NCBI RefSeq assembly: GCF_963921235.1
Contig: NC_086108.1
Location: 3,162,001-3,226,000 of the forward strand
Source of the DNA: Mobula hypostoma
Taxonomy: Eukaryota
Reading direction: 5' to 3'
Length of the DNA: 64,000 nt
The notes under the pieces are model-generated. The model was not told the DNA's origin. It did not search any database and worked only from the letters and a program-made list of their open reading frames with translations. The position numbers were made by a program, and so were the translations under genes. The first letter of the stretch is position 1. Every line of letters begins with the position of its first letter. Below are positions 1-64,000 of this stretch, one piece after another.

Positions 1-142
1 CTGACCGGGATGACACACAGCATGAAGCCACTCAGTTCTGGGAGACTGCGATTGTGCTTTGCACCCTCCCTCCCTCCCAGTGCAGTCAGGGTAGAAATTA
101 GGGAGTAAAAAGAAAATGAGAAATTACCCAGAATGTATAATA

Positions 143-148
143 TTTATT
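143..148 (-). promoter_or_regulatory. Putative polyadenylation signal AATAAA of the RIN-family gene (second candidate at 197-202)
   Basis: TTTATT on + equals AATAAA on -, about 680 nt after the stop, followed on - by a U-rich tract (about 107-118). Confidence 0.55.
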
Positions 149-826
149 CAAAAATCTTTACAAGGTGCTGTAACCAATAGTAAAAACAAAATATAATTTA
201 TTTGTAGGGTTGGGGTAACTGGAAATTGCTGTATATCACACTTCAATATTTGTCCCACCTCTTTCTGCTCGTAACAATGCCCCGTCTCTTCCTGGATCCA
301 CTTGTTGTGTCTCTTCCTGTCTGCTCATAACTCACTGAGACTAGATATTTGACTGTGTCAGACATCACTGATTGTGATTTTCCCCTGTTATCTGCACTGC
401 TGTAATCTCCAGATGACAAGAGGGAATGCGGAAACTGAGTCCGACGAGAGGTGGACTACCGTATAAGCCTGCCAACGCGGGAGCTGTGGGGGATGCCACA
501 ATAGAGTCTCTGCTTAAGGCTGTCGGGGTGAATGACCATTTGAAGGCTGGATCCCCAGTGCAGGGGCTCCGGGTGGGTTAAACTGCCGGGAGGACGAACT
601 GAGTATTGAGATAGGTTCTGATACTAGACATCCAACTCTAACAGAAACATAGTCGTTCGACGCAGGCAGGTAGATGCATCCATGTGGACGAGAGATAGTC
701 CCGGCAATCCATCGGTGTTTGGCTGTGCATTTCACAACAGGGAGCCACATCAAGACCCTTGGATTTTGGCCTGGAACTTCCCGGCAGTCCTGCTTTGGTG
801 GTGTGGGGTGAGGGGTTGGGGGCTTC

Positions 827-1129
827 TCACAACGGGGTCAGCTGCTTCTCGTGCTGGGAGCACGGGGTCCCGTCAGCGGGTGCATACACGAAAATGAAGG
901 CTGTCCCTTCCTTCTGACGAATCTCCTGCTTGACCTGCTGGGGGCAGGCGCCTTCCTCCAGTCGCTTGTAGGAGCTGCCCCTCACCAAGAAGAGGCCGTA
1001 GACCTCTGGCTCCGACACCCCGAACTTCTCGGCACACGCCTTGCACACCTCTGTCACGGTCATGTGAGCGGGGGCCAAGATGGTCACCTGGTTCCCACCG
1101 GGCTCTTGTAGCGAGATAGACAGCAAATC
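827..1129 (-). CDS. RINL: RIN-family gene terminal exon, Ras-association (RA) domain
   Basis: Pyrimidine tract TCTCTTCTTCCCACAAAG|GAT; encodes DLLSISLQEPGGNQVTILAPAHMTVTEVCKACAEKFGVSEPEVYGLFLV...PQQVKQEI...FIFVY...TPL*. Matches the RIN RA pattern (CAEKF.V..P..Y.LF...P..IK...F.FVY). Stop TGA at 829-827. Confidence 0.9.
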   Translation of the reverse strand, partial: DLLSISLQEPGGNQVTILAPAHMTVTEVCKACAEKFGVSEPEVYGLFLVRGSSYKRLEEGACPQQVKQEIRQKEGTAFIFVYAPADGTPCSQHEKQLTPL

Positions 1130-4100
1130 CTTTGTGGGAAGAAGAGACAAGGCGAAGTTAGTGGCAGAAACTTTTAATTTCTGACAAACATCCTCATCTA
1201 CACCAAAGCTCAGTATCGTCTCAGTATTCCTGGGGGCATCACGGGCACAACCCTCCCCACCAGCAAGGACATCTTCAAGAGGCGGTGGCTTAAGAAGGCA
1301 GCATTCATCATTAAACACCCTCACCATCCACATCTTACAGGCAAAGCCATGGAGCATTACGAGACAAAAACAGGCCCTGCGGTCCATCTAGTCTGTTCCA
1401 AATGGTTTTTCTGCCTAGTCCCATGGACTATGGCCCTCCATGCCCCTTCCATCCATGTACTTATCCAAAACGTGGCAATCAAACCCATATCCACCACTTC
1501 AGTGGGCAAATCGTTCTACACTCACATCACCTTCTGAGTGAAGAAATTCCCCCTCAGGTTCCCCTTAGGCATTTCACCTTTCACCCTTAACCCATGACCT
1601 CTAGTTCCAGTCTCACCCAACCTCAGTGGGAAAAGCCTGCTTGCATTTACCCTATCTATACACCTCATAATTTTGTATACCTCTACCACATCTCCCCTCA
1701 TTCTCCTACGCTCCAGGGAATGAAGTCCCAACTTCTTTAACTTTTCCCTATAAACTGAGGACCTCGAGTCCCAGCAACATCCTTGCTAAGTTTCTCTGTG
1801 CCCTTCAATCTTATTAACATCTTTCCTGTAGGTAGGTGACCAAAAATTAGGCCTCCCCAACAGCTCCTGTACACAATTCTTTGAATTATGAAGGCCAATG
1901 TGCCAAAAGCTCTCTTTATAACCCTGTCTAACTGAGACTATTACGAATGTCTGAGAGAACGTACAGGAACTTGAAGACCCATACTCAACATTTTAGGAAC
2001 AGCTTCTTCCCCTCCGCCGTCAGATTTCTGAATGGTCCATGAGCTCCACCTCGTGATTCATCTTTTGTACAGCTTATTTATTTCTGTAACTTGTAATATT
2101 TATATCTTGTTGCATCAAAACAACAAATTTCAAAACGTATCATCATTATGTGCAGTGTTGTATGGCATTTTATGGCAAATTTTTCTACAGAAGTGGTTTG
2201 CCATTGCCTTCTGGGCAGTGTCTTTACAAGATGGGTGACCCCAGCCATTATCAATACTCTTCAGAGATTGTCTGCCTGGTGTCAGTGGTCCATAACCAGG
2301 ACTTGTGATCTGCACCGGCTGCTCACACGACCATCCACCACCTGCTCCCATGGCTTGACGTGATCAGGGTTGGGGAGGCTGAGTCCAAGGCCAGGGAGGG
2401 AAGGAGTGCCTTGCACCTCCTTTGGTTGAGACCTGTCTCCACCCTGGCGCCCAAATGAAGGTGCAGTCCATGAGGTGAAATGCAGGGTCTGCAGAGAGAA
2501 GTGACACAGCCTGGTCCAACACATTCACAGTCCTCTCTGCTACTGACAGCATCTACAGGCCCCTATCCCCCATCCCCATCTTTTCACCGCCACCATCAGG
2601 CAGGAAGTACAGAAGCCACCAGGTTTAGGAACAACTCATTTCTTACAACAACACACAAAACACGAAATGCTGGTGGAACGCAGCAGACCAGACAGCATTT
2701 TGTGTGTGTTGCTTGAATTTCCAACATCTGCAGACTTCCTCGTGTTTGCGTCATTTCTTACAACCATTAGTCTCTTGAACTGACTGCACAGTCCTAACTC
2801 CACCTCTGCAACAGGACACTACTGACCACCTCTTGCTCTGCAGATTATATTGTTTGTACCAACGACTTGCTTTGCACACTCTTTACTGTACTATTCCTGT
2901 GCTGTACTGGTCTACCATCTATGTTCTCTGTTCCGTACTTGTACATAAGACATAGGAGGAGATTTGGCCCATTGAATCTGCTCCTCCATTTCATCATGAC
3001 TGTCTCTCTCAACCCCATTCTTTTGCCTTTCCCTGTAACTTTTCACGGTCTGACTAATCAAGAACCTATCAACCTCTGCCTTAAATACATCTGATGACCT
3101 GGATGAATAAACGGTGCCCGTGGCAATGAATTCCACAGATTCACCACCCTCTGGCTAAAGAAATTCCTCCTCATCTCCATACAGATAACCATAACCTTAA
3201 CAATATGATTTGATGGAGAGGGGATGCATATTTACTTAAACAGGGCTTTCAATCCAGAAGGTTGGGCAACACTGGGCAAGAGTTTTGATTGGCTCTAAGA
3301 TTAGACATGTCTATTACCTACTATAAATACAAGAGATTCTGCAGATGCTGAAATCCAGAGCAATGCACACAAAATGCTGGAAGAGCTCAGCAAACGAGTT
3401 GCATCAACAGAGGGGAATAATAGCTGATGTTTCAAACCAAGACCTTGCATCAGAACTGGAAAGGAAGGGGGCAGAAGCCAGAAAATGGTGAGTGTGGGGA
3501 AGAGTACAAGGTGGCAGGTGACAGATGAGGGGGAATGAAGTAAGAAGCTGGGTCGTGATTGGTGGAAAAGGTAAAGGGCTGAAGAAGAAGGAATCTGATA
3601 GGAGAGGAGAGTAGACTATGAGAGGAGGGGAACCAGAGGGAGATGATGGAAAGGTGAGAAGGGAAGGTTAATAGGGGAGCTGGAATGGGTAAAGAGAGAT
3701 AACTAACCTGGTAATTTCCCCCCTCCTCCTTCCCATAAGAGATTCTGCAGATGATTGAAATCCAAAGCAACACACAAAATGCTAGTGGAACTCAAGGCAA
3801 CATCTATGGAGGGGATTAAAGAGTTGACGTTTCAGGCTGAGACCCTGGATGGAGCAGTCGCGGCCAGAAATGTCAACTCTTTATTCCCCTCTGTAGAGTC
3901 TGCCTGACCTGCTGAGTTCTGCCAGCGTACTGTGTGTGTTACTCACGATTTCCGGCACCTGAGAGGGAAAGGATGATAAGGTTAGGACTCCATTCCCTAG
4001 AGCCGAGAACATGAGGGGAAATTTGACAGAGGTATACCAAGTTATGAGGGGTAAATGCAAGCAGGCTTTTTCCACTCAGGTTGGGTGAGACTAGAACTAG

Positions 4101-5437
4101 AGGTCATAGGTTAAGTGTGAATGGTGAAAAATTTCATGGAAACCTGAGGGTCAATCTCTTCCCTCAGAGTGCAGGACAAGCAGCCAGTGGAAGTTGAGAA
4201 TGTGGGATGACTGCAATGTTTAAGAGCAGTCTGTGTAGGTAAATGGATGGGAGGGATATTTAGGACTCTACTCCAGGTATAGGTTGATGGTGTGAGGCAG
4301 AAGAACAGACTAGATGGGCTGAAGGGCCTGTTTTTGAGCTGTAGCTCTCTGACTATAAGGAAAGGCTGCATAGACTGAGGCTTTATTCTCCCGGAGTATA
4401 GGAAGATGAGGGGGTGACCTTATGAGGAGCAGATATCTGTGGATGGTCACAGTCTTATCCCCAGGGTAGGGGAGTCTAAAGACTAGAGGGCATGGATGAG
4501 ACGGGAAGTACTTAAAGGGGACCTGAAAGTAGAACATAGAAGAGTACAGCAAAGCATCAAGCCATTCGGCCCACAATGTATTGCCAAACTAACTGAAATA
4601 TAAATCTACAAAAAATCCAAACACTAATCCCTCCTACCTGGACGATGTCCATATCTCTCCATCTTCCTTATATTCATGTGCTTATCTGAACATCTCTTAA
4701 AAACCTCTGATCTATTTGCCTCTACCACCAGACCAGGCAGAGCATTCCAGGCATCCACCACTCACTGAGTAAAAAACTTACCCCCCACATCCCCCTTGAA
4801 CCTACCCCTCTCACCCTTGATGCATACCCTTTGGTGTTAGGCAATTCTATTCTGGGGAAAAAAGATGCTCCCTGTCTACTCTATGTATGCCTCTCATAAT
4901 CTCATGATGAGTCTACACCACTCTAGAGAAAACACCCCAGGTTTACCACCCTCTCGTGATAACACATGCCCTCTAAACCAGACAGCATCCTGATAAACCT
5001 CTTCTGTGAGGCAATGTTTTCCACACTTACATAGAGGACACACGGTATAAACTGCCAGATGATGTGATAAAGAAAGGTACTGTTACAGTATTTAAAAGAT
5101 TTTAGGTAGGAAAGACTTGGAGGGACACAGGCAACTGAGACTAACTCAGATAGGCATCTTGCTTCTCATGGCCGAGTTAGGCTGAAGGCCCAGTTTCTGT
5201 TCTCTATGACTCTGTGACTCTACCGGTTATCTTAAAACATCTCCAACAAGTCAACCCCCTTCCTTCCCATTTCTAGAGAAAGAGAGCACTCGATCTGATA
5301 CTGACTTGTTGATTATAACCCCTCCCCACCCAGTTCAGCTCATTTCTATTTTAGTGCCTTCTCCACTACCACGTCATCTTCCTAGTGAGAAGATGTTTTC
5401 ACTCTATCCTTTGGGCTGCTAAGAATGTATATGCACA

Positions 5438-5600
5438 CGAGGGGTGATTGATAGGTTCGTGGCCTAAGTTAGAAGGAGATGAGTTATACAGCTCTCATTA
5501 CATGCACGTGCAGTTCAACTCTTTAAGTGATTATGCAGAAGGTTTGAGATTAATAACTCATCTCCTACTACCTTAGGCCACGAGCTTATCAATCACCCCT
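5438..5600. mobile_element. Mariner-like MITE
   Basis: About 48-bp imperfect TIRs AGGGGTGATTGATAGGTTCGTGGCCTAAG... / ...CTTAGGCCACGAGCTTATCAATCACCCCT. Confidence 0.7.
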
Positions 5601-6040
5601 GATGAGTTATTAATCTCAAACTTTCTGTATTTGTCAACATGGAGTGGAGAGCATGTTAGTAAATCTGGCAGGAGCAAAGGATGTTAGGAATGGTGAGGGT
5701 GGAGCGCCGTGGGAGGGGTGTGGGACAGGTGGCAGAGGAGGAGATCCGGAGGCTGAGGGGTGGTGTGGGTACAGACACACCCAGACCCGAGACCACCAGG
5801 CAATATAATTTATTCCAAACTATTGGTTTATTGATCATTACAGAATGTCTCTCTGGTGCTTCCTGCTCCCTCCCCTCTCCCTTCCCCTTTTCCCAACCAT
5901 GACTCCCCTCTCCCTGCCCCCTTCCCACTCTCAGTCCACAATAGCGACCCAGATCAGAATCTGCTTCATTAACACTCACTTATATCATAGAATTTGTTAT
6001 TTTTTGCGGCAGCAGTACAGTCCAATACATAAAATTACTA

Positions 6041-6107
6041 CAGTACTGTGCAAAGCTCTTAGGCAGCCTAGCTCTATGTATGAGCCTAAGACTTTTGCAC
6101 AGAACCG
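6041..6107. mobile_element. Tc1-like mini-MITE
   Basis: TA|CAGTACTGTGCAAAGCTCTTAGGC...GCCTAAGACTTTTGCACAGAACCG|TA: TIRs with TA flanks. Confidence 0.75.
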
Positions 6108-7912
6108 TATGTCAGTGAGGGATTTCCAACTGTCAGGGTCAAAGCAGCAGAGGTCACAATGGCCAGCCCTCTTGTGCCTCTACTAATGTTATTTATTGAA
6201 CTTGATGGGGTGCTCACAGACAGATTGTGGGATCCTACATCCAGTGAAAGGGGAATCACTCATGTAAGACCGAGATGAGAAAGAATGTCTTTTTCTCAGC
6301 GGGTTGGTGAATATTATCCCAGAAAGCGGAGTCACAGAACAGCTTTGTGACCCAGAGGATTAGAGGATTATGGAGAACAGGCTTCCGAGAAGCCGAGGCC
6401 AAGATCAGATCAATCATCATCTCAGTGAGTGAAAGAGTAGCCTTGAGGTTCGTGTGAGTAACTCCTCCTCCTAGAGAGTAGGAAATGGCCATTTGGCCCT
6501 TCAAGCCTGCTCTGTTCTTCAATATGATTATAAGGCCATAACATTTGGAGCAGAATTAGGATATTTGGTCCATCGAGTCTTCTCCCAATTTCATCATGGC
6601 TGATTCATTTTCCCTCTCAGCCCCAATCTCCTGTATGCCCTGACTAATCAGGAATTATTAACCCCGCCTTAAATACTTGGTCTCCACGGAAGACTGCGGC
6701 AACGAATTCCACAGGTTCACTACTCTAGCTAAAGAAATTCCTCCTCATCTCCATTCTAAGTGGACGCCCCTCTATCCTGGAGGCTGTGCTCCCTGGTCCT
6801 AGATACCCCCACCATAGGAAACATCTTCTCCACACCCACTATGGAGATCATTCAACATTCGATAGGTTTCAATGCGGTCACCCCTCATTCTTCTGAATTC
6901 CAGTGAATACAGGCCCGAAGCCATCAAACACTCCTCATGTTTCAAAGGGTTCAAAGTACATTTATTATCAGAGCATGTATAAATGATAGAACCTTGAGAT
7001 TCATCTCCTTACAGTCAGCCACGAACCAAGAAACCCAAAAGAACTCATTTTAAAAAAGACCAACATCCAATGTGTGGAGAAAGAAGAAAAAAACACAGAT
7101 CAAGCAAACAATAATATAAAGCAAAAGCATTCCAAACCAAATACAATCCAGAGACCCGAATCCCAGAGCATCCGGATTAGGCCCATAGCCTCGGTCTCCG
7201 CTCATCATATCACTGTATGGCTAGCAAGCACAAAGCACCTTGCAGCTGGATCAGTCTCACAGCGCTCTGGAGAGAGGAGTGAACATTGCAGGAGAGATAG
7301 CAGAAGCCTTTCAATCCTGGAATCATTTTCGTGAACCTCCTTTGATCCCTCTCCAGTTTCAGTACATCCTTTCTAAGATAAGGGGCCCAAAACTGCTCAC
7401 AATACTCCAAATGAGGCCTCACCAGTGCCTAATAAAGTTTCAGCATTACATCCTTGCTTTTATATTCTAGTCCTCTCGAAATGAATGCTAACATTTCATT
7501 TGCCTTCCTCATCACAGATTCAACCTGCAGATTAACCTTTAGGGAATCCTGCACAAGGACTCCCAAGTTGCTTTGCATCTCAGATTTTGAATTTTCTCTC
7601 CATTTAGAAATGGATCAAATCAATTTGTCTTCTGTAGCCAGTAAAAGTAAATTTAACTCCTTAATATATTTAATGGCATAGTCTCCGCTTCCTTCACTGA
7701 GAGAGAGAGTTCCACAAGATCAGCACACTCTCTGGGTGAAGACAGTTCTCAAATCTCAATCCTCCACGGTAGAGTTCCCAGATTATATATCTCCCCACCA
7801 TCAGGAACATCTTCCCTGGGTCTGTTATGTCCAATCCCATCTCCAATGTCTCCTCCAACTCTTTTAAAGACCAGCAAAAAAATTTCATTGTCCCAGTCTC
7901 TCCCTCCACACA

Positions 7913-8148
7913 ACACACATCAAAGTTGCTGGTGAACGCAGCAGGCCAGGCAGCATCTCTAGGAAGAGGTGCAGTCGACGTTTCAGGCCGAGACCCTTCA
8001 TCAGGACTAACGAAGGGTCTCGGCCTGAAACGTCGACTGTACCTCTTCCTACGGATGCTGCCTGGCCTGCTGCGTTCACCAGCAACTTTTATGTGTGTTG
8101 CTTGAAATTCCAGCATCTGCAGATTTCCTGTTGATTGCGTTTTTAAAA
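7913..8148. mobile_element. Palindromic non-autonomous element (Penelope-related) with hammerhead-like cores
   Basis: About 90-bp inverted arms (7911-8000 / 8010-8100) centred near 8005; 14-bp direct repeat TCTCCCTCCACACA at 7899-7912 and 8149-8162. Confidence 0.8.
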
Positions 8149-8744
8149 TCTCCCTCCACACACTAGTCCTTCCATCTCAGAGTGAACCTTTGCTACACCC
8201 TTTCACCAACCAGAACATCTTTCCTCAGCGACAGTTAACAGAGTTCAGGAGACATCTGGGGGGGGGGGGGTGTCCAGATATAGCAAAGGTCTTGAGGGAA
8301 ATGGGCAAGTGAGACCAGCTCAGATCGACGTCTTGGTCGGCATGGGTGAGTTGGGTGGTTTCTTTGCTGTTCAACTCCATAATTAAGTTGGAACCAGAGT
8401 ATTAAGTAAGTCATTCCTCACCTAGCTTTGGAGGTTTACCGAGATAATGGAGGAGATGGGGGCAAGGTGTGAAGGATTTTAAGGAGCAGCATTTTAACAC
8501 TTGGACACACAGGCAGAATAAGCTCAAGGACAGCTTCTACTCTTCTATTATGAGGCTATGAACTGGTTCCCTATTACGATAAACACAATGCACGCTAAAT
8601 GCTGGAGAAACTCAGCAAGTCAGGGCCCTTTTGACCTGAAGCGTCCCCTCCTTAGTTTCTCCGACATGTTGCCCTAGTATGATAAGATGGACTATTGACC
8701 TCACAGTCGAACTCATTAAGAACTTGCACCGTATTGTGTTTTCC

Positions 8745-9155
8745 AAGAGGACCACAACTTTGTCGTGCTTTTGGAGGCTTGCATGCTTCAATGACCCAGA
8801 GAGCTATGCTGGCTGGAGTCAGGGCTTTATGATATGGTTCTTGGTAGGGTTACCCATGCCGAACAGGTCAAGGGGTAGAGGACAAACTGAGAGTGGTCCA
8901 CTTGTCCACTAGGTCGGGGTTTATCTCAGAGCTATCAACCCTGACTGGTAAAACAAAACTGTTACGGAAACAGCAATGAAGAATCCTTCTACATCTGAAT
9001 GTGACGGTATTCCTGAGTCTCCACCCGGGACTTGCATGGCCGACAGTAGTGAAAACCGAGAGGAAGCTACTGACGCGTTGAAGGAAGCCCTGAACACCGC
9101 CAGAGGTGGTGGACCTTCATTCCTGCCCTAAATGCCAGTGGTGTTACAGGCAGTA
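8745..9155 (+). mobile_element. Non-autonomous RTE-like short element (other copies about 14045-14300 +, 27390-27615 -, 61800-62225 -)
   Basis: Shared core CCCTGACTGG..AAACAAAACTGTTACGGA.ACAGCAATGAAG..TCC..GAGTCTCCAC across four loci; RTE assignment is inferred from the 3' end. Confidence 0.55.
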
Positions 9156-9221
9156 CTTCATTGTGTACCTGTACTGCACTTTCTCTGTAGCTGTTACACT
9201 TTGTTCAGCATTCTGTTATTA

Positions 9222-11485
9222 GGAACATAGAAAATCTCAGCACAATACAGGCCCTTCGGCCCACAATGCTGTGCCGAACATGTACTTACTTCAGAAATTA
9301 CCTAGGGTTACCCATAGCCCTCTATTTTTGTAAGCTCAATGTACCAATCCAGCATTCTCTTAAAAGACCCTATTGTGTCTACCTCCACCACAGTCACCGG
9401 CAGCCCATTCCACACACTCGCCACTCTCTGCATAAAAAAACTTACCCCTGACATCTCCTCTGTACCTACTTCCAAGCACCTTAAAACTGTGCCCTCTCAC
9501 GTTAGCCATTTCATCCCTGGGAAAAAGCCTCTGACTAGCCACATGAGGTGATCAGAACTGAGCACAGTACTCCAAGTGGGGTCTGACCAGGGTCCTATAC
9601 AGCTGCAACACTATCTCTTGGCTCTTGAACTCAATCCCATGGTTGATGAAGGCCAATGCACTGTATGCCTTCTTAACCACGGAGTCAACTTGCAAGCAGC
9701 TTTGAGAGTCCGAAGGACATAGACCCCAAGATCTCTCTGATCCTCCACACTGCCAAGAGTCTTACCATTAATACTATATTCTGCTATCATATTTGACCGA
9801 ACAAAATGAACCACCTGACACTTAATTGGGTTGAACTCAATCTGCCACTTCTCAGCCCAGTTTTGCATCCTATCAATGTCCCGTTGTAACCTCTGACAGC
9901 CCTCCACACTATCCACAACACCTCCAACCTTTGTGTCATCAGCAAATTTACTAACCCATCCCGCTGCTTCCTCATCCAGATCATTTATAAAAATCACGAA
10001 GAGTAGGGGTTCCAGAACAGATCCCTGAGGCACACCACCGGTCACCAACCTCCATGCAGAATATGACCATCTACAACCACTCTTTGCTTTCTGTGGGCAA
10101 GCCAGTTCTGGATCCACAGAGCAATGTGCCCTTGGATCCCATGCTTCCTTACTTTTTCAATAAGCCTTGCATGGGGTACCTTATCAAATGCCTTGCTGAA
10201 ATCCACATACACTACATCTACTGCTCTACCTTCATCAATGTGTTTAGTCACATCCTCAAAAAATTCAATCAGGCTTGTAAGGCACGACCTGCCTTTGATA
10301 AAGCCATGCTGACTATTCCTAATCATATTATGCCTCTCCAAACGTTCATAAATCCTGCCTCTCAGGATCTTTTTCATCAATTTACCAGCCACTGAAGTAA
10401 GACTCACTGGTCTATAATTTTCTGGCTATCTCTACTCCCTTTCTTGAATATGGGAACAATATTTGCAACTCTCCAATCCTCCAGAACCTCTCCCGTCCTC
10501 ATTGATGATGCAAAGATCATTGCTAGAGGCTCAGCAATCTCCTCCCTCACCTCCCACAGTAGCCTGGGGTACATCTTGTCCAGTCCTGGAGACTTATCCA
10601 ATTTGTTGCTTTCAGAAAGCTCCAGCACATCCTCTTTCTATATGCTCAAGCTTTTCAATCTGTTGTAAGTCATTCCTACAATCACCAAGATCCTTCTCCG
10701 TAGTGAATACTGAAGCAAAGTATTCATTAAGTACCTCTTCTACCTCCTCCGGTTCCATACACACTTTTCCAATGTCACACTTGATTGGTCCTATTCTCTC
10801 ATGTCTTATCCTCTTACTCTTCACATACTTGTAGAATGCCTTGGAGTTTTCCTTAATCTTGCTCGCAGCCAAGGCCTTCTCATGGCCCCTTCTGGCTCTT
10901 CTAATTTCATTCTTAAGCTCCTTCCTGCTAGCCTTATAATTTTCTAGATCTCTATCATTACAAAGGTTTTGGAACCTTTGATAAGCTTTTCTTTTCTTCT
11001 TGACTAGATTTTCAACAGTCTTTGTACACCATGGTTCTTGTACCCTACCATCCTTTCCCTATCTCATTGGAACGTACCTATGCAGAACTCCACACAAATA
11101 TCTCCTGAACATTTGCCACATTTCTTCTGTACATTTCCCTGAGAACATCTGTTCCCAATTTATACTTACAAGTTCTTGCTTGATAGCTTCATATTTCCCC
11201 TTACTCCAATTCAACACTTTCCTAACTTGTCTGTTCCTATCCCTCTCCAATGCTGTGGTAAAGGAGATGGAATTGTGATCACTATCTCCAAAATGTTCTC
11301 CCACTGAGAGACCTGACACCTGACCAGGTTCATTTCCCAATACCAGATCAAGTACAGCCTCTCCTCTTGTAGGTTTATCTACATATTGTGTCCAGGAACC
11401 TTCCTGAATACACCTAACAAACTCCATCCCATCTAAACCCCTTGCTCTAGGGAGGTGCCAATCAATATTGGGGAAATTAAAATCT
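9222..11485 (-). mobile_element. 5'-truncated degenerate CR1 LINE with internal deletion
   Basis: ORF fragments with SDH, DFSKAFDKVPH, GVPQGSVL, FADD; tail-like CTATGTTCC at about 9222-9230; the 9545 region skips part of the 3' ORF2. Confidence 0.88.
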
Positions 11486-11937
11486 TGTGATATTGTTTAA
11501 TCTTGTACTACCTCAGTGCAGTGTGTAAAGATTTGATATGTATGAACAGCATGCAGGACAAGCTTGTCACTGTATCTCCGTACATGTGACAGGAATAAAC
11601 CAGTAAACCAGTCCAAATGCAAAGTGAACAGTGGACAGCTGTGTTACCAACAGCTCCAAGACAATCTGAGAGAGGGTCAAGAGGAAGTTCACAAGAATGA
11701 TCCCAGGAATGAAAGAGTGAATATATGAGTTTCGTTTGATGGCTCTGGTCCTGTACTCACTGGAGATGAGAAGAATAAGGTGGGGGGGGGGGCGAGATCT
11801 CATTGAAGCCTAACAAGTAGGTTCAAGGACGGTTTCTACCCCTCAACCATCAGACTCTTGACAACTGCACTCACTTGCCCCATCAGTGATTTGTTCCCAC
11901 AACCAATTATCTTACTTTAAGGACTCTATCTCATTAT

Positions 11938-12640
11938 AGACAACAGACGATAGACAATATGTGCAGGAGTAGACCATTCGGCCCTTCGAGCCAGCACCGC
12001 CATTCACTGTGATCATGGCTGATCATCCACAATCAGTATCCAGTTCCTGCCTTATCCCCATGACCTTTGATTCCGCTATCTTTAAGAGCTCTATCCATCT
12101 CTTTCTTGAAACCATCCAGAGACTTGGCCTCCACTGCCCTCTGGGGCAGAGCATTCCACATAAAAAACCACTCTCCGGGTGAAAAAGTTTTCCCTCAACT
12201 CCATTCTAAATGGCCTACCCCTTATTCTTAAACTGTGGCCTCTGGTTCTGGACTCACCCATCAGCAGGAACATGCTTCCTGCCTCCAGTGTGTCCAATTC
12301 CTTAATAATCTTATATGTTTCAATCAGATCCCCTCTCATCCTTCTAAATTCCAGTGTATACAAGCCCAGTCGCTCCAATCTTTCAGCATATGACATTCCC
12401 ACCATCCCGGGAATTAACCTTGTGAACCTACGCTGCACTCCCTCAATAGCAAGAATGTCCTTCCTCAAATTTGGAGACCAAAACTGCACACAGTACTCCA
12501 GGTGTGGTCTCACCAGGGCCCTGTACAGCTGCAGAAGGACCTCTTTGCTCCTATACTCAATTCCCCTTGTTATGAAGGCCAGCATGCCATTAGCTTTCTT
12601 CACTGCCTGCTGTACCTGCATGCTTGCTTTCAGTGACTGA
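11938..12640 (-). mobile_element. CR1 3' fragment (very similar to the 3' end of the intact element)
   Basis: MQVQQAVKKANGMLAFITRGIEYRSKEVLLQLY...; 3' hairpin and short-repeat tail. Confidence 0.88.
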
Positions 12641-13445
12641 TTATCTCCTGTTGCTATTTATTTACATTTGCATTTTCACAGTTTGTTGTCTTCTGCACTC
12701 TGGTTGATCTTTCATTGATCCTGTTACAGTTACTATTCTGTAGATTTGCTGAGTATGCCCACAGGAAAATGAATCTCAGGGTGGTATATGGTGACATATA
12801 TGAACTTTGAACTTTGAATACAGAAAGGCCTAGACAGAGTTGGCATGAAGAGCTGTTTCCTACAGGAGACAATTCTAGGACCAGAGGGCACAGCCTCAGA
12901 ATAGAAGTACATCTCTTTAGAAAAGTGATGAGGAAGAATTTCCTTAGCTCAAGGGTAGTTAGTATCCACAACATCTTCAAGGAGCAATGCCTTAGGAAGG
13001 CAGCGTCCATCATTAAACATGCCCACCACCCAGGACATGCTCTCTTCTCACTGTTACCATTGGGAAAGAGATACAGAAACCTGAGGGAACACACTTAACG
13101 ATTCAGGAACAGCTTGTTCCCCTCTGTCATCTGATTTCTGAACAGGCATTGAACCCATTAACTCTACCTCACTATTTTTTTATTTCCATGTTTTTTTGCA
13201 CTACTGATTTTAACTTAACTACTTAATAGGCATGTACATACATCCTTATTACATACATATATACCTTTGCAAGAGTGCCAAGGGTTATGGGGAGAAGGCA
13301 GGATGGACTTGAGGGGGTGAATAAATCAGCCATGATGGAATGGCAGAGCAGACCTGATGGGCTGAATGGCCTAATTCTGCTCCTATGTTTATGAATTGAA
13401 TTCTGCACGGAGTTATTGATGGCAGCTGTCCCATCCAAGACAAAC

Positions 13446-13609
13446 CTGTGCCGAGCGCCGTTTGGACTGGTTGTGATGCAGCGTTCTCCGTCTCTGCCAC
13501 TGGTAGAGAGACGACTTGGCCTCATCGCTCATCTGACGGGTCAGCGACCGGGACTGAAAGTTGCTGATGTGGAACAGAGCGCCGAACATGGTTGTTAAAT
13601 AATATCCCC
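13446..13609 (-). CDS. RINL: RIN-family gene exon, end of VPS9 plus basic linker
   Basis: Acceptor TCCTTGCACAG|GG; encodes GGYYLTTMFGALFHISNFQSRSLTRQMSDEAKSSLYQWQRRRTLHHNQSKRRSAQ (VPS9 GxYYLT motif; QWxRRRTLH). Donor CAG|GTTTGT. 164 nt, phase 1-0. This frame is not in the supplied ORF track. Confidence 0.93.
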
Positions 13610-14885
13610 CTGTGCAAGGAGAAACAGTGAGATTGTGAGGACAGGAGGCACTTCCCTGGCCAGCCAGCCAGCCACCAACATTTAAACCTGGCTCACAGAT
13701 CTATATCTGGTGTCTCCAGAGTTCGCTCACTGGAACAGAAGCTGCCCACGGCTGACCCTTCACAAGGTGAGGAACTGCTGTGTGTTTGTTCTTGCAGAAC
13801 ATCATCCCATACACCATCCATCTCCAGGCTACACCACCCAGGGACTTGTGCTCATATTATTTTGTGACTGTGTGTACTATCATTACGGTACGTGCTGTCT
13901 GTGACTGTATGTGGTGTGTATGACTGTATGTACTATCATTACAGTACGTGCTGTCTGTTGCTGTATGTGCAGTCGCCCTGGAGGAACGATGTTTCGTTCA
14001 GCCATATACATGGTTAAATGATAATTAAACTTGAACTTGAACAGGCTACCAACCCTGACTGGCCAAACAAAACTGTTACGGATACAGCAATGAAGGGTCC
14101 TACATCCGAGTGTGACAGTATTCCTGAGTCTCCACTCGGGAGTTGCATGGCTGACAGCAGTGAATACAGAGCGGAAGCTACCGTCATGATGAAGGAATTC
14201 CTGAACACCTCCAAGACCAAGGCCAAAGTTAGCCAAAGGTCGAGAGAGATGGAGGACCTTCATTGCTGCCCTCAACAGCACTGGGTGTAATGGCAGTAAA
14301 TAAGTTGTGCTCTTTCAGCGTGAGACAGTGCATGCTCCAGCTGAGCTCCAGTGAAGCAGGAATGTTGGGTGTATACTATGACTCCAGGGTGGTAGGCATA
14401 GAGGCACTGCTGCCTGTGACTTGGAAATTCCTCCCAGCTCCCAGAGCCCTGGGAATTTTGTGAGACTCCTCATCAAAGCCACAGAGTTCCTAGGAGTACA
14501 CCATCATAAAGCAATCGTAAACTTTACCCGGTCTTAGGTTTAGACAGAGTCTTCAGCATCAACAGAGTTTAAAGGCCATTTGGCCCAACTGGTCCATGCG
14601 AGCATTTATTCTGCACACAAACCAGATCCTAAACCACTTCCAGTTCCGGATCCAAGACTAATGTTTAGTCCAGGCCAACAACCTCACTGAAGTCATCTCC
14701 AATTCCATGTGCACCTCCAGTCCAACTGCAACCTTCAACAAAAACATGAACGTTTTACCACGCTGCACAAAGACACGGGTCAGCCTCCTATCCCACACTG
14801 TGGTAGTGGCTGCGCTCCCAGAGGAAGTGGGCTGGCTGGTTAACCGATGAGCTGGACACCCCCCCCCACCACCCCCCACCCTTAC

Positions 14886-15017
14886 CTTCACCCTGAAGTT
14901 GGTTTTGATCCAGCAGCTCCATCATGTACTCCACGTCCAGCCAGAGGTTGGTCAGGTTGCTGGTGGCCAGGACATACGTCAGCACGGGAAGGAAGTCGTC
15001 AGCACCATAGGGCTTCC
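14886..15017 (-). CDS. RINL: RIN-family gene exon, VPS9 catalytic core
   Basis: Acceptor CCATTGCAG|GG; encodes GKPYGADDFLPVLTYVLATSNLTNLWLDVEYMMELLDQNQLQGE(G), containing the VPS9 GADDFLP motif. Donor GAAG|GTAAG. 132 nt, phase 1-1. Confidence 0.95.
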
Positions 15018-15364
15018 CTGCAATGGCGGGATTAACTGTGAGAAGGACTCAGCCCCTCGAGAATGCTACGCCCATCAGAGAGACGGAGGTGACCATTTCC
15101 CCCTCTCCCCCATTCACTGTAGCCCTCATTCCTCAATGCTCCCCAAACAAGGCTCAGACTTCACAGCGGCAGAGAATTCTAAATGTTCCCTGCTCTCTGA
15201 GAGGGGAGATTCCTCCTCATTTCCATCTAACCCCAGCTTCCTCCTCTTGGATCTAGGCTGAGGAAAGTGCCCCTTGCTGTCCTCCCATGCTGACTTCAGA
15301 ACCCTCTAAGTCTCAGAGATGTTCACCTTTCTTCTGCTCGCTATCCTCATTCCAGACTTGGAAC

Positions 15365-16790
15365 ATAGAACACTACAGCACAAAATGATGTTACGCCAAC
15401 CTGTATAGACCCTCTTCGTTCCCTCCTACACAGCCATTACCCTCCCATTTTTTATCACCTACGTGCCCAAGAGTTTCTTAAATGTCCCTAATGTATCTGC
15501 CCCTGCCACCACCCCCAGCAGTGCAGGCACCCACCACTCTCTGTGTAAAGTATCTGCCTCTGACATCCCCTCTGTACTTCCCTTCAATCACCTTAAACTG
15601 ATGCCCTCTGGTATTTGCCATTGCCACTCAGAGAAAATGGTGCTGACTGTCCGGTCTATCTGGTTCTCATAATCTTATGCACCTCCCATCCTCCTGCACT
15701 CCAAAGAGAAAGACCCTAGCTCACTCGACCTTTCCTCATAAGACATGTTCTCCAATCCAGACAATATCGTGGTCTATCTTCTCTGCACCTTCCCTAAAGC
15801 TTCCACATCCTTCCTGTAATGAGCTGACCAGAACGGAACAGAGCTTTATGAAGTTGCAACTTTACCTCAGGGCTCTTGAACTCAGTCCCCTGACTGATGA
15901 AGGCTGATACACCGTAGACCTTCTTAGCCAGCCTATCAGCTTGCCCGGGAACTTAAAGGGATCTATGGACTTGGATCCCAAGAGCTCTCTGTACCTCGTC
16001 ACTACTTAAGAATCCTGGCATTAATCCTGTTCTTTCTCTTTAAGTTGAATCTTCCAAAGTGAATCACTTCACACTTTTCTGGACTGAATTTGATCTGCCA
16101 CTTCTCCACCCAGCTTTTCATCCTGTCAATGTCCTGTTGTATCCTACGACAATCTTCTACACTATCCACGACTCCATCAACCGCAACTCCACCAACCACA
16201 CTACCCACAGCTCCACCAACCTTCCTGCTATCTGCAAACTTACTAACCCACCCATCCACTTCCTGCTCCAAATCATTTATAAAAATCACCCAGAAAAATG
16301 TATTAAAATCACCATTTATAAAATCAGGGGTCCAGAACAGATCCCTGTGGAACACCATTAGTCATGAATTTGAGGCAGAATACGCTCCACCCACGACCAC
16401 CCTCTGCCTTCCTTGTGCAATCCAATTCTGAATCTTTGCGGCCAAGTTTCCCTGGATTCCATGTCACCTGACTTTCTGAATAAGCTTGCTTTGTGGATCC
16501 TTACTAAAATCCATGTACACCACATCCACTGCTCTACCTTCATCAACCTATTTTGTCATCTCCTCAGAAAACTCATTTGGGTTTATGAGACATGCCCTGA
16601 CCTTCTCAAAGCCATGCTGACTATTCCTTATAAGACTATGCTTCTCCAAATGCTGGTAATACTGTCCCTAACAATGTTCTAGTTTGCCCATCGCTGATGT
16701 AAGATTATCCATATTCCATTTCTTCCACAATGGAACAACATTTGCCATCCTCCAAACCTCTGGTACTACTGCTGTAGCCAATCAAGTCAT
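15365..16790 (-). mobile_element. Old degenerate CR1 fragment
   Basis: IFINDLEQEVDGWVSKFADSRKVGG and other RT remnants with many lesions. Confidence 0.75.
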
Positions 16791-16840
16791 TTGCAATTCT
16801 TTGAAACTCCAGATAGATAGGTGGTAGATAGATAGATAGG

Positions 16841-17756
16841 TGGAGGGGCCGGTAGTGCTGAGGAAACGGAGAGTCTGCAGAGAGACTTGGATAGATTGGA
16901 AGAATGGGCAAAGAAGTGGCAAATGAAATACAATGTTGGAAAGTGTATGGTTATGCACTTTGGCAGAAGAAATAAACGGGCAGACTATTATTCAAATGGG
17001 GAGAGAATTCAAAGTTCTGAGATGCAACGGGACTTGGGAGTCCTCGTACAGGATACCCTTAAGGTTAACCTCCAGGTTGAGTCGGTGGTGAAGAAGGCGA
17101 ATGCAATGTTGGCATTCATTTCTAGAGGAATAGAGTATAGGAGCAGGGATGTGATGTTGAGGCTCTATAAGGCGCTGGTGAGACCTCACTTGGAGTACTG
17201 TGGGCAGTTTTGGTCTCCTTATTTAAGAAAGGATGTGCTAACATTAGAGAGGGTAGAGAGAAGATTCACTAGAATGATTCCGGGAATGAGAGGGTTAACA
17301 TATGAGGAACATTTGTCCGCTCTTGGACTGTATTCCTTGGAGTTTAGAAGAATGAGGGGAGACCTCATAGAAACATTTCGAATGTTGAAAGGCATGGACA
17401 GAGTGGATGTGGCAAAGTTGTTTCTCATAATGGGGGAGTCTAGTACGAGAGGGCATGACTTAAGGATTGAAGGGCGACCATTCAGAACAGAAATGCGAAG
17501 AAATTTTTTTAGCCAGAGGGTGGTGAATCTATGGAATTTGTTGCCACAGGCAGCAGTGGAGGCCAAGTCACTGGGTGTATTTAAGGCAGAGATTGATAGG
17601 TATCTGAGTAGCCAGGGCATCAAAGGTTATGGTGAGAAGGCGGGGGAGTGGGACTAAATGGGGGAATGGATCAGCTCATGATAAAATGGCAGAGCAGACT
17701 TGATGGGTCGAATGGCCGATTTTTGCTCCTTTGTCTTATGGTCTTATGGTCTTATG
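16841..17756 (+). mobile_element. 5'-truncated CR1, open 3' ORF2 segment (256 aa)
   Basis: ORF 16887-17657 WQMKYNVGKC...RPHLEYC...FFSQRVVNLWN; (TCTTATGG)n tail; preceded by a (GATA)n microsatellite at about 16810-16840. Confidence 0.9.
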
Positions 17757-17849
17757 TTACAGGCCGCTTTGGTCCAAGCTTTCCTCATTAAAGTACAGAT
17801 TCCAGCTGCTGGTCTCAAAGCTTCTCTAAACTGTTGCCAGCAGATGAGA

Positions 17850-18720
17850 TCTTGCTGAGTTCCTGCAGCATTTCATGTGCGTGTTGCTTGGATTTCCAGC
17901 ATCTGCAGAATCTCTTGTGTCGATGGAAAAGAGAAACAGTCAATGCTTCATCAGGACTGGAAAAAAAGATGAGAAATCAGAGTAAAAGGAGGGGGAAGGG
18001 AGGAAGAAGTACAAGGTGGCAGGAGATAGGTGAAACCGGGGGAGAGGTGAAGTGAAGAGCTGGGAGATTGGTGAAAGAGATACAGGGCTGGAGAAGGGCG
18101 AATCTGATAGGAGAGGGTAGAAGACGATGGAAGAAAGGGTAGGGGAAGGAGCATCAGAGGAAGGCAATAGAACATTTACTTATTTATTATTATGATTATT
18201 TTATCTTTTTTCTATATTATGTATCGCATTGAACTGCTGCTGCTAAGTTAACAAATTTCATGACATATGCCGGTGATAATAAACCTGATTCTGATTCTGA
18301 ACATAGGAATCTACAGCACATTACAGGCCCTTCGGCCCACAATGCTGTGCTAACCATGTAACCTACTCTAGGAAATGCCTAAAGTTTCCCTACCCCAAAG
18401 ATCTCTATTTTTCTAAGGTCCATATACCTATCTAAGAGTCTCTTAAAAGACCTTATTGTATGCACCTCCACCACCGTCACCGGAGATAAGGTGAGAGAGG
18501 GAAACAGAAATGGGGAAACGGTGAAGGAGAGAAGGGGGGCAATTACTGGAAGTTCATCGGTTTGGAATCTACCCAGATGGAATATAAGGTGTTGCTTCTG
18601 CAACCTGAGTGTGGCCTCATCACGGCAGTAGAGGAGGCCGTGGACTGACATGTCAGAATGGGAATGGGAAGTAGAGCTGAAATGGGTGGCTCCCAGGAGA
18701 TCCGGCTTTTTCTGGTGAAT
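17850..18720 (-). mobile_element. Penelope-like (Neptune-type) 3' fragment, interrupted by short CR1/Rex tails
   Basis: HFSSTSHSHSDMSVHGLLYCRDEATLRLQKQHLIFHLG (GIY-YIG endonuclease tail) followed by pyrimidine-rich spacer and CTGATGA motif. Confidence 0.7.
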
Positions 18721-20835
18721 GGAGATCTCGGAAGATGTTAAGCAGTACACAGGGATCTGAGTTATAAAGGTGAGGTTGGATAGGTTGAGACTTCTTTTCT
18801 CCTGTAGGTGAGGGGTGACTTAATATAGGTTTATAAAATCCAGAAGGGATACAGGGACTGGCCACTCTCTGCCTCCCAGGGAAGGCCAATCAAAAACTGG
18901 AGGGCAGAGGGGAAAGCTAGAGGCGAGTGGGGAAAGAATTCTAGGGGTCCTGAGGGACAACTTTCTGCACAAAGCGGGCGGTGAGTTTGTGGAATGAGCT
19001 GCCGGGAGAAGTGGTAGAGACAGATATATTGGCTTTCATAGATCAAAGTATTGTGCAAAAGATGGGATGTTATGTTGAAGTTGTATAAGATGTTGGTGAG
19101 ATCTAATTAGGCATATTGTGTGCAGGTTTGATCACCTTCATACAGGACAGCTGTAAACAAGGTTGAAAGAGTACAGAGAAAATTTACAATGATGTTACTG
19201 GGTGTGGAAGGTCTGAGTTGTAAGGAAAGAATGAATAGGTTAGGATTTTATTCTTTGCAACACAGAAGATTGAGGGGAGATTTGATATAAGTATACAAAA
19301 TTATGAGGCGTATAGATAGAGTAAGTGCAGGCAGGCTTTTCCCAATGAGCTTGCGTGGGACTACAACCAGAGGTCGTGGGCTAAGGGTGAAAGGTGAAAT
19401 TTTAAGGGGAATATGAGGGGAAACTTCTTCACTCAGAGGGTGGTGAGAGTGTGGAATCAGCTGCCAGCACGTGGTGCATGTGAGCTCGATTTCAACATTA
19501 AAGGGAAGGTTTGATAGGTACATGGGTGGTAGGGGAATGGAGGGCTATGGTGCCAGTGCAGGTTGATGGGAGTAGGCAGTTTAAATGGTTCATCACGGTC
19601 TAGATGGACCGAAGGGCCTGTTTCTGCGCTGTACTTTTCTATGACTCTAGATAGTGTTATAAGTATGTAGGTAAGAGAGGTATGCCCAAATAGGACTACT
19701 GGAATAGGCATCTTGCTCAGCATGGGGAAGTTGGGCTGAAAGGCCTGATTCCATGCTGTGTAACCCTGTCACTCTGATTTTCCTTCCACAAGACACAGGA
19801 GCAGAACTAGACGGCCCATCGAGCATGCTTTGCTGATTTATTATCCCTCTCACTCCTTTCTCCTGTCTTCTCCCTGTAAACTTTGACACCTTTACTATCA
19901 ACCTCTGCTTTAAATACACCCAACGATTTGGCCTCCGTCTGTGGCAATGAATTCCACAGATTCACCACGCTCTGACTAAAGAAATTCTTGCTCAACTCTG
20001 TTCTAAATAGACATGTTTCTGAGGCAGGACCCTTTCGTCCTAGACTCGTGTACTAATGGAAAAATCCTCTAACTCACCATCATTACCACTGCGTGCTGTG
20101 TGGTATGACCTGGCTGATCATGGTCTGTCCATGACCACAACTGTTCTTGGCAACTTTTTCTACTGAAGTGGTTTGTTATTGCCACCTTCTGGGCCCTCTG
20201 TCTAGGCTGTTCAATACTCCATCGGTTTCAATGAGATTCCACCCTTATTCTTTTAAACTCCAGTGAGTACAGGCCCAGAGCCATCAAATACTCCTCGTAC
20301 ATTAACCCTTTCATTCCTGGAATCATTCTTGTTAAGTCACCCACCCTATATCCTTATTGAACAATTCTCGGAGGCAGAATCCAGTGGTCAACCACTGTTT
20401 TATCCACTATTTGTTGCAAGTGCTAAGCACAAGAGATTCTGCAGATGCTGGAAATCCAGAGTAATACACACAAAATGCTGGGAGGAACTCAGCAGGTCAG
20501 GCAGCATCTCAGGACTAATTCATTAATTTCCCTCCTGGCTACCCTCTCGTTCCTCCTCTTCTCACCTGCCCATCACTGCCCTCTGGTTTCCCTCCACCTA
20601 CCCTTTCTCCCGTGGTCCACCGTCCTCTCTGATCAAATTCCTCCTCCTTCAGCCCTTGACCTCTTCATCCCCCCTCACCTGGTCTCACATATCACTTGCC
20701 AGCTTGTACTGCCTCCCTCCCCCCACATCCCCCCCACCCCCACCTCACCTCCTTAGTCTGGCTTCATTCCTCTTCCTTTCCAATCTGGAGTACAGAAGAA
20801 TGAGGGGAGTATCTCATTGAAGGTTGAAAGGCCTA

Positions 20836-21061
20836 GGAGGCTGTTTCCTATAGTGGGGGAGTCTAGGACCAGAGGGCACAGATAGAGTGGATGTGGAGAG
20901 GATGTTTCCTATAGTGGGGGCATCTAGGACCAGAGGACACAGATAGAGTGGATGTGGAGAGGATGTTTCCTATGGTGAGGGAGTCTAGAACCAGAGGACA
21001 CGGATAGAGTGGATGTGGAGAAGATGTTTCCGATAGTGGGGGAGTCTCGGACCAGAGGACA
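20836..21061 (+). repeat. 61-bp tandem repeat, about 3.5 copies, same CR1-derived unit
   Basis: Units start at 20881, 20942 and 21003. Confidence 0.9.
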
Positions 21062-21179
21062 TCGCCTCAGAATAAAATGATGTCCCTTTGGAACAGAGAT
21101 GAAGAGGAATTTCTTTAGCCAGATGGTGGTAAATCAGTGGAAATCATTGTCACAGATAGACCTGGAGGCCAAGTCATTA

Positions 21180-23022
21180 AAATCAAAGTCGATAGTAAAA
21201 GTTTTTTCAAGTATGTTAAAAATAAAAGAGAAATGAGAGTGGATATAGGACTGTTAGAAAATGAGGCAGGATAAATAATAATGGGGGACAAGGAGATGGC
21301 TGATGAACTAAATGAGTATTTTGCATCAGTCTTCACTGTGGAAGACAGTAGCAGCTTGCCTGATGTTGTGTGTGAAGGAAGAGAAGTGGGTGCAGTTACT
21401 GTTACAAGACAGAAGGTGCTCAAAAAGCTGAAAGACCTAAAGGTACATAAGTCACCTGGGCCAGAGGAACTGCAATCTAGGGTTCTGAAAGAGGTAGCGG
21501 TAGAGATTGTGGAGGCATTAGTAATGATCTTTCAAAAACCATTGGCATGGTGCCAGAGGACTGGAAAATCGCAAATGTCACTGCACTCTTTCAGAAAGGA
21601 GGAAGGCAGCAGAAAGGAAGTTATAGATCATTTAACCTGACCTCAGTGGTTGGGAAGATGTTAGAGTCAATTGTTAAGGATGAGGCTCTGGAATACTTGG
21701 TGACACGGGACAAGATTGTACTGAGTCAGCATGGTTTCCTTCAGGGAAATCCTGCCTGATGAACCTGTTAAAGTTCTTGGAGGAGATTACAAGTAGGATA
21801 GATAAAGGGGATGTAGTCGATGTATATTTGGACTTTCAGAAGGCCTTTCTCAAGGTGCCACACATGAGGCTGCTTACGAGTTAAGAGCCCATGGTATTAC
21901 AGGAGGGTTACTAACATGGTTAGAGCATTGGCTGATTGGTAGGGGTCAGCGAGTGGGAATAAAAGGATCCTCTTCTGATTGGCTGCCAGTGACTAGTGGT
22001 GTTCTACAGGGGTCGGAGTTGGGACCACTTCTTTATGATGCAATGATTTTGATGATGGAATAAATGGCTTTGTTGTCAAGTTTGCAGATGATACAAAGAT
22101 TGGTGGAGGGGCAGGTAGTGTTGAGGAAACAGGTAGGATACGGAAGGACTTAGATAGATTAGGAAAATAGATTAGGAAAACGGGCAAGAAAATGGCAAAT
22201 GAAATACAATGTTGGAAAATGTATGGTCATACACTTCAGTAGTGGAAATAAATGTGCAGACTATTTTCTAAACGGGGAGAAAATCCAGGAATCTGAGATG
22301 CTGAGGGACTTGGGAGTCCTTGTGCAGATCATCCTGAAGGTTAACTTGAAGGTTGGGTCGGTGGTGAGGAAGGCAAATGCCATGTTAGCATTCATTTCAA
22401 GAGGTCTAGAATACAAGAGCAAGGATGTGATGCTGAGGCTTTATAAGGCACTGGTGAGGCCTCACCTTGAGTATTGTGAACAGTTTTGGGCCCCTGATCT
22501 TAGAAAAGATGTGCTGGCATTGGAGAGGGTCCAGAGGAGGTTACAAGGATGATTCCAGGAATGAAAGGGTTATCATATGAGGAACATTTGAAGACTCTGG
22601 GTCTGTACTCGCTGGAATTCAGAAGGATAAGGGGGAATCTCATTGAAACCTTTCGAATGTTGAAAGGTCTAGACAGAGTAGATGTGGAAAGGATGTTTCC
22701 CACGGTGGGGGAGTCTAGGACAAGAGGGCACAGCATTAGGATAGAGGGACGCCCTTTCAAAACAGAGATGTGGAGAAATTTCCTTAGCCAAAGGGTGATG
22801 AATTTGTGGAATTTGTTGCCACATGCAGCTGTGGAGGCCAAGTCGCTGGGTGTAGTTAAGGCAGAGATTGATAGGTTCTTGATTGGACATGGCATCAAAG
22901 GTTTATTGAAGGCCGGGAACTGGGGCTGAGGAGGAGATTGAAAAAAAAGGATCAGCCATGATTGAATGGTGGAGCAGACTTGATGGGCCAGATGGACTCA
23001 TTCTGCTTCTATGTCTTATGGT
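21180..23022 (+). mobile_element. 5'-truncated degenerate CR1
   Basis: RT remnants LNEYFASVFT, PEDWKIANVT, KFADDTK, RPHLEYC; tail ends about 80 nt from the RIN exon donor. Confidence 0.88.
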
Positions 23023-23101
23023 CTGTTGCTTATCGTGTCAGTGGGAATGAAGCGATAAATTCGATGTTGCTGGTGCACCATCTTCTCGATCTGCCTCTTA
23101 C

Positions 23102-23407
23102 CTGATGAGCCAGACATCGCTTCGTAGATAAGCTTGCAGGCCTTCAGGAGCTGCGCCACTTTTTTGAAGGGCGAGTAGGCCAGGTGCATGGCAGCAAACT
23201 TCTGCTGGATCTTTTCCAGTGCCACGGCGTCGGGAACACTGGCTGTCACCCCCAGCTGCGCCGGGGTCTGACTCTGCAGAATCAGCTGGTTGGTGGTCAG
23301 CTTCTTCAGAGACCCGTCCTTGGTGTGGAAGTCAAGCAGGCACGCGTAGATGTTGTCACGCAGTGGTTTCAGCACACACTTCTGCAAAGCCTTCTGGATG
23401 GCAACCT
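23102..23407 (-). CDS. RINL: RIN-family gene exon, N-terminal half of VPS9 domain
   Basis: Acceptor CTCTCTTCCAG|AG; encodes (E)VAIQKALQKCVLKPLRDNIY...KDGSLKKL...LGVTASVPD...MHLAYSPFKKVAQLLKACKLIYEAMSGSS(G). Donor TCAG|GTAAGA. 306 nt, phase 1-1, in frame with neighbouring exons. Confidence 0.92.
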
Positions 23408-23469
23408 CTGGAAGAGAGAGGAACAGTGTGGAGTCAGAAGGGAACTGTTGCTGAGGAAGTGAGAGGCAG

Positions 23470-25095
23470 TGCAGACAAAGGAGAGTCAGTGGACGTTATT
23501 GACTTGGATTTTCAGAACCCTTTGACAAGGTGCCCCACATGAGGCTGCGAGACAAGGTCTGAGCCTGCAGTATTACAGGAAAGATACTAGCATGGATAGA
23601 GTGGGAATAAAGGGAGCCTTTACCGGTTGGCTGCTGGTGACTAGTGGTGTTCCACAGCGATCGGAGTTGGGACTGCTTCTTTTTAAGTAATATGTCAATG
23701 GTTTGGATGAGAGAATTTATGGACGAGCTTGCAGACAATGTGAAGATATGTGGAGAGGAAGGTAGTGTTGAGGAAGCAGGGAGTTTGCAGAAGGACCTGG
23801 ACAGATTGGGGAAATGGGCAAAGTATCAGATGGAATACTGTGCAGGAAAGTGTATGGTCATGCCCTTTGCTAGAGGAATAAAGGCATGAACTATTTTCTA
23901 TTTTCAAATCGGGGCCTCTTTTCACTGGAATTCAGAAAAATGAGGGGTGACCTCATTGAAACCTAACGAATAATGAAAGACCTTGATAGAGTGGATGTAG
24001 AGAGGATGTTTCCTATAGTGGGGGAGTCCTGGATCAGAGGACACAGATAGAGTGGATGTAGAGAGGATGTTTCCTATAGTGAGGGAGTCCTGGATCAGAG
24101 GACACAGATAGAGTGGATGTGGAGAGGATGTTTCCTGCAGTGGGAGAGTCTGAGACCAGAGAACACAGATAGAGTGGATGTAGAGAGGATATTTCCTATA
24201 GTGAGGGAGTCCTGGATCAGAGGACACAGACAGAGTGGATGTGGAGAGGATGTTTCCTATAGTGGGGGAGTCTAGGACCAGAGGACACAGATAGAGTGGA
24301 TGTGGAGAGGATGTTTCCTGTAGTGGGGGAGTCTAAGTCCAGAGGACACAGATAGAGTGGATGTGGAGAGGATGTTTCCTATAGTGAGGGAGTCCTGGAT
24401 CAGAGGACACAGATAGAGTGGATGTAGAGAGGATGTTTCCTATAGTGAGGGAGTCCTGGATCAGAGGACACAGATAGAGTGGATGTGGAGAGGATGTTTC
24501 CTGCAGTGGGAGAGTCTGAGAGCAGAGGACACAGATAGAGTGGATGTAGAGAGGATGTTTCCTATAGTGAGGGAGTCCTGGACCAGAGGACACATATAGA
24601 GTGGGTGTGGAGAGGATGTTTCCTATAGTGCGGGAGTCTAGGACCAGAGGACACAGATAGAGTGGATGTGGAGAGGATGTTTCCTGAAGTGGGGGAGTCT
24701 AGGACCAGAGGGCACAGATAGAGTGGATGTGGAGAGGATGTTTCCTATAGTGCGGGAGTCTAGGACCAGAGGACACAGATAGAGTGGATGTGGAGAGGAT
24801 GTTTCCTACAGTGGGGGAGTCTAGGACCAGAGGGGACAGTCACAGAATAGAGGAACTTCCTTTTAGGACAGAGGTGAGGATAAATTTCTTTAGTCAGAGA
24901 GTGGTGAATCTGTAGAGGCCAAGCCATTGGGTATATTTAAAGCGAAGGTTGATAGAATATTGATTAATGAGGACATCAAAGGTAATGGGGAGAAAACAGG
25001 AGAACGGGGTTGAGAGGGGCAATAAATCAGCCATGATCAATGGTGGAGCAGACTAGTTGGGCTGAATGGCCCAATTCGGCTCTGATGTCTTACGG
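23470..25095 (+). mobile_element. Deleted CR1 fragment containing an internal 61-bp tandem array
   Basis: DFQNPLTRCP (DFQKAFDKVP-like) and ADNVKIC (FADDTK-like) remnants, then CR1 3' end. Confidence 0.75.
23985..24838 (+). repeat. 61-bp tandem repeat, about 14 copies, CR1-derived
   Basis: Unit GATAGAGTGGATGTGGAGAGGATGTTTCCTATAGTGGGGGAGTCTAGGACCAGAGGACACA. Confidence 0.95.
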
Positions 25096-25840
25096 TCCTT
25101 GGATATTTGTTAGTAATAATGATACTTGAGTTTAGAGCTACCTGCTGTTAACCTGAAGCTTACAAATAAAATTAAAGGTTTATGTTGACTGGTTGCAGAG
25201 GTTGGAGGTCTCTGAGGTGATATGATGAACATCTTGGGGACACTTTCAAACAAATTTAGGAAAATCTCAAATGATTCAATTGCTTAAGATTGCCCGAGTT
25301 CTGTGAGGCTTCATCAGTGCTTGATTCAAGATATAGAAGCAGAATGAGGCCATTTGGCCCATTGAGTCTGCTCTACCATTTCATCATGCCTGATCAATTT
25401 TCCCTCTCAGCCTCAATCTCCTGCCTTCTCCCCATACCCCTTTGTGCTCTGGCTAAACAGGAATCTGTCAACCTCTGTCTTAAATACAGTATACATAAAG
25501 ATTTGGCCACTACAGTCCCCCGTGATGATGAATTTCACAAATTCACCACTCTCTGGCTAAAGAAATTCTTTCTCATCTCCATTCTAAAAGGTCTCCTCTG
25601 GTTGTAGACTCTTCCGCAACAGGAAACGTCCTCTCCACATCCACTCTGTCAAGACCTTTCAACATTCAATAGGTTTCAATGAGGTCACCTCTCATTCTTC
25701 TGAATTCTAGTGAAAACAGGGCCAGAGCCATCAAACCTTCTTCATATGACAAGCTATTTCATCCCGGAATCATTTTTGTTAACCTACTGCGAACCCGCTC
25801 AGAAGGTTCAATTAATTTGAAAAACAAAATGGCTTTAGGG

Positions 25841-25920
25841 TAGGGGATTCCCAACCTTTTTTGTGCCATGGACCCCTACCATTAAGTGAGGGGTCCCTAG
25901 ACCCCAGGTTGGGAACCCTA
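25841..25920. mobile_element. hAT-type MITE (80 bp)
   Basis: TIRs TAGGGGATTCCCAACCT / AGGTTGGGAACCCTA with perfect 8-bp TSD CTTTAGGG (25833-25840, 25921-25928). Confidence 0.85.
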
Positions 25921-26499
25921 CTTTAGGGTGAGATTATCAGTACGGCTCAGGATTGGAAAAAGCTGCAGAGTTGTAAGCTCAGCATATCCATCGTGGGCAC
26001 TGACCACCCCACCATCGAGGACATCTTCGAAAGGCAACATCTGTCGTTATGGAGTCTCACCACCCAGGACATGCTCTCTTCCAGGATATTACCTTACTGT
26101 ATTTAATTTACACACTTTACTTTGTTTATCTATGTGTAATTCATCTTGGATTTAATTCTTACTTTCTTAAGTTGTTGTGTGTTGTATGTGTGTTCTGTGT
26201 ACACTGTGCTCCACACTCTGGTCTGCAGAAACATCGTCTCGTTTGGCGGTATACAACGGAGACAGTTTAACTCTATATAGAGTTAAATGACAGTAAACTT
26301 GACATGACTCATTGCTGCCATCAGGAAGGAGATACAGGAACCTGATGATTCACACGTAATGTTCTAGGAACAGCCCCTTCCCCTCTGACACTGGATTTCT
26401 GAGCGGACAATGAACCCACAAACACTACCTCACTCTGTTTGCTCTCCTATTGCACTTCTTATATATGTCAGCGATAATCAACCCATTTATGTTTCTTAT

Positions 26500-26832
26500 T
26501 TTGGGTGGTGGGGTGGAGATATGTCTCTACCAAAGGAGGTGTGAGGTGCTCCTTCCCTCTGCGAGTCTGCAGGCCCCCCTTGGGCAAGGTGCAGCACCTG
26601 CTTAGCCGCGCCCCCCCCCCCCCCAAGATCAGGGTGATCAGGGTCAGGTGAAGCTTTGGATGGTCGTATGAGCAGCCGGTGCAGATCACAAGTCCTGGCT
26701 GTGTGACCACTGACACCAGGCGGACAATCTCTGAAGAGGTCATAGACACGAGAAATCTGCAGAAGGAACATATTGGCCTACGACATGGCACATAATGATG
26801 ATGTCATGTGACACGGCGCATGATGATGATGT
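26500..26832 (+). repeat. SINE-like interspersed repeat with (TGA)n tail (copies about 2145-2445 -, 29225-29578 +, 55850-56175 +)
   Basis: Shared GGTGGAGATATGTCTCTACCAAAGGAGGTG...GCAGATCACAAGTCCTGG...GGCAATGGCAAACCACTTC. Confidence 0.65.
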
Positions 26833-29579
26833 GTCTTGTTGTAAGAAATATTTTACATAATGCTGTGCAAAACAGTACATTGTAGTAGTTTCTGATTACT
26901 ACCTGGATTATTGCTTATCTGGAGGCCTGGGTTGGGTATCCAAACGTCTCTTAAAAGCCCCTAATGTATTCGCCTCTACCATCACATTCCAGGCATCCAC
27001 CACTCTCTGAGTAAAAAACTTACCCCTCACATCCCCCTTGAACCTACCCCCACCTCCCTCACCTTCAATGCATGCCCTCTGGTATTAGACATTTCTACCC
27101 TGGGAAACAGATACTCTCTGTTCACTCGATCTATGCTTCTCATAATCTTATAAACCTCTGTCAGATCTCCCCTCAGCCTCCGACACTCCAGAGAAAACAA
27201 CCCAAGTTTAACCAGCCTCTCATGACAGCACACGCTCTCTAAACCAGGCAGCATCCTGGTAAACCTCTTCTGCACCCTCTCCAAAGCCTCAACATCCTTC
27301 CTATAGTGGGCAACCAGAACAGTGTACAATACTCCAGATGTGGCCAAACCAGAGTTTTATAAAGTGTCGCTGTTTCTGTAACAATTTTGTTTTACCAGTC
27401 AGGGTTGTTAGCCCTGAGCTGAACCCTCCACCTCCCCCCCACCCCCCACTGAATCTGGAGGACTGGTGGACCACTCTTTGTCTGGCCTCTACCCTTTGAC
27501 CTGTTTGCCATGGGTGACCCGACCAAGAGCCAAACTCCAGCCAACGTAGCTCTCCGGATCATTGAGGCATATAACCCTCCAAACCCTACGACAAGGCTGA
27601 GGTCTTCTTCAAGGATGAATGGTGTTAGTTTAGACATTAATAATTCAAAGTCAACCACCTTGCCCTACTTTTGGCAAAATAACAAACTCGGGTATTTTTA
27701 CCTCATTTGAGTTAATTGGAATTATTTTGAAACCATTTAGTTTTTTTTTAACAATATTTTACTACGTCACAACTAAGCCTTATTTATCCTCGAGTAAGTT
27801 CCAACCTACTGGGTCTCTACTCGCGTCATCCTCACCTCACTGATATTTCAGTGGGTTTTCACTGGAACCCTGCTGACAGTAACCGAAAGTCAAGAAAAAA
27901 TGCAGGTCCTGCAAACCTAAAATGAAAACAAAAAATGCAGGTAAACCCTTCATGACCAAGAGGCGGAGGTCAAAGGCCTTCCATCAGAATTGAAACTTAG
28001 AACATTACATCTCAGTAAGGCCCTTCAGCCCACAATGCTCTGCCGACCTTTTAAACTACTCCAAGATCAATCTTATCCTTCGCTCCTGAGTAGCCCTCCA
28101 GTTTCCTATCATTCACCTGCCTATCGAAGAGTCTCTTAAATGCCCCTAATGTATCTGCCTCTGTCAGCACCAGTGTCTTCCATGAACTCACCACACTGTT
28201 AAAAAAAATCCTCCCTCTGACACCTCCTCTATACTTACCTCCAATCACCTTAAAATGATACCTCCTTGTATTATTTGACCACTCTTTGCCTCCTGCCAAT
28301 CAGCCATCTTTCCTGTAATGGCATGGGTACCAGAGGGCTGGCTGGAGATGCAGAAAAAGGCAGCTTTGGCTGTGGCTGAGGAGGAAGGACAGAAACTGGA
28401 GGACCAACTAACCCGACTGGAAGCTGCAGCGGGTGTTAGGGAGACATCCCCGCCTCTGCTCCATCAGCAGGAGATGTACCAGGGCTAAGGCAGTGAAACG
28501 GTGAGCGGTGGTCCCTGGCTGGTCACCCTGCAGCTGAGCTAAGGGCACTGTTAGAAGTGTGGCGTGCAGCAATGTGAAACTGCAAGCATCATCTTCTGGT
28601 AAATCTCATTCGGGCAAGATCCTCCCGTAAGGAAACCCATGCTGACTACAGCCTATTTTATCATGTGCCTCCAAAACCACATCCTTAACGATCAAGTCCA
28701 ACATCTTCCCAACCACTGAGGTCAGACCAACTGGCCTATCGTTTCCTTTCTTCTGCCTCTCTCTCTTCGTGATGAATGGAGTGACATTTACAATTTTCCA
28801 GTTCTCCGGAACCATGCCAGAATCAATTGATTCTTGAAAGTATTAGCCACTTCAGCCCTGGGGAAAGAAGTCTTTGGCTACCCAGTCGATGTATGCCTCT
28901 AATTACCTTCTACACCTTTCAAGTCACCTCTCCTCCTCCTTCACTCCAAAGAGAACAGCTCTAGCCCACTCAACTGTTCCTCATAAGTCATGCTCTCTAA
29001 TCCAGTGAGCGTCAGCGACAGGAGAAAACCAGTTAGCATTAAGCTGCCGAGGGGGTAGGTGTTGATCAAAAATAAGGAACCATCTCCGGTTGGGTGAAAC
29101 AAACTAATGGACTGCTTGGTCAGTGCTTCCGTGAGGGAGGTCAGAGAGACTGAATTGCAAACTTGCAACGTTCTGCACGGCCCCATCTAGAGAATGGTTT
29201 TGTGGGTTCATAATACTGGTGCTAGTTGGGTGCAAGGTGGAGATATGTCTCTATCAAAGGGGGTATAAGCTGTTCCTTCTCGATGCTAGACTGCAGATCA
29301 TCCTTAGGCAAGATGTAGTGCCTGCTTAGCCCACACCCACACCCCCAGGGTCACCTGAAGCCATGGGAGCAGGTGGTGGATGGTCGTACGAGCAGCCAGT
29401 GCAGATCACAAGTCCTGGTTATATGACCACTGATGCTAGGCAGACAATCTCTGAGGAGTATTGATAATGGCTGGGGTCACCATCCAGAAGAAGGCAATGG
29501 CAAACCACTTCGGTAGAAAAATTTGCCAAGAACAATCGTGGTCAAAAGATCATGATCGCCCACATCATATGACACAGAA

Positions 29580-30778
29580 CTTAAGGGGAAATCTTGCCTG
29601 ACAAATCTATTGGAATTCTTTGAGGAAGTAACAGGCAGGATAGACAAAGAAGAGATGTTGGTTATTTGGGCTTTCAGAAGGCCTTTGAAAAGGTGTTTGT
29701 TGCACATGAAGCTCTTAACAAGATAAGAGCCCATCGTATTTCACGAGAGGTACCATAATGAACAGAAGATTGGCTGATTGGCTGGAGGCAAAGAGTGGGA
29801 ATAAAGGGAGCCTTTTCTGGTTGGCTGCCGGTGACTAGTGGTGTGCAGCAGTGGTCATTGTTGGGAATGCTACTTTTCACTTTGTTTGTCAATAATTTGA
29901 ATGAGTTTATGGCCAAGCTTGCAAATGATACGAAGATAGGTGGAAGTCAGGTCGTATGGAGGAAGCAAGGAGTCTCCGAAAGGACTTATTGGAGGAATGG
30001 ATAAAGAAGTAATGTAGAGAAATGCATGGTCATGCACTTTGGCAGAAGTAATAAAGGCATGGACTAGTTTGTAAATGGGGAGAAGATTCAAAAATCAAAA
30101 GTGCAAAGGGACTTTGAACCCTTGTGCAGGATTCCCTAAAGGTTAACTTGCAGGTGAGTCAGTGGTAAGGAAGGCACATGCAATGCTAGCATTCAGTTCA
30201 AGACAACTAGAATACAAAAGCAAGGATATAATGCTGAGTCTGTGTAAGGCAGTGGTGAGGCCTCACTTGGAGTATTGTGAGCAGTGTTAGGCCTCTTATC
30301 TAAGAAAGGATGTGCTGGCATTGGAGAGGGTTCAGGGGAATGATCCTGGGAAAAGGGTTAATACGTGAGCAGCTTTTGATGGTTCTGCATCTGTACTTGC
30401 TGGAGTTTAGGTCAAGGGGGATGGTCATTGAAACCTATTGATTATTGAAAGCTCTGCTTAGAGTGGATGTGGAGAGGATGTTTCCTGTTGCAGGCTAATG
30501 TAGGACCGGGGGGCACCACCTCTGAATTGAGGGATGTCCATTTAGAACAGAGGTGAGGAGGAATTTCTTTAGCCATAAGGTGGGGAATCTGTGGAGGCCA
30601 AGTCATTGGGTCTATTTAAAGCAAAGTTTCATAGGAGCTTGCTCAGTCAGGGTGTCAAAGGTTACGGGGAGAAGGAAGGAAAATGGGATTGAGAGCGATA
30701 ATAAATCAGCCATGATGAAATAGCAGAGCAGAATCGATGGGCCAAATGGCCTAATTGTGCTCCTTTGTCTTATGGTCT
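29580..30778 (+). mobile_element. Degenerate CR1 3' fragment
   Basis: WLPVTSGVQQ, ANDTKIGG remnants; TCTTATGGTC tail. Confidence 0.8.
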
Positions 30779-30789
30779 AATGTAATCTG

Positions 30790-31600
30790 GAGCAAAGCAC
30801 AGGCAGAGTGCTGGAGGAACTCAGCAGCTGTGGAGGGAAATGGAGAGTTGGAATTTCAGGCCGAGACTGAGACCGAGAGCCTTCATTTGGACTGGAAAGG
30901 AGGAGTCTAGAAACCAGAAGAAGGAGGTGGAGGGGGGAAGGGCGGGTCGGAGGAGGATAAGCACGTGCTGGCAGGTGATAGGCGAGATCTGATGGAGCGG
31001 GAGAGGCAGGAGGCTGGGAGTGCGGGGACAGTGAAAGGGAATGATGTGAGAAGCTGGAGGTGATAGGTGGAAGAAGCAAAGGGCTGAAGATGGAGGAGGA
31101 ATCTCTTAGGAGAGGCCGGTAGACCTTGGGAGTAAAAGAAGGAGGTGGATGGGCAGGTGCGAAGAAGAGAGGGGATGAGAGGGGAACCAATGGAAAAAAA
31201 GAGAAGGAAGAATCCAAATCAGGTCTATTATCACCAGCATGGCGTGAAATTTGTTGTTTTGCAGCAGCAGTACAATGCAATACATAATACAAACTATAAA
31301 TTATAATTAGAACTATATACAAAAAATAGATTAAAAAAGTAGTGAAAAAGAGAGGCAAAAATATTGAGGAAGTCTTCAAGGGAGAGAGACTACTGGAGAT
31401 TGGAGAAATCGATGTTCATGCCATCAGGTTGGAAGCTACCTAGACGGAATATGAGATGTGGTTCCTCCAGCCTGCGTTTGGCCTCATCGTTGCAGCAGAA
31501 GAGGTCCCGTCAGAATGGGAATGGGAATGGGACATCACGTTCAAGTGGGCGGCCGCCAGGAGATGCTTCCTTTTGCGGTGGACAGAGCACGGAGGTGACG
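30790..31600 (-). mobile_element. Penelope-like (Neptune-type) 3' fragment
   Basis: SHSHSD...LEEPHLIFRLGSFQPDGMNIDF-like remnant at about 31400-31530; same spacer as 17850-18720. Confidence 0.7.
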
Positions 31601-32072
31601 GTGATGGGTAGGTCGAGAAGGCAAGGGATGGGGAAAGAGAAGCTGGAGTTGGCCATTCAGCCTTGAGCATGCTATTCCATTCAGTATGATCACCAATTAA
31701 TCTCTTCCTCTACACTACTTTCCTGCCCAAGCCCCACATCTCCTGATATCTGAAAATCAATTGATTGCTGTCTTCAGTGTACTCAGCAACGGTGCCTACA
31801 CAACCCATCTGAAAACTGGGTCAAGTTTACTATCATTCGCACAAGTCCATGTCTGCACAGGTGCCATGAAAAACTTCCCGGCAACAGCATCAGAGGCACC
31901 GTATTCAGGAAAAAAAAACATAGATTATACAAGCATGAGACATGATTGTACAAGAAGGAACATAATTAGAATCCAAGCAGAAGCAAAGTTAAATGTAGTG
32001 CACAGTGGTCACAGTGTTACTGTACTGATCCCTGCCCTCCAGGTGGAGAGATTTCTTCTCATCCTTGTCACA

Positions 32073-33575
32073 GAAACATAGAAAACATACAGCACAATAC
32101 AGGCCCTTCGGCCCGAACCTTAGAACCACCTAGACTTTACCCATAGCCCTCTATTTTTCTAAGCTCCATGTATCCATCCAGGAGTCTCTTAAAAGATTCT
32201 ATCATTTCCGCCTCCACCACCACCGTTGGCAGCCCATTCCATGCACTCACTACTCTCTGCGTAAAAAACTTACCCCTGACATCTCCTCTGTACCTACTCC
32301 CCGGCACCTTAAACCTGTGTCCTCTTGTGTTAGCCATTTCAGCCCTGGGAAAAAGTCTCTGACTCTCCACACGATCAATGCCCCTCATCATCTTATACAC
32401 CTCTATCAGGTCACCTCTCATCCTCCGTCGCTCCAAGGAGAAAAGGCCGAGTTTTCATAAGGCATGCTCCCCAATCCAGGCAACATCCTTGTAAATCTCC
32501 TCTGCTGTAGTGAGGCGACCAGAACTGAGCACAGTACTCCAAGTGGGGTCTGACCACGGTCTTATATAGCTGCAACATTAGCCCTCGGCTCCTAAACTCA
32601 ATTCCACGATTGATGAAGGCCAATACACCGTATGCCTTCTTAACCACAGAGTCAACTTGTGCAGCTGCTTTGAGCGTCCTATGGACTTGGACCCCAAGAT
32701 CCCTCTGATCCTCCACGCTGCCAAGAGTCTTACCATTAATACTATATTCTGCCATCATATTTGACCTACAAAATGAACCACTTCACAGTTATCTGGGTTG
32801 AACTCCATCTGCCACTTCTCAGCCCAGTTTTGCATCCTATTGATGTTCCGCTGTAACCTCTGACAGCCCTCCACACTATCTACAACACCCCCAACCTTTG
32901 TGTCAACAGCAAACTTACTAACCCATCCCTCCACTTCCTCATCCAGGTCATTCATAAAAATCACGAAGAGTAGGGGTTCCAGAACTGATCCCTGAGGCAC
33001 ACCACTGGTCACTGACCTCCATGCAGAATATGATCCGTTTACAACCACTCTTTGTCTTCTGTGGGCAAGCCAGTTCTGGATCCACAAAGCAATGTCCCCT
33101 TGGATCCCATGCCTCCTTACTTTCTCAATAAGCCTTGCATGGGGTACCTTATCAAATGCCTTGCTGAAATCCATATACACTACATCTACTGCTCTACCTT
33201 CATCAATGTGTTTAGTCACACCCTCAAAAAATTCAATCAGGCTCGTAAGGCACAACCTGCCTTTGACAAAGCCATGCTGACTATTCCTAATCATATTATA
33301 CCTCTCCAAATGTTCATAAATCCTGCCTCTCAGGATCTTCTCCATCAACTTACCAACCACTGAAGTAAGACTCACTGGTGTATAATTTCCTGGGCTATCT
33401 CTACTTCCCTCCTTGAATAAGGGAACAACATCCGCAACCCTCCAATCCTCCAGAACCTCTCCCATCCCCATTGATGATGCAAAGATCATCGCCAGAGGCT
33501 CAGCAATCTCCTCCCTCACCTCCCACAGTAGCCTGGGGTACATCTCATCCAGTCCGGGTGACTTATCCAACTTGA
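32073..33575 (-). mobile_element. 5'-truncated CR1 (same subfamily as 9222-11485 and 34121-40430)
   Basis: ORF 32755-33636 with YTPVSLTS, DFSKAFDKVPH, GVPQGSVL, FAVDTK; CTATGTTT tail at about 32075. Confidence 0.9.
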
Positions 33576-35330
33576 AAAGCCATTCTCTTATTTTGTGAAT
33601 CAGTGACCCACAGCTGCCTGTGGCAAAGAAGTCCACGGACTCACAACTGTCTGGCTAAAGAAATTCCTCCTCATCTCTGTTCTAAATGGGTGTACTTCTA
33701 TCCTGAGGCTGTGAGTCTTAGACTCCCCCACCATAGGAAACATCGTCCTCATATCCACTATTGAGGCCCTTCCATATTCACCAGGTTTCAATGAGATCCC
33801 CACTCATTCTTCTAAACTCCAGTGAGTACAGGCCCAGATATATCAAACTCACCTCGGACATTAACCCTTTTGTCCCTGAGATTATTCTCATAACCCTCCT
33901 CTGGATCCTCTCCAATGCCAGTATATCATTTCTTAGATAAGGGGCCCAAAACTGATCATAATACTCTAAGTGTGGTTTGGCCAAAGGAATTGAAGAGTCA
34001 CTTTGATGACTCTGGTAACCCCTGTACAGGATTTTGTTCACACTGTATCTGTAGAAACTGGGTTCCCATTATTTCCTTAAGGTTGTTATAGTTGGGGATA
34101 AGCTCCCACTACCTACTAAAAAAACATAGAGACATAGAAAAACCTACAACACAATACAGGCCCTTTGATCCACAATGCTATGCTGAACATGTACTTACTT
34201 TAGAAATATGTACTTACTTAGAAATTACCTAGGGTTACCCATAGCCCTTTATTTTTCTAAGCTCCATGTACTTATCCAGGAGTCTCTTAAAAAACCCTAT
34301 CGTGTCCGCCTCCACCACCGTCGCCAGCAGCCCATTCCACACACTCACCACTCCCTGTGTAAAAAACTTACCCCTGAGATCTCCTCTGTACCTACTCCCC
34401 AGCACCTTAAACCTGTGTCCTGTCATGTTAGACATTTCAGCCCTGGGAAAAAGCCTCTGACTATTCACATGATCAATGCCTCTCAACATCTTATACAACT
34501 CTATCAGGTCACCTCTCATCCTCAGTTGCTCCAAGGAGAAAAAGCCAAGTTCACTCAACCTATTCTCATAAGGCAAGCTCCCCAATCCAGGCAACATCCT
34601 TGTAAATCTCCTCTGAACACTTCCTATAGTTTCCACATCTTTCCTGTAGTGAGGTGACCAGAACTGAGCACAGTACTCCAATTGGGGTCTGACCAGGGTC
34701 CTATATACCTATATGGCTGCAATATTACCTCTCGGCTCTTAAACTCAATCCCACGATTGATGAAGGACAATGCACTGTATGCCTTCTTAACCACGGAGTC
34801 AACCTGCACGGCAGCTTTGAGCGTTCTGTGGACTCTGACCCGAAGATCCCTCTGATCCTCCACACTGCCAAGAGTCTTACAATTAATACTATATCCTACC
34901 ATCATATTTGACCTACCAAAATGAACCACCTCAAACTTATCTGTGTTGAACTCCATCTGCCACTTCTCAGCCCAGTTTTGCATCCTATCAATGCCTCGTT
35001 GTAACCTCTAACAGCCCTCCACACTATCCACAACACCCCCAAACCTTTGGGTCATCAGCAAATTTACTAACCCATCCCTCCATTTGCTCATCCAGGTCAT
35101 TTATAAAAATCACGAAGAGAAAGGATCCCAGAACAGATCCCTGAGGCAAATCACTGGTCACCGACCTCCATGCAGAATATAGCCCATCTACACTAGAACC
35201 ACTCTTTGCGTTCTGCGTGCAAGCCTGTTCTGGATCCACAAAGCAAGGACCCCTTGGATCCCATGCCTCCTAACTTTCCCAATAAGCCTTTCATGGGGTA
35301 CCATATCAAATGCCTTGCTGAAATCTATAT

Positions 35331-35541
35331 TGTGGTGATACCACGTGCAATGATGTGCCAGTACATGACTGGACAGCACTGAGCATGCGCAGAGTTTGCC
35401 AGAATGTTCCAGTGCATGGCGTGATTAAGACATGTTTGTTTATTACTGTAAGTAAAATTTCTCAAATTCTTCCAGAATAGAATTCTTTACTGTTAACCCA
35501 TGGTACGTTTAAATACAAACGTTTGTAGAAGAAATATAACA
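35331..35541 (+). repeat. 5' LTR
   Basis: TGTGGTGATACCA...GAAGAAATATAACA, homologous to 37304-37486. Confidence 0.92.
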
Positions 35542-35556
35542 TGGTGTCAGGAGTGG
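35542..35556 (+). promoter_or_regulatory. Primer binding site, tRNA-Leu-like
   Basis: TGGTGTCAGGAGTGG directly after the LTR-terminal CA; resembles the complement of the tRNA-Leu 3' end used by many fish Gypsy elements (recalled). Confidence 0.7.
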
Positions 35557-35640
35557 TTTTTGGAAGAATAATACGGGAGAATCAAGAATCGAAGATAATC
35601 AAAAAAAAAAGAAGAAAAAAGTTTGAACTGTAACGGTAAA

Positions 35641-36470
35641 ATGGAAGGTTTACAACCCCCACCAAAATTGCAGCTGACTGGCAATGTAGCAGAGAATTGG
35701 AGGATCTTCAAAGAACAGTTTGAAATATATTTATCAGCGATCAGAGCTGATAGAAAAGCAGACAAAACTAAAGCTGTGATCCTGCTCTATGTAATCGGAA
35801 CTGCCGCGCTAGAGGTATACAATAATTTTGTCTTTGAAGATGGAGATAATTTCAATTTAAAGTCGATAATGGACAGATTTGAAGTATTTTGTATACCTAA
35901 GCGTAATTTAACGTATGAACGATATAAATTCTTCACATGTGCACAAAGGGCTGCTGAAATGATTGATCAGTACATTACGGAGTGAAGAAAGTGTAGTAGA
36001 ACGTGCGAGTTTGGATTGCTCACAGACTCTCTTATTAAAGATAGACTAGTTTGTGGCATTCGAGATAATGCACTAAGAGAAGGGCTGTGGAGAGAGCAAG
36101 ATTTAAGTTTCGAAAAGCTTTCACGCTCTGCAAAGCTTCTGAGACCATAATGTTGCAGGCTGAAGAGCTTTTTGTCGAAAACTACAATGCAAGCGCCGTA
36201 AAAAAGCGCGAATATATCAAGAAATATAATAATATGTCGGCAAAACCGACAGTGAGCAAGACGGCATTTGAAAGAAAAAAGTCATGTGATCGCTGTGCAC
36301 GGGAACATCGCCCAAAATCAGTGTTTCACATATGGCAAAATTTGCTACAACTGCTGTAAGATTAATCATTGTTCACACTGTTGTAGAAGTAGAAAGAAGG
36401 AAAATAAAATGAAACAAGTAAATGCAGTGATTGAAGATGAACGTGAGGAATTTTATATAGATGTGCTTTG
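35641..36470 (+). pseudogene. gag: Degenerate Gypsy gag (premature stop at 35983-35985, frameshifts)
   Basis: MEGLQPPPKLQLTGNVAENWRIFKEQFEIYL...NLTYERYKFF...CEFGLLTDSLIKDRLVCGI, then two Zn-knuckle-like motifs (CDRCAREH; CYNCCKINHCSHCC). Confidence 0.85.
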
Positions 36471-36474
36471 TGCA

Positions 36475-37071
36475 AATGCTGACATGGGGAATATAAAAGC
36501 AGTAGCTGCAGTGTCTGAGACGACCAAACAGGAGGCAACTGATGATGTGAAAGAGCAATGGCAGGAGGAGGTTGCTTCAATGCAAGCGATAATGAGAGAG
36601 ACACTGAGAGAATATGAGATCCGGTCTCATCATCATCTAGAGCAAGTATGTTCACAGTGGGCACAGTATAAGGAAGAAGTGAAAGCACAAGTAACAGAAT
36701 TGAGAAGTTTTATTGAAATAGTGAAGTCTCAGCGTAAAAGAGAGACTACACCGTTAATGAATGAATTAAATGAAGAAAAGAAGATTTGTATTTCATTACA
36801 AATGGGAGTGGAAGGAATTAGGAAAGATACAGTCCAAACAGAAGCAGGGAAGCAGATTGCTGAGGAGGATAGCGTGAACTGCTTACCTGAAACTCCAGAT
36901 TCTAACCAGGAGGCATGTGAGAGTATACCAAAAAGTTTAGTTGAGATACATAAAGAAAAGCTTAAAGCAGAAAAGCAGAAAAAGAAGAAGCACAAGAAGG
37001 GCCATGGCCCAGATAGCGAAGAGCCAACTTCAGAGTTTCAGCTAGCTGATATAGATTTGTTTATTGGTTAA
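36475..37071 (+). other. Captured host-derived coding fragments inside the LTR element (RABEP1-like, SH3KBP1/CIN85-like, unknown K-rich segment), in frame with the gag C-terminus
   Basis: Continuous ORF 36268-37071 runs from the gag knuckle into NIKAVAAVSETTKQEATDDVKEQWQEEVASMQAIMRE (Rabaptin-like) and QVTELRSFIEIVKSQRKRE...ELNEEKKICISLQM (CIN85/CD2AP C-terminal coil-like). Similarity recalled, not searched. Confidence 0.8.
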
Positions 37072-37303
37072 TGTTGTTACTTGTTTTTCTTTTTAAGGAA
37101 AAGAAGATGTGATTCTTCAGAGATTCAGTTAACTGATGAAGACGAAACAAAACATGTAAATAATAACAAGGAAACACAAGATCTGTGTGTACCACTTAGA
37201 AGGTCTACTCATGTTCATAAACCCACAGAGAGATTGATGAGACTTGTTGAATTATGCCTTTGCTTTGATTAATGTTGTTAATTTTTTTTTAAGTAAAGGA
37301 AGA

Positions 37304-37486
37304 TGTGGTGATACCATGTGCAATGATGTGCCAATACATGATTGGACAGCACTGAGCTGCATGGGGTTTACCAGTAAGTTCCAGCACGTGGCGTAATTAA
37401 GACGTGTTTGTTTATTACTGTAAATAAAAGTTCTCTAATTCTTCCAGAATATGATTTTTTACTGTTAAAATAGAAGAAATATAACA
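37304..37486 (+). repeat. 3' LTR (28 bp shorter than the 5' LTR)
   Basis: TGTGGTGATACCA...AATAAA...GAAGAAATATAACA; preceded by a polypurine tract. Confidence 0.92.
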
Positions 37487-40400
37487 CATACCTACTACAT
37501 CTACAGCTCTTCCTTCATCAGTGTCTAGTCACATTCTCAAAAATTTCAATTAGGCTCGTAAGGCATGACCTGCCTTTCACAAAGCCATGCTGACTATTCC
37601 TAATCATATTATGCTTCTCCAAATGTTCATAAATCCTGCCTCTCAGGATCTTCTCCATCAACTTACCAACCACTGAAGTAAGACTCACAGGTCTATAATT
37701 TCCTGGGCTATCTCTACTCCCTTTCTTGAAAAAGGGAACAACATCTGCAAGCCTCCAGTCCTCTGGAACCTCTCCCGTCCCCATTGATGATGCAAAGATC
37801 ATTGCCAGAGGCTCAGCAATCCCTTCCCTTGCTTCCCACAGTGGCCTGGGGTATATCTCCTCGAGTCCCGGAGACTTATCCAACTTGATGCTTTCCAAAA
37901 GCTCCAGGACATCCTCTTCCTTAATATCTACATGCTCAAGCTTTTCAGTCCACTGTAAGTCATCCCTACAATCGCCAAGATCCTTTTCTGTAGTGAATAC
38001 TGAAGCAAAGTACTCATTAAGTATCTCTGCTATCTCCTCCAGTTCCATACACACTTTTCCACTGTCACACTTGATTGGTCCTATTCTCTCACACCTTATC
38101 CTCTTACTCTTCACATACTTGTAGAATGCCTTGGGGTTTTCCTTAATCCTGCTTGCCAAGGCCTTCTCATGGCCCCTTCTGGCTCTTCTAATTTCATTCT
38201 TAAGTTCCTCCCTGCTAGCCTTAAAATTTTCTAGATCCCTATCATTGCCTAGTTTTTTGAACCTTTTGTAAGCTTTTCTTTTCTTCTTGACTAGACTTTC
38301 AACAGTCTTTGTACACTACAATTCCTGTACCCTACCATCCTTTCCCTGTCTCATTAGAGTGTACCTGTGCAGAACACCATGCAAATATCCCCTGAACATT
38401 TGTCACATTTCTTCTGTACATTTCCCTGAGAACATCTGATCCCAATTTACATTTCCAAGTTCCTGCTTGATAGCTTCATATTTCCCCTTACTCCAATTAA
38501 ATGTTTTCCTAACTTATCTGTTCCTATCCCTCTCCAAATTTCTGGTAAAGGAAATAGAATTGGTATCACTATCTCCAAAATGCTCTCCCACTGAGAGACC
38601 TGACACCTGACCAGGTTCATTTCCCAATACCAGATCATGTACAGCCTCTCCTCTTGTAGGCTTAGCTACATATTGTGTCAAGAAACCTTCCTGAACACAC
38701 CAAACAAACTCCACCCCATCTAAACCCCTCACTCTAGGGAGATGCCAATTGATATTTGGGAAATTGAAATCTCCCACCACAACAACCCTGTTATTATTAC
38801 ACCTTTCCAGAATCTGTCTCCCTATCTTCTCCTCGATGTCCCTACTACTATTGAGTGGTCTATAAAAAACACCCAGTAGAGTTATTGACCCTTTCCTGTT
38901 CCTAACTTCCACCCACAGAGATTCTGTAGACAATCCTCCATGACTTCCTCCTTTTCTGCAGCCGTGACACTATCTCTGATCAACAGTGCCACACCCCCAC
39001 CTCTTTTGCCTCCCTCCCTGTCCTTCCTGAAACATCTAAAGCCTGGCACTCTAAGTAGCCATTCCTGCCCCTGAGCCATCCAGGTCTATGTAATGGCCAC
39101 AACATCATAGCTCCAAGTGCTGACCCACGCTTTTAAGTTAATCCGCTTTGTTCATGATATCTCTTGGATTAAAATAGACACATCTCAAACCATTGGTCTG
39201 AGCGTATCTCTTCTTTATTACATGTCTGTCCTCCCTCTCACACTGCCTACAAGCTTTCTCTATTTGTGAGCCAACCTCCCTTTCCTCCGTCTCTTCAGTT
39301 CGGTTCCTACCCCCCCCCCCCCCAGCAATTCTAGTTTAAACTCTCTCCAATAGCCTTAGCAAACCTCCCCGCCAGGATATTGGTTCCCCTGGGATTCAAG
39401 TGCAACCCATCCTTATTGAACAGGTCATGCCTGTCCCAAAAGAGGTCCCAATGATCCAGAAATTTGAACCCTTGCCCCTGCTCCAATCTCTCAGCCACGC
39501 ATTTATCCTCCACCTCACTCTGTTCCCATACTCACTGTCACGTGGCACAGGCAGTAATCCCAAGATTACTACCCTTGTGGTTCTGCTTCTCAACTTCTTT
39601 CCTAACTCCCTGTAGTCTGTTTTCAGGACTGCCTCCCTTTTCCTGCCTATGTCGTTGGTACCAATATGTACCACGACCTCTGGCTGTTCACCTTCCCACT
39701 TCAGGATATCGTGGATGTGATCAGAAACATCCCGGACCCTGGCACCTTGGAGGCAAACTACCATCTGAGTTTCTTTCCTGTGTCCACAGAATCGCCTGTC
39801 TGACCCCCTAACTATAGAGTCCCCTATCATTGCTGCCATCCTCTTTCTTTCCCTACCCTTCTGAGCCACAAGGCCAGACTCTGTGCCAGAGGCACGGCCA
39901 CTGTTGCTTCCCCCAGGTAGGCCATCCCCCCCAACAGTACTCAAACAGGAGCACTTATTGTGAAGGGGTATGGGTACAGCCACAGGGGTACTCTCTAGTG
40001 TCTGACTTTTGCCCTTCCCTCTCCTGTCTGTTACGCAGTTATCTGTCTCCCCAGGCCCCGGTGTGACTACCTGCCTATAGCTCCTCTCTATCACCTCCTC
40101 ACTCTCCCTGACCAGACGAAGGTCATCGAGCTGCATCTCCATTTCACTAACATGGTCCCTGAGGAGCTGCAGCTCGATGCACTTGACACAGATGTGGCCA
40201 TCCAGGAGGCTGGGAGTCTCCCAGACATCCCACATCCGACACCCAGTACAGAACACCGGCCTCACAGACATACTTCCTGTTCCTATCCTTCACAAGTATC
40301 TTACCTCGCCTCGGTCCATTATCGCCAAAGCCCTCCTACTCTATAAAGCTGCCTTCTTTTTAAATTCTTCCTGCCAGTCTAACCCGCTGACGTCCACACG

Positions 40401-40850
40401 CCTGTGCAGTCGCACCTCGATCAAACTCAGTATTAAATGCTCCCATTGCCATGCATCTCAAACAGCCTCTGACAACCAAGTCCAGCTCCTGGCCTTCACG
40501 TGTGGCTTAGCTACTAAGCCCGGCGGAACCATTTCTACTGACAGAAGAAGGAGCAAAGGCGGGTTACTGGCGCCTTAAAGCCGGTCGCTTTGGGCAGATG
40601 GGGCTCACCAGCTGTGGTTGGCAGCTCATCTAGGAGAAGGAAAACTCTGATCTCAAACCTCTGCTGCCTTATGGCTAAACCCAAAAGGAACAGAGCCTCA
40701 GAGAGCGGGCAGCGTAGTTTGCGGGCGGCGGAGTGAGCCGGGAGCAGAGTGAAGACTTAAGGGCTTCGGCTCACCGGGCTTAGGCAGAAACGGGCGAGGC
40801 GAGGAAGGTTTGACATTCATTTTCTGTTGCTCTTTGAGGAGAGGGGCATT

Positions 40851-41786
40851 ATGACTGTGAGGGCAGTTTGCTGTTCTCGGTGTCGGATGTGGGAGGCCCT
40901 GGAGTCTCCAAGCCTCCCGGACGTCTACATCTGCGCCAAGTGCATCGAGATGCAGCTCCTAAGGGACCGCGTTACGGAACTGGAGCTGCAGCTCGATGAC
41001 CTTCGTCTGGTCAGGGAGAGCGAGGAGGTGATAGAGAGGAGTGGAAGGCAGGTGGTCACGCCGGGGCCACGGGAGGCAGACAAGTGGGTCACGGTTAGGA
41101 GGGGGAAGGGGAAAAGGCAGGTGATGGGGAGTACCCCGGCGGCTGTGCCCCTTAACAACAGGTACTCCTGTTTGAGTACTGTTGGGGGGGACAGCTTACC
41201 CGGGGGAAGCGACAGTGGCCCTGCCTCCGGCACAGAGTCTGGCCCTGTAGCTCAGAAGGGTAGGGCAAGGAAGAGGAGGGCAGTTGTGATAGGGGACTCG
41301 ATAGTAAGGGGGTCAGATAGGCGATTCTGTGGACGCAGTCCAGAGACTCGGATGGTAGTTTGCCTCCCTGGTGCCAGGGTCCGGGATATTTCTGATCGTG
41401 TCCAAGATATCCTGAAGTGGGAGGGTGAAGAGCCAGAGGTCCTGGTACATATAGGTACCAATGACATAGGTAGGAAAAGGGATGAGGTCCTGAAAGAAGA
41501 ATATAGGGAGCTAGGAAGGGAGTTGAGAAAAAGGACCGCAAAGGTAGTAATCTCGGGATTACTGCCTGTGCCACGCGACAGTGAGAGTAGGAATGCGATG
41601 AGGTGGAGGATAAATGCGTGGCTGAGGGATTGGAGCAGGGGGCAGGGATTCAAGTTTTTGGATCATTGGGACCTCTTTTGGCGCAGGTGTGACCTGTACA
41701 AAAAGGACGGGTTACACTTAAATCCTAGGGGGACCAATATCCTGGCAGGGAGATTAGCGGGGGCTACTGAGGTGACTTTAAACTAG
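40851..41786 (+). CDS. CR1 ORF1p: Zn-finger/leucine-zipper plus SGNH esterase domain
   Basis: CSRC...CAKC followed by heptad LRDRVTELELQLDDL; SGNH blocks IGDSIV, HIGTND, KDGLH; ATG at 40851, TAG at 41784-41786. Confidence 0.93.
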   Translation: MTVRAVCCSRCRMWEALESPSLPDVYICAKCIEMQLLRDRVTELELQLDDLRLVRESEEVIERSGRQVVTPGPREADKWVTVRRGKGKRQVMGSTPAAVPLNNRYSCLSTVGGDSLPGGSDSGPASGTESGPVAQKGRARKRRAVVIGDSIVRGSDRRFCGRSPETRMVVCLPGARVRDISDRVQDILKWEGEEPEVLVHIGTNDIGRKRDEVLKEEYRELGRELRKRTAKVVISGLLPVPRDSESRNAMRWRINAWLRDWSRGQGFKFLDHWDLFWRRCDLYKKDGLHLNPRGTNILAGRLAGATEVTLN

Positions 41787-44700
41787 AATGGTTGGGGGGT
41801 GGGAATCAAATTAAAGCGGCTAGGTGTGAGGAGGTTAGTTCACAACAGAGGGATGGGAACCAGTGCAGAGAGACAGAGCGGTGTAAAGTGAGCGTAGAAG
41901 CAAAAAGTACAAAGGGGAAAAGTAAAAGTGGCAGGCCGACAAATCCAGGGCAAGCATTAAAAAGGGCTAAGAGAGTTGTAAAAGAGCGCCTGAAGGCTTT
42001 ATGTGTCAATGCAAGGAGCATTCGTAATAAGATGGATGAATTGAAAGTGCAGATTGTTATTAATGATTATGATATAGTTGGGATCACAGAGACATGGCTC
42101 CAGGGTGACCAGGGATGGGAGCTCAACGTTCAGGGATATTCAATATTCAGGAGGGATAGACATGAAGGAAGGGGAGGTGGGGTGGCGTTGCTGGTTAAAA
42201 AAGAGATTAACGCAATAGAAAGGAAGGACATAAGCCGGGAAGATGTGGAATCGATATGGGTAGAGCTGCATAACACTAAGGGGCAGAAGACGCTGGTGGG
42301 AGTTGTGTACAGGCCACCTAACAGTAGTAGTGAGGTCGGAGATGGTATTAAACAGGAAATTAGAAATGTGTGCAATAAAGGAACAGCAGTTATAATGGGT
42401 GACTTCAATCTACATGTAGACTGGGTGAACCAAATTGGTAAAGGTGCTGAGGAAGAGGATTTCTTGGAATGTATGCGGGATGGTTTTTTGAACCAACATG
42501 TCGAGGAACCGACTAGAGAGCAGGCTATTCTGGACTGGGTTTTGAGCAATGAGGAAGGGTTAATTAGCAATCTTGTTGTGAGAGGCCCCTTGGGTAAGAG
42601 TGACCATAATATGGTGGAATTCTTCATTAACATGGAGAGTGACGTAGTTAATTCAGAAACAAAGGTTCTGAACTTAAAGAGGGGTAACTTTGAAGGTATG
42701 AGACGTGAATTAGCTAAGATAGACTGGCAAATGACACTTCAAGGATTGACGGTGGATATGCAATGGCAGGCATTTAAAGGTTGCATGGATGAACTACAAC
42801 AATTGTTCATCCCAGTTTGGCAAAAGAATAAATCAAGGAAGGTAGTGCACCCATGGCTGACAAGAGAAATTAGGGATAGTATCAATTCCAAAGAAGTAGC
42901 ATACAAATTAGCCAGAGAAAGTGGCTCACCTGAGGACTGGGAGAAATTCAGAGTTCAGCAGAGGAGGACAAAGGGCTTAATTAGGAAGGGGAAAAAAGAT
43001 TATGAGAGAAAACTGGCAGAGAACATAAAAACGGACTGTAAAAGCTTTTATAGATATGTAAAAAGGAAAAGACTGATAAAGACAAATGTAGGTCCCCTGC
43101 AAACAGAAACAGGTGAATTGATTATGGGGAGCAAGGACATGGCAGACCAATTGAATAATTACTTTGGTTCTGTCTTCACTAAGGAGGACATAAATAATCT
43201 TCCAGAAATAGTAAGGGACAGAGGGTCCAGTGAGATGGAGGAACTGAGCGAAATACATGTTAGTAGGGAAGTGGTGTTAGGTAAATTGAAGGGATTGAAG
43301 GCAGATAAATCCCCGGGGCCAGATGGTCTGCATCCCAGAGTGCTTAAGGAAGTGGCCCAAGAAATAGTGGATGCATTAGTGATAATTTTTCAAAACTCGT
43401 TAGATTCTGGACTAGTTCCTGAGGATTGGAGGGTGGCTAATGTAACCCCACTTTTTAAAAAAGGAGGGAGAGAGAAACCGGGGAATTATAGGCCGGTTAG
43501 CCTAACGTCGGTGGTGGGGAAACTGCTGGAGTCAGTTATCAAGGATGTGATAACAGCACATTTGGAAAGCGGTGAAATGATCGGACAAAGTCAGCATGGA
43601 TTTGTGAAAGGAAAATCATGTCTGACGAATCTCATAGAATTTTTTGAGGATGTAACTAGTAGAGTGGATAGGGGAGAACCAGTGGATGTGGTATATTTGG
43701 ATTTTCAAAAGGCTTTTGACAAGGTCCCACACAGGAGATTAGTGTGCAAACTTAAAGCACACGGTATTGGGGGTAAGGTATTGGTGTGGGTGGAGAATTG
43801 GTTAGCAGACAGGAAGCAAAGAGTGGGAATAAACGGGACCTTTTCAGAATGGCAGGCGGTGACTAGTGGGGTACCGCAAGGCTCAGTGCTGGGACCCCAG
43901 TTGTTTACAATATATATTAATGACTTGGATGAGGGAATTAAATGCAGCATCTCCAAGTTTGCGGATGACACGAAGCTGGGTGGCAGTGTTAGCAGTGAGG
44001 AGGATGCTAAGAGGATGCAGGGTGACTTGGATAGGTTGGGTGAGTGGGCAAACTCATGGCAGATGCAATTTAATGTGGATAAATGTGAAGTTATCCACTT
44101 TGGTGGCAAAAATAGGAAAACAGATTATTATCTGAATGGTGGCCGATTAGGAAAAGGGGAGGTGCAACGAGACCTGGGTGTCATTATACACCAGTCATTG
44201 AAAGTGGGCATGCAGGTACAGCAGGCGGTGAAAAAGGCGAACGGTATGCTGGCATTTATAGCGAGAGGATTCGAGTACAGGAGCAGGGAGGTACTACTGC
44301 AGTTGTACAAGGCCTTGGTGAGACCACACCTGGAGTATTGTGTGCAGTTATGGTCCCCTAATCTGAGGAAAGACATCCTTGCCATAGAGGGAGTACAAAG
44401 AAGGTTCACCAGATTGATTCCTGGGATGGCAGGTCTTTCATATGAAGAAAGACTGGATGAACTGGGCTTGTACTCGTTGGAATTTAGAAGATTGAGGGGG
44501 GATCTGATTGAAACGTATAAGATCCTAAAGGGATTGGACAGGCTAGATGCAGGAAGATTGTTCCCGATGTTGGGGAGGTCTAGAACGAGGGGTCACAGTT
44601 TGAGGATAGAGGGGAAGCCTTTTAGGACCGAGGTTAGGAAAAACTTCTTCACACAGAGAGTGGTGAATCTGTGGAATTCTCTGCCACAGCAAACTGTTGA

Positions 44701-44791
44701 GGCCAGTTCATTAGCTATGTTTAAAAGGAAGTTAGATATGGCCCTTGTGGCTACAGGGGTCAGGGGGTATGGAGGGAAGGCTGGGTTCTGA
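41777..44791 (+). CDS. CR1 ORF2p: apurinic-like endonuclease plus reverse transcriptase (about 1000 aa, start mechanism uncertain)
   Basis: APE motifs NARSI, GITETW, VYRPP, MGDFN, SDH; RT motifs YRPVSLTS, DFQKAFDKV, GVPQGSVLGP, FADD; no stops or frameshifts. Frame is -1 relative to ORF1; first in-frame ATG is at 42032. Confidence 0.93.
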   Translation, partial: FKLEWLGGGNQIKAARCEEVSSQQRDGNQCRETERCKVSVEAKSTKGKSKSGRPTNPGQALKRAKRVVKERLKALCVNARSIRNKMDELKVQIVINDYDIVGITETWLQGDQGWELNVQGYSIFRRDRHEGRGGGVALLVKKEINAIERKDISREDVESIWVELHNTKGQKTLVGVVYRPPNSSSEVGDGIKQEIRNVCNKGTAVIMGDFNLHVDWVNQIGKGAEEEDFLECMRDGFLNQHVEEPTREQAILDWVLSNEEGLISNLVVRGPLGKSDHNMVEFFINMESDVVNSETKVLNLKRGNFEGMRRELAKIDWQMTLQGLTVDMQWQAFKGCMDELQQLFIPVWQKNKSRKVVHPWLTREIRDSINSKEVAYKLARESGSPEDWEKFRVQQRRTKGLIRKGKKDYERKLAENIKTDCKSFYRYVKRKRLIKTNVGPLQTETGELIMGSKDMADQLNNYFGSVFTKEDINNLPEIVRDRGSSEMEELSEIHVSREVVLGKLKGLKADKSPGPDGLHPRVLKEVAQEIVDALVIIFQNSLDSGLVPEDWRVANVTPLFKKGGREKPGNYRPVSLTSVVGKLLESVIKDVITAHLESGEMIGQSQHGFVKGKSCLTNLIEFFEDVTSRVDRGEPVDVVYLDFQKAFDKVPHRRLVCKLKAHGIGGKVLVWVENWLADRKQRVGINGTFSEWQAVTSGVPQGSVLGPQLFTIYINDLDEGIKCSISKFADDTKLGGSVSSEEDAKRMQGDLDRLGEWANSWQMQFNVDKCEVIHFGGKNRKTDYYLNGGRLGKGEVQRDLGVIIHQSLKVGMQVQQAVKKANGMLAFIARGFEYRSREVLLQLYKALVRPHLEYCVQLWSPNLRKDILAIEGVQRRFTRLIPGMAGLSYEERLDELGLYSLEFRRLRGDLIETYKILKGLDRLDAGRLFPMLGRSRTRGHSLRIEGKPFRTEVRKNFFTQRVVNLWNSLPQQTVEASSLAMFKRKLDMALVATGVRGYGGKAGF

Positions 44792-46896
44792 GTTGAATGA
44801 TCAGCCATGATCATAATAAATGGCGGTGCAGACTCGAAGGGCCGAATGGCCTACTCCTGCACCTATTTTCTATGTTTCTATGTTTCTAAACCCAACTCAT
44901 GGGGAAGGCTTCAGCATTAAACCCCAAGGGAAAAATTTGGACCTGGAGTCCGTAAGGCAGTCCTACATTGAGTTTAATGCTGACTACCAACTCCGGTAAT
45001 GCTGCTGGTGTCAAACTGTATCAGTCACTGCCATTCCTCTGGCTTCGTCAGATGTGTGGAGGTGGAGAGGGGGAGTTTGCTACATGGGCAACAGCTTGCT
45101 CTCCATATCGTACTGCCCTGGCTTGCCTATCTAGACAGCTGGGATGTAACATCCATGGTCGACCCTGGCCAGCGGAGGCCTCAGATTGGTGGACAGTTGG
45201 CAACTCTATCACCCGATGTACTTCTGCCATTGATTAGCTAATACATCCATCTCCTGTCACCAGCCAATGGGAATACCCGTCAACTCTGCCCAACTCAGCT
45301 TGACAATCCTTGCCAATCAGACTAGTAACCCCATCCTGCATATTTTCAGAGAAATAAGAGAGAATTACAATGTTTGAAATATAGGAAGGATGTTGAGGCT
45401 TTTGAGAGGGTGCAGGAGAGGTTTACCAGGATGCTGTCTGGTTTCGAGGGCATGTGCTACCACGAGAGGTTGGACAAACTTGGGTTGTTTTCTCTGGAGC
45501 GTCGGAGACTGAGGGGAGATCTGACAGAGGTTTACAAGATTATAAGAGGCAGAGGGTATCTGTTTCCCAGGGCTAAAATGTCTAATGCATGTATTGAGGG
45601 AGGTGGGGGTAGGTTCAAAGGGGATGTGAGGGGTAAGTTTTTTACTCAGAGAGTGGTGGATGCGTTACCTGGTCTGATGGTAGAGGCAAATACATTAGAG
45701 GTTTTTAAGAGACATTTGGATAGGCGCATGGATGTGAGGAAGATGGAGGGATATAGACATGATGTAGGTAGGAGGGATTAGTGTTTGGGTGTTTTTGATT
45801 TACATTTTAGCTGGGTTAGAACCATAGAACCATAGAAACTACAGCACAAAAACAGGCCCTTTGGCCCTTCTTGGCTGTGCTGAACCATTTTCTGCCTAGT
45901 CCCACTGACCTGCACACCGACCATATCCCTCCATACACCTCCCATCCATGTATCGGTCCAATTTATTCTTAAATGTTAAAAAAGAACCCGCATTTACCAC
46001 CTCGTCTGGCAGCTCATTCCATACTCCCACCACTCTCTGTGTGAAGAAGCCCCTCCTAATGTTCCCTTTAAACTTTTCCCCCCTCACCCTTAACCCATGT
46101 CCTTTGGTTTTTTTTCTCCCCTTGCCTCAGTGGAAAAAGCCTGCTTGCATTCACTCTATCTATACCCATCATAATTTTATATACCTCTATCTTTAGCACA
46201 ATATACCTTTAGCACAACATTGTGGGCTGAATGGCCTGTTCCTGTGCTGTACTCTTCCATGTTCTATGTTACATATTTTATACCTCCAGGCAGATGTGTC
46301 ATGCACATCACGGTAGAGACTGTAAATCCAGTGAAGGATTAGGGGGGTTCGGAGAACTCTCATGCACAGGAAGCTGATAACTATTTCTATCTGCGCTCTG
46401 ACATGTCTTCAGGAAAACCACAGCGTCCAGCTTCTCTGCAGCTGGTTCCTGCGGCCACTGAGGCTCACTGACTTAACGACGGGCCTGAGTGCTCATATAG
46501 ATCTGAGACAGCACTCTGGCCTTCGTTTGTCACATGACTTCCCCTAAAAGTGGTTAGAGAAAGGAAGGCTAGAACCCTGCAAAACTTGTTCGTTTTTAAA
46601 ATCGTTCTTATTATTCTCAGCAATATGATGCAAAATTGTTTGATGTCATTTCCAGTATACATGTATAAAGAAGAACAAGATAATTGTTACTCTGGATCCA
46701 ATGAAGCACAAAAAAACACGATAAGATAAAGAACACAATATTAATTAAAAACATAATAAATATACATACATCTATTATACACATAGAGATTGACTGAATG
46801 CCCATAAAGTGACACAGGGCACAGGAAAGTCTGAAAATTAGGAGACTCTAACAGGAAATGATTAGAATATAAAAGCAAGGATGCAATGTTGAGAAC

Positions 46897-47577
46897 TGAG
46901 TGTGGACATGGTGGAGGATTACAAACACCTGGGGATACGAATTGACAATAAACTGGACTCGTCAAAGAACACTGAGGCTGTCTACAAGAAGGGTCAGAGC
47001 CGTCTCTATTTGCTGAGGAGACTGAGGTCCTTTAACATCTGCCAGACGATGCTGAGGATGTTCTACGAGTCTGTGGTTGCCAGTGCTATCATGTTTGCTG
47101 TTGTGTGCGTTGTGTGCTGGGGCAGCAGGCTGAGGGTAGCAGACACCAACAGAATCAACAAACTCATTCGTAAGGCCAGTGATGTTGTGGGGATGGAACT
47201 GGACTCTCTGACGGTGGTGTCTGAAAAGAGGATGCTGTCCAAGTTGCATGCCATCTTGGACAATGTCTCCCATCCACTACATAATGTACTGGGTGGGCAC
47301 AGGAGTACATTCAGCCAGAGATTCATTCCACCGAGATGCAACACAGAGCATCATAGGAAGTCATTCCTGCCTGTGGCCATCAAACTCTACAACTCCTCCC
47401 TTGGAGGGTCAGACACCCTGAGCCAATAGGCTGGTCCTGGACATTTCATAATTTACTGGCATAATTTACATATTACTATTTAACTATTTATGGTTCTATT
47501 ACTATTTATTATTTATGGTGCAACTGTAATGAAAACCAATTTCCCCCGGGATCAATAAAGTATGACTATGACTATGA
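46897..47577 (+). mobile_element. Rex1/Babar-like LINE 3' fragment
   Basis: YKHLGIRIDNKL..KKGQSRLYLLRRLRSF..FYESVVASAI..SFLPVAIKLYN; AATAAAG(TATGAC)n tail; inserted in a CR1 fragment. Confidence 0.85.
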
Positions 47578-48769
47578 ATTTATAAAGCACTGGTGAGGCC
47601 TCATTTGGAATATTGTGAACAGTTTTGGGCCCCGTATCTTAGAAAGGATGTGCTGACATTGGAGAGGATTTAAAGGAGTTTCACGAAAATGATTCCAGAA
47701 TTGAATGGCTTGTCCTATGAAGAGTGTTTGATGGCTGTGGGCCTGTACTCACTGGAACTCGGGAGAATGAGGGGTGGCCTAATTGAAACCTTTTGAGTGT
47801 TGGAAGGCCTCGATAGAGTGGACGTGGAGAAGATGTTTCCTATGGTGGGAGAATCTAGGACCAGAGGGCACAGCTTCAGAATAGAGGGATGTCCTTTTAG
47901 AACGGAGATGAGGAGGAATTTCATTAGCCAGAGAGTTGTGAATCTGTGGAACTTGTTGCTATAGGTGGCTGTGGGGGCAGAGCCAATGGGTATATTTATA
48001 TTTTGATAGATTCTTGATTGGTCAGGGGATGAAGGGATACGAGAGGAGGAGGAGATTGGGGCTAAGAGGAAAAATAGATCACCCATGATGAAATGGCGGA
48101 GAAGATTTGATGGGCCACATGGTCTTGTAGTGGTGGTGGGGCTGGGTTTGTGGGTGGAGGTGTCGATCAGCCTTACAGCTTGGGGGAAGTCACTGTTTTT
48201 GAGTCTGGTGGTCCTGGCGTGGATGCTATGTAGCCTCCTCTCTGATGGGAGTGGGACAAACAGTCCACGAGCTGAGTGGGAGGAATCCTTCATGATGTTA
48301 CTGGCCTTTTCCAGCACCTTTCTGTGTATATATGTCCTTGATGGCAGGTCGGCTAGCTCTGTAATGCACTGGGCCACTTTGACTACCTGACGTCGAGCCT
48401 TCCTGTCCGCTGCAGTACAGTTTTCATACCGTGCAGTGATAGGGTGCTTGTTAGGGTGCTCTTTGCTGCACATATGTAGAAGGTCGCAAGTATTGATATC
48501 ATGCATCTAGCTTTCTTTCTGTCTCAGATGTGGTCACTTGTGCCGGGCATCGTTTGGGCTCAATGCTTCTCATTCTCCTGCTCTGACTTGCCATCAAAGT
48601 ACCAATAAAGTCATACAGTCTTAGGGACTGCAGCACGCAAACAGGCTTTTTGGTCCATCTAGTCCATGGAGAACTGCGTACTCCCATCGGCCTGCACCTG
48701 GACCATCACCCTCCGTACCCCTCCCATCCACTTACCTATCCAAACTTCTCTAAAGTGTTAAAGTAATGA

Positions 48770-49415
48770 AGGAGGGAGGAGAAGATGGCGGCGCGACGCA
48801 GCGCGGGCGGCCGTTCCGAATGAATATCGATATGTGTAACTAGGGGGCCGTGCACAATCCGGATTTGATGGACACAGCCGTGAGAAGCACAGAGGAACAT
48901 CTGGAGTAACTTCTGAAATGCCCGCTTCGCTGCCGCTGCTACTGTGCGATCGAGAATCTCCGGAGACGAAGGCCCCAAATCCTTGGCTTTGCGTATTGCC
49001 TGTTGCCGGGGCCGGGGTCAAAACGCTCGGCAGAGATGGTGCTCGGTGCTCGGTATCAAAGAGGTGGTTGGAGGCTCGGAGTTTTTCGGACGGACTCGGA
49101 GTCGGACTGTGGTCGGATGCTTCCGGGATGCTGCATCGGCAAGTTTGCGGCGCTGGAGGTTCACCGTCTGTGTGAGATGATGGGACTTTCAGAGACTTTG
49201 AGACTTTTACCGTGCCATGGTCCGTTCTTATCAAATTACAGTATTGTTTTACACTGTTGTAACTATATGTTATAATTATGTGGTTTTTGTTAGTTTTTAA
49301 GTCGATTTGTCATGTGTTTTCGTGATATCATTCTGGAAAAACATTTTTATCATTTCTTAATGCATGCATTACTAAATGACAATAAAAGGGGACTGTGTGT
49401 CCTCATAATCATAAT
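48770..49415 (+). mobile_element. CpG-rich non-coding retroposon-like insertion
   Basis: Starts GGAGGGAGGAGAAGATGGCGGCG, CpG-dense body, ends AATAAA...(ATAATC)n; interrupts a CR1-type tail. Confidence 0.55.
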
Positions 49416-49766
49416 CAACAGCCCATCCACCACTTGTGCTGGACCCTCATTCCACACTCTCCATAAAACCATAAGATATCAGTGCAGGATTAGGCCACTT
49501 GACCCATCGAGTCTGCTCATGGCTGATTCAATTTTCCTCTCAGCCCCAATCTCCTGCCTTCTCCCTGCATCCCTTCATGCCCTGACTAATCAAAAATCGA
49601 TTAACCTCTGCCTTAAACATACCCAATAATTTGGCCTCCACAGCCACCTGTGGCAACAAATTCCGCAGATTCACTGCTCTCTGGCTAAGGAAATTCCTCC
49701 TCATCTCCGTTCTAAAAGAATGCCCCTCTATTCTGAGGCTGTGTCCTCTGGTCTTAGACTTAACCA

Positions 49767-51660
49767 GAATACCATTCTGCTGAAGAGGGCTGAGCATTTT
49801 AACAACCTGCTTAATCAGGACTCTGACGCAGACCCCACCATCCTGAACGAACTGCCTGAATTTCCTCCTGTCCATGAGCTCAGTCTACCACCAACCTTCC
49901 AGGAGGTTCTATCAGCTGTCCATTCCCTTAAGAACAACAAGTCCCCTGCACTGACAATATCCCTGCTGAGTAACTGAAGAACGGAGGGTACATGTGTATG
50001 CGCACCCTCTACCAGTACATCACCAAGGCCTGGACTGATGAGAACATCCCACAGCAATGGAGAAATGCAAACATCGTTGTCATTTATAAGAACAAGGGTG
50101 ACAAGGCCATCTGCGGCAATAGTAGGGGCATATCACTGCTTTCTGTTGCTGGAAAGGTCCTGGCTAAGGTGATGCTTCAGAGACTCATCAGCAACATCAC
50201 CGAGTCGATGCTGCCTGAACCACAGTGTGGATTTAGGAAGAACAGGAGCACGATCGACATGATCTTCACAGCCCGGCAGCTTTAGGAAAAGTGCCGGGAG
50301 CAACATCAGGACCTGTTTATGGCCTTTGTCGACCTCTCCAAAGCATTCGACACTGTGCAAAGAGTGCTCTTATGGGATGTCGTCCTCAAGTTGGTTGCCC
50401 CAATAAATTTGTTAACATCCTCCACGATGGGGTGACTGCTTGGGTGACCGTAGGAGGACAAGAGTCTGAGCCCTACCTTGTACGCACAGGGGTGAGGCAG
50501 GGGTGTGTACTAGCGCCAGTGCTCTTTAACATCTTCCTCTTGTGTGTTACCAAGATTCTCCACAACGAGATTGAAGACAGCAGTGGTGTGGCAGTGGACG
50601 TCAGATCAGATGGCAACCTCTTTAACATCAGGAGGCTGCACGCAACCACCAAACCCCATAGAGAGTGGGTCCTGGAGCTGCAGTACGCAGACGATTGTGC
50701 TCTTGTGGCCCATACTCTGGAGGATCTTCAGACTGTCCTTGCTGTGGTGGTGAGAGCGTACAGCAGGATGGGGTTGACTGTCAATACCACCAAGACAGAA
50801 GTGGTTTGCCAATGGAGTACCAGTGTCCCACCCACTCTACCTGCCTTCACTGTTGGTGATGAAAAGCTGTCAGTAGTGCCATCTTTCCAATATCTGGGGC
50901 GCATTCTCTCTGAGAATAGCGGCGTTGACAACGACATCCAGAGCCGCATTAAACAGGCATCAGCTGCCTTTGGGAGACTTTTGCGTAGAGTCTTTCAGAA
51001 CAGGAGCCTTCGTCCCTCCACAAAGGTCGCCGTATACCAAGTTGTCTGTGTCACCACCCTCCTTTATAGCTGTGAAGCTCGGGTAACCTACAGCCGTCAC
51101 ATCAAGTTCTTGGAGCCCTTCCACATAAACTGCCTCCAGCACATCCTGGGAATTACCTGGGGTGAGCGGGTGCCTCACACTGAGATACTTGTAAAGACCA
51201 ACTGCAGGAGTATTGAGGCCATGAGCACCCAGCGCCAGCTGCAGTGGCTGGGGCACGTGATAAGGATGCCCCCATGTCGGCTACCCCGCAGAGTGTTATA
51301 CGGCCAGCTACATCATGGTCGACACTCAGCTGGAGGGCAGAAGAAGCGCTGTAAGGATCAGATGAAGAATGCTTTAAGGAAGTGCAGGATCAGATCCGAG
51401 GACCCGAGGATGTTGCTGCTGACCGTACCACTTGGTGACAGCTGTGTAGGGACGGGGTTCGTATTCTGGAGATGGAAAGAACAACCAGAAGACAGCAGAA
51501 GAGAGCCGGGAGAAATGCAGCCATGGTTGCCACCACGATCACATATACATGTCCCACCTGCAATAGAGCTTGTGGGTCCAGGATAGGACTGTATAGTCAT
51601 CAAAGATCTCACCGTTAAAGGAGTGGACGTCATCATTGGATTTCGATGGACAACCGAAGA
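49767..51660 (+). mobile_element. 5'-truncated RTE-clade LINE inserted in a CR1 fragment
   Basis: RGISLLSVAGKVLAK, QCGFRKNRSTIDMIF, GVRQGCVLAPVLFN, YADD, WLGHVIRM; (GAA)n tail; TSD AGACTTAACCA at 49756-49766 and 51661-51671. Confidence 0.9.
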
Positions 51661-52039
51661 AGACTTAACCACCATAGGAAATATCGCCTCTGACCACCCT
51701 CAGTGAAGGAGATCCCACTCTTTATACATTTCACCTTTCATCTTTGACCCATGACCTCTAACTCAAGTCTGACTCAACCTCTGTGGATGTCTTTGTAACC
51801 CCACCCAATAACCCACTTAGTCTCAGCCAACATTTCCCAATGTTTTTCACAGTTGCACAAACCAGCCAATGCTCTGAGCAGGAAATTTTTACACAGCCTG
51901 AAAACTGTATGAGAAAAAACTGAACTTGAGCTCTAAATCCCCTCATTCAACCTTTCAGTGCCTCCTGAAAACCTCTCTCTAAGACCAACCCGCAGTATTA
52001 GTACCAAACTTTTATTCCGCCTAGTCCCATGAACCCCAC

Positions 52040-52640
52040 CTAGACCACAGCTCCCCATACCCCTCCCACTCTGCCTAGTGTTATTGACCCCCCCACCAGC
52101 TGGACCACAGGTCCCCATACCCCTCCCACTCTGCCTGGTGTTATTGACCCCCCCACCAGCTGGACCACAGGTCCCCATACCCCTCCCACTCTGCCTAGTG
52201 TTATTGACCCCCCCCATCTGGACAATTGGACCCCATACCCCTCCCACTCTGCCTAGTGTTATTGACCCCCCCACCAGCTGGACCACAGGTCCCCATACCC
52301 CTCCCACTCTGCCTGGTGTTATTGACCCCCCCCCCCACCAGCTGGACCACAGGTCCCCATACCCCTCCCACTCTGCCTAGTGTTATTGACCCCCCCCCCA
52401 TCTGGACCACAGGTCCCCATACCCCTCCCACTCTGCCTGGTGTTATTGACCCCCCCACCAGCTGGACCACAGGTCCCCATACCCCTCCCACTCTGCCTAG
52501 TGTTATTGACCCCCCCCCCATCTGGACAATTGGACCCCATACCCCTCCCACTCTGCCTAGTGTTATTGACCCCCCCACCAGCTGGACCACAGGTCCCCAT
52601 ACCCCTCCCACTCTGCCCAGTGTTATTGACCCCCCCCCAA
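52040..52640. repeat. About 60-bp C-rich minisatellite, about 10 copies
   Basis: Unit CCCCATACCCCTCCCACTCTGCCTAGTGTTATTGACCCCCCCACCAGCTGGACCACAGGT. Confidence 0.95.
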
Positions 52641-53451
52641 AGTACCATGGCTCCTCAATTGTGAAGAAAATATCTTCCCTACCTTGAGAATGTGGAACTT
52701 GGTCCCACAGGGACTGTTTGAGGGGAACATATTTAAGAGGAAGGAAGTTTAAGCAGAACTAAGGAAGGCATTGAGGGTGAGACAGATCAAGTTCTCACTT
52801 TCTTTAATATTCCCATGTGTCCTTTGGACGTGGGGAAGGCAATTCAAACGTTCCGTGGCTCAATTTAACATCAGAGACTGTATATAATATACAACCTGAA
52901 AGACTTGCTCTTCACAAACATCCACAAAACAGGAGAAAATTCCAAAGAAGGAATGACAGACAAAATATTGGAACCCCAAAGCCTCCCTCACACAAGCAAT
53001 AGCAAAAGCATCAACCCTGCCCCCTCTTCTTCCAGCAGAAAGCATCAGCCAAGCACCCACCACGCCACAGCAATGCCCCCAAAGAGGTATTATGATCTAG
53101 AGTCCACAAATACCACTGTTCATCCCAACCACTGGACGTGCCACAGGCTCTCTCCCCTCACTGCCAAGGGAGAGAGAGATGTCACTCCTTCCATAGCCGG
53201 GGGTGATGAACAGATCGCTGTTTTGATGCAAACAGTCTGGAGTGTCACTTTTATTTAGTTTGGCCTGACTTGAGAATCAGCAGCAAACTCTGACTCACTG
53301 TCGAGGGATGGAGAGAGAGAGATTGCTCGACCTCACCGGCTATCTCAACGTTGCGGTCTCCTGTGACGCCTCAGTTCGTGAGGGATTGAGTCAACACCAC
53401 AGGGCTGCGCCAGGCCGCCCATTTTCCATTTCCCACACCGAGTTTTGGATT

Positions 53452-54190
53452 AATACTTTACACTTCATACTTTATTGTTGCCAAACAATTGATACTAAAA
53501 CATACAATCATCACAGCGATATTTGATTCTACGCTTCGCGCTCCCTAGTTTACAAATCGATAGTAAATATTAAAAATTTAAATAATAAATCATAAATAGA
53601 AAATAGAAAAATGGGAAGTAAGGTAGTGCAAAAAAACCTGAGAGGCAGGTCTGGATATTTGGAGGGTACGGCCCAGATCCGGGTCAGGATCCGTTCAGCA
53701 GTCTTATCACAGTTGGAAAGAAGCTGTTCCCAAATCTGGCCATACGAGTCTTCAAGCTCCTGAGCCTTCTCCCGGAGGGAAGAGGGACGAAAAGTGTGTT
53801 GGCTGGGTGGGTCGTGTCTTTGATTATCCTGGCAGCACTGCTCCGACAGCGTGCGGTGTGAAGTGAGTCCACGGACGGAAGATTGTTTTGTGTGATGTGC
53901 TGGGCTGTGTTCACGATCTTCTGCAGCTTCTTCCGGTCTTGGACAGGACAACTTCCATACCAGGTTGTGATGCACCCTAGAAGAATGCTTTCTACGGTGC
54001 ATCTATAAAAATTAGTGAGGGTTTTAGGGGACAGGCCAAATTTCTTTAGTTTTCTCAGGAAGTAAAGGCGCTGATGGGCCTTCTTGGCAGTGGACTCTGC
54101 TTGGTTGGACCAGTCAGGTCATTTGTGATATTGACCACAAGGAACTTAAAGCTTTTAACCTGTTCCACTTGCGCACCGCCGATGTAAATT
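53452..54190 (-). mobile_element. Rex1/Babar-like 3' fragment (second family)
   Basis: IIKDTTHPANTLFVPLPSGRRLRS..SFFPTVIRLLN; near-identical to 62490-63257. Confidence 0.85.
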
Positions 54191-55149
54191 GGGTCCCATT
54201 GCACCAAATATTTTTTGTGTCACCTGTTCCCTCTCACATGATCAATTCCTCCAAGTGTTTGCATCTCCAACAGCTTGTCCTGGTCCATCCGCGGAGACAC
54301 CATGGCCAAGAAAGCTCTCCAGCACCTCTGCTTCCTCAAAAAGCTCAGGAAATTGGGTGTGTCCCCTTTGGCCCTCACCGGGTTTGATGGATGCGTCCTA
54401 GAAAGTGGCCACCTAGATGCCTCAGAGCCTGGTACAGCAACTGCCCTGCCCGATGCTGCAGGAAATTGCAGAGGGTGTGGGCACAGTTCAGCCCATCATG
54501 GAAATGAGTCTCTCTCTACACTTCCACGCCGCCTGGGAAAGTGGCCAGCACGAGAACACAAGGGAGAGGAGTGGGAATCAGCTACTCAGCCCTCAATCCT
54601 ACCCTGTTATTCAGTGTGATCTATGCTGATCTCAACTCCACCTCCGTGGCACTTCCGATAACTCTCAATTCCTTGGACTTTCAGATATCTGTCCTGCTCC
54701 ACCCCCAGTACATCATATGATCTGGACTTCACCACCCTTGGGATGAGGGTGAGCGGCAGAAATTCCAGATGCTCACTACACCCTGAGGGAAGAGGTTTCT
54801 AAGACCCTTCCCACCTCAGACATTATCTCTTCTTTCTCATTCCAACAGGCAGAAGATACAAGGGGAAGGAAGGGGGGGGGGGCGGGAGGGAGTGTCGACT
54901 CAGACCATGTGAGGCCTGCGTCGGGCATTTTCATGCCTTACAAGGCGCAGATTGGAAGTCTGTGGGGCACCACTCCTCACACAGGCACTAGAGCAATGTG
55001 TGATTAAGTGTCTTGCTCAAGGACACAAACACGCTGCCACAGCTGAGGCTCGAACCAGCGACCTTCAGATCACTAGATGAACGCCTTAACCACTTGGCCA
55101 CGTGCCCACGAAGATACAAAAACTTGAAAAAACACACCATCAGGCTCAG

Positions 55150-55612
55150 CTCATTCATAAGGCCAGTGATGTTGTGGGGATGGAACTGGACTCTCATTCA
55201 TAAGGCCAGTGATGTTGTGGGGATGGAACTGGACTCTCTCACGGTGGTGTCTGAAAAGAGGATGCTGTCCAAGTTGCATGCCATCTTGGACAATGTCTCC
55301 CATCCACTACATAATGTACTGGTTGGGCACGGGAGTACATTCAGCCAGAGACTCATTCCACCGAGATGCAACACTGAGCGTCATAGGAAGTCATTCCTGC
55401 CTGTGGCCATCAAACTTTACAACTCCTCCCTTGGAGGGTCAGACACCCTGAGCCAATAGGCTGGTCCTGGATTTATTTCATAATTTACTGGCGTAACTTA
55501 CATACTACTATTTAACTATTTATGGTTTTATTACTATTTATTATTTATGGTGCAATTGTAACGAAAACCAATTTCCCCCGGAATCAATAAAATATGACTA
55601 TGACTATGACTA
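55150..55612 (+). mobile_element. Rex1/Babar-like 3' fragment (near-identical to 46897-47577), with 5' end duplication
   Basis: Same sequence and (TATGAC)n tail; CTCATTCATAAGGCCAGTGATGTTGTGGGGATGGAACTGGACT occurs twice in tandem. Confidence 0.85.
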
Positions 55613-56493
55613 AGGACAGCTTCTACTCTGTAGTAACAAGACTCTTGAATGGATCCCTTGTATAATTTTCTTTGTTTTTGTAATTTATTTTTTTTATTGA
55701 AGTTCATCATCAAACAAAATTTTCCATAAGATGTATTTCAGATACTGTACATATATGTCACAAATCTCCACACTTAAAGTTGTACAGGGCATTTGAGAGG
55801 CTACACTTGGAATACTGAACAAGGTCTTTTGGTCCCTTTACCTAAAAAAGGGTGGGGATACGTCCCTACCAAAGAAGGTGTAGGCTGCTCCTTCCCTCTG
55901 CTGTCACCCTTGGGCAAGGTGTAACACCTGTTCAGACAACATCTACCCCCCCTCCCCCCCACTTTCAGGGTCATTTGAAGCCATGGGAGCAGGTGGGGGA
56001 TGGTTGCATGTCACAACTCTTGGTTATGCGACTACTGTTGCCAGACCATCCCTGAAGAGTATTGATCATGGCTGGGGTCACCTGTCTTGCAAAGACACGG
56101 CCCAGAAGGAGGCAATGGCAAATCACTTCCGTAGAAACACTCATGGTCATGCGACACGGCACAGAATGAAGATGACCTCAGGAAGGATATACTGACACTG
56201 GGGCCAGAGATTCAGCTGGCTATTTCCCGGAAGGAGCGGGATGTCCTACCAAGTGAGGCTGGACCAATTGGATCCATAATGCTTGGTGTTTAGAGAAATG
56301 CAGGTAACTTTATTCAAACAGTCAGCAACTAAGAAGGATTGTCAGGGAAGACATTGGAATATATCCACTAGTGCACGAACCACAAAATAAGTGGACAAGG
56401 CTAAAAGATAAGATGCTAGAGAAACTCAGCAGGTCGGGCAGCATCTATAGGGAGGAATAAACAGTCAACATCTATCAGGACAGCATAATTTGG

Positions 56494-58400
56494 CCATCTA
56501 TAACGATCTCAGTCATCCAGGTCATTGTAAATCAGGGCTTCCTGTGTTGTCTAGAAGACGTTTGGCCACTCATCCAAGAAGCTTCTTCAGTTTTGATCCA
56601 GTGTGGGTAGTTTCGCAGCTTATAAAATCTGTGAGTTGTTTAAAGAAATGGCAATCACCTGAGGGTTGCTAAGAGTCATGGAGGTAATGAGAGAGTCATT
56701 AGTCTTATCTCTATATGAATGGAGGTGTGAACTGTTGTGGAGACGCCGGGGTAGAATGTTAGTGTCAAGTAGCTGATAGGTGATGTCATACCCCACCCCC
56801 TCCGATCAGGAGTGGGTTTTCCAGTTTGACAAAGATGGCTTCTTTAACCCTTCTTTCAAACTACCTGTGCTCCCTGTCCAAAATGTGCACATTGTTATCA
56901 TCAAAGGAGTGTTCTTTGTCCTTCAGGTGTCGCCATACAGCCGAATCTTGAGCTGAGGTGTTGGCCCTCCTATGCTGGGCCATCCGAGTGTTTTGATTTG
57001 CCGATATACAGATCTGAGCAGTTCTCACTGTATTGGATAACAGATACAATATTGTTCTGTTTACGGTTGGGTGTAGGATCACCCAGCTTGGATCAGCTAT
57101 GTACTCTACTTGGCTTTTGTCTCAATACGACCTATTTCAAATACAAAGATGTCCTCTACAGGCAGAAACACGGTTGCACCATGTCTCCTACTGTGGCCAA
57201 CTTATACATAGAAGAAGTAGAAAGGACGGCCTTCCATGGAACATCACCCAGTCAACGGTTCAGGTATGCGGATGACACCTGGGTCAAGGTCAAGCCTTCA
57301 CAGAACACATCAACTCGCTGGATAATAACATCAAACCTACATGAGAAGACATCGAGAACAATAGACTGGCCTTTTTAGACTGTGCAGTACTTATCAAAGA
57401 AAATGGATATCTAGATATTGACGTTTATAGGAAACCAACCCACACAGATCAGTACCTATAGTTTGATTCTCATCACCCATTAGAACATAAGTTGGGGGTT
57501 ATCAGAACACTACATCACCGTACTGAGCATGTGCCCACCAACATTACAGCTGAAGGCAAGGACTGCAAGTATTTGAGAGAAGACTTGAAAGCTTGTGGCT
57601 ACTCTGACTGGGCCTTCATCAAGACAGCAACAAAAACCAGCAGGGTCATCAGCCCAGCAGACAGAGGTAAGGAGTAAAGCAGGGAAAAGATAGTCATCCC
57701 ATATGTAGCTGGAGTTTCAGAGAAAATCAGAAGGATTTTCAACAAACATCAAATCCCTGTGTTTTTCAAACTTAGAACACACTCAGACAGAAACCCGCCC
57801 ACCCCAGGACCCTACACCCAAACATAAACAGAGCAATATTGTATCTGCTATCCAATACAGTGAGAACTGCTCAGATCTGTATTTCAGCGAGACAAAACAA
57901 CCACTTCACAAACAGATGGCCCAAATTAGGAGGGGCCAACACCTCAGGTCAAGACTCGGTTATATGGCTACATCTAAAGGACAAGGGACACTCCTTTGAT
58001 GATAACAATGTGCACATTTTGGACAGGGAGCACAGGTAGTTTGAAAGAGGGGTTAAAGAAGCCATCTTTGTCAAACTGGAAAACCCATCCCTGATCGGAG
58101 GGGGTGGGGTACGACATCACCTATCAGCTACTTACAATGCAGTCCGAACATCTCCACCCCGGTGGCTCCACAACAGTTCACACCTCCATTCATGCAGAGA
58201 TATGACTAGTGACCCTCTCATTACCTCTGTGACTCTTAACAGCCCAAATGTGATTGCTATACCTTCAAACAACTCGCAGAGTTTATAAACCGGAAAACTA
58301 CCCACCAAGGATCAGAACGGAAGAAGGCTCTTGCATGAGTGGCGAAATGTCTTCTGAACAACACAGCAAGTCCAGTCGCCTTGATTTACTACTGCCTGAG
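56494..58400 (+). mobile_element. Penelope-like element (RT plus GIY-YIG remnants) with inverted 5' copy of its 3' end
   Basis: FCLNTTYF..YRQKHG, RYADDTW, VYRKPTHTDQYL, IPYVAGVSEKI, endonuclease tail HILDREH..RGVKEAIFV. 56540-57080 is the reverse complement of about 57806-58365. TSD ATAATTTGG at 56485-56493 and 58401-58409. Confidence 0.88.
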
Positions 58401-59109
58401 ATAATTTGGTTGGGTTTTGGGTTGAGACCTGCTGAAGTATCATCTCCATAGATGTTGCCTGAGCTGTTGAGTATTTCCAGTGTTTTGTGTGTATTGCTAC
58501 AAGATGAGGGGCTAGTCATTTGGAACTGATGGGTGTAGAGACCTCTTCTCTCCAGAACTCTCTGCCCCCAAGGGTAGTGGAGGCCACATGGTATGGTGCA
58601 GAGGGACAAATATCTGAAAGTTCAAGGAACTGAGAGTGAGAGGGCAGTGGCACGGAAGAGGAATTGAGGACAACAGGGATCAACTGTGATCACATCAAAT
58701 GGCAAGTTCAGGCTTGAGGGGCCGAGTGGCAGATTCCTACTCCAATTTCCTTGTGTTCTTGTGAGCTGAGACACTCACACAGGGAGGCTTTGGGGAGAGG
58801 ACAGAGGGGGATCCCAAAGTTCAGAAAGGTGATGGTGTTGCTGCCAGTACTGAACACATCTAGTCCACCCGTTATTCCTTCCATACATTACATATACAGT
58901 AATTCATTGAAGTTTTATATCGCAAAATGAAAAAAATTCCTCTCTATAAGCCAGCAATAAAAAACCTGACCCTGATGGCACAAGAACTCGAACGCAAGGC
59001 TAAACACTCAGATACGCACGTTCGTAATTACAACCAGGTCTGTGGCTAAGTCTCCCCCCCCCCCCCACCTGTACACACTCTAGACGGAAGGTTGTACTGA
59101 CTGGGCGGG

Positions 59110-59575
59110 GGAAAGATAGGGGAGGGTGTAGGATTTGGAGGAAGGGTATAGAGTCCAGAAGAGGGTGTAGAGATAGGGAAGGGTGTAGGATTTGGAGGGT
59201 TATAGGGGTTGTAGAGATAGGGGAGGGTGTAGGATTTGGAGAGTTATAGGGGTTGTAGAGATAGGGAAGGGTGTAGGATTTGGAGGGTTATAGGGGTTGT
59301 AGAGATAGGGAAGGGTGTAGGATTTGGAGGGTTATAGAGGTTGTAGAGATAGGGAAGGGTGTAGGATTTGGAGGGTTATAGGGGTCCAGAAGGGGGTGTA
59401 GAGATAGGGAAGGGTGTAGGATTTGGAGGGTTATAGGGGTCCAGAAGAGGGTGTAGAGATAGGGAAGGGTGTAGGATTTGGAGGGTTATAGGGGTCCAGA
59501 AGAGGGTGTAGAGATAGGGAAGGGTGTAGGATTTGGAGGGTTATAGGGGTTGTAGAGATAGGGGAGGGTGTATTG
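59110..59575. repeat. G-rich minisatellite (44-55-bp units), continuing as degenerate G-rich repeats to about 60340
   Basis: Unit GTAGAGATAGGGAAGGGTGTAGGATTTGGAGGGTTATAGGGGTT, with or without CCAGAAGAGG. Confidence 0.9.
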
Positions 59576-60407
59576 GTCAGGGGGTGTCAGGAGGGAATGG
59601 AAAAGGTGTGGGGAAGTGTAAAGGGAACGGAGAGATGTGGTAGCTGGCGGTGGGGAAGGGGAGGCGGTTACGGATATAAGGAGGAGTTACAGAGAGTGGG
59701 CTGTGGATATTCTGAGAGCAGAAGGGACAGGAGGAAGGGGTGTTGGGGCTGAAGGAGATTAGAGACAGGGAGGTATGTAGGGGACTGAGGGGTTCACAGA
59801 GAAGGGAAGTGTCACTCATGACTGGGAAAGTTGTAGTGGCTGGTAATTACAGAGATAGGGAGGGAAGGAGGGGCTGGGGGTGTGGATATCACAGAGACTG
59901 GGAGTGTTACAGGGGCCTGAGGAGATTACAGAGATAGCGAGGGAAGTAGGGGTCAGAGGGTGGTCACAGAGCTAGGGAATGATGGAAGGGTTGGAGGGGG
60001 GGCTCAGAGATCAGGAGGGATGTAGGGGCTGAAGGTGGGGTTACAGAGATTGGGAGGGTTGGAGGGTCAGAGGAGATTACAGAGATAGGGAGGGATGTTG
60101 GGTCTGGAGGGAATGTCAGAAGATAGGCGTGTTATAGGGGTCTGGGGAGAGTCCACAGATTGTGAGGAGTGTAGAGTGTCTCACAGAGAGGGACATGAGA
60201 TAGTGAAGTGTCACAGAGAGGGGCTCACGGAGACAGGGGTGGTCACAGAGACGGGGGGGGGTGGTCAAAGAGACAGTGTGTGACACAGACCAGGAGGGTT
60301 TGTACAGAGACCTGGAAGGTGGGGGGTCATTGAGAGTGATGGACCCAGGTCCGACAAAGAACCTGTCAAGATGGCTAATGGCAGGAGCTGAGCCGCAGTG
60401 GCCTTAC

Positions 60408-61118
60408 CTGTGTCACACTCCTCGTGGTCGCTCTGGTCCAGCAGGTGTGTCAGCTCGGAGCTCTGCGTCAGGTAGTTACGGAGGCTGGTGATCATCTGCT
60501 GGATCCCCTGCAGCATCTCGGTGCTGCTGGTGTGCTTGCCCCTGCCCTCGATGGTGTAGGAGACGAAGCCCTGCAGCAGGCTGCCAAAGTAGCAGTCCTT
60601 GTTGTGAGACAGCTCCTCGATTTTGTTCCTGATCCTGCGGTCAGCCGACACGAGGCCGGTGAAGGCGTGGCTGACGGCCGACAGCCGGTTCCTCACCTTG
60701 TCGGTCAGGCCGTGTGAGTGGCGTTTGTACCTTTGCCTGTGCGGTGTGTGCGGGCTGGCCGCCGTCACCTCCTCCTCCATGCTGCTGACCGACAGCGAGT
60801 CCAGCTCCAAGATGGGTGGCAGCACCGGGCTGTCGCAGGCCAGCAGCGAGCTCTCCGAGTGCGACTTGCGGAGGGACGAGGGGCACTTGAGGCTGCTGCT
60901 CTCCAGCCAGGAGGCGCGGTAGTAGGGCGGCAGGGTGCTGCTCCCCCCGCCCCCGCCCCCGCCCCGGGGGCTTGCCACCTCCTCCGTCACTTCGCCCTCA
61001 GGGTTGTCGCCCCAGCTCCAGGCCGCCCGCCGGCTGAAGGTTTTCCTCCGCGAGGCTGTCGACGGCGTCTCTGGACTTGCCTCTATGCTCACCTCTGCGC
61101 TCACCTCTGCGCTCTGAG
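60408..61118 (-). CDS. RINL: RIN-family (RINL-like) Rab5 GEF, large internal exon: Ser/Pro-rich region plus RIN-homology (RH) region
   Basis: Translation includes DSLSVSSMEEE...DKVRNRLSAVSHAF...YFGSLLQGF...TSSTEMLQGIQQMITSLRNYLTQSSEL, typical of the RIN RH region. Donor is ACAG|GTAAGG (exon ends 60408, phase 1). Preferred acceptor is CTAAC branch site + pyrimidine tract + CGACAG| at 61118; an alternative AG gives a start at 61186. GC/CpG-rich relative to flanks. Family call is firm; the paralog name (RINL vs RIN3) is less certain. Confidence 0.85.
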
Positions 61119-61194
61119 CTGTCGAGAGATCAGTGGAGACAGAGTGGTTAGAGCGTGGCTGAGGAGTCTGAGGGAGAAGCTGCCCGCTGGGGGA

Positions 61195-61425
61195 GGAGGG
61201 GTATCCGTGGGGAACGGGGAGGGGTATCCGTGAGGAACAAGGAGGTGTATTCGTGAGGAACGGGGAGGAGTATCCGTGAAGAATGAGGAGGAGTATCCGT
61301 GAGGAACGGGGAAGGGTGTCTGTGAGGAACGGGGAGGGGTATCCGTGAAGAATGAGGAGGAGTATCCGTGAGGAACGGGGAAGGGTGTCTGTGAGGAATG
61401 GGGAGGGATATCCGTGGGGAACGGG
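61195..61425. repeat. About 22-bp-unit minisatellite upstream of the large RIN exon
   Basis: Repeated GTATCCGTGAGGAACGGGGAGG variants. Confidence 0.85.
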
Positions 61426-62489
61426 CTCTCACGGACCGAGGCACTGGGGAGAATGAAGATACTCTCTCCTAACACGGTGAGAGGGTTCCCGGGGGTGGGG
61501 CGGGGAAGCAGCTGTGTAATTTTTGTTAAAGCAATGGGAGCACCTTCACCAGAAGTGCGCTGGAACATGAGTCATACCCTCTGTAAGGGGCTGTGGGGAG
61601 ACGGTCATCGCAAATGCCTGGTCACCTGGATTCCAGACAGGCCCCAACAGACCGTTGGGAAGATGACCCACACCCCAACCTTTGTGCCCAGCTGCACCTT
61701 TGCCTGCGGCCATGAGCAACCCCTGGAAGCTCCCAGGATAAAGTCTCATAGATCGAGCATGGCGGCACAGGAATAGGCATTTCAGCTGATCTAGGCTTTA
61801 CTTACTGCCTGTTACACCGCTGGCATTTAGGGCAGCAATGAAGGTCCTCCATCTCTGGTGGTGTTCAGGGCTTCCTTCATCATGTCAGTAGCTTCCACTT
61901 GGTTTTCACTACTGTCAGTCACGCAAGTCCCGGGTGGAGACTCAGGAATACCGTCACACTCAGATGTAGAAGGATTCTTCATTGTTGTTTCCGTAACAGT
62001 TTTGTTTGACCAGTCAGGGTTGTTAGCCCTGAGCTGAACCCCTGAACCTGGAGGACTGGTAGACCACTCAATCCAGCCTTTACCCTTTGACCTGTTTGGC
62101 ATGGGAGGGTGACCCAAAAGCCAAAACATAAAGCCCTGACTCCTGCCACCATACAGTGGCTCTCCGGGTCATTGAGGCATACGAGCCTCTAAACTCTACA
62201 ACATGGCTGTGGTCCTGTTGGAGGATGCAGACCTTGTCAAACTGTTAACTTGCCTAGTCCCACCGAGCCCCACCGAGACCATCGCCCTCTGTACCCCTCC
62301 CATCCATGTACTGTTCCAAACTTCTCTTCAGCGGCGCAATTAAACCTACTTCAGCTGGAGGCTCACACCATTCTGAGCAAAGATCCCCCTTACACCCCTC
62401 AAATATTTCACCTTTCACCCATAACCTATGACCTCTAGTTGTAGTAGTCTCACCTAACCTCAGTGGAAAAAGCCTGTTTGCATTTACCC

Positions 62490-63257
62490 GACCCAATTTA
62501 CATCGGTTGTGCGCAAGTGGAACAGGTCAAAAGTTTTAAGGTCCTCAGGGTCAATATCACAAATGACCTGACTTGGTCCGACCAAGCAGAGTCCACTGCC
62601 AAGAAGGCCCACCAGCACCTTTACTTCCTGAGAAAACTAAAGAAATTTGGCCTGTCCCCTAAAACCCTCACTAATTTTTATAGATGCACCGTAGAAAGCA
62701 TTCTTCTAGGGTGCATCACAACCTGGTATGGAAGTTGTCCTGTCCAAGACCGGAAGGTGCTGCAGAAAATTGTGAACACAGCACAGCACATCACACAAAA
62801 CAATCTTCCGTCCATGGACTCACTTTACACCGCACGCTGTCGGAGCAGTGCTGCCAGGATAATCAAGGACACCACCCACCCAGCCAACACACTGTTCGTC
62901 CCTCTTCCCTCCGGGAGAAGGCTCAGGAGCTTGAAGACTCGTATGGCCAGATTTGGGAACAGCTTCTTTCCAACTGTGATAAGACTGCTGAACGGATCCT
63001 GACCCGGATCTGGGCCGTACCCTCCAAATATCCGGACCTGCCTCTTGGTTTTTTTGCACTACCTTACTTTCCCTTTTCTATTTTCTATTTATGATTTATA
63101 ATTTAAATTTTTAATATCTACTAATTTTAACTAGTTTTAATATCTTTAATATTTAATATTTGTAATCCAGGAAGAGTGAAGAGCGGAATCAAATATCGCT
63201 CTGATGATTGTACGTTCTAGTACTAATTGTTTGGCGACAATAAAGTATAAAGTATAA
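62490..63257 (+). mobile_element. Rex1/Babar-like 3' fragment (second family)
   Basis: KKAHQHLYFLRKLKKF..TNFYRCTVESIL..SFFPTVIRLLNGS; AATAAAG(TATAAAG)n tail. Confidence 0.88.
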
Positions 63258-64000
63258 ACCCCTGGTAATTTTGTATACCTCTGTCAGGAGGAGTTTGACA
63301 GATCCCAGTCACCAGAGATGGCCAGAAACACCACGCCACTTCTGTGGGCCGGGTAAGTTTCTGGAGCAGAGGAGATGCCACCGGCTGGGTGTGCTGGAAG
63401 CTGGAGATGAACTCTTGCAGGAAGAGTCAAATCCAGAAACCCCAACACTGTTCGGACAGTTTCCTTTGGTGAGGGAGACTAGGACCAGAGGGCTGAGGCT
63501 CAGAATAGGAGAACATCCATTCAGAACGGAGACGAGGAGGAATTTCTTTAGCCAGAGGGTGGTGAGTCTGTGGAATTTGTTGCCACAGGCGGCTGTGGAG
63601 GTCAGGTTGTTGGGTGCATATAAGGCAGAGGTTGATAGACTCCTGATTGGTTAGGGCATGAAGGGAGACGGGGAGAAGGCAGGAGACTGCGATGGAAATG
63701 GATCAGCCATGATGAAAAGGCAGAGCAGACTCGATGGGCTGAATGGCCTAATTCTGCTCCAAAGTCTTAAGGTCACATTATCTCGGAAACAAGATTAGCT
63801 TTAGATTTACATTTATATCAAAATTTTGAATAATACAGTGAAATGTGCCATTTGTGTCAACAATCAGCAGGGTCTGACGGTGTGCTGGGTGCAGCCCGCA
63901 AGTGTCACTACGCTTCAGAGCGTGGACACTACCCCGAAACCGACATCTCTGCAATGTGCGAGGAAAGCCGAGCTCCTGCAGCAAACCCACACGGTCACAA

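Follow-up and report, generated by a model that had tools for sequence, protein, structure and literature searches.

A Ty3/Gypsy-type element family of a myliobatiform ray in which a cargo from three host genes probably replaced the pol core

What is an LTR element that carries gag and, in the place of pol, pieces of host proteins? The question is raised by a locus in the window, by which we mean the whole 64,000-nt stretch of DNA that was analyzed. We read this locus, with a probability of about 0.9, as a decayed copy from a Ty3/Gypsy-type family in a myliobatiform ray, a family that is non-autonomous, whose pol core was replaced by a three-gene cargo through stepwise template-switch assembly and which was mobilized in trans.

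Results

Structure of the element and its insertion site

The features of the element are listed in Table 1. The initial annotation had described paired LTRs, a PBS and a PPT around gag, and all of these were found, the primer site being that of tRNA-Leu(CAG). The tRNA 3'-end pattern had 21 exact matches in the source genome (a control pattern had 0), and ARAGORN called tRNA-Leu(cag) at two of these 21 loci. The LTRs of the window copy showed 21 differences over 183 alignable nucleotides (K2P 0.127), with a 27-nt gap in the 3' LTR.

The interrupted LINE was recognized by Pfam RVT_1 on both sides of the insertion, with positions 4-59 of the domain in 37518-38312(-) and positions 112-155 in 35024-35266(-). 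The flanks proposed as target-site duplications (TSDs) agree at 3/5 positions. A paralogous LINE copy at 33003-33507 is uninterrupted and has CATAT at the equivalent site (33172-33176); each flank thus differs from it by one transition, and the pair is read as a decayed 5-bp duplication.

The gag remnant had 66% amino acid identity over 160 aa to gag of L046, an autonomous relative, while Pfam returned neither a gag family nor zf-CCHC for the element or for L046. The stop and frameshifts reported earlier in this gag were located: an in-frame TGA lies at 35983-35985, and two frameshifts that compensate each other fall within 36069-36150 and 36256-36359. The single open frame said to run past the last zinc knuckle to 37071 was also recovered (36256-37071, 271 aa). 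The gag-cargo ORF has about 476 codons with the host fragments in sense orientation, and its stop TAA (37069-37071) falls inside the extra copy of the 3' end, which is 93.8% identical to L046 6891-6938 over 48 nt.

The pol enzymes had been reported missing. Indeed, neither Pfam nor alignment to L046 gave a match to PR, RT, RNase H or the IN core anywhere in the element, and nothing in it resembles the PR-RT-RH-IN stretch of L046. The integrase-tail remnant noticed previously, LRRSTHVHKPTERL, is homologous to the pol C-terminus of L046, LRRSTRVRKPPERL, and element positions 1785-2126 are 77% identical to L046 6743-7079. It is not the only such remnant, since three scraps of the tail were found, and the SLU7 piece sits within this tail.

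Table 1. Coordinates of the LTR element and of its insertion site in the window
Feature	Position	Strand	Details
LINE hosting the element	34235..38315	-	reverse-transcriptase ORF split by the LTR-element insertion
5' target-site duplication	35326..35330		TATAT
Whole LTR element	35331-37486		2,156 bp
5' LTR	35331..35541	+	starts TGTGG, ends ATAACA
PBS	35542..35556	+	TGGTGTCAGGAGTGG, complement of tRNA-Leu(CAG) 3' end plus CCA
gag remnant	35641..36471	+	ATG at 35641
CCHC zinc knuckle	36343..36384	+	CYNCCKINHCSHCC; CX2CX4HX4C by motif reading
RABEP1 cDNA fragment	36472..36684	+	exons 3-4, aa ~86-157
SH3KBP1 (CIN85) C-terminal coiled coil	36685..36830 (end approximate)	+	aa 616-666
Integrase-tail scrap TVQTE	36831..36845	+	former SH3KBP1-to-IN junction region
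SLU7 cDNA fragment	36841..37022	+	aa ~428-490; K-rich tail of the initial annotation
Integrase-tail scrap EPTSEFQLAD	37019..37050	+	native frame
Extra copy of the element's 3' end	37051..37111	+	3' UTR, PPT-like AAGGAAAAGAAGA, LTR start TGTGAT
Integrase C-terminal tail remnant and 3' UTR	37112..37272	+	includes LRRSTHVHKPTERL at 37195-37236
Polypurine tract	~37291..37303	+	AAGTAAAGGAAGA; position equals PPT position in L046
3' LTR	37304..37486	+	TGTGG start, ATAACA end
3' target-site duplication	37487..37491		CATAC

Host origin of the cargo

The Pfam Rabaptin domain was detected in the open frame 36256-37071 with E 3.8e-30. Among the 120 longer matches listed, 119 carried PF03528, the best of them being 81% identical (E 1e-24), and the other one was SLU7. 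The RABEP1 piece corresponds to the last 126 nt of exon 3 and the first 87 nt of exon 4; it aligned to the host exons (G000:C71) with 96.1% identity over 127 nt and 88.6% over 88 nt, and a 9-kb intron is missing from it. The SLU7 piece, 79% identical to SLU7 over 56 aa, spans three exons: ~21 nt from the end of the first, all 83 nt of the second and ~81 nt from the start of the third. Its identity to the host exons (G000:C21) is 90.5% and 89%, and two introns of ~3.0 and ~5.7 kb are missing. Both pieces are colinear with the host exons, with canonical intron borders. The precise absence of one RABEP1 and two SLU7 introns indicates that the capture went through RNA, as had been suggested.

The SH3KBP1 piece is 78% identical to its host protein over 51 aa, and five of the seven phmmer matches that were looked up are named SH3KBP1. 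The likeness begins at 36673, inside the junction overlap. In the PDB, the piece matched 5ABS (E 5e-11) and 2N64 (E 2e-10), the match extending over residues 2-64 of the 66 residues of chain 5ABS_A, a solved self-associating coiled coil. An assignment of this middle piece to diverged RABEP1 residues ~226-270 was ruled out by phmmer, the named matches and the PDB hits.

The two segments once described as resembling endocytic proteins are therefore RABEP1 and SH3KBP1, whereas the K-rich stretch, described as a tail, belongs to a third gene, SLU7. RABEP1 and SH3KBP1 are endocytic; SLU7 is a splicing factor, and its piece is not a coiled coil. The host RABEP1, SLU7 and SH3KBP1 genes were found at other loci, with introns. 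One host SH3KBP1 exon (aa ~472-513) was placed on contig C18; a candidate for the last exon of this gene, C36:105877096, turned out to be another copy of the element.

The initial annotation had named two findings that would speak against host capture, a generic coiled coil with no specific host gene behind it and a cargo that is a normal part of autonomous Gypsy polyproteins. Since the host matches are strong and specific (RABEP1 81%, SH3KBP1 78%, SLU7 79%) and the cargo segments are missing from two autonomous relatives, neither holds.

Junctions and reading frame

Microhomology of 4-8 nt (AGAG/AGAGCTG, AAAT, GAAG, AAGA, CAAGGAGA) was present at the seven junctions read by nucleotide. At one locus, L035, the RABEP1 capture begins 6 nt inside exon 3; the 39 nt of RABEP1 intron 2 that BLAST extension had added there are, according to the junction reading, a chance T-rich likeness.

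The frame was kept in all nine junction or deletion events examined, compared to a chance expectation of about (1/3)^9. These are TE-RABEP1, RABEP1-IN tail, RT-SH3KBP1, SH3KBP1-IN tail, RABEP1-SH3KBP1 and back, IN tail-SLU7, SLU7-IN tail and gag-RABEP1. The native frames of gag, of the host genes and of the integrase tail are all read as one ORF. This framing suggests that the ancestral chimera may have been translated.

Copies and relatives

The claim that the element represents a non-autonomous cargo family, with host coils joined in frame to Gag, was borne out by at least 30 loci on many contigs, which have identical architecture and junctions and 82-89% identity; all copy numbers given here are lower bounds. 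The gag-cargo frame is intact in none of 30 copies. Flanking sequences differ from locus to locus, and of 11 copies with both LTR ends scorable for TSDs six have perfect 5-bp duplications and three match at 4/5 positions. The family has neither RT nor IN, yet made many independent insertions. The comparison of LTR pairs proposed earlier gave K2P values of 0.047-0.158 for 22 copies (median 0.081), against the 0.127 of the window copy.

Junctions were bridged by contigs from independent public runs (X3 record 28, X1 record 5). None of the public runs holding the stretch was recorded as RNA. The junction-bridging contigs in runs X1-X3 are of low depth and are not callable as transcripts, the kind of run being presumed.

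Longer relatives retain the protease and some of them also the RT N-terminus; in P0005 and P0129, Asp_protease_2 stayed below the Pfam cut-off. We denote by R the type with RABEP1 cargo and by S the type with SH3KBP1 cargo. The R, R-S-R and PR-R-S-SLU7 forms are all present in the genome, and the frame of the R, S and R-S forms continues through the native integrase tail and ends at the natural pol stop. Between lineages the cargo is 91-95% alike, while gag of the same lineages is only 70-72% alike.

The autonomous relative L046 has LTRs 95% identical to each other, gag, and the Pfam order RVT_1, RT_RNaseH(_2), Integrase_H2C2, with gag and pol in a shared frame (2385 and 3534 are each divisible by 3). 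No Pfam call was obtained for the IN core (rve) on short broken frames. L046 and the window element have in common the TGTGGTG start, the PPT and the IN tail, and they align solely in LTR-gag and IN-tail-PPT-LTR; identity of L046 to the window family is ~72% in gag and 72-77% in the LTRs. No likeness to RABEP1, SH3KBP1 or SLU7 was found in L046. Among 150 scored matches to the RT N-terminus there was no open frame longer than 629 aa and no partner closer than L046.

Discussion

Proposed origin

The products suggest a stepwise assembly of the cargo in virus-like particles, where reverse transcriptase would have switched templates under the guidance of microhomology. A RABEP1 cDNA would have taken the place of the sequence running from the RT N-terminus to the IN tail, giving the R type, and a SH3KBP1 cDNA would separately have replaced the equivalent stretch in a sister lineage, giving the S type. 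R and S RNAs may then have recombined at the GAAG-AGTG-AA motif, after which a SLU7 cDNA would have been switched into the IN tail. Finally, an in-frame deletion of the protease and of the first 70 nt of the captured RABEP1 would have produced the window type. This order is the most parsimonious one over 41 loci and is not derived from a tree. Autonomous relatives presumably reverse-transcribed and integrated the products in trans, yielding tens to hundreds of copies with 5-bp TSDs. The window type is a deletion derivative; the window copy itself is dead and has no present function.

Comparison with known systems

Acutely transforming retroviruses carry Gag-onc fusions, are replication-defective and depend on helpers. 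The ray element has the same layout of LTR, partial gag, in-frame spliced host cDNA, viral 3' remnant and LTR. On the other hand, it lacks env and an oncogene and shows no sign of infectivity; its cargo consists of structural coil/linker fragments, and it is a germline-fixed, amplified genomic repeat. LARDs and TRIMs are non-autonomous elements with mostly non-coding internal regions. Like the ray family, they lack pol, are mobilized in trans and have termini, PBS and PPT in common with autonomous elements, but the ray family has kept gag together with a long chimeric ORF.

The mechanism agrees with that of known LTR-mediated retroposition (Tan et al. 2016; maize Bs1). In the chimeras of Tan et al. 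2016 (PMC5131818), partial intronless host cDNA takes the place of part of the internal TE ORF between two LTRs, switch points show microsimilarity (median 6 bp, compared to 4-8 nt at our seven junctions), and products can act as non-autonomous elements in later rounds. The RABEP1 and SLU7 pieces are intronless in the sense of that study. However, those chimeras are mostly single or low-copy young retrocopies of fly, mosquito, zebrafish, chicken and mammals, whereas the ray family took up three genes serially, partly by recombination between cargo-bearing lineages, rose, in a cartilaginous fish, to tens or hundreds of copies, and keeps the reading frame of gag and the IN tail across all its junctions. 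Maize Bs1, according to a review (PMC13317346), is likewise an LTR element that took up host segments in three separate transductions and has a hybrid ORF; it is a low-copy plant element reported to be transcribed and translated, while the ray family has an animal host and a high copy number. In bird ERVs such capture is rare, He et al. 2025 (PMC12287698) giving 254 with host domains among more than 470,000. These are also vertebrate retroelements with cellular domains, some in different retroviral groups, but there the carriers are complete retroviruses, whereas in the ray the cargo stands in place of pol and characterizes an entire repeat family. Our literature search found no paper tying RABEP1 or SH3KBP1 to retrotransposons in rays. 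The serial assembly from three genes, the amplification and the unbroken framing are unusual.

Alternative explanations

That the locus is an assembly artefact, or that processed pseudogenes came by chance to be nested in an LTR element, is extremely improbable: identical junctions recur at 30 loci on many contigs and are bridged by contigs of independent public runs, and the fragments are not surrounded by poly-A tails or LINE-type TSDs. It is hardly more plausible to see in the locus a genuine host gene, or a gag fusion that was domesticated, of the "RABEP1-like" kind, as one might conclude from relatives annotated "rab GTPase-binding effector protein 1-like" (P0004) or, in two stingrays, "uncharacterized protein" (P0005, P0129). 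The window copy has one stop and two frameshifts, none of the 30 copies is intact, dozens of dispersed copies have LTRs and TSDs, and the actual RABEP1, SLU7 and SH3KBP1 genes, which bear introns, are at other loci.

The other alternatives concern the reason why the frame was kept. Decay of mRNAs with long 3' UTRs is known from retroviruses, and the frame could have been kept at the level of RNA, with early-stop derivatives lost to such decay or to poorer packaging and with the cargo as neutral filler. We regard this as a tentative possibility. In the parental element a single ORF encodes Gag-Pol and stops just short of the PPT (gag and pol share a frame in L046), the R, S and R-S frames reach the natural pol stop through the native integrase tail, and the cargo N/S ratio is near neutral. 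Nevertheless, the window-type frame ends at 37071, within a rearranged 3' end and ~230 nt short of the LTR, and this early-ending subfamily still reached at least 30 copies. Alternatively, a Gag-coiled-coil fusion protein may have been useful to the element, if oligomerizing modules (the Rabaptin coil, the trimeric CIN85 coil) aided assembly of pol-less Gag, entry into helper particles or recruitment of host adaptors, so that cargo-bearing lineages out-competed plain deletion derivatives. Such a benefit, which we consider unlikely, is favored by the nine frame-keeping events out of nine, by the exact coincidence of the SH3KBP1 piece with a solved self-associating coil, and by the likeness of the cargo between lineages with diverged gag, which recombination explains equally well. 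In place of dN/dS among copies we used the frequency spectrum of differences from the host exons. Cargo variants present in at least 20% of copies had N/S 22/15, compared to 265/83 for rare variants (Fisher p 0.045); the signal of possible selection on the fusion protein is weak, and synonymous changes that arose in the host lineage confound it. Also, the SLU7 piece is not a coiled coil, and 0/30 copies have an intact frame.

Implications

The Rabaptin-5 coil and the trimerizing CIN85 coil are known to self-associate. It is conceivable, but still less probable than a general benefit of the fusion protein, that the repeated pick-up, exchange and in-frame keeping of endocytic-adaptor coils was not accidental and that a "Gag-zipper", an assembly or adaptor module, was behind the copy-number success in rays. 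If so, pol-less Gag could multimerize, co-assemble with helper particles or hetero-oligomerize with host CIN85 or Rabaptin. The nine frame-keeping events raise the question of TE-level selection on the Gag fusion protein versus ORF continuity alone.

The family offers LTR-mediated exon shuffling at base-pair resolution in cartilaginous fish, an understudied group. The intermediates remain in the genome, and exon borders, switch points and the likely order of events can be read directly. In a vertebrate, coding pieces of host genes can be brought to tens or hundreds of copies by a retroelement, and such copies already contaminate public gene sets (P0004, P0005, P0129). If the captured pieces of trafficking adaptors are expressed, they could interfere with their host counterparts.

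Structure of the element and its insertion site

Direct repeats flank the Gypsy-type element at window positions 35331-37486. These LTRs are 211 nt (5') and 183 nt (3') long, both begin with TGTGG and finish with ATAACA, and over 183 aligned nt they differ at 21 positions (K2P 0.127), and the 3' LTR has a 27-nt gap. The 15 nt directly 3' of the 5' LTR, TGGTGTCAGGAGTGG, form a primer binding site (PBS) complementary to the 3' end of tRNA-Leu(CAG) plus CCA. The tRNA-Leu 3'-end pattern had 21 genomic matches compared to 0 for a control pattern, and ARAGORN called tRNA-Leu(cag) at both of the two pattern loci checked. A polypurine tract (PPT) adjoins the 3' LTR on its 5' side.

The element interrupts a minus-strand LINE within its RT ORF. 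A fragment of this LINE occurs twice in the window, at 33003-33507 and at 35152-35330 / 37521-37820; the two copies are 85-92% identical and lie ~2.1 kb apart (4.3 kb counting the insertion). Since the LTR element sits in the second copy, the first can be used as a control for the empty site. The element is flanked by TATAT and CATAC, while the same site in the unbroken paralogous LINE reads CATAT, which indicates a decayed 5-bp target site duplication (TSD).

Features of the window element downstream of the gag start
Feature	Window position	Detail
Gag (start)	35641	one in-frame TGA, two compensating frameshifts
Open frame	36256-37071	open throughout
RABEP1 exon 3 end	36472-36598	96.1% over 127 nt to host exon
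RABEP1 exon 4 start	36597-36684	88.6% over 88 nt to host exon
SLU7 exons	36841-37022	end of one exon, whole 83-nt exon and start of next; match to host exons
Integrase-tail scrap 1		TVQTE, 5' of SLU7 piece
Integrase-tail scrap 2		EPTSEFQLAD, 3' of SLU7 piece
Additional copy of element 3' end	37051-37111	with PPT and TGTGAT, between scraps 2 and 3
Integrase-tail scrap 3	37112-37260	SEIQLTDEDETKH...LRRSTHVHKPTERL

Host cargo in place of the pol core

The initial annotation had proposed that pol was replaced by host coiled-coil fragments fused to Gag. We found this reading essentially right: the element is real and carries gag followed by host fragments instead of the pol core. In the open frame Pfam detected Rabaptin (E 3.8e-30) and no second family above thresholds. 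Of the 120 longer database matches listed (497 at E<=0.01), 119 belonged to the Rabaptin family, the top ones among those listed being ray RABEP1 proteins with 76-81% identity. The sole non-Rabaptin entry was SLU7, with 79% identity at frame residues 196-251. For the middle piece, between RABEP1 and SLU7, phmmer returned 20 matches among 1.8 billion representatives; two were TE chimeras, and five of the seven looked up were named SH3KBP1. This piece was 78% identical to residues 616-666 of the ray SH3KBP1 (P0163), and in the PDB it matched 5ABS and 2N64, both entries of the CIN85 coiled coil. The cargo order is therefore RABEP1, SH3KBP1, SLU7. The earlier description had two segments resembling endocytic proteins and a K-rich tail: the two segments come from the endocytic adaptors RABEP1 and SH3KBP1, and the tail is the SLU7 piece, from a splicing factor.

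Two RABEP1 gene models, from electric ray (P0016) and sturgeon (P0080), contain a Pfam RVT_1 domain, probably transposon sequence merged into the gene model.

The autonomous relative L046, a 5.0-kb element with LTRs 95.3% identical to each other, has RVT_1, RT_RNaseH(_2) and Integrase_H2C2 domains and a gag with 66% protein identity to that of the window. Alignment of the two elements is confined to LTR-gag (72%) and to a 3' stretch made up of the final ~150 nt of pol, the PPT and the LTR (77%). The C-terminal pol sequence of L046, ...DEVRIQDKMNTWTQRATVLEEVQPR*YMVQTEEGTVLGRNCKGLKKEPTSEFQLTDADQTKH...LRRSTRVRKPPERLIETC*, accounts for the short segments of the window element that are not of host origin, so that the SLU7 piece lies inside the integrase tail. 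The stop codon of the open frame comes from the additional 3'-end copy. No similarity to RABEP1, SH3KBP1 or SLU7 was found in L046 or in a second autonomous relative, L045; the host segments are thus no part of these two autonomous elements. Other repeat-derived ORFs lie beside these relatives (L045 1326-2003 and 955-1422 (-), L046 7259-7804), and include a LINE-like RT tail.

Capture through spliced RNA and junctions

Intron-bearing host genes are located elsewhere in the same assembly, SLU7 on contig C21 (9 exon matches) and RABEP1 on C71; 69 further SLU7 matches genome-wide were confined to residues 422-494. The host exon borders are canonical (GT-AG) with one apparent GC donor, and the spliced-together exons encode the known proteins. 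A 9-kb RABEP1 intron and two SLU7 introns of ~3.0 and ~5.7 kb are missing from the window element. As the initial annotation had supposed for host mRNA, the exon joins mark the RABEP1 and SLU7 pieces as captured through spliced RNA. Contigs from three public runs (X1-X3, for which the record gives no run type) contain the host forms, with host sequence continuing beyond 36472, 36673, 36841 and 37022.

At the nucleotide level, junctions show short shared motifs. Transposon sequence ...GACACAGAG, followed by CTGAAG..., meets host GAAGAG before CTGAAG, with AGAG in common; the L031/L032 junction lies 70 codons deeper in RT, at AGAGCTG (7 nt). Gag TGTGAAAAT passes to RABEP1 GGCAAATGC (AAAT in common), and RABEP1 GAAGCAGTGGAA to SH3KBP1 GAAGAAGTGAAA; forms that return to RABEP1 switch back at GAAGTGGAA. 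Integrase tail CAGAAGAAGG joins SLU7 GCGAAGCGGGG (GAAG in common), and SLU7 GTGAAGATG joins integrase tail GAAAGAGCC (AAGA in common). In the P0004 type, read from protein, RABEP1 and integrase tail share the 8 nt CAAGGAGA. In 9/9 events gag, host gene and integrase tail all stayed in their native frames. Three of the nine readings draw in part on public gene predictions, a source biased to open frames, and most were re-checked on DNA.

Structural variants and order of events

We compared forms across 41 loci, two of them autonomous relatives. The R type consists of gag, protease (PR), RABEP1 exon 3 with 138 nt of exon 4, and then the integrase tail. L036 is of this type within the window's gag lineage; L031 (C45:33807500-33817499) and L032 (C21:3154000-3163999) represent it in another lineage, with gag 70-72% like the window's and a RABEP1 part 91% like the window's and 95% like the host exons. 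The cargo being much more alike than gag across lineages, it was probably exchanged between them by recombination. L035, L037 and L038 are of the R-S-R type, L033 and L034 have PR, RABEP1, SH3KBP1 and SLU7, and the window type (30 loci) is without PR and without the first 70 nt of captured exon-3 sequence.

The S type has PR, the RT N-terminus, ~130 C-terminal SH3KBP1 residues, which begin near aa 540 and share 92-94% protein identity with the ray SH3KBP1, and the integrase tail. P0129 is of this type, as are all 67 genome matches to SH3KBP1 that were scored. With a C-terminal probe of 101 aa there were at least 150 matches (150 scored of 496 candidates). This sister family includes L044 (C36:105871000-105878000), and many of its matches have no internal stop and lie in frames open for as much as 563 aa.

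In the simplest reading, single captures of RABEP1 and of SH3KBP1 would have been followed by recombination of R and S RNAs, capture of SLU7 into the integrase tail and an in-frame deletion.

Family size, age and decay

When the 3.48-Gb assembly was searched at DNA level, 40 of 1,341 first-look candidates were scored, with at least 59 matches, so copy counts are floors. All 30 fetched loci had the window architecture at 82-89% identity, and 25 had the third integrase-tail scrap at >=50% coverage. Flanking DNA was not alike between loci, and the insertions are independent. Among 11 copies with both LTR ends scorable, TSDs were perfect (5 bp) in six, 4/5 in three and mismatched in two. One mismatched copy has another PBS after it, which suggests a tandem arrangement. 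At L017 (C59:59226034-59231178), a second element, represented by its PBS and 375 nt, begins directly 3' of the 3' LTR, a tandem or LTR-sharing layout.

LTR K2P in 22 copies ranged from 0.047 to 0.158 (median 0.081), roughly 15-40 Myr at an assumed 1-2.5e-9 substitutions/site/yr, though ray rates may be slower. The decay of gag reported for the window copy was confirmed, and none of the 30 copies had an uninterrupted gag-cargo frame. One copy is open from upstream of the ATG into RABEP1 (362 aa), and another from the middle of gag across SH3KBP1 and SLU7 as far as the shared stop (319 aa). Since such stretches tile gag-cargo, we infer from the tiling a continuous ancestral frame of ~476 codons in window-copy coordinates.

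Copies were compared to the host exons for RABEP1 (39 copies, 87.6-96.7% identity) and SLU7 (32 copies, 87.6-92.4%). Sites unlike the host in >=70% of copies were few (4/338 and 11/197, respectively), so at the time of the family's expansion the cargo closely resembled the host sequence. Rare variants (singleton or <20%) included 265 non-synonymous changes, stops included, and 83 synonymous ones, compared to 22 and 15 among shared variants (>=20%). This contrast (odds ratio 0.46, Fisher p 0.045), whose shared set includes host-lineage synonymous changes, gives no more than a weak hint of constraint on the cargo.

Relation to known systems

The mechanism belongs to a known class. Tan et al. 2016 (PMC5131818) describe, in animals, partial retrocopies replacing internal TE sequence at microsimilarity, by the same mechanism as for the ray element; they report multi-gene chimeras, and secondary retroposition of the products is possible. 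Maize Bs1 has a hybrid ORF with three transduced gene segments, according to a review (PMC13317346), and bird ERVs now and then carry host domains (PMC12287698). Literature searches on RABEP1 or SH3KBP1 with retrotransposons, and on elasmobranch non-autonomous Gypsy elements, found nothing relevant. Particular to the ray element are three host genes joined serially with surviving intermediates, the probable swapping of cargo between lineages, many copies in a vertebrate, and nine of nine events in frame.

Public proteins P0004, P0005 and P0129, from two dasyatid stingrays, are gag-knuckle/protease/cargo chimeras of the same family, annotated as 'RABEP1-like' or 'uncharacterized'. The element family is thus common to myliobatiform rays and contaminates their gene sets.

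Follow-up and report, generated by a model that had tools for sequence, protein, structure and literature searches.

The RABEP1 (rabaptin-5) stretch of the Mobula hypostoma window, that is, of the whole 64,000 nucleotides of DNA that were analysed (GCF_963921235.1 NC_086108.1:3162001-3226000), is a gene fragment, neither a gene copy nor an exon. Its host element is a 2,156-bp non-autonomous LTR retrotransposon without pol (35331-37486), and the window copy of this element is old, degraded and dead. Here it is proposed, with a probability of roughly 75-85%, that the fragment reflects the capture of spliced host mRNA into an LTR retrotransposon by template switching at microhomologies, a reading drawn from the comparison of element, relative and host gene sequences.

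The peptide described in the first-pass annotation (ADMGNIK...QYKE) corresponds to window positions 36478-36675, and the range given for it there, 36475-36672, translates as NADMGNIK...QYK. The peptide was right and its range is offset by 3 nt; the RABEP1-derived stretch is slightly wider (36472-36676, plus strand), a cDNA fragment for aa 86-155 comprising the end of exon 2 and the start of exon 3, as delimited by blastn, Pfam and peptide alignment. The annotation's assignment to the N-terminal coiled coil of RABEP1 was borne out with a ray protein as the comparison: in an ungapped alignment with aa 88-153 of the ray RABEP1 P0002, 57 of its 66 residues are identical (86%, E 4e-36). The enclosing open frame (36256-37071, 271 aa) matches the Pfam family Rabaptin (PF03528) at E 3.8e-30 and 105.5 bits, for a cut-off of 26.7. 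The distal 224 residues of this frame, compared with 5.8 billion proteins, returned 31 matches, a result well outside chance; three are named SLU7 and 28 are named RABEP1, the annotation having expected RABEP1 or RABEP2, and no RABEP2-named protein was among the 31. All 28 RABEP1-named matches come from cartilaginous fishes, the best ones being from rays (61-64% identity). The fragment covers about 8% of the 828-aa RABEP1, in the N-terminal coiled-coil part, and the full architecture of the protein is not present in the window, which has neither the C-terminal Rab5-binding domain (PF09311) nor the introns or the syntenic locus.

The host RABEP1 gene, with its introns, lies elsewhere, on the minus strand of C71, which agrees with the earlier view of the window stretch as retro-captured and not a real exon. 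A blastn comparison of the element with 170 kb of the host gene gave two matches: 36472-36598 corresponds to exon 2 (C71:53174469-53174343, 96.1%) and 36597-36684 to exon 3 (C71:53165281-53165194, 88.6%). The host splice sites, AAAG/gtaatg and ctacag/AGACAC, place the junction of exons 2 and 3 at 36598/36599 of the window, and RABEP1 intron 2 (9,063 bp) is exactly gone at this position. The mapping onto the host gene suggested in the first-pass annotation was carried out in this way and found the junction crossed, and intron sequence, proposed there as the sign of DNA-level capture, was found on neither side of the fragment. Because the 9,063-bp intron is precisely absent, the source was spliced RABEP1 mRNA.

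The fragment lies within an LTR element, as had been claimed, with two LTRs, a primer-binding site, a polypurine tract and a target-site duplication flanking it. The 5' LTR (35331-35541, plus strand, 211 bp) and the 3' LTR (37304-37486, plus strand, 183 bp), both with TG...CA ends, were delimited by LTR-to-LTR blastn and by comparison of copies, the 5' boundary being matched by L002-L010. The two LTRs share 144/166 and 16/16 identities in blastn, that is, they are about 88% alike and about 12% apart. A 27-nt stretch (CCCATGGTACG...) in the 5' LTR (35515-35541) is missing in the 3' LTR (compared at 37468-37470), and after 37468 the contigs of other runs continue with a stretch similar to it; it seems to have been lost from the 3' LTR of the window copy. 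Reading of the sequence gave a primer-binding site, TGGTGTCAGGAGTGG, adjoining the 5' LTR (35542-35556, plus strand), and a polypurine tract, AAGTAAAGGAAGA, abutting the 3' LTR (37291-37303, plus strand). The TGG start is expected of a primer-binding site, since it pairs with the 3' CCA of a tRNA; the site presumably belongs to tRNA-Leu, and no tRNA gene was found within the window. In all nine of the other loci compared, the element sequence is shared, and where an end is reached the homology stops at 35329-35333 or at 37468-37486.

The element splits a CR1-like LINE copy on the minus strand, whose left part (34235-35330) continues at 37492. The direct-repeat families D1-D6 tie this split LINE to a paralogous copy at 32137-33654, with flanks 90.8% and 89.1% identical. 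The paralogous copy is uninterrupted, so it serves as an "empty site" control: it reads CATAT at 33172-33176, and the left (TATAT, 35326-35330, plus strand) and right (CATAC, 37487-37491, plus strand) copies of the decayed 5-bp target-site duplication are each one substitution away from it. Both CR1-like copies, 32137-33654 and 34235-35330 plus 37492-38315, are on the minus strand, have reverse-transcriptase ORFs and are 87-92% alike. Repeats, among them numerous pieces of LINE reverse transcriptase, abound in the window, which is vertebrate DNA. It also contains two diverging ORFs, at 39396-40289 (minus strand, 297 aa) and 40761-41786 (plus strand, 341 aa), with the motifs IGDSIVRG and HIGTNDIG common to both; judged by eye from the ORF list only, the pair resembles the ORF1 that certain CR1/L2-type LINEs have, which is esterase-like (SGNH).

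Upstream of the RABEP1 fragment lies a broken retroelement gag (35641-36471, plus strand), read in frames 35599-35985, 36069-36359 and from 36256 onward, with a CCHC zinc knuckle at 36343-36384 (plus strand) in the ORF translation. Its DNA is 84-88% identical to the gag of L002, L003, L006, L007 and L032-L034, it is colinear with the gag of the autonomous copies L038 and L040, and no Pfam family matched it at E <= 0.001. Comparison with L031-L034 places an internal deletion joint with a 6-nt overlap, GCAAAT, at 36472-36477 (plus strand), where the protease and the start of the reverse transcriptase (RT) have been lost. Downstream, a small part of the 3' coding tail that belongs to the element itself is left at 36826-36840 (plus strand), as seen against the tails of L061, L032 and L031, and the tail ORF ends in EPTSEFQLADIDLFIG followed by a stop (37019-37071, plus strand), an end common to the SLU7-less L032 and the SH3KBP1-type L061.

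Two other host genes contributed to the same ORF, and the gag, RABEP1, SH3KBP1 and SLU7 parts are all in one frame. The segment 36673-36825 (plus strand) had been considered a diverged part of RABEP1, and this was overturned by a profile built from ten copies of the segment, which matches SH3KBP1 of many fishes. It is a fragment of the C-terminal coiled coil of SH3KBP1 (CIN85), aa 616-666, with 40/51 identities to aa 616-666 of the 671-aa ray P0039, and tblastn agrees. The SLU7 cDNA fragment (36841-37022, plus strand, aa ~428-492), identified by protein match and blastn, joins three exons, namely the 21 last nucleotides of one, the whole of an 84-nt exon and the 77 first nucleotides of the next, with junctions at 36861/36862 and 36945/36946. 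ORF residues 196-251 share 44 of 56 residues (79%) with aa 430-485 of SLU7 P0030; in blastn, 36862-36945 corresponds to C21:67583226-67583309 (90.5%) and 36944-37022 to C21:67588984-67589065 (89%). Two introns of the host SLU7 gene (C21:67564762-67590509), of 3.0 and 5.7 kb, are missing from the piece. A longer RABEP1 capture, reaching aa 252-290, was also considered and rejected: RABEP1 stops at about aa 172 in L031, the remainder being element tail, and the long alignments are coiled-coil noise.

The window copy is one of a large family. The 128-aa RABEP1-containing segment gave at least 152 matches (from 150 scored among 1014 first-look candidates), spread over many contigs, colinear, intron-free and 54-83% identical in amino acids; some of the 152 are halves of frameshifted copies, which gives a lower bound of about 140 loci. 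For the 199-aa RABEP1-SH3KBP1-SLU7 segment there were 140 matches at E <= 1e-30, of which some thirty extend over the full length. Of 78 SLU7 matches, 69 are at places other than the host gene and span no more than aa ~427-494, and in the SH3KBP1 search all 67 matches listed are intron-free element copies (70-93% identity), host exons having been crowded out. The first-pass annotation had missed this family of at least about 140 loci, together with the SH3KBP1 and SLU7 pieces, the nature of the window copy as a deletion derivative and the fact that the mechanism had already been described in animals.

Copies at other loci form a deletion series. L031 contains gag, an aspartic protease, the first RT residues, RABEP1 from aa 61 to ~172 and the element tail; L033 and L034 have gag, protease and RABEP1 without the RT stub, L032 is without part of the protease, and the window type is without any of it. 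Alignments of L031-L034 with the window run to 36476/36477 and start again at 36472; between these two points the longer copies have 277-570 nt of protease or RT sequence. In the autonomous relatives L038 and L040 the sequence goes on beyond the pol/RABEP1 joint into RT and RNase H: gag is followed by a D[T/S]G protease, then by RVT_1 (E 7e-18) and then by RT_RNaseH (E 7e-29); no integrase was seen in the examined sequence of the two, which ends before the expected integrase position. The pol order of Ty3/Gypsy-type elements is protease, RT, RNase H and integrase, and the backbone appears Ty3/Gypsy-like, an assignment made by domain order and Pfam families. A sister family, exemplified by L061 (C18:149273950-149275250) and P0037, has the same early RT (…LKTELDRMExxEVI(K/R)K) fused, eight codons further on, to SH3KBP1 aa ~538-668. 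The L032 type has an SH3KBP1 patch inside RABEP1. The window type is thus a recombinant, with a 5' part of the RABEP1 type, a part of the SH3KBP1 type from 36673-36676 on and a probably later SLU7 insertion in the tail.

Twenty-six aligned copies have a mean mutual identity of 91.5-92.9%, and their identity to the host exons is 94.3% for RABEP1 exon 2, 91.0% for RABEP1 exon 3 and 88.2% for the SLU7 exon. Sites at which 90% or more of the copies depart from the host number 1/127, 4/86 and 7/84 in the three exons, respectively, and with so few fixed differences the RABEP1 capture is placed not long before the burst of the family. The joint ...LDSDTELK(R/Q)QNVALQ is present in predicted proteins of Hypanus sabinus (P0034) and Hemitrygon akajei (P0035); the latter species also has the SH3KBP1 patch, in P0035, and the pol-VIKK-APxPIPLL joint, in P0037. 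The family would be older than the divergence between mobulids and dasyatids, or would have been transferred between these rays. Contigs of three more public runs (library type unrecorded) hold ~1,900-2,300 family pieces, and the window-type joints are bridged by contigs of X15 (records 28, 31 and 32) and X14 (records 20 and 24).

All five joints that can be read in nucleotides have overlaps of 4-7 nt, a statement about overlap lengths alone. The pol/RABEP1 joint has the 6-nt overlap AGAGCT, the RABEP1/SH3KBP1 joint GAAG (4 nt, 36673-36676), the SH3KBP1/RABEP1 joint of L032 AGTGGAA (7 nt), the tail/SLU7 joint GAAG (4 nt) and the SLU7/tail joint AAGA (4 nt); the 3' joint between RABEP1 and the tail and the pol/SH3KBP1 joint were read in protein only. 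At the capture joint, the older copy L031 reads as pol ...CATCAACTGAAAACAGAGCT and then as RABEP1 GAAGCGACAGAAT, where the autonomous L038 and L040 read ...AAAACAGAGCTTGACAGA and the host mRNA ...GAAGAAGAGCTGAAGCGA, and the comparison of the three sets the crossover inside the common AGAGCT. In run X1, the breakpoints of contigs fall exactly at 36472, 36673, 36841 and 37022, beyond which the sequence is that of host RABEP1, SH3KBP1 or SLU7; this marks the borders of the fragments independently.

From these joints and the shared backbone we infer co-packaging, template switching, mobilisation in trans and the order of events. In this scheme, reverse transcriptase would have switched templates, at microhomologies, between the element RNA and a spliced host RABEP1 mRNA within one particle, and the RABEP1 switch would have replaced almost all of pol, leaving a non-autonomous element with LTRs, primer-binding site, polypurine tract and gag. 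Since the LTR/gag backbone is shared with the autonomous relatives and pol is absent, the proteins of these relatives may have moved the non-autonomous element in trans. In further switches, with related non-autonomous RNAs and host mRNAs as the templates, the SH3KBP1 piece and the three SLU7 exons would have been added in the gag frame. Internal deletions would afterwards have removed the protease and the start of RT, the window copy then representing the shortest subfamily, inserted in a LINE.

The open frame and the strong Rabaptin similarity are what would be seen in a true RABEP1 or RABEP2 exon, or in a processed RABEP1 pseudogene made by a LINE and adjoining LTR debris; however, such an origin is hardly credible here, as the real RABEP1 gene is on C71 and the fragment is in frame with gag and with two other genes, bordered by element sequence at microhomology joints, flanked by two matching LTRs and a target duplication, devoid of a poly(A) and repeated in more than 140 near-colinear copies. 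A different route to the spliced sequence is read-through followed by splicing, the classical path of transduction for retroviral oncogenes. An element in sense orientation in RABEP1 intron 1 would have been transcribed through, splicing would have linked a donor in pol with the acceptor of exon 2, and a later recombination would have closed the 3' side. The RABEP1 segment begins at positions 2-7 of exon 2, one base off the 5' edge of the exon and so essentially at that edge, an unlikely coincidence for random switching that leaves some room for a splicing route, and the tandem cagAAG acceptor could give an alternative acceptor 3 nt downstream. Nonetheless, autonomous pol (…ACAGAGCTTGAC…) offers no GT at this point, the element lacks the first base of exon 2, the 6-nt overlap suffices without splicing, and all the other joints are inside exons and have microhomology too; this route is therefore considered improbable, and microhomology template switching is the preferred origin of the RABEP1 piece.

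Whatever the origin of the captured parts, a function for the gag-coiled-coil fusion would be a further explanation of their presence, either for the element (Gag multimerisation, entry into partner particles) or for the host (a domesticated gene, a restriction factor). It would fit the three host pieces in the gag frame, and also the coiled coils of two endocytic adaptors, RABEP1 and SH3KBP1, taken at neighbouring pol positions. Sixteen of 26 aligned copies are free of stops across the 199 captured codons, and 14 of the 15 indels have lengths divisible by three; these two counts were set aside as functional evidence, the copies being the top of a single-frame protein search and biased in that respect. 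Pairwise dN/dS (NG86, 26 copies, 325 pairs) is 0.66 in the true frame, between the 0.48 and 0.80 of the shifted control frames, and the pattern is alike fragment by fragment; no frame-specific constraint on the captured ORF was thus found, in what is a weak test given a burst-like family and 26 copies from a protein search. Moreover, none of the copies inspected in full (the window copy and L031-L034) has an intact frame from gag to the stop. A functional fusion is accordingly thought unlikely, and the captured host parts are very probably passengers, as far as these codon comparisons indicate. It is a similarly doubtful idea that Gag-fused endocytic coiled coils may self-associate, hijack the particles of the autonomous partner or redirect particles in the endosomal system; if true, a benefit of this kind would explain why two independent neighbouring captures both became abundant families. 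A second effect, held to be just as doubtful, is that the copies, with host exon sequence 90-96% identical, could feed small-RNA silencing that cross-targets the RABEP1, SH3KBP1 and SLU7 mRNAs.

Some copies have entered gene annotations. P0034, P0035 and P0037, from Hemitrygon akajei and Hypanus sabinus, are transposon ORFs that public annotations list under the names "rab GTPase-binding effector protein 1-like" or "uncharacterized protein". The Narcine bancroftii protein P0010, named "RABEP1 isoform X9", carries a reverse-transcriptase Pfam domain (PF00078), and its gene model has probably taken in an intronic retroelement. Such copies are an annotation hazard: they may make gene families look larger than they are and lead RNA-seq mapping astray for RABEP1, SH3KBP1 and SLU7.

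This kind of event is already known, and no description of the ray family itself, or of RABEP1, SH3KBP1 or SLU7 inside retrotransposons, was found in the literature searched, largely at the level of abstracts. The maize element Bs1 is low-copy, and acute transforming retroviruses capture spliced host mRNA between their LTRs at the cost of viral genes. The process that comes closest is LTR-mediated retroposition with microsimilarity-dependent template switching, which Tan et al. (Genome Res 2016, PMC5131818) described for fly, mosquito, zebrafish, chicken and mammals. As in the cases presented there, a piece of host mRNA replaces an internal ORF of the LTR element and both LTRs are kept, with similarity at the switch points (median 6 bp there, 4-7 nt here); some of those loci combine at least two parental genes, and some transpose again as non-autonomous elements. 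In the ray element, one RABEP1 and two SLU7 junctions are intron-free and pol is replaced from the RT N-terminus onward, as in an LTR-mediated retrocopy. The cases of Tan et al., as reported, are young and single- or few-copy, whereas the ray chimera occupies at least 140 loci, is old (LTRs ~12% apart) and is in frame with gag; the ray is a cartilaginous fish, and no member of that group is in the species list given in PMC5131818.

Closest in architecture is Bs1, an LTR retroelement of maize in which fragments of three host genes have taken the place of pol (Jin & Bennetzen 1994; Elrouby & Bureau 2001, 2010; PMC13317346), and, as in the ray, one hybrid ORF unites element sequence with three host-gene pieces (PMC13317346). 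Bs1 differs in being a plant element, in its source genes (proton ATPase, xylan endohydrolase and glucanase) and in being reported as an expressed new gene. Among vertebrates the nearest case is that of crocodilian ERVs, which captured the mRNAs of KIT-ligand and nectin3 (PMC4299795); there, as in the ray, spliced host mRNA between LTRs costs viral genes, and the lineage multiplies and is common to related species. However, those are retroviruses with near full-length ORFs under purifying selection, as described in that source, and the ray element is apparently of Gypsy type, with pieces of 50-70 aa and no detected selection.

What distinguishes the ray family is the elasmobranch host, the Gypsy-like and not ERV backbone, how large and how old the amplified family is, and a series of recombinants and deletion derivatives that can still be seen. 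It offers a joint-by-joint view of an LTR retrotransposon that builds an in-frame mosaic ORF and then multiplies to at least about 140 loci. Such chimeras in animals are known mainly as single young retrocopies, and a large, old family present in several species is a natural series for the study of template switching, recombination among non-autonomous elements and exon shuffling.
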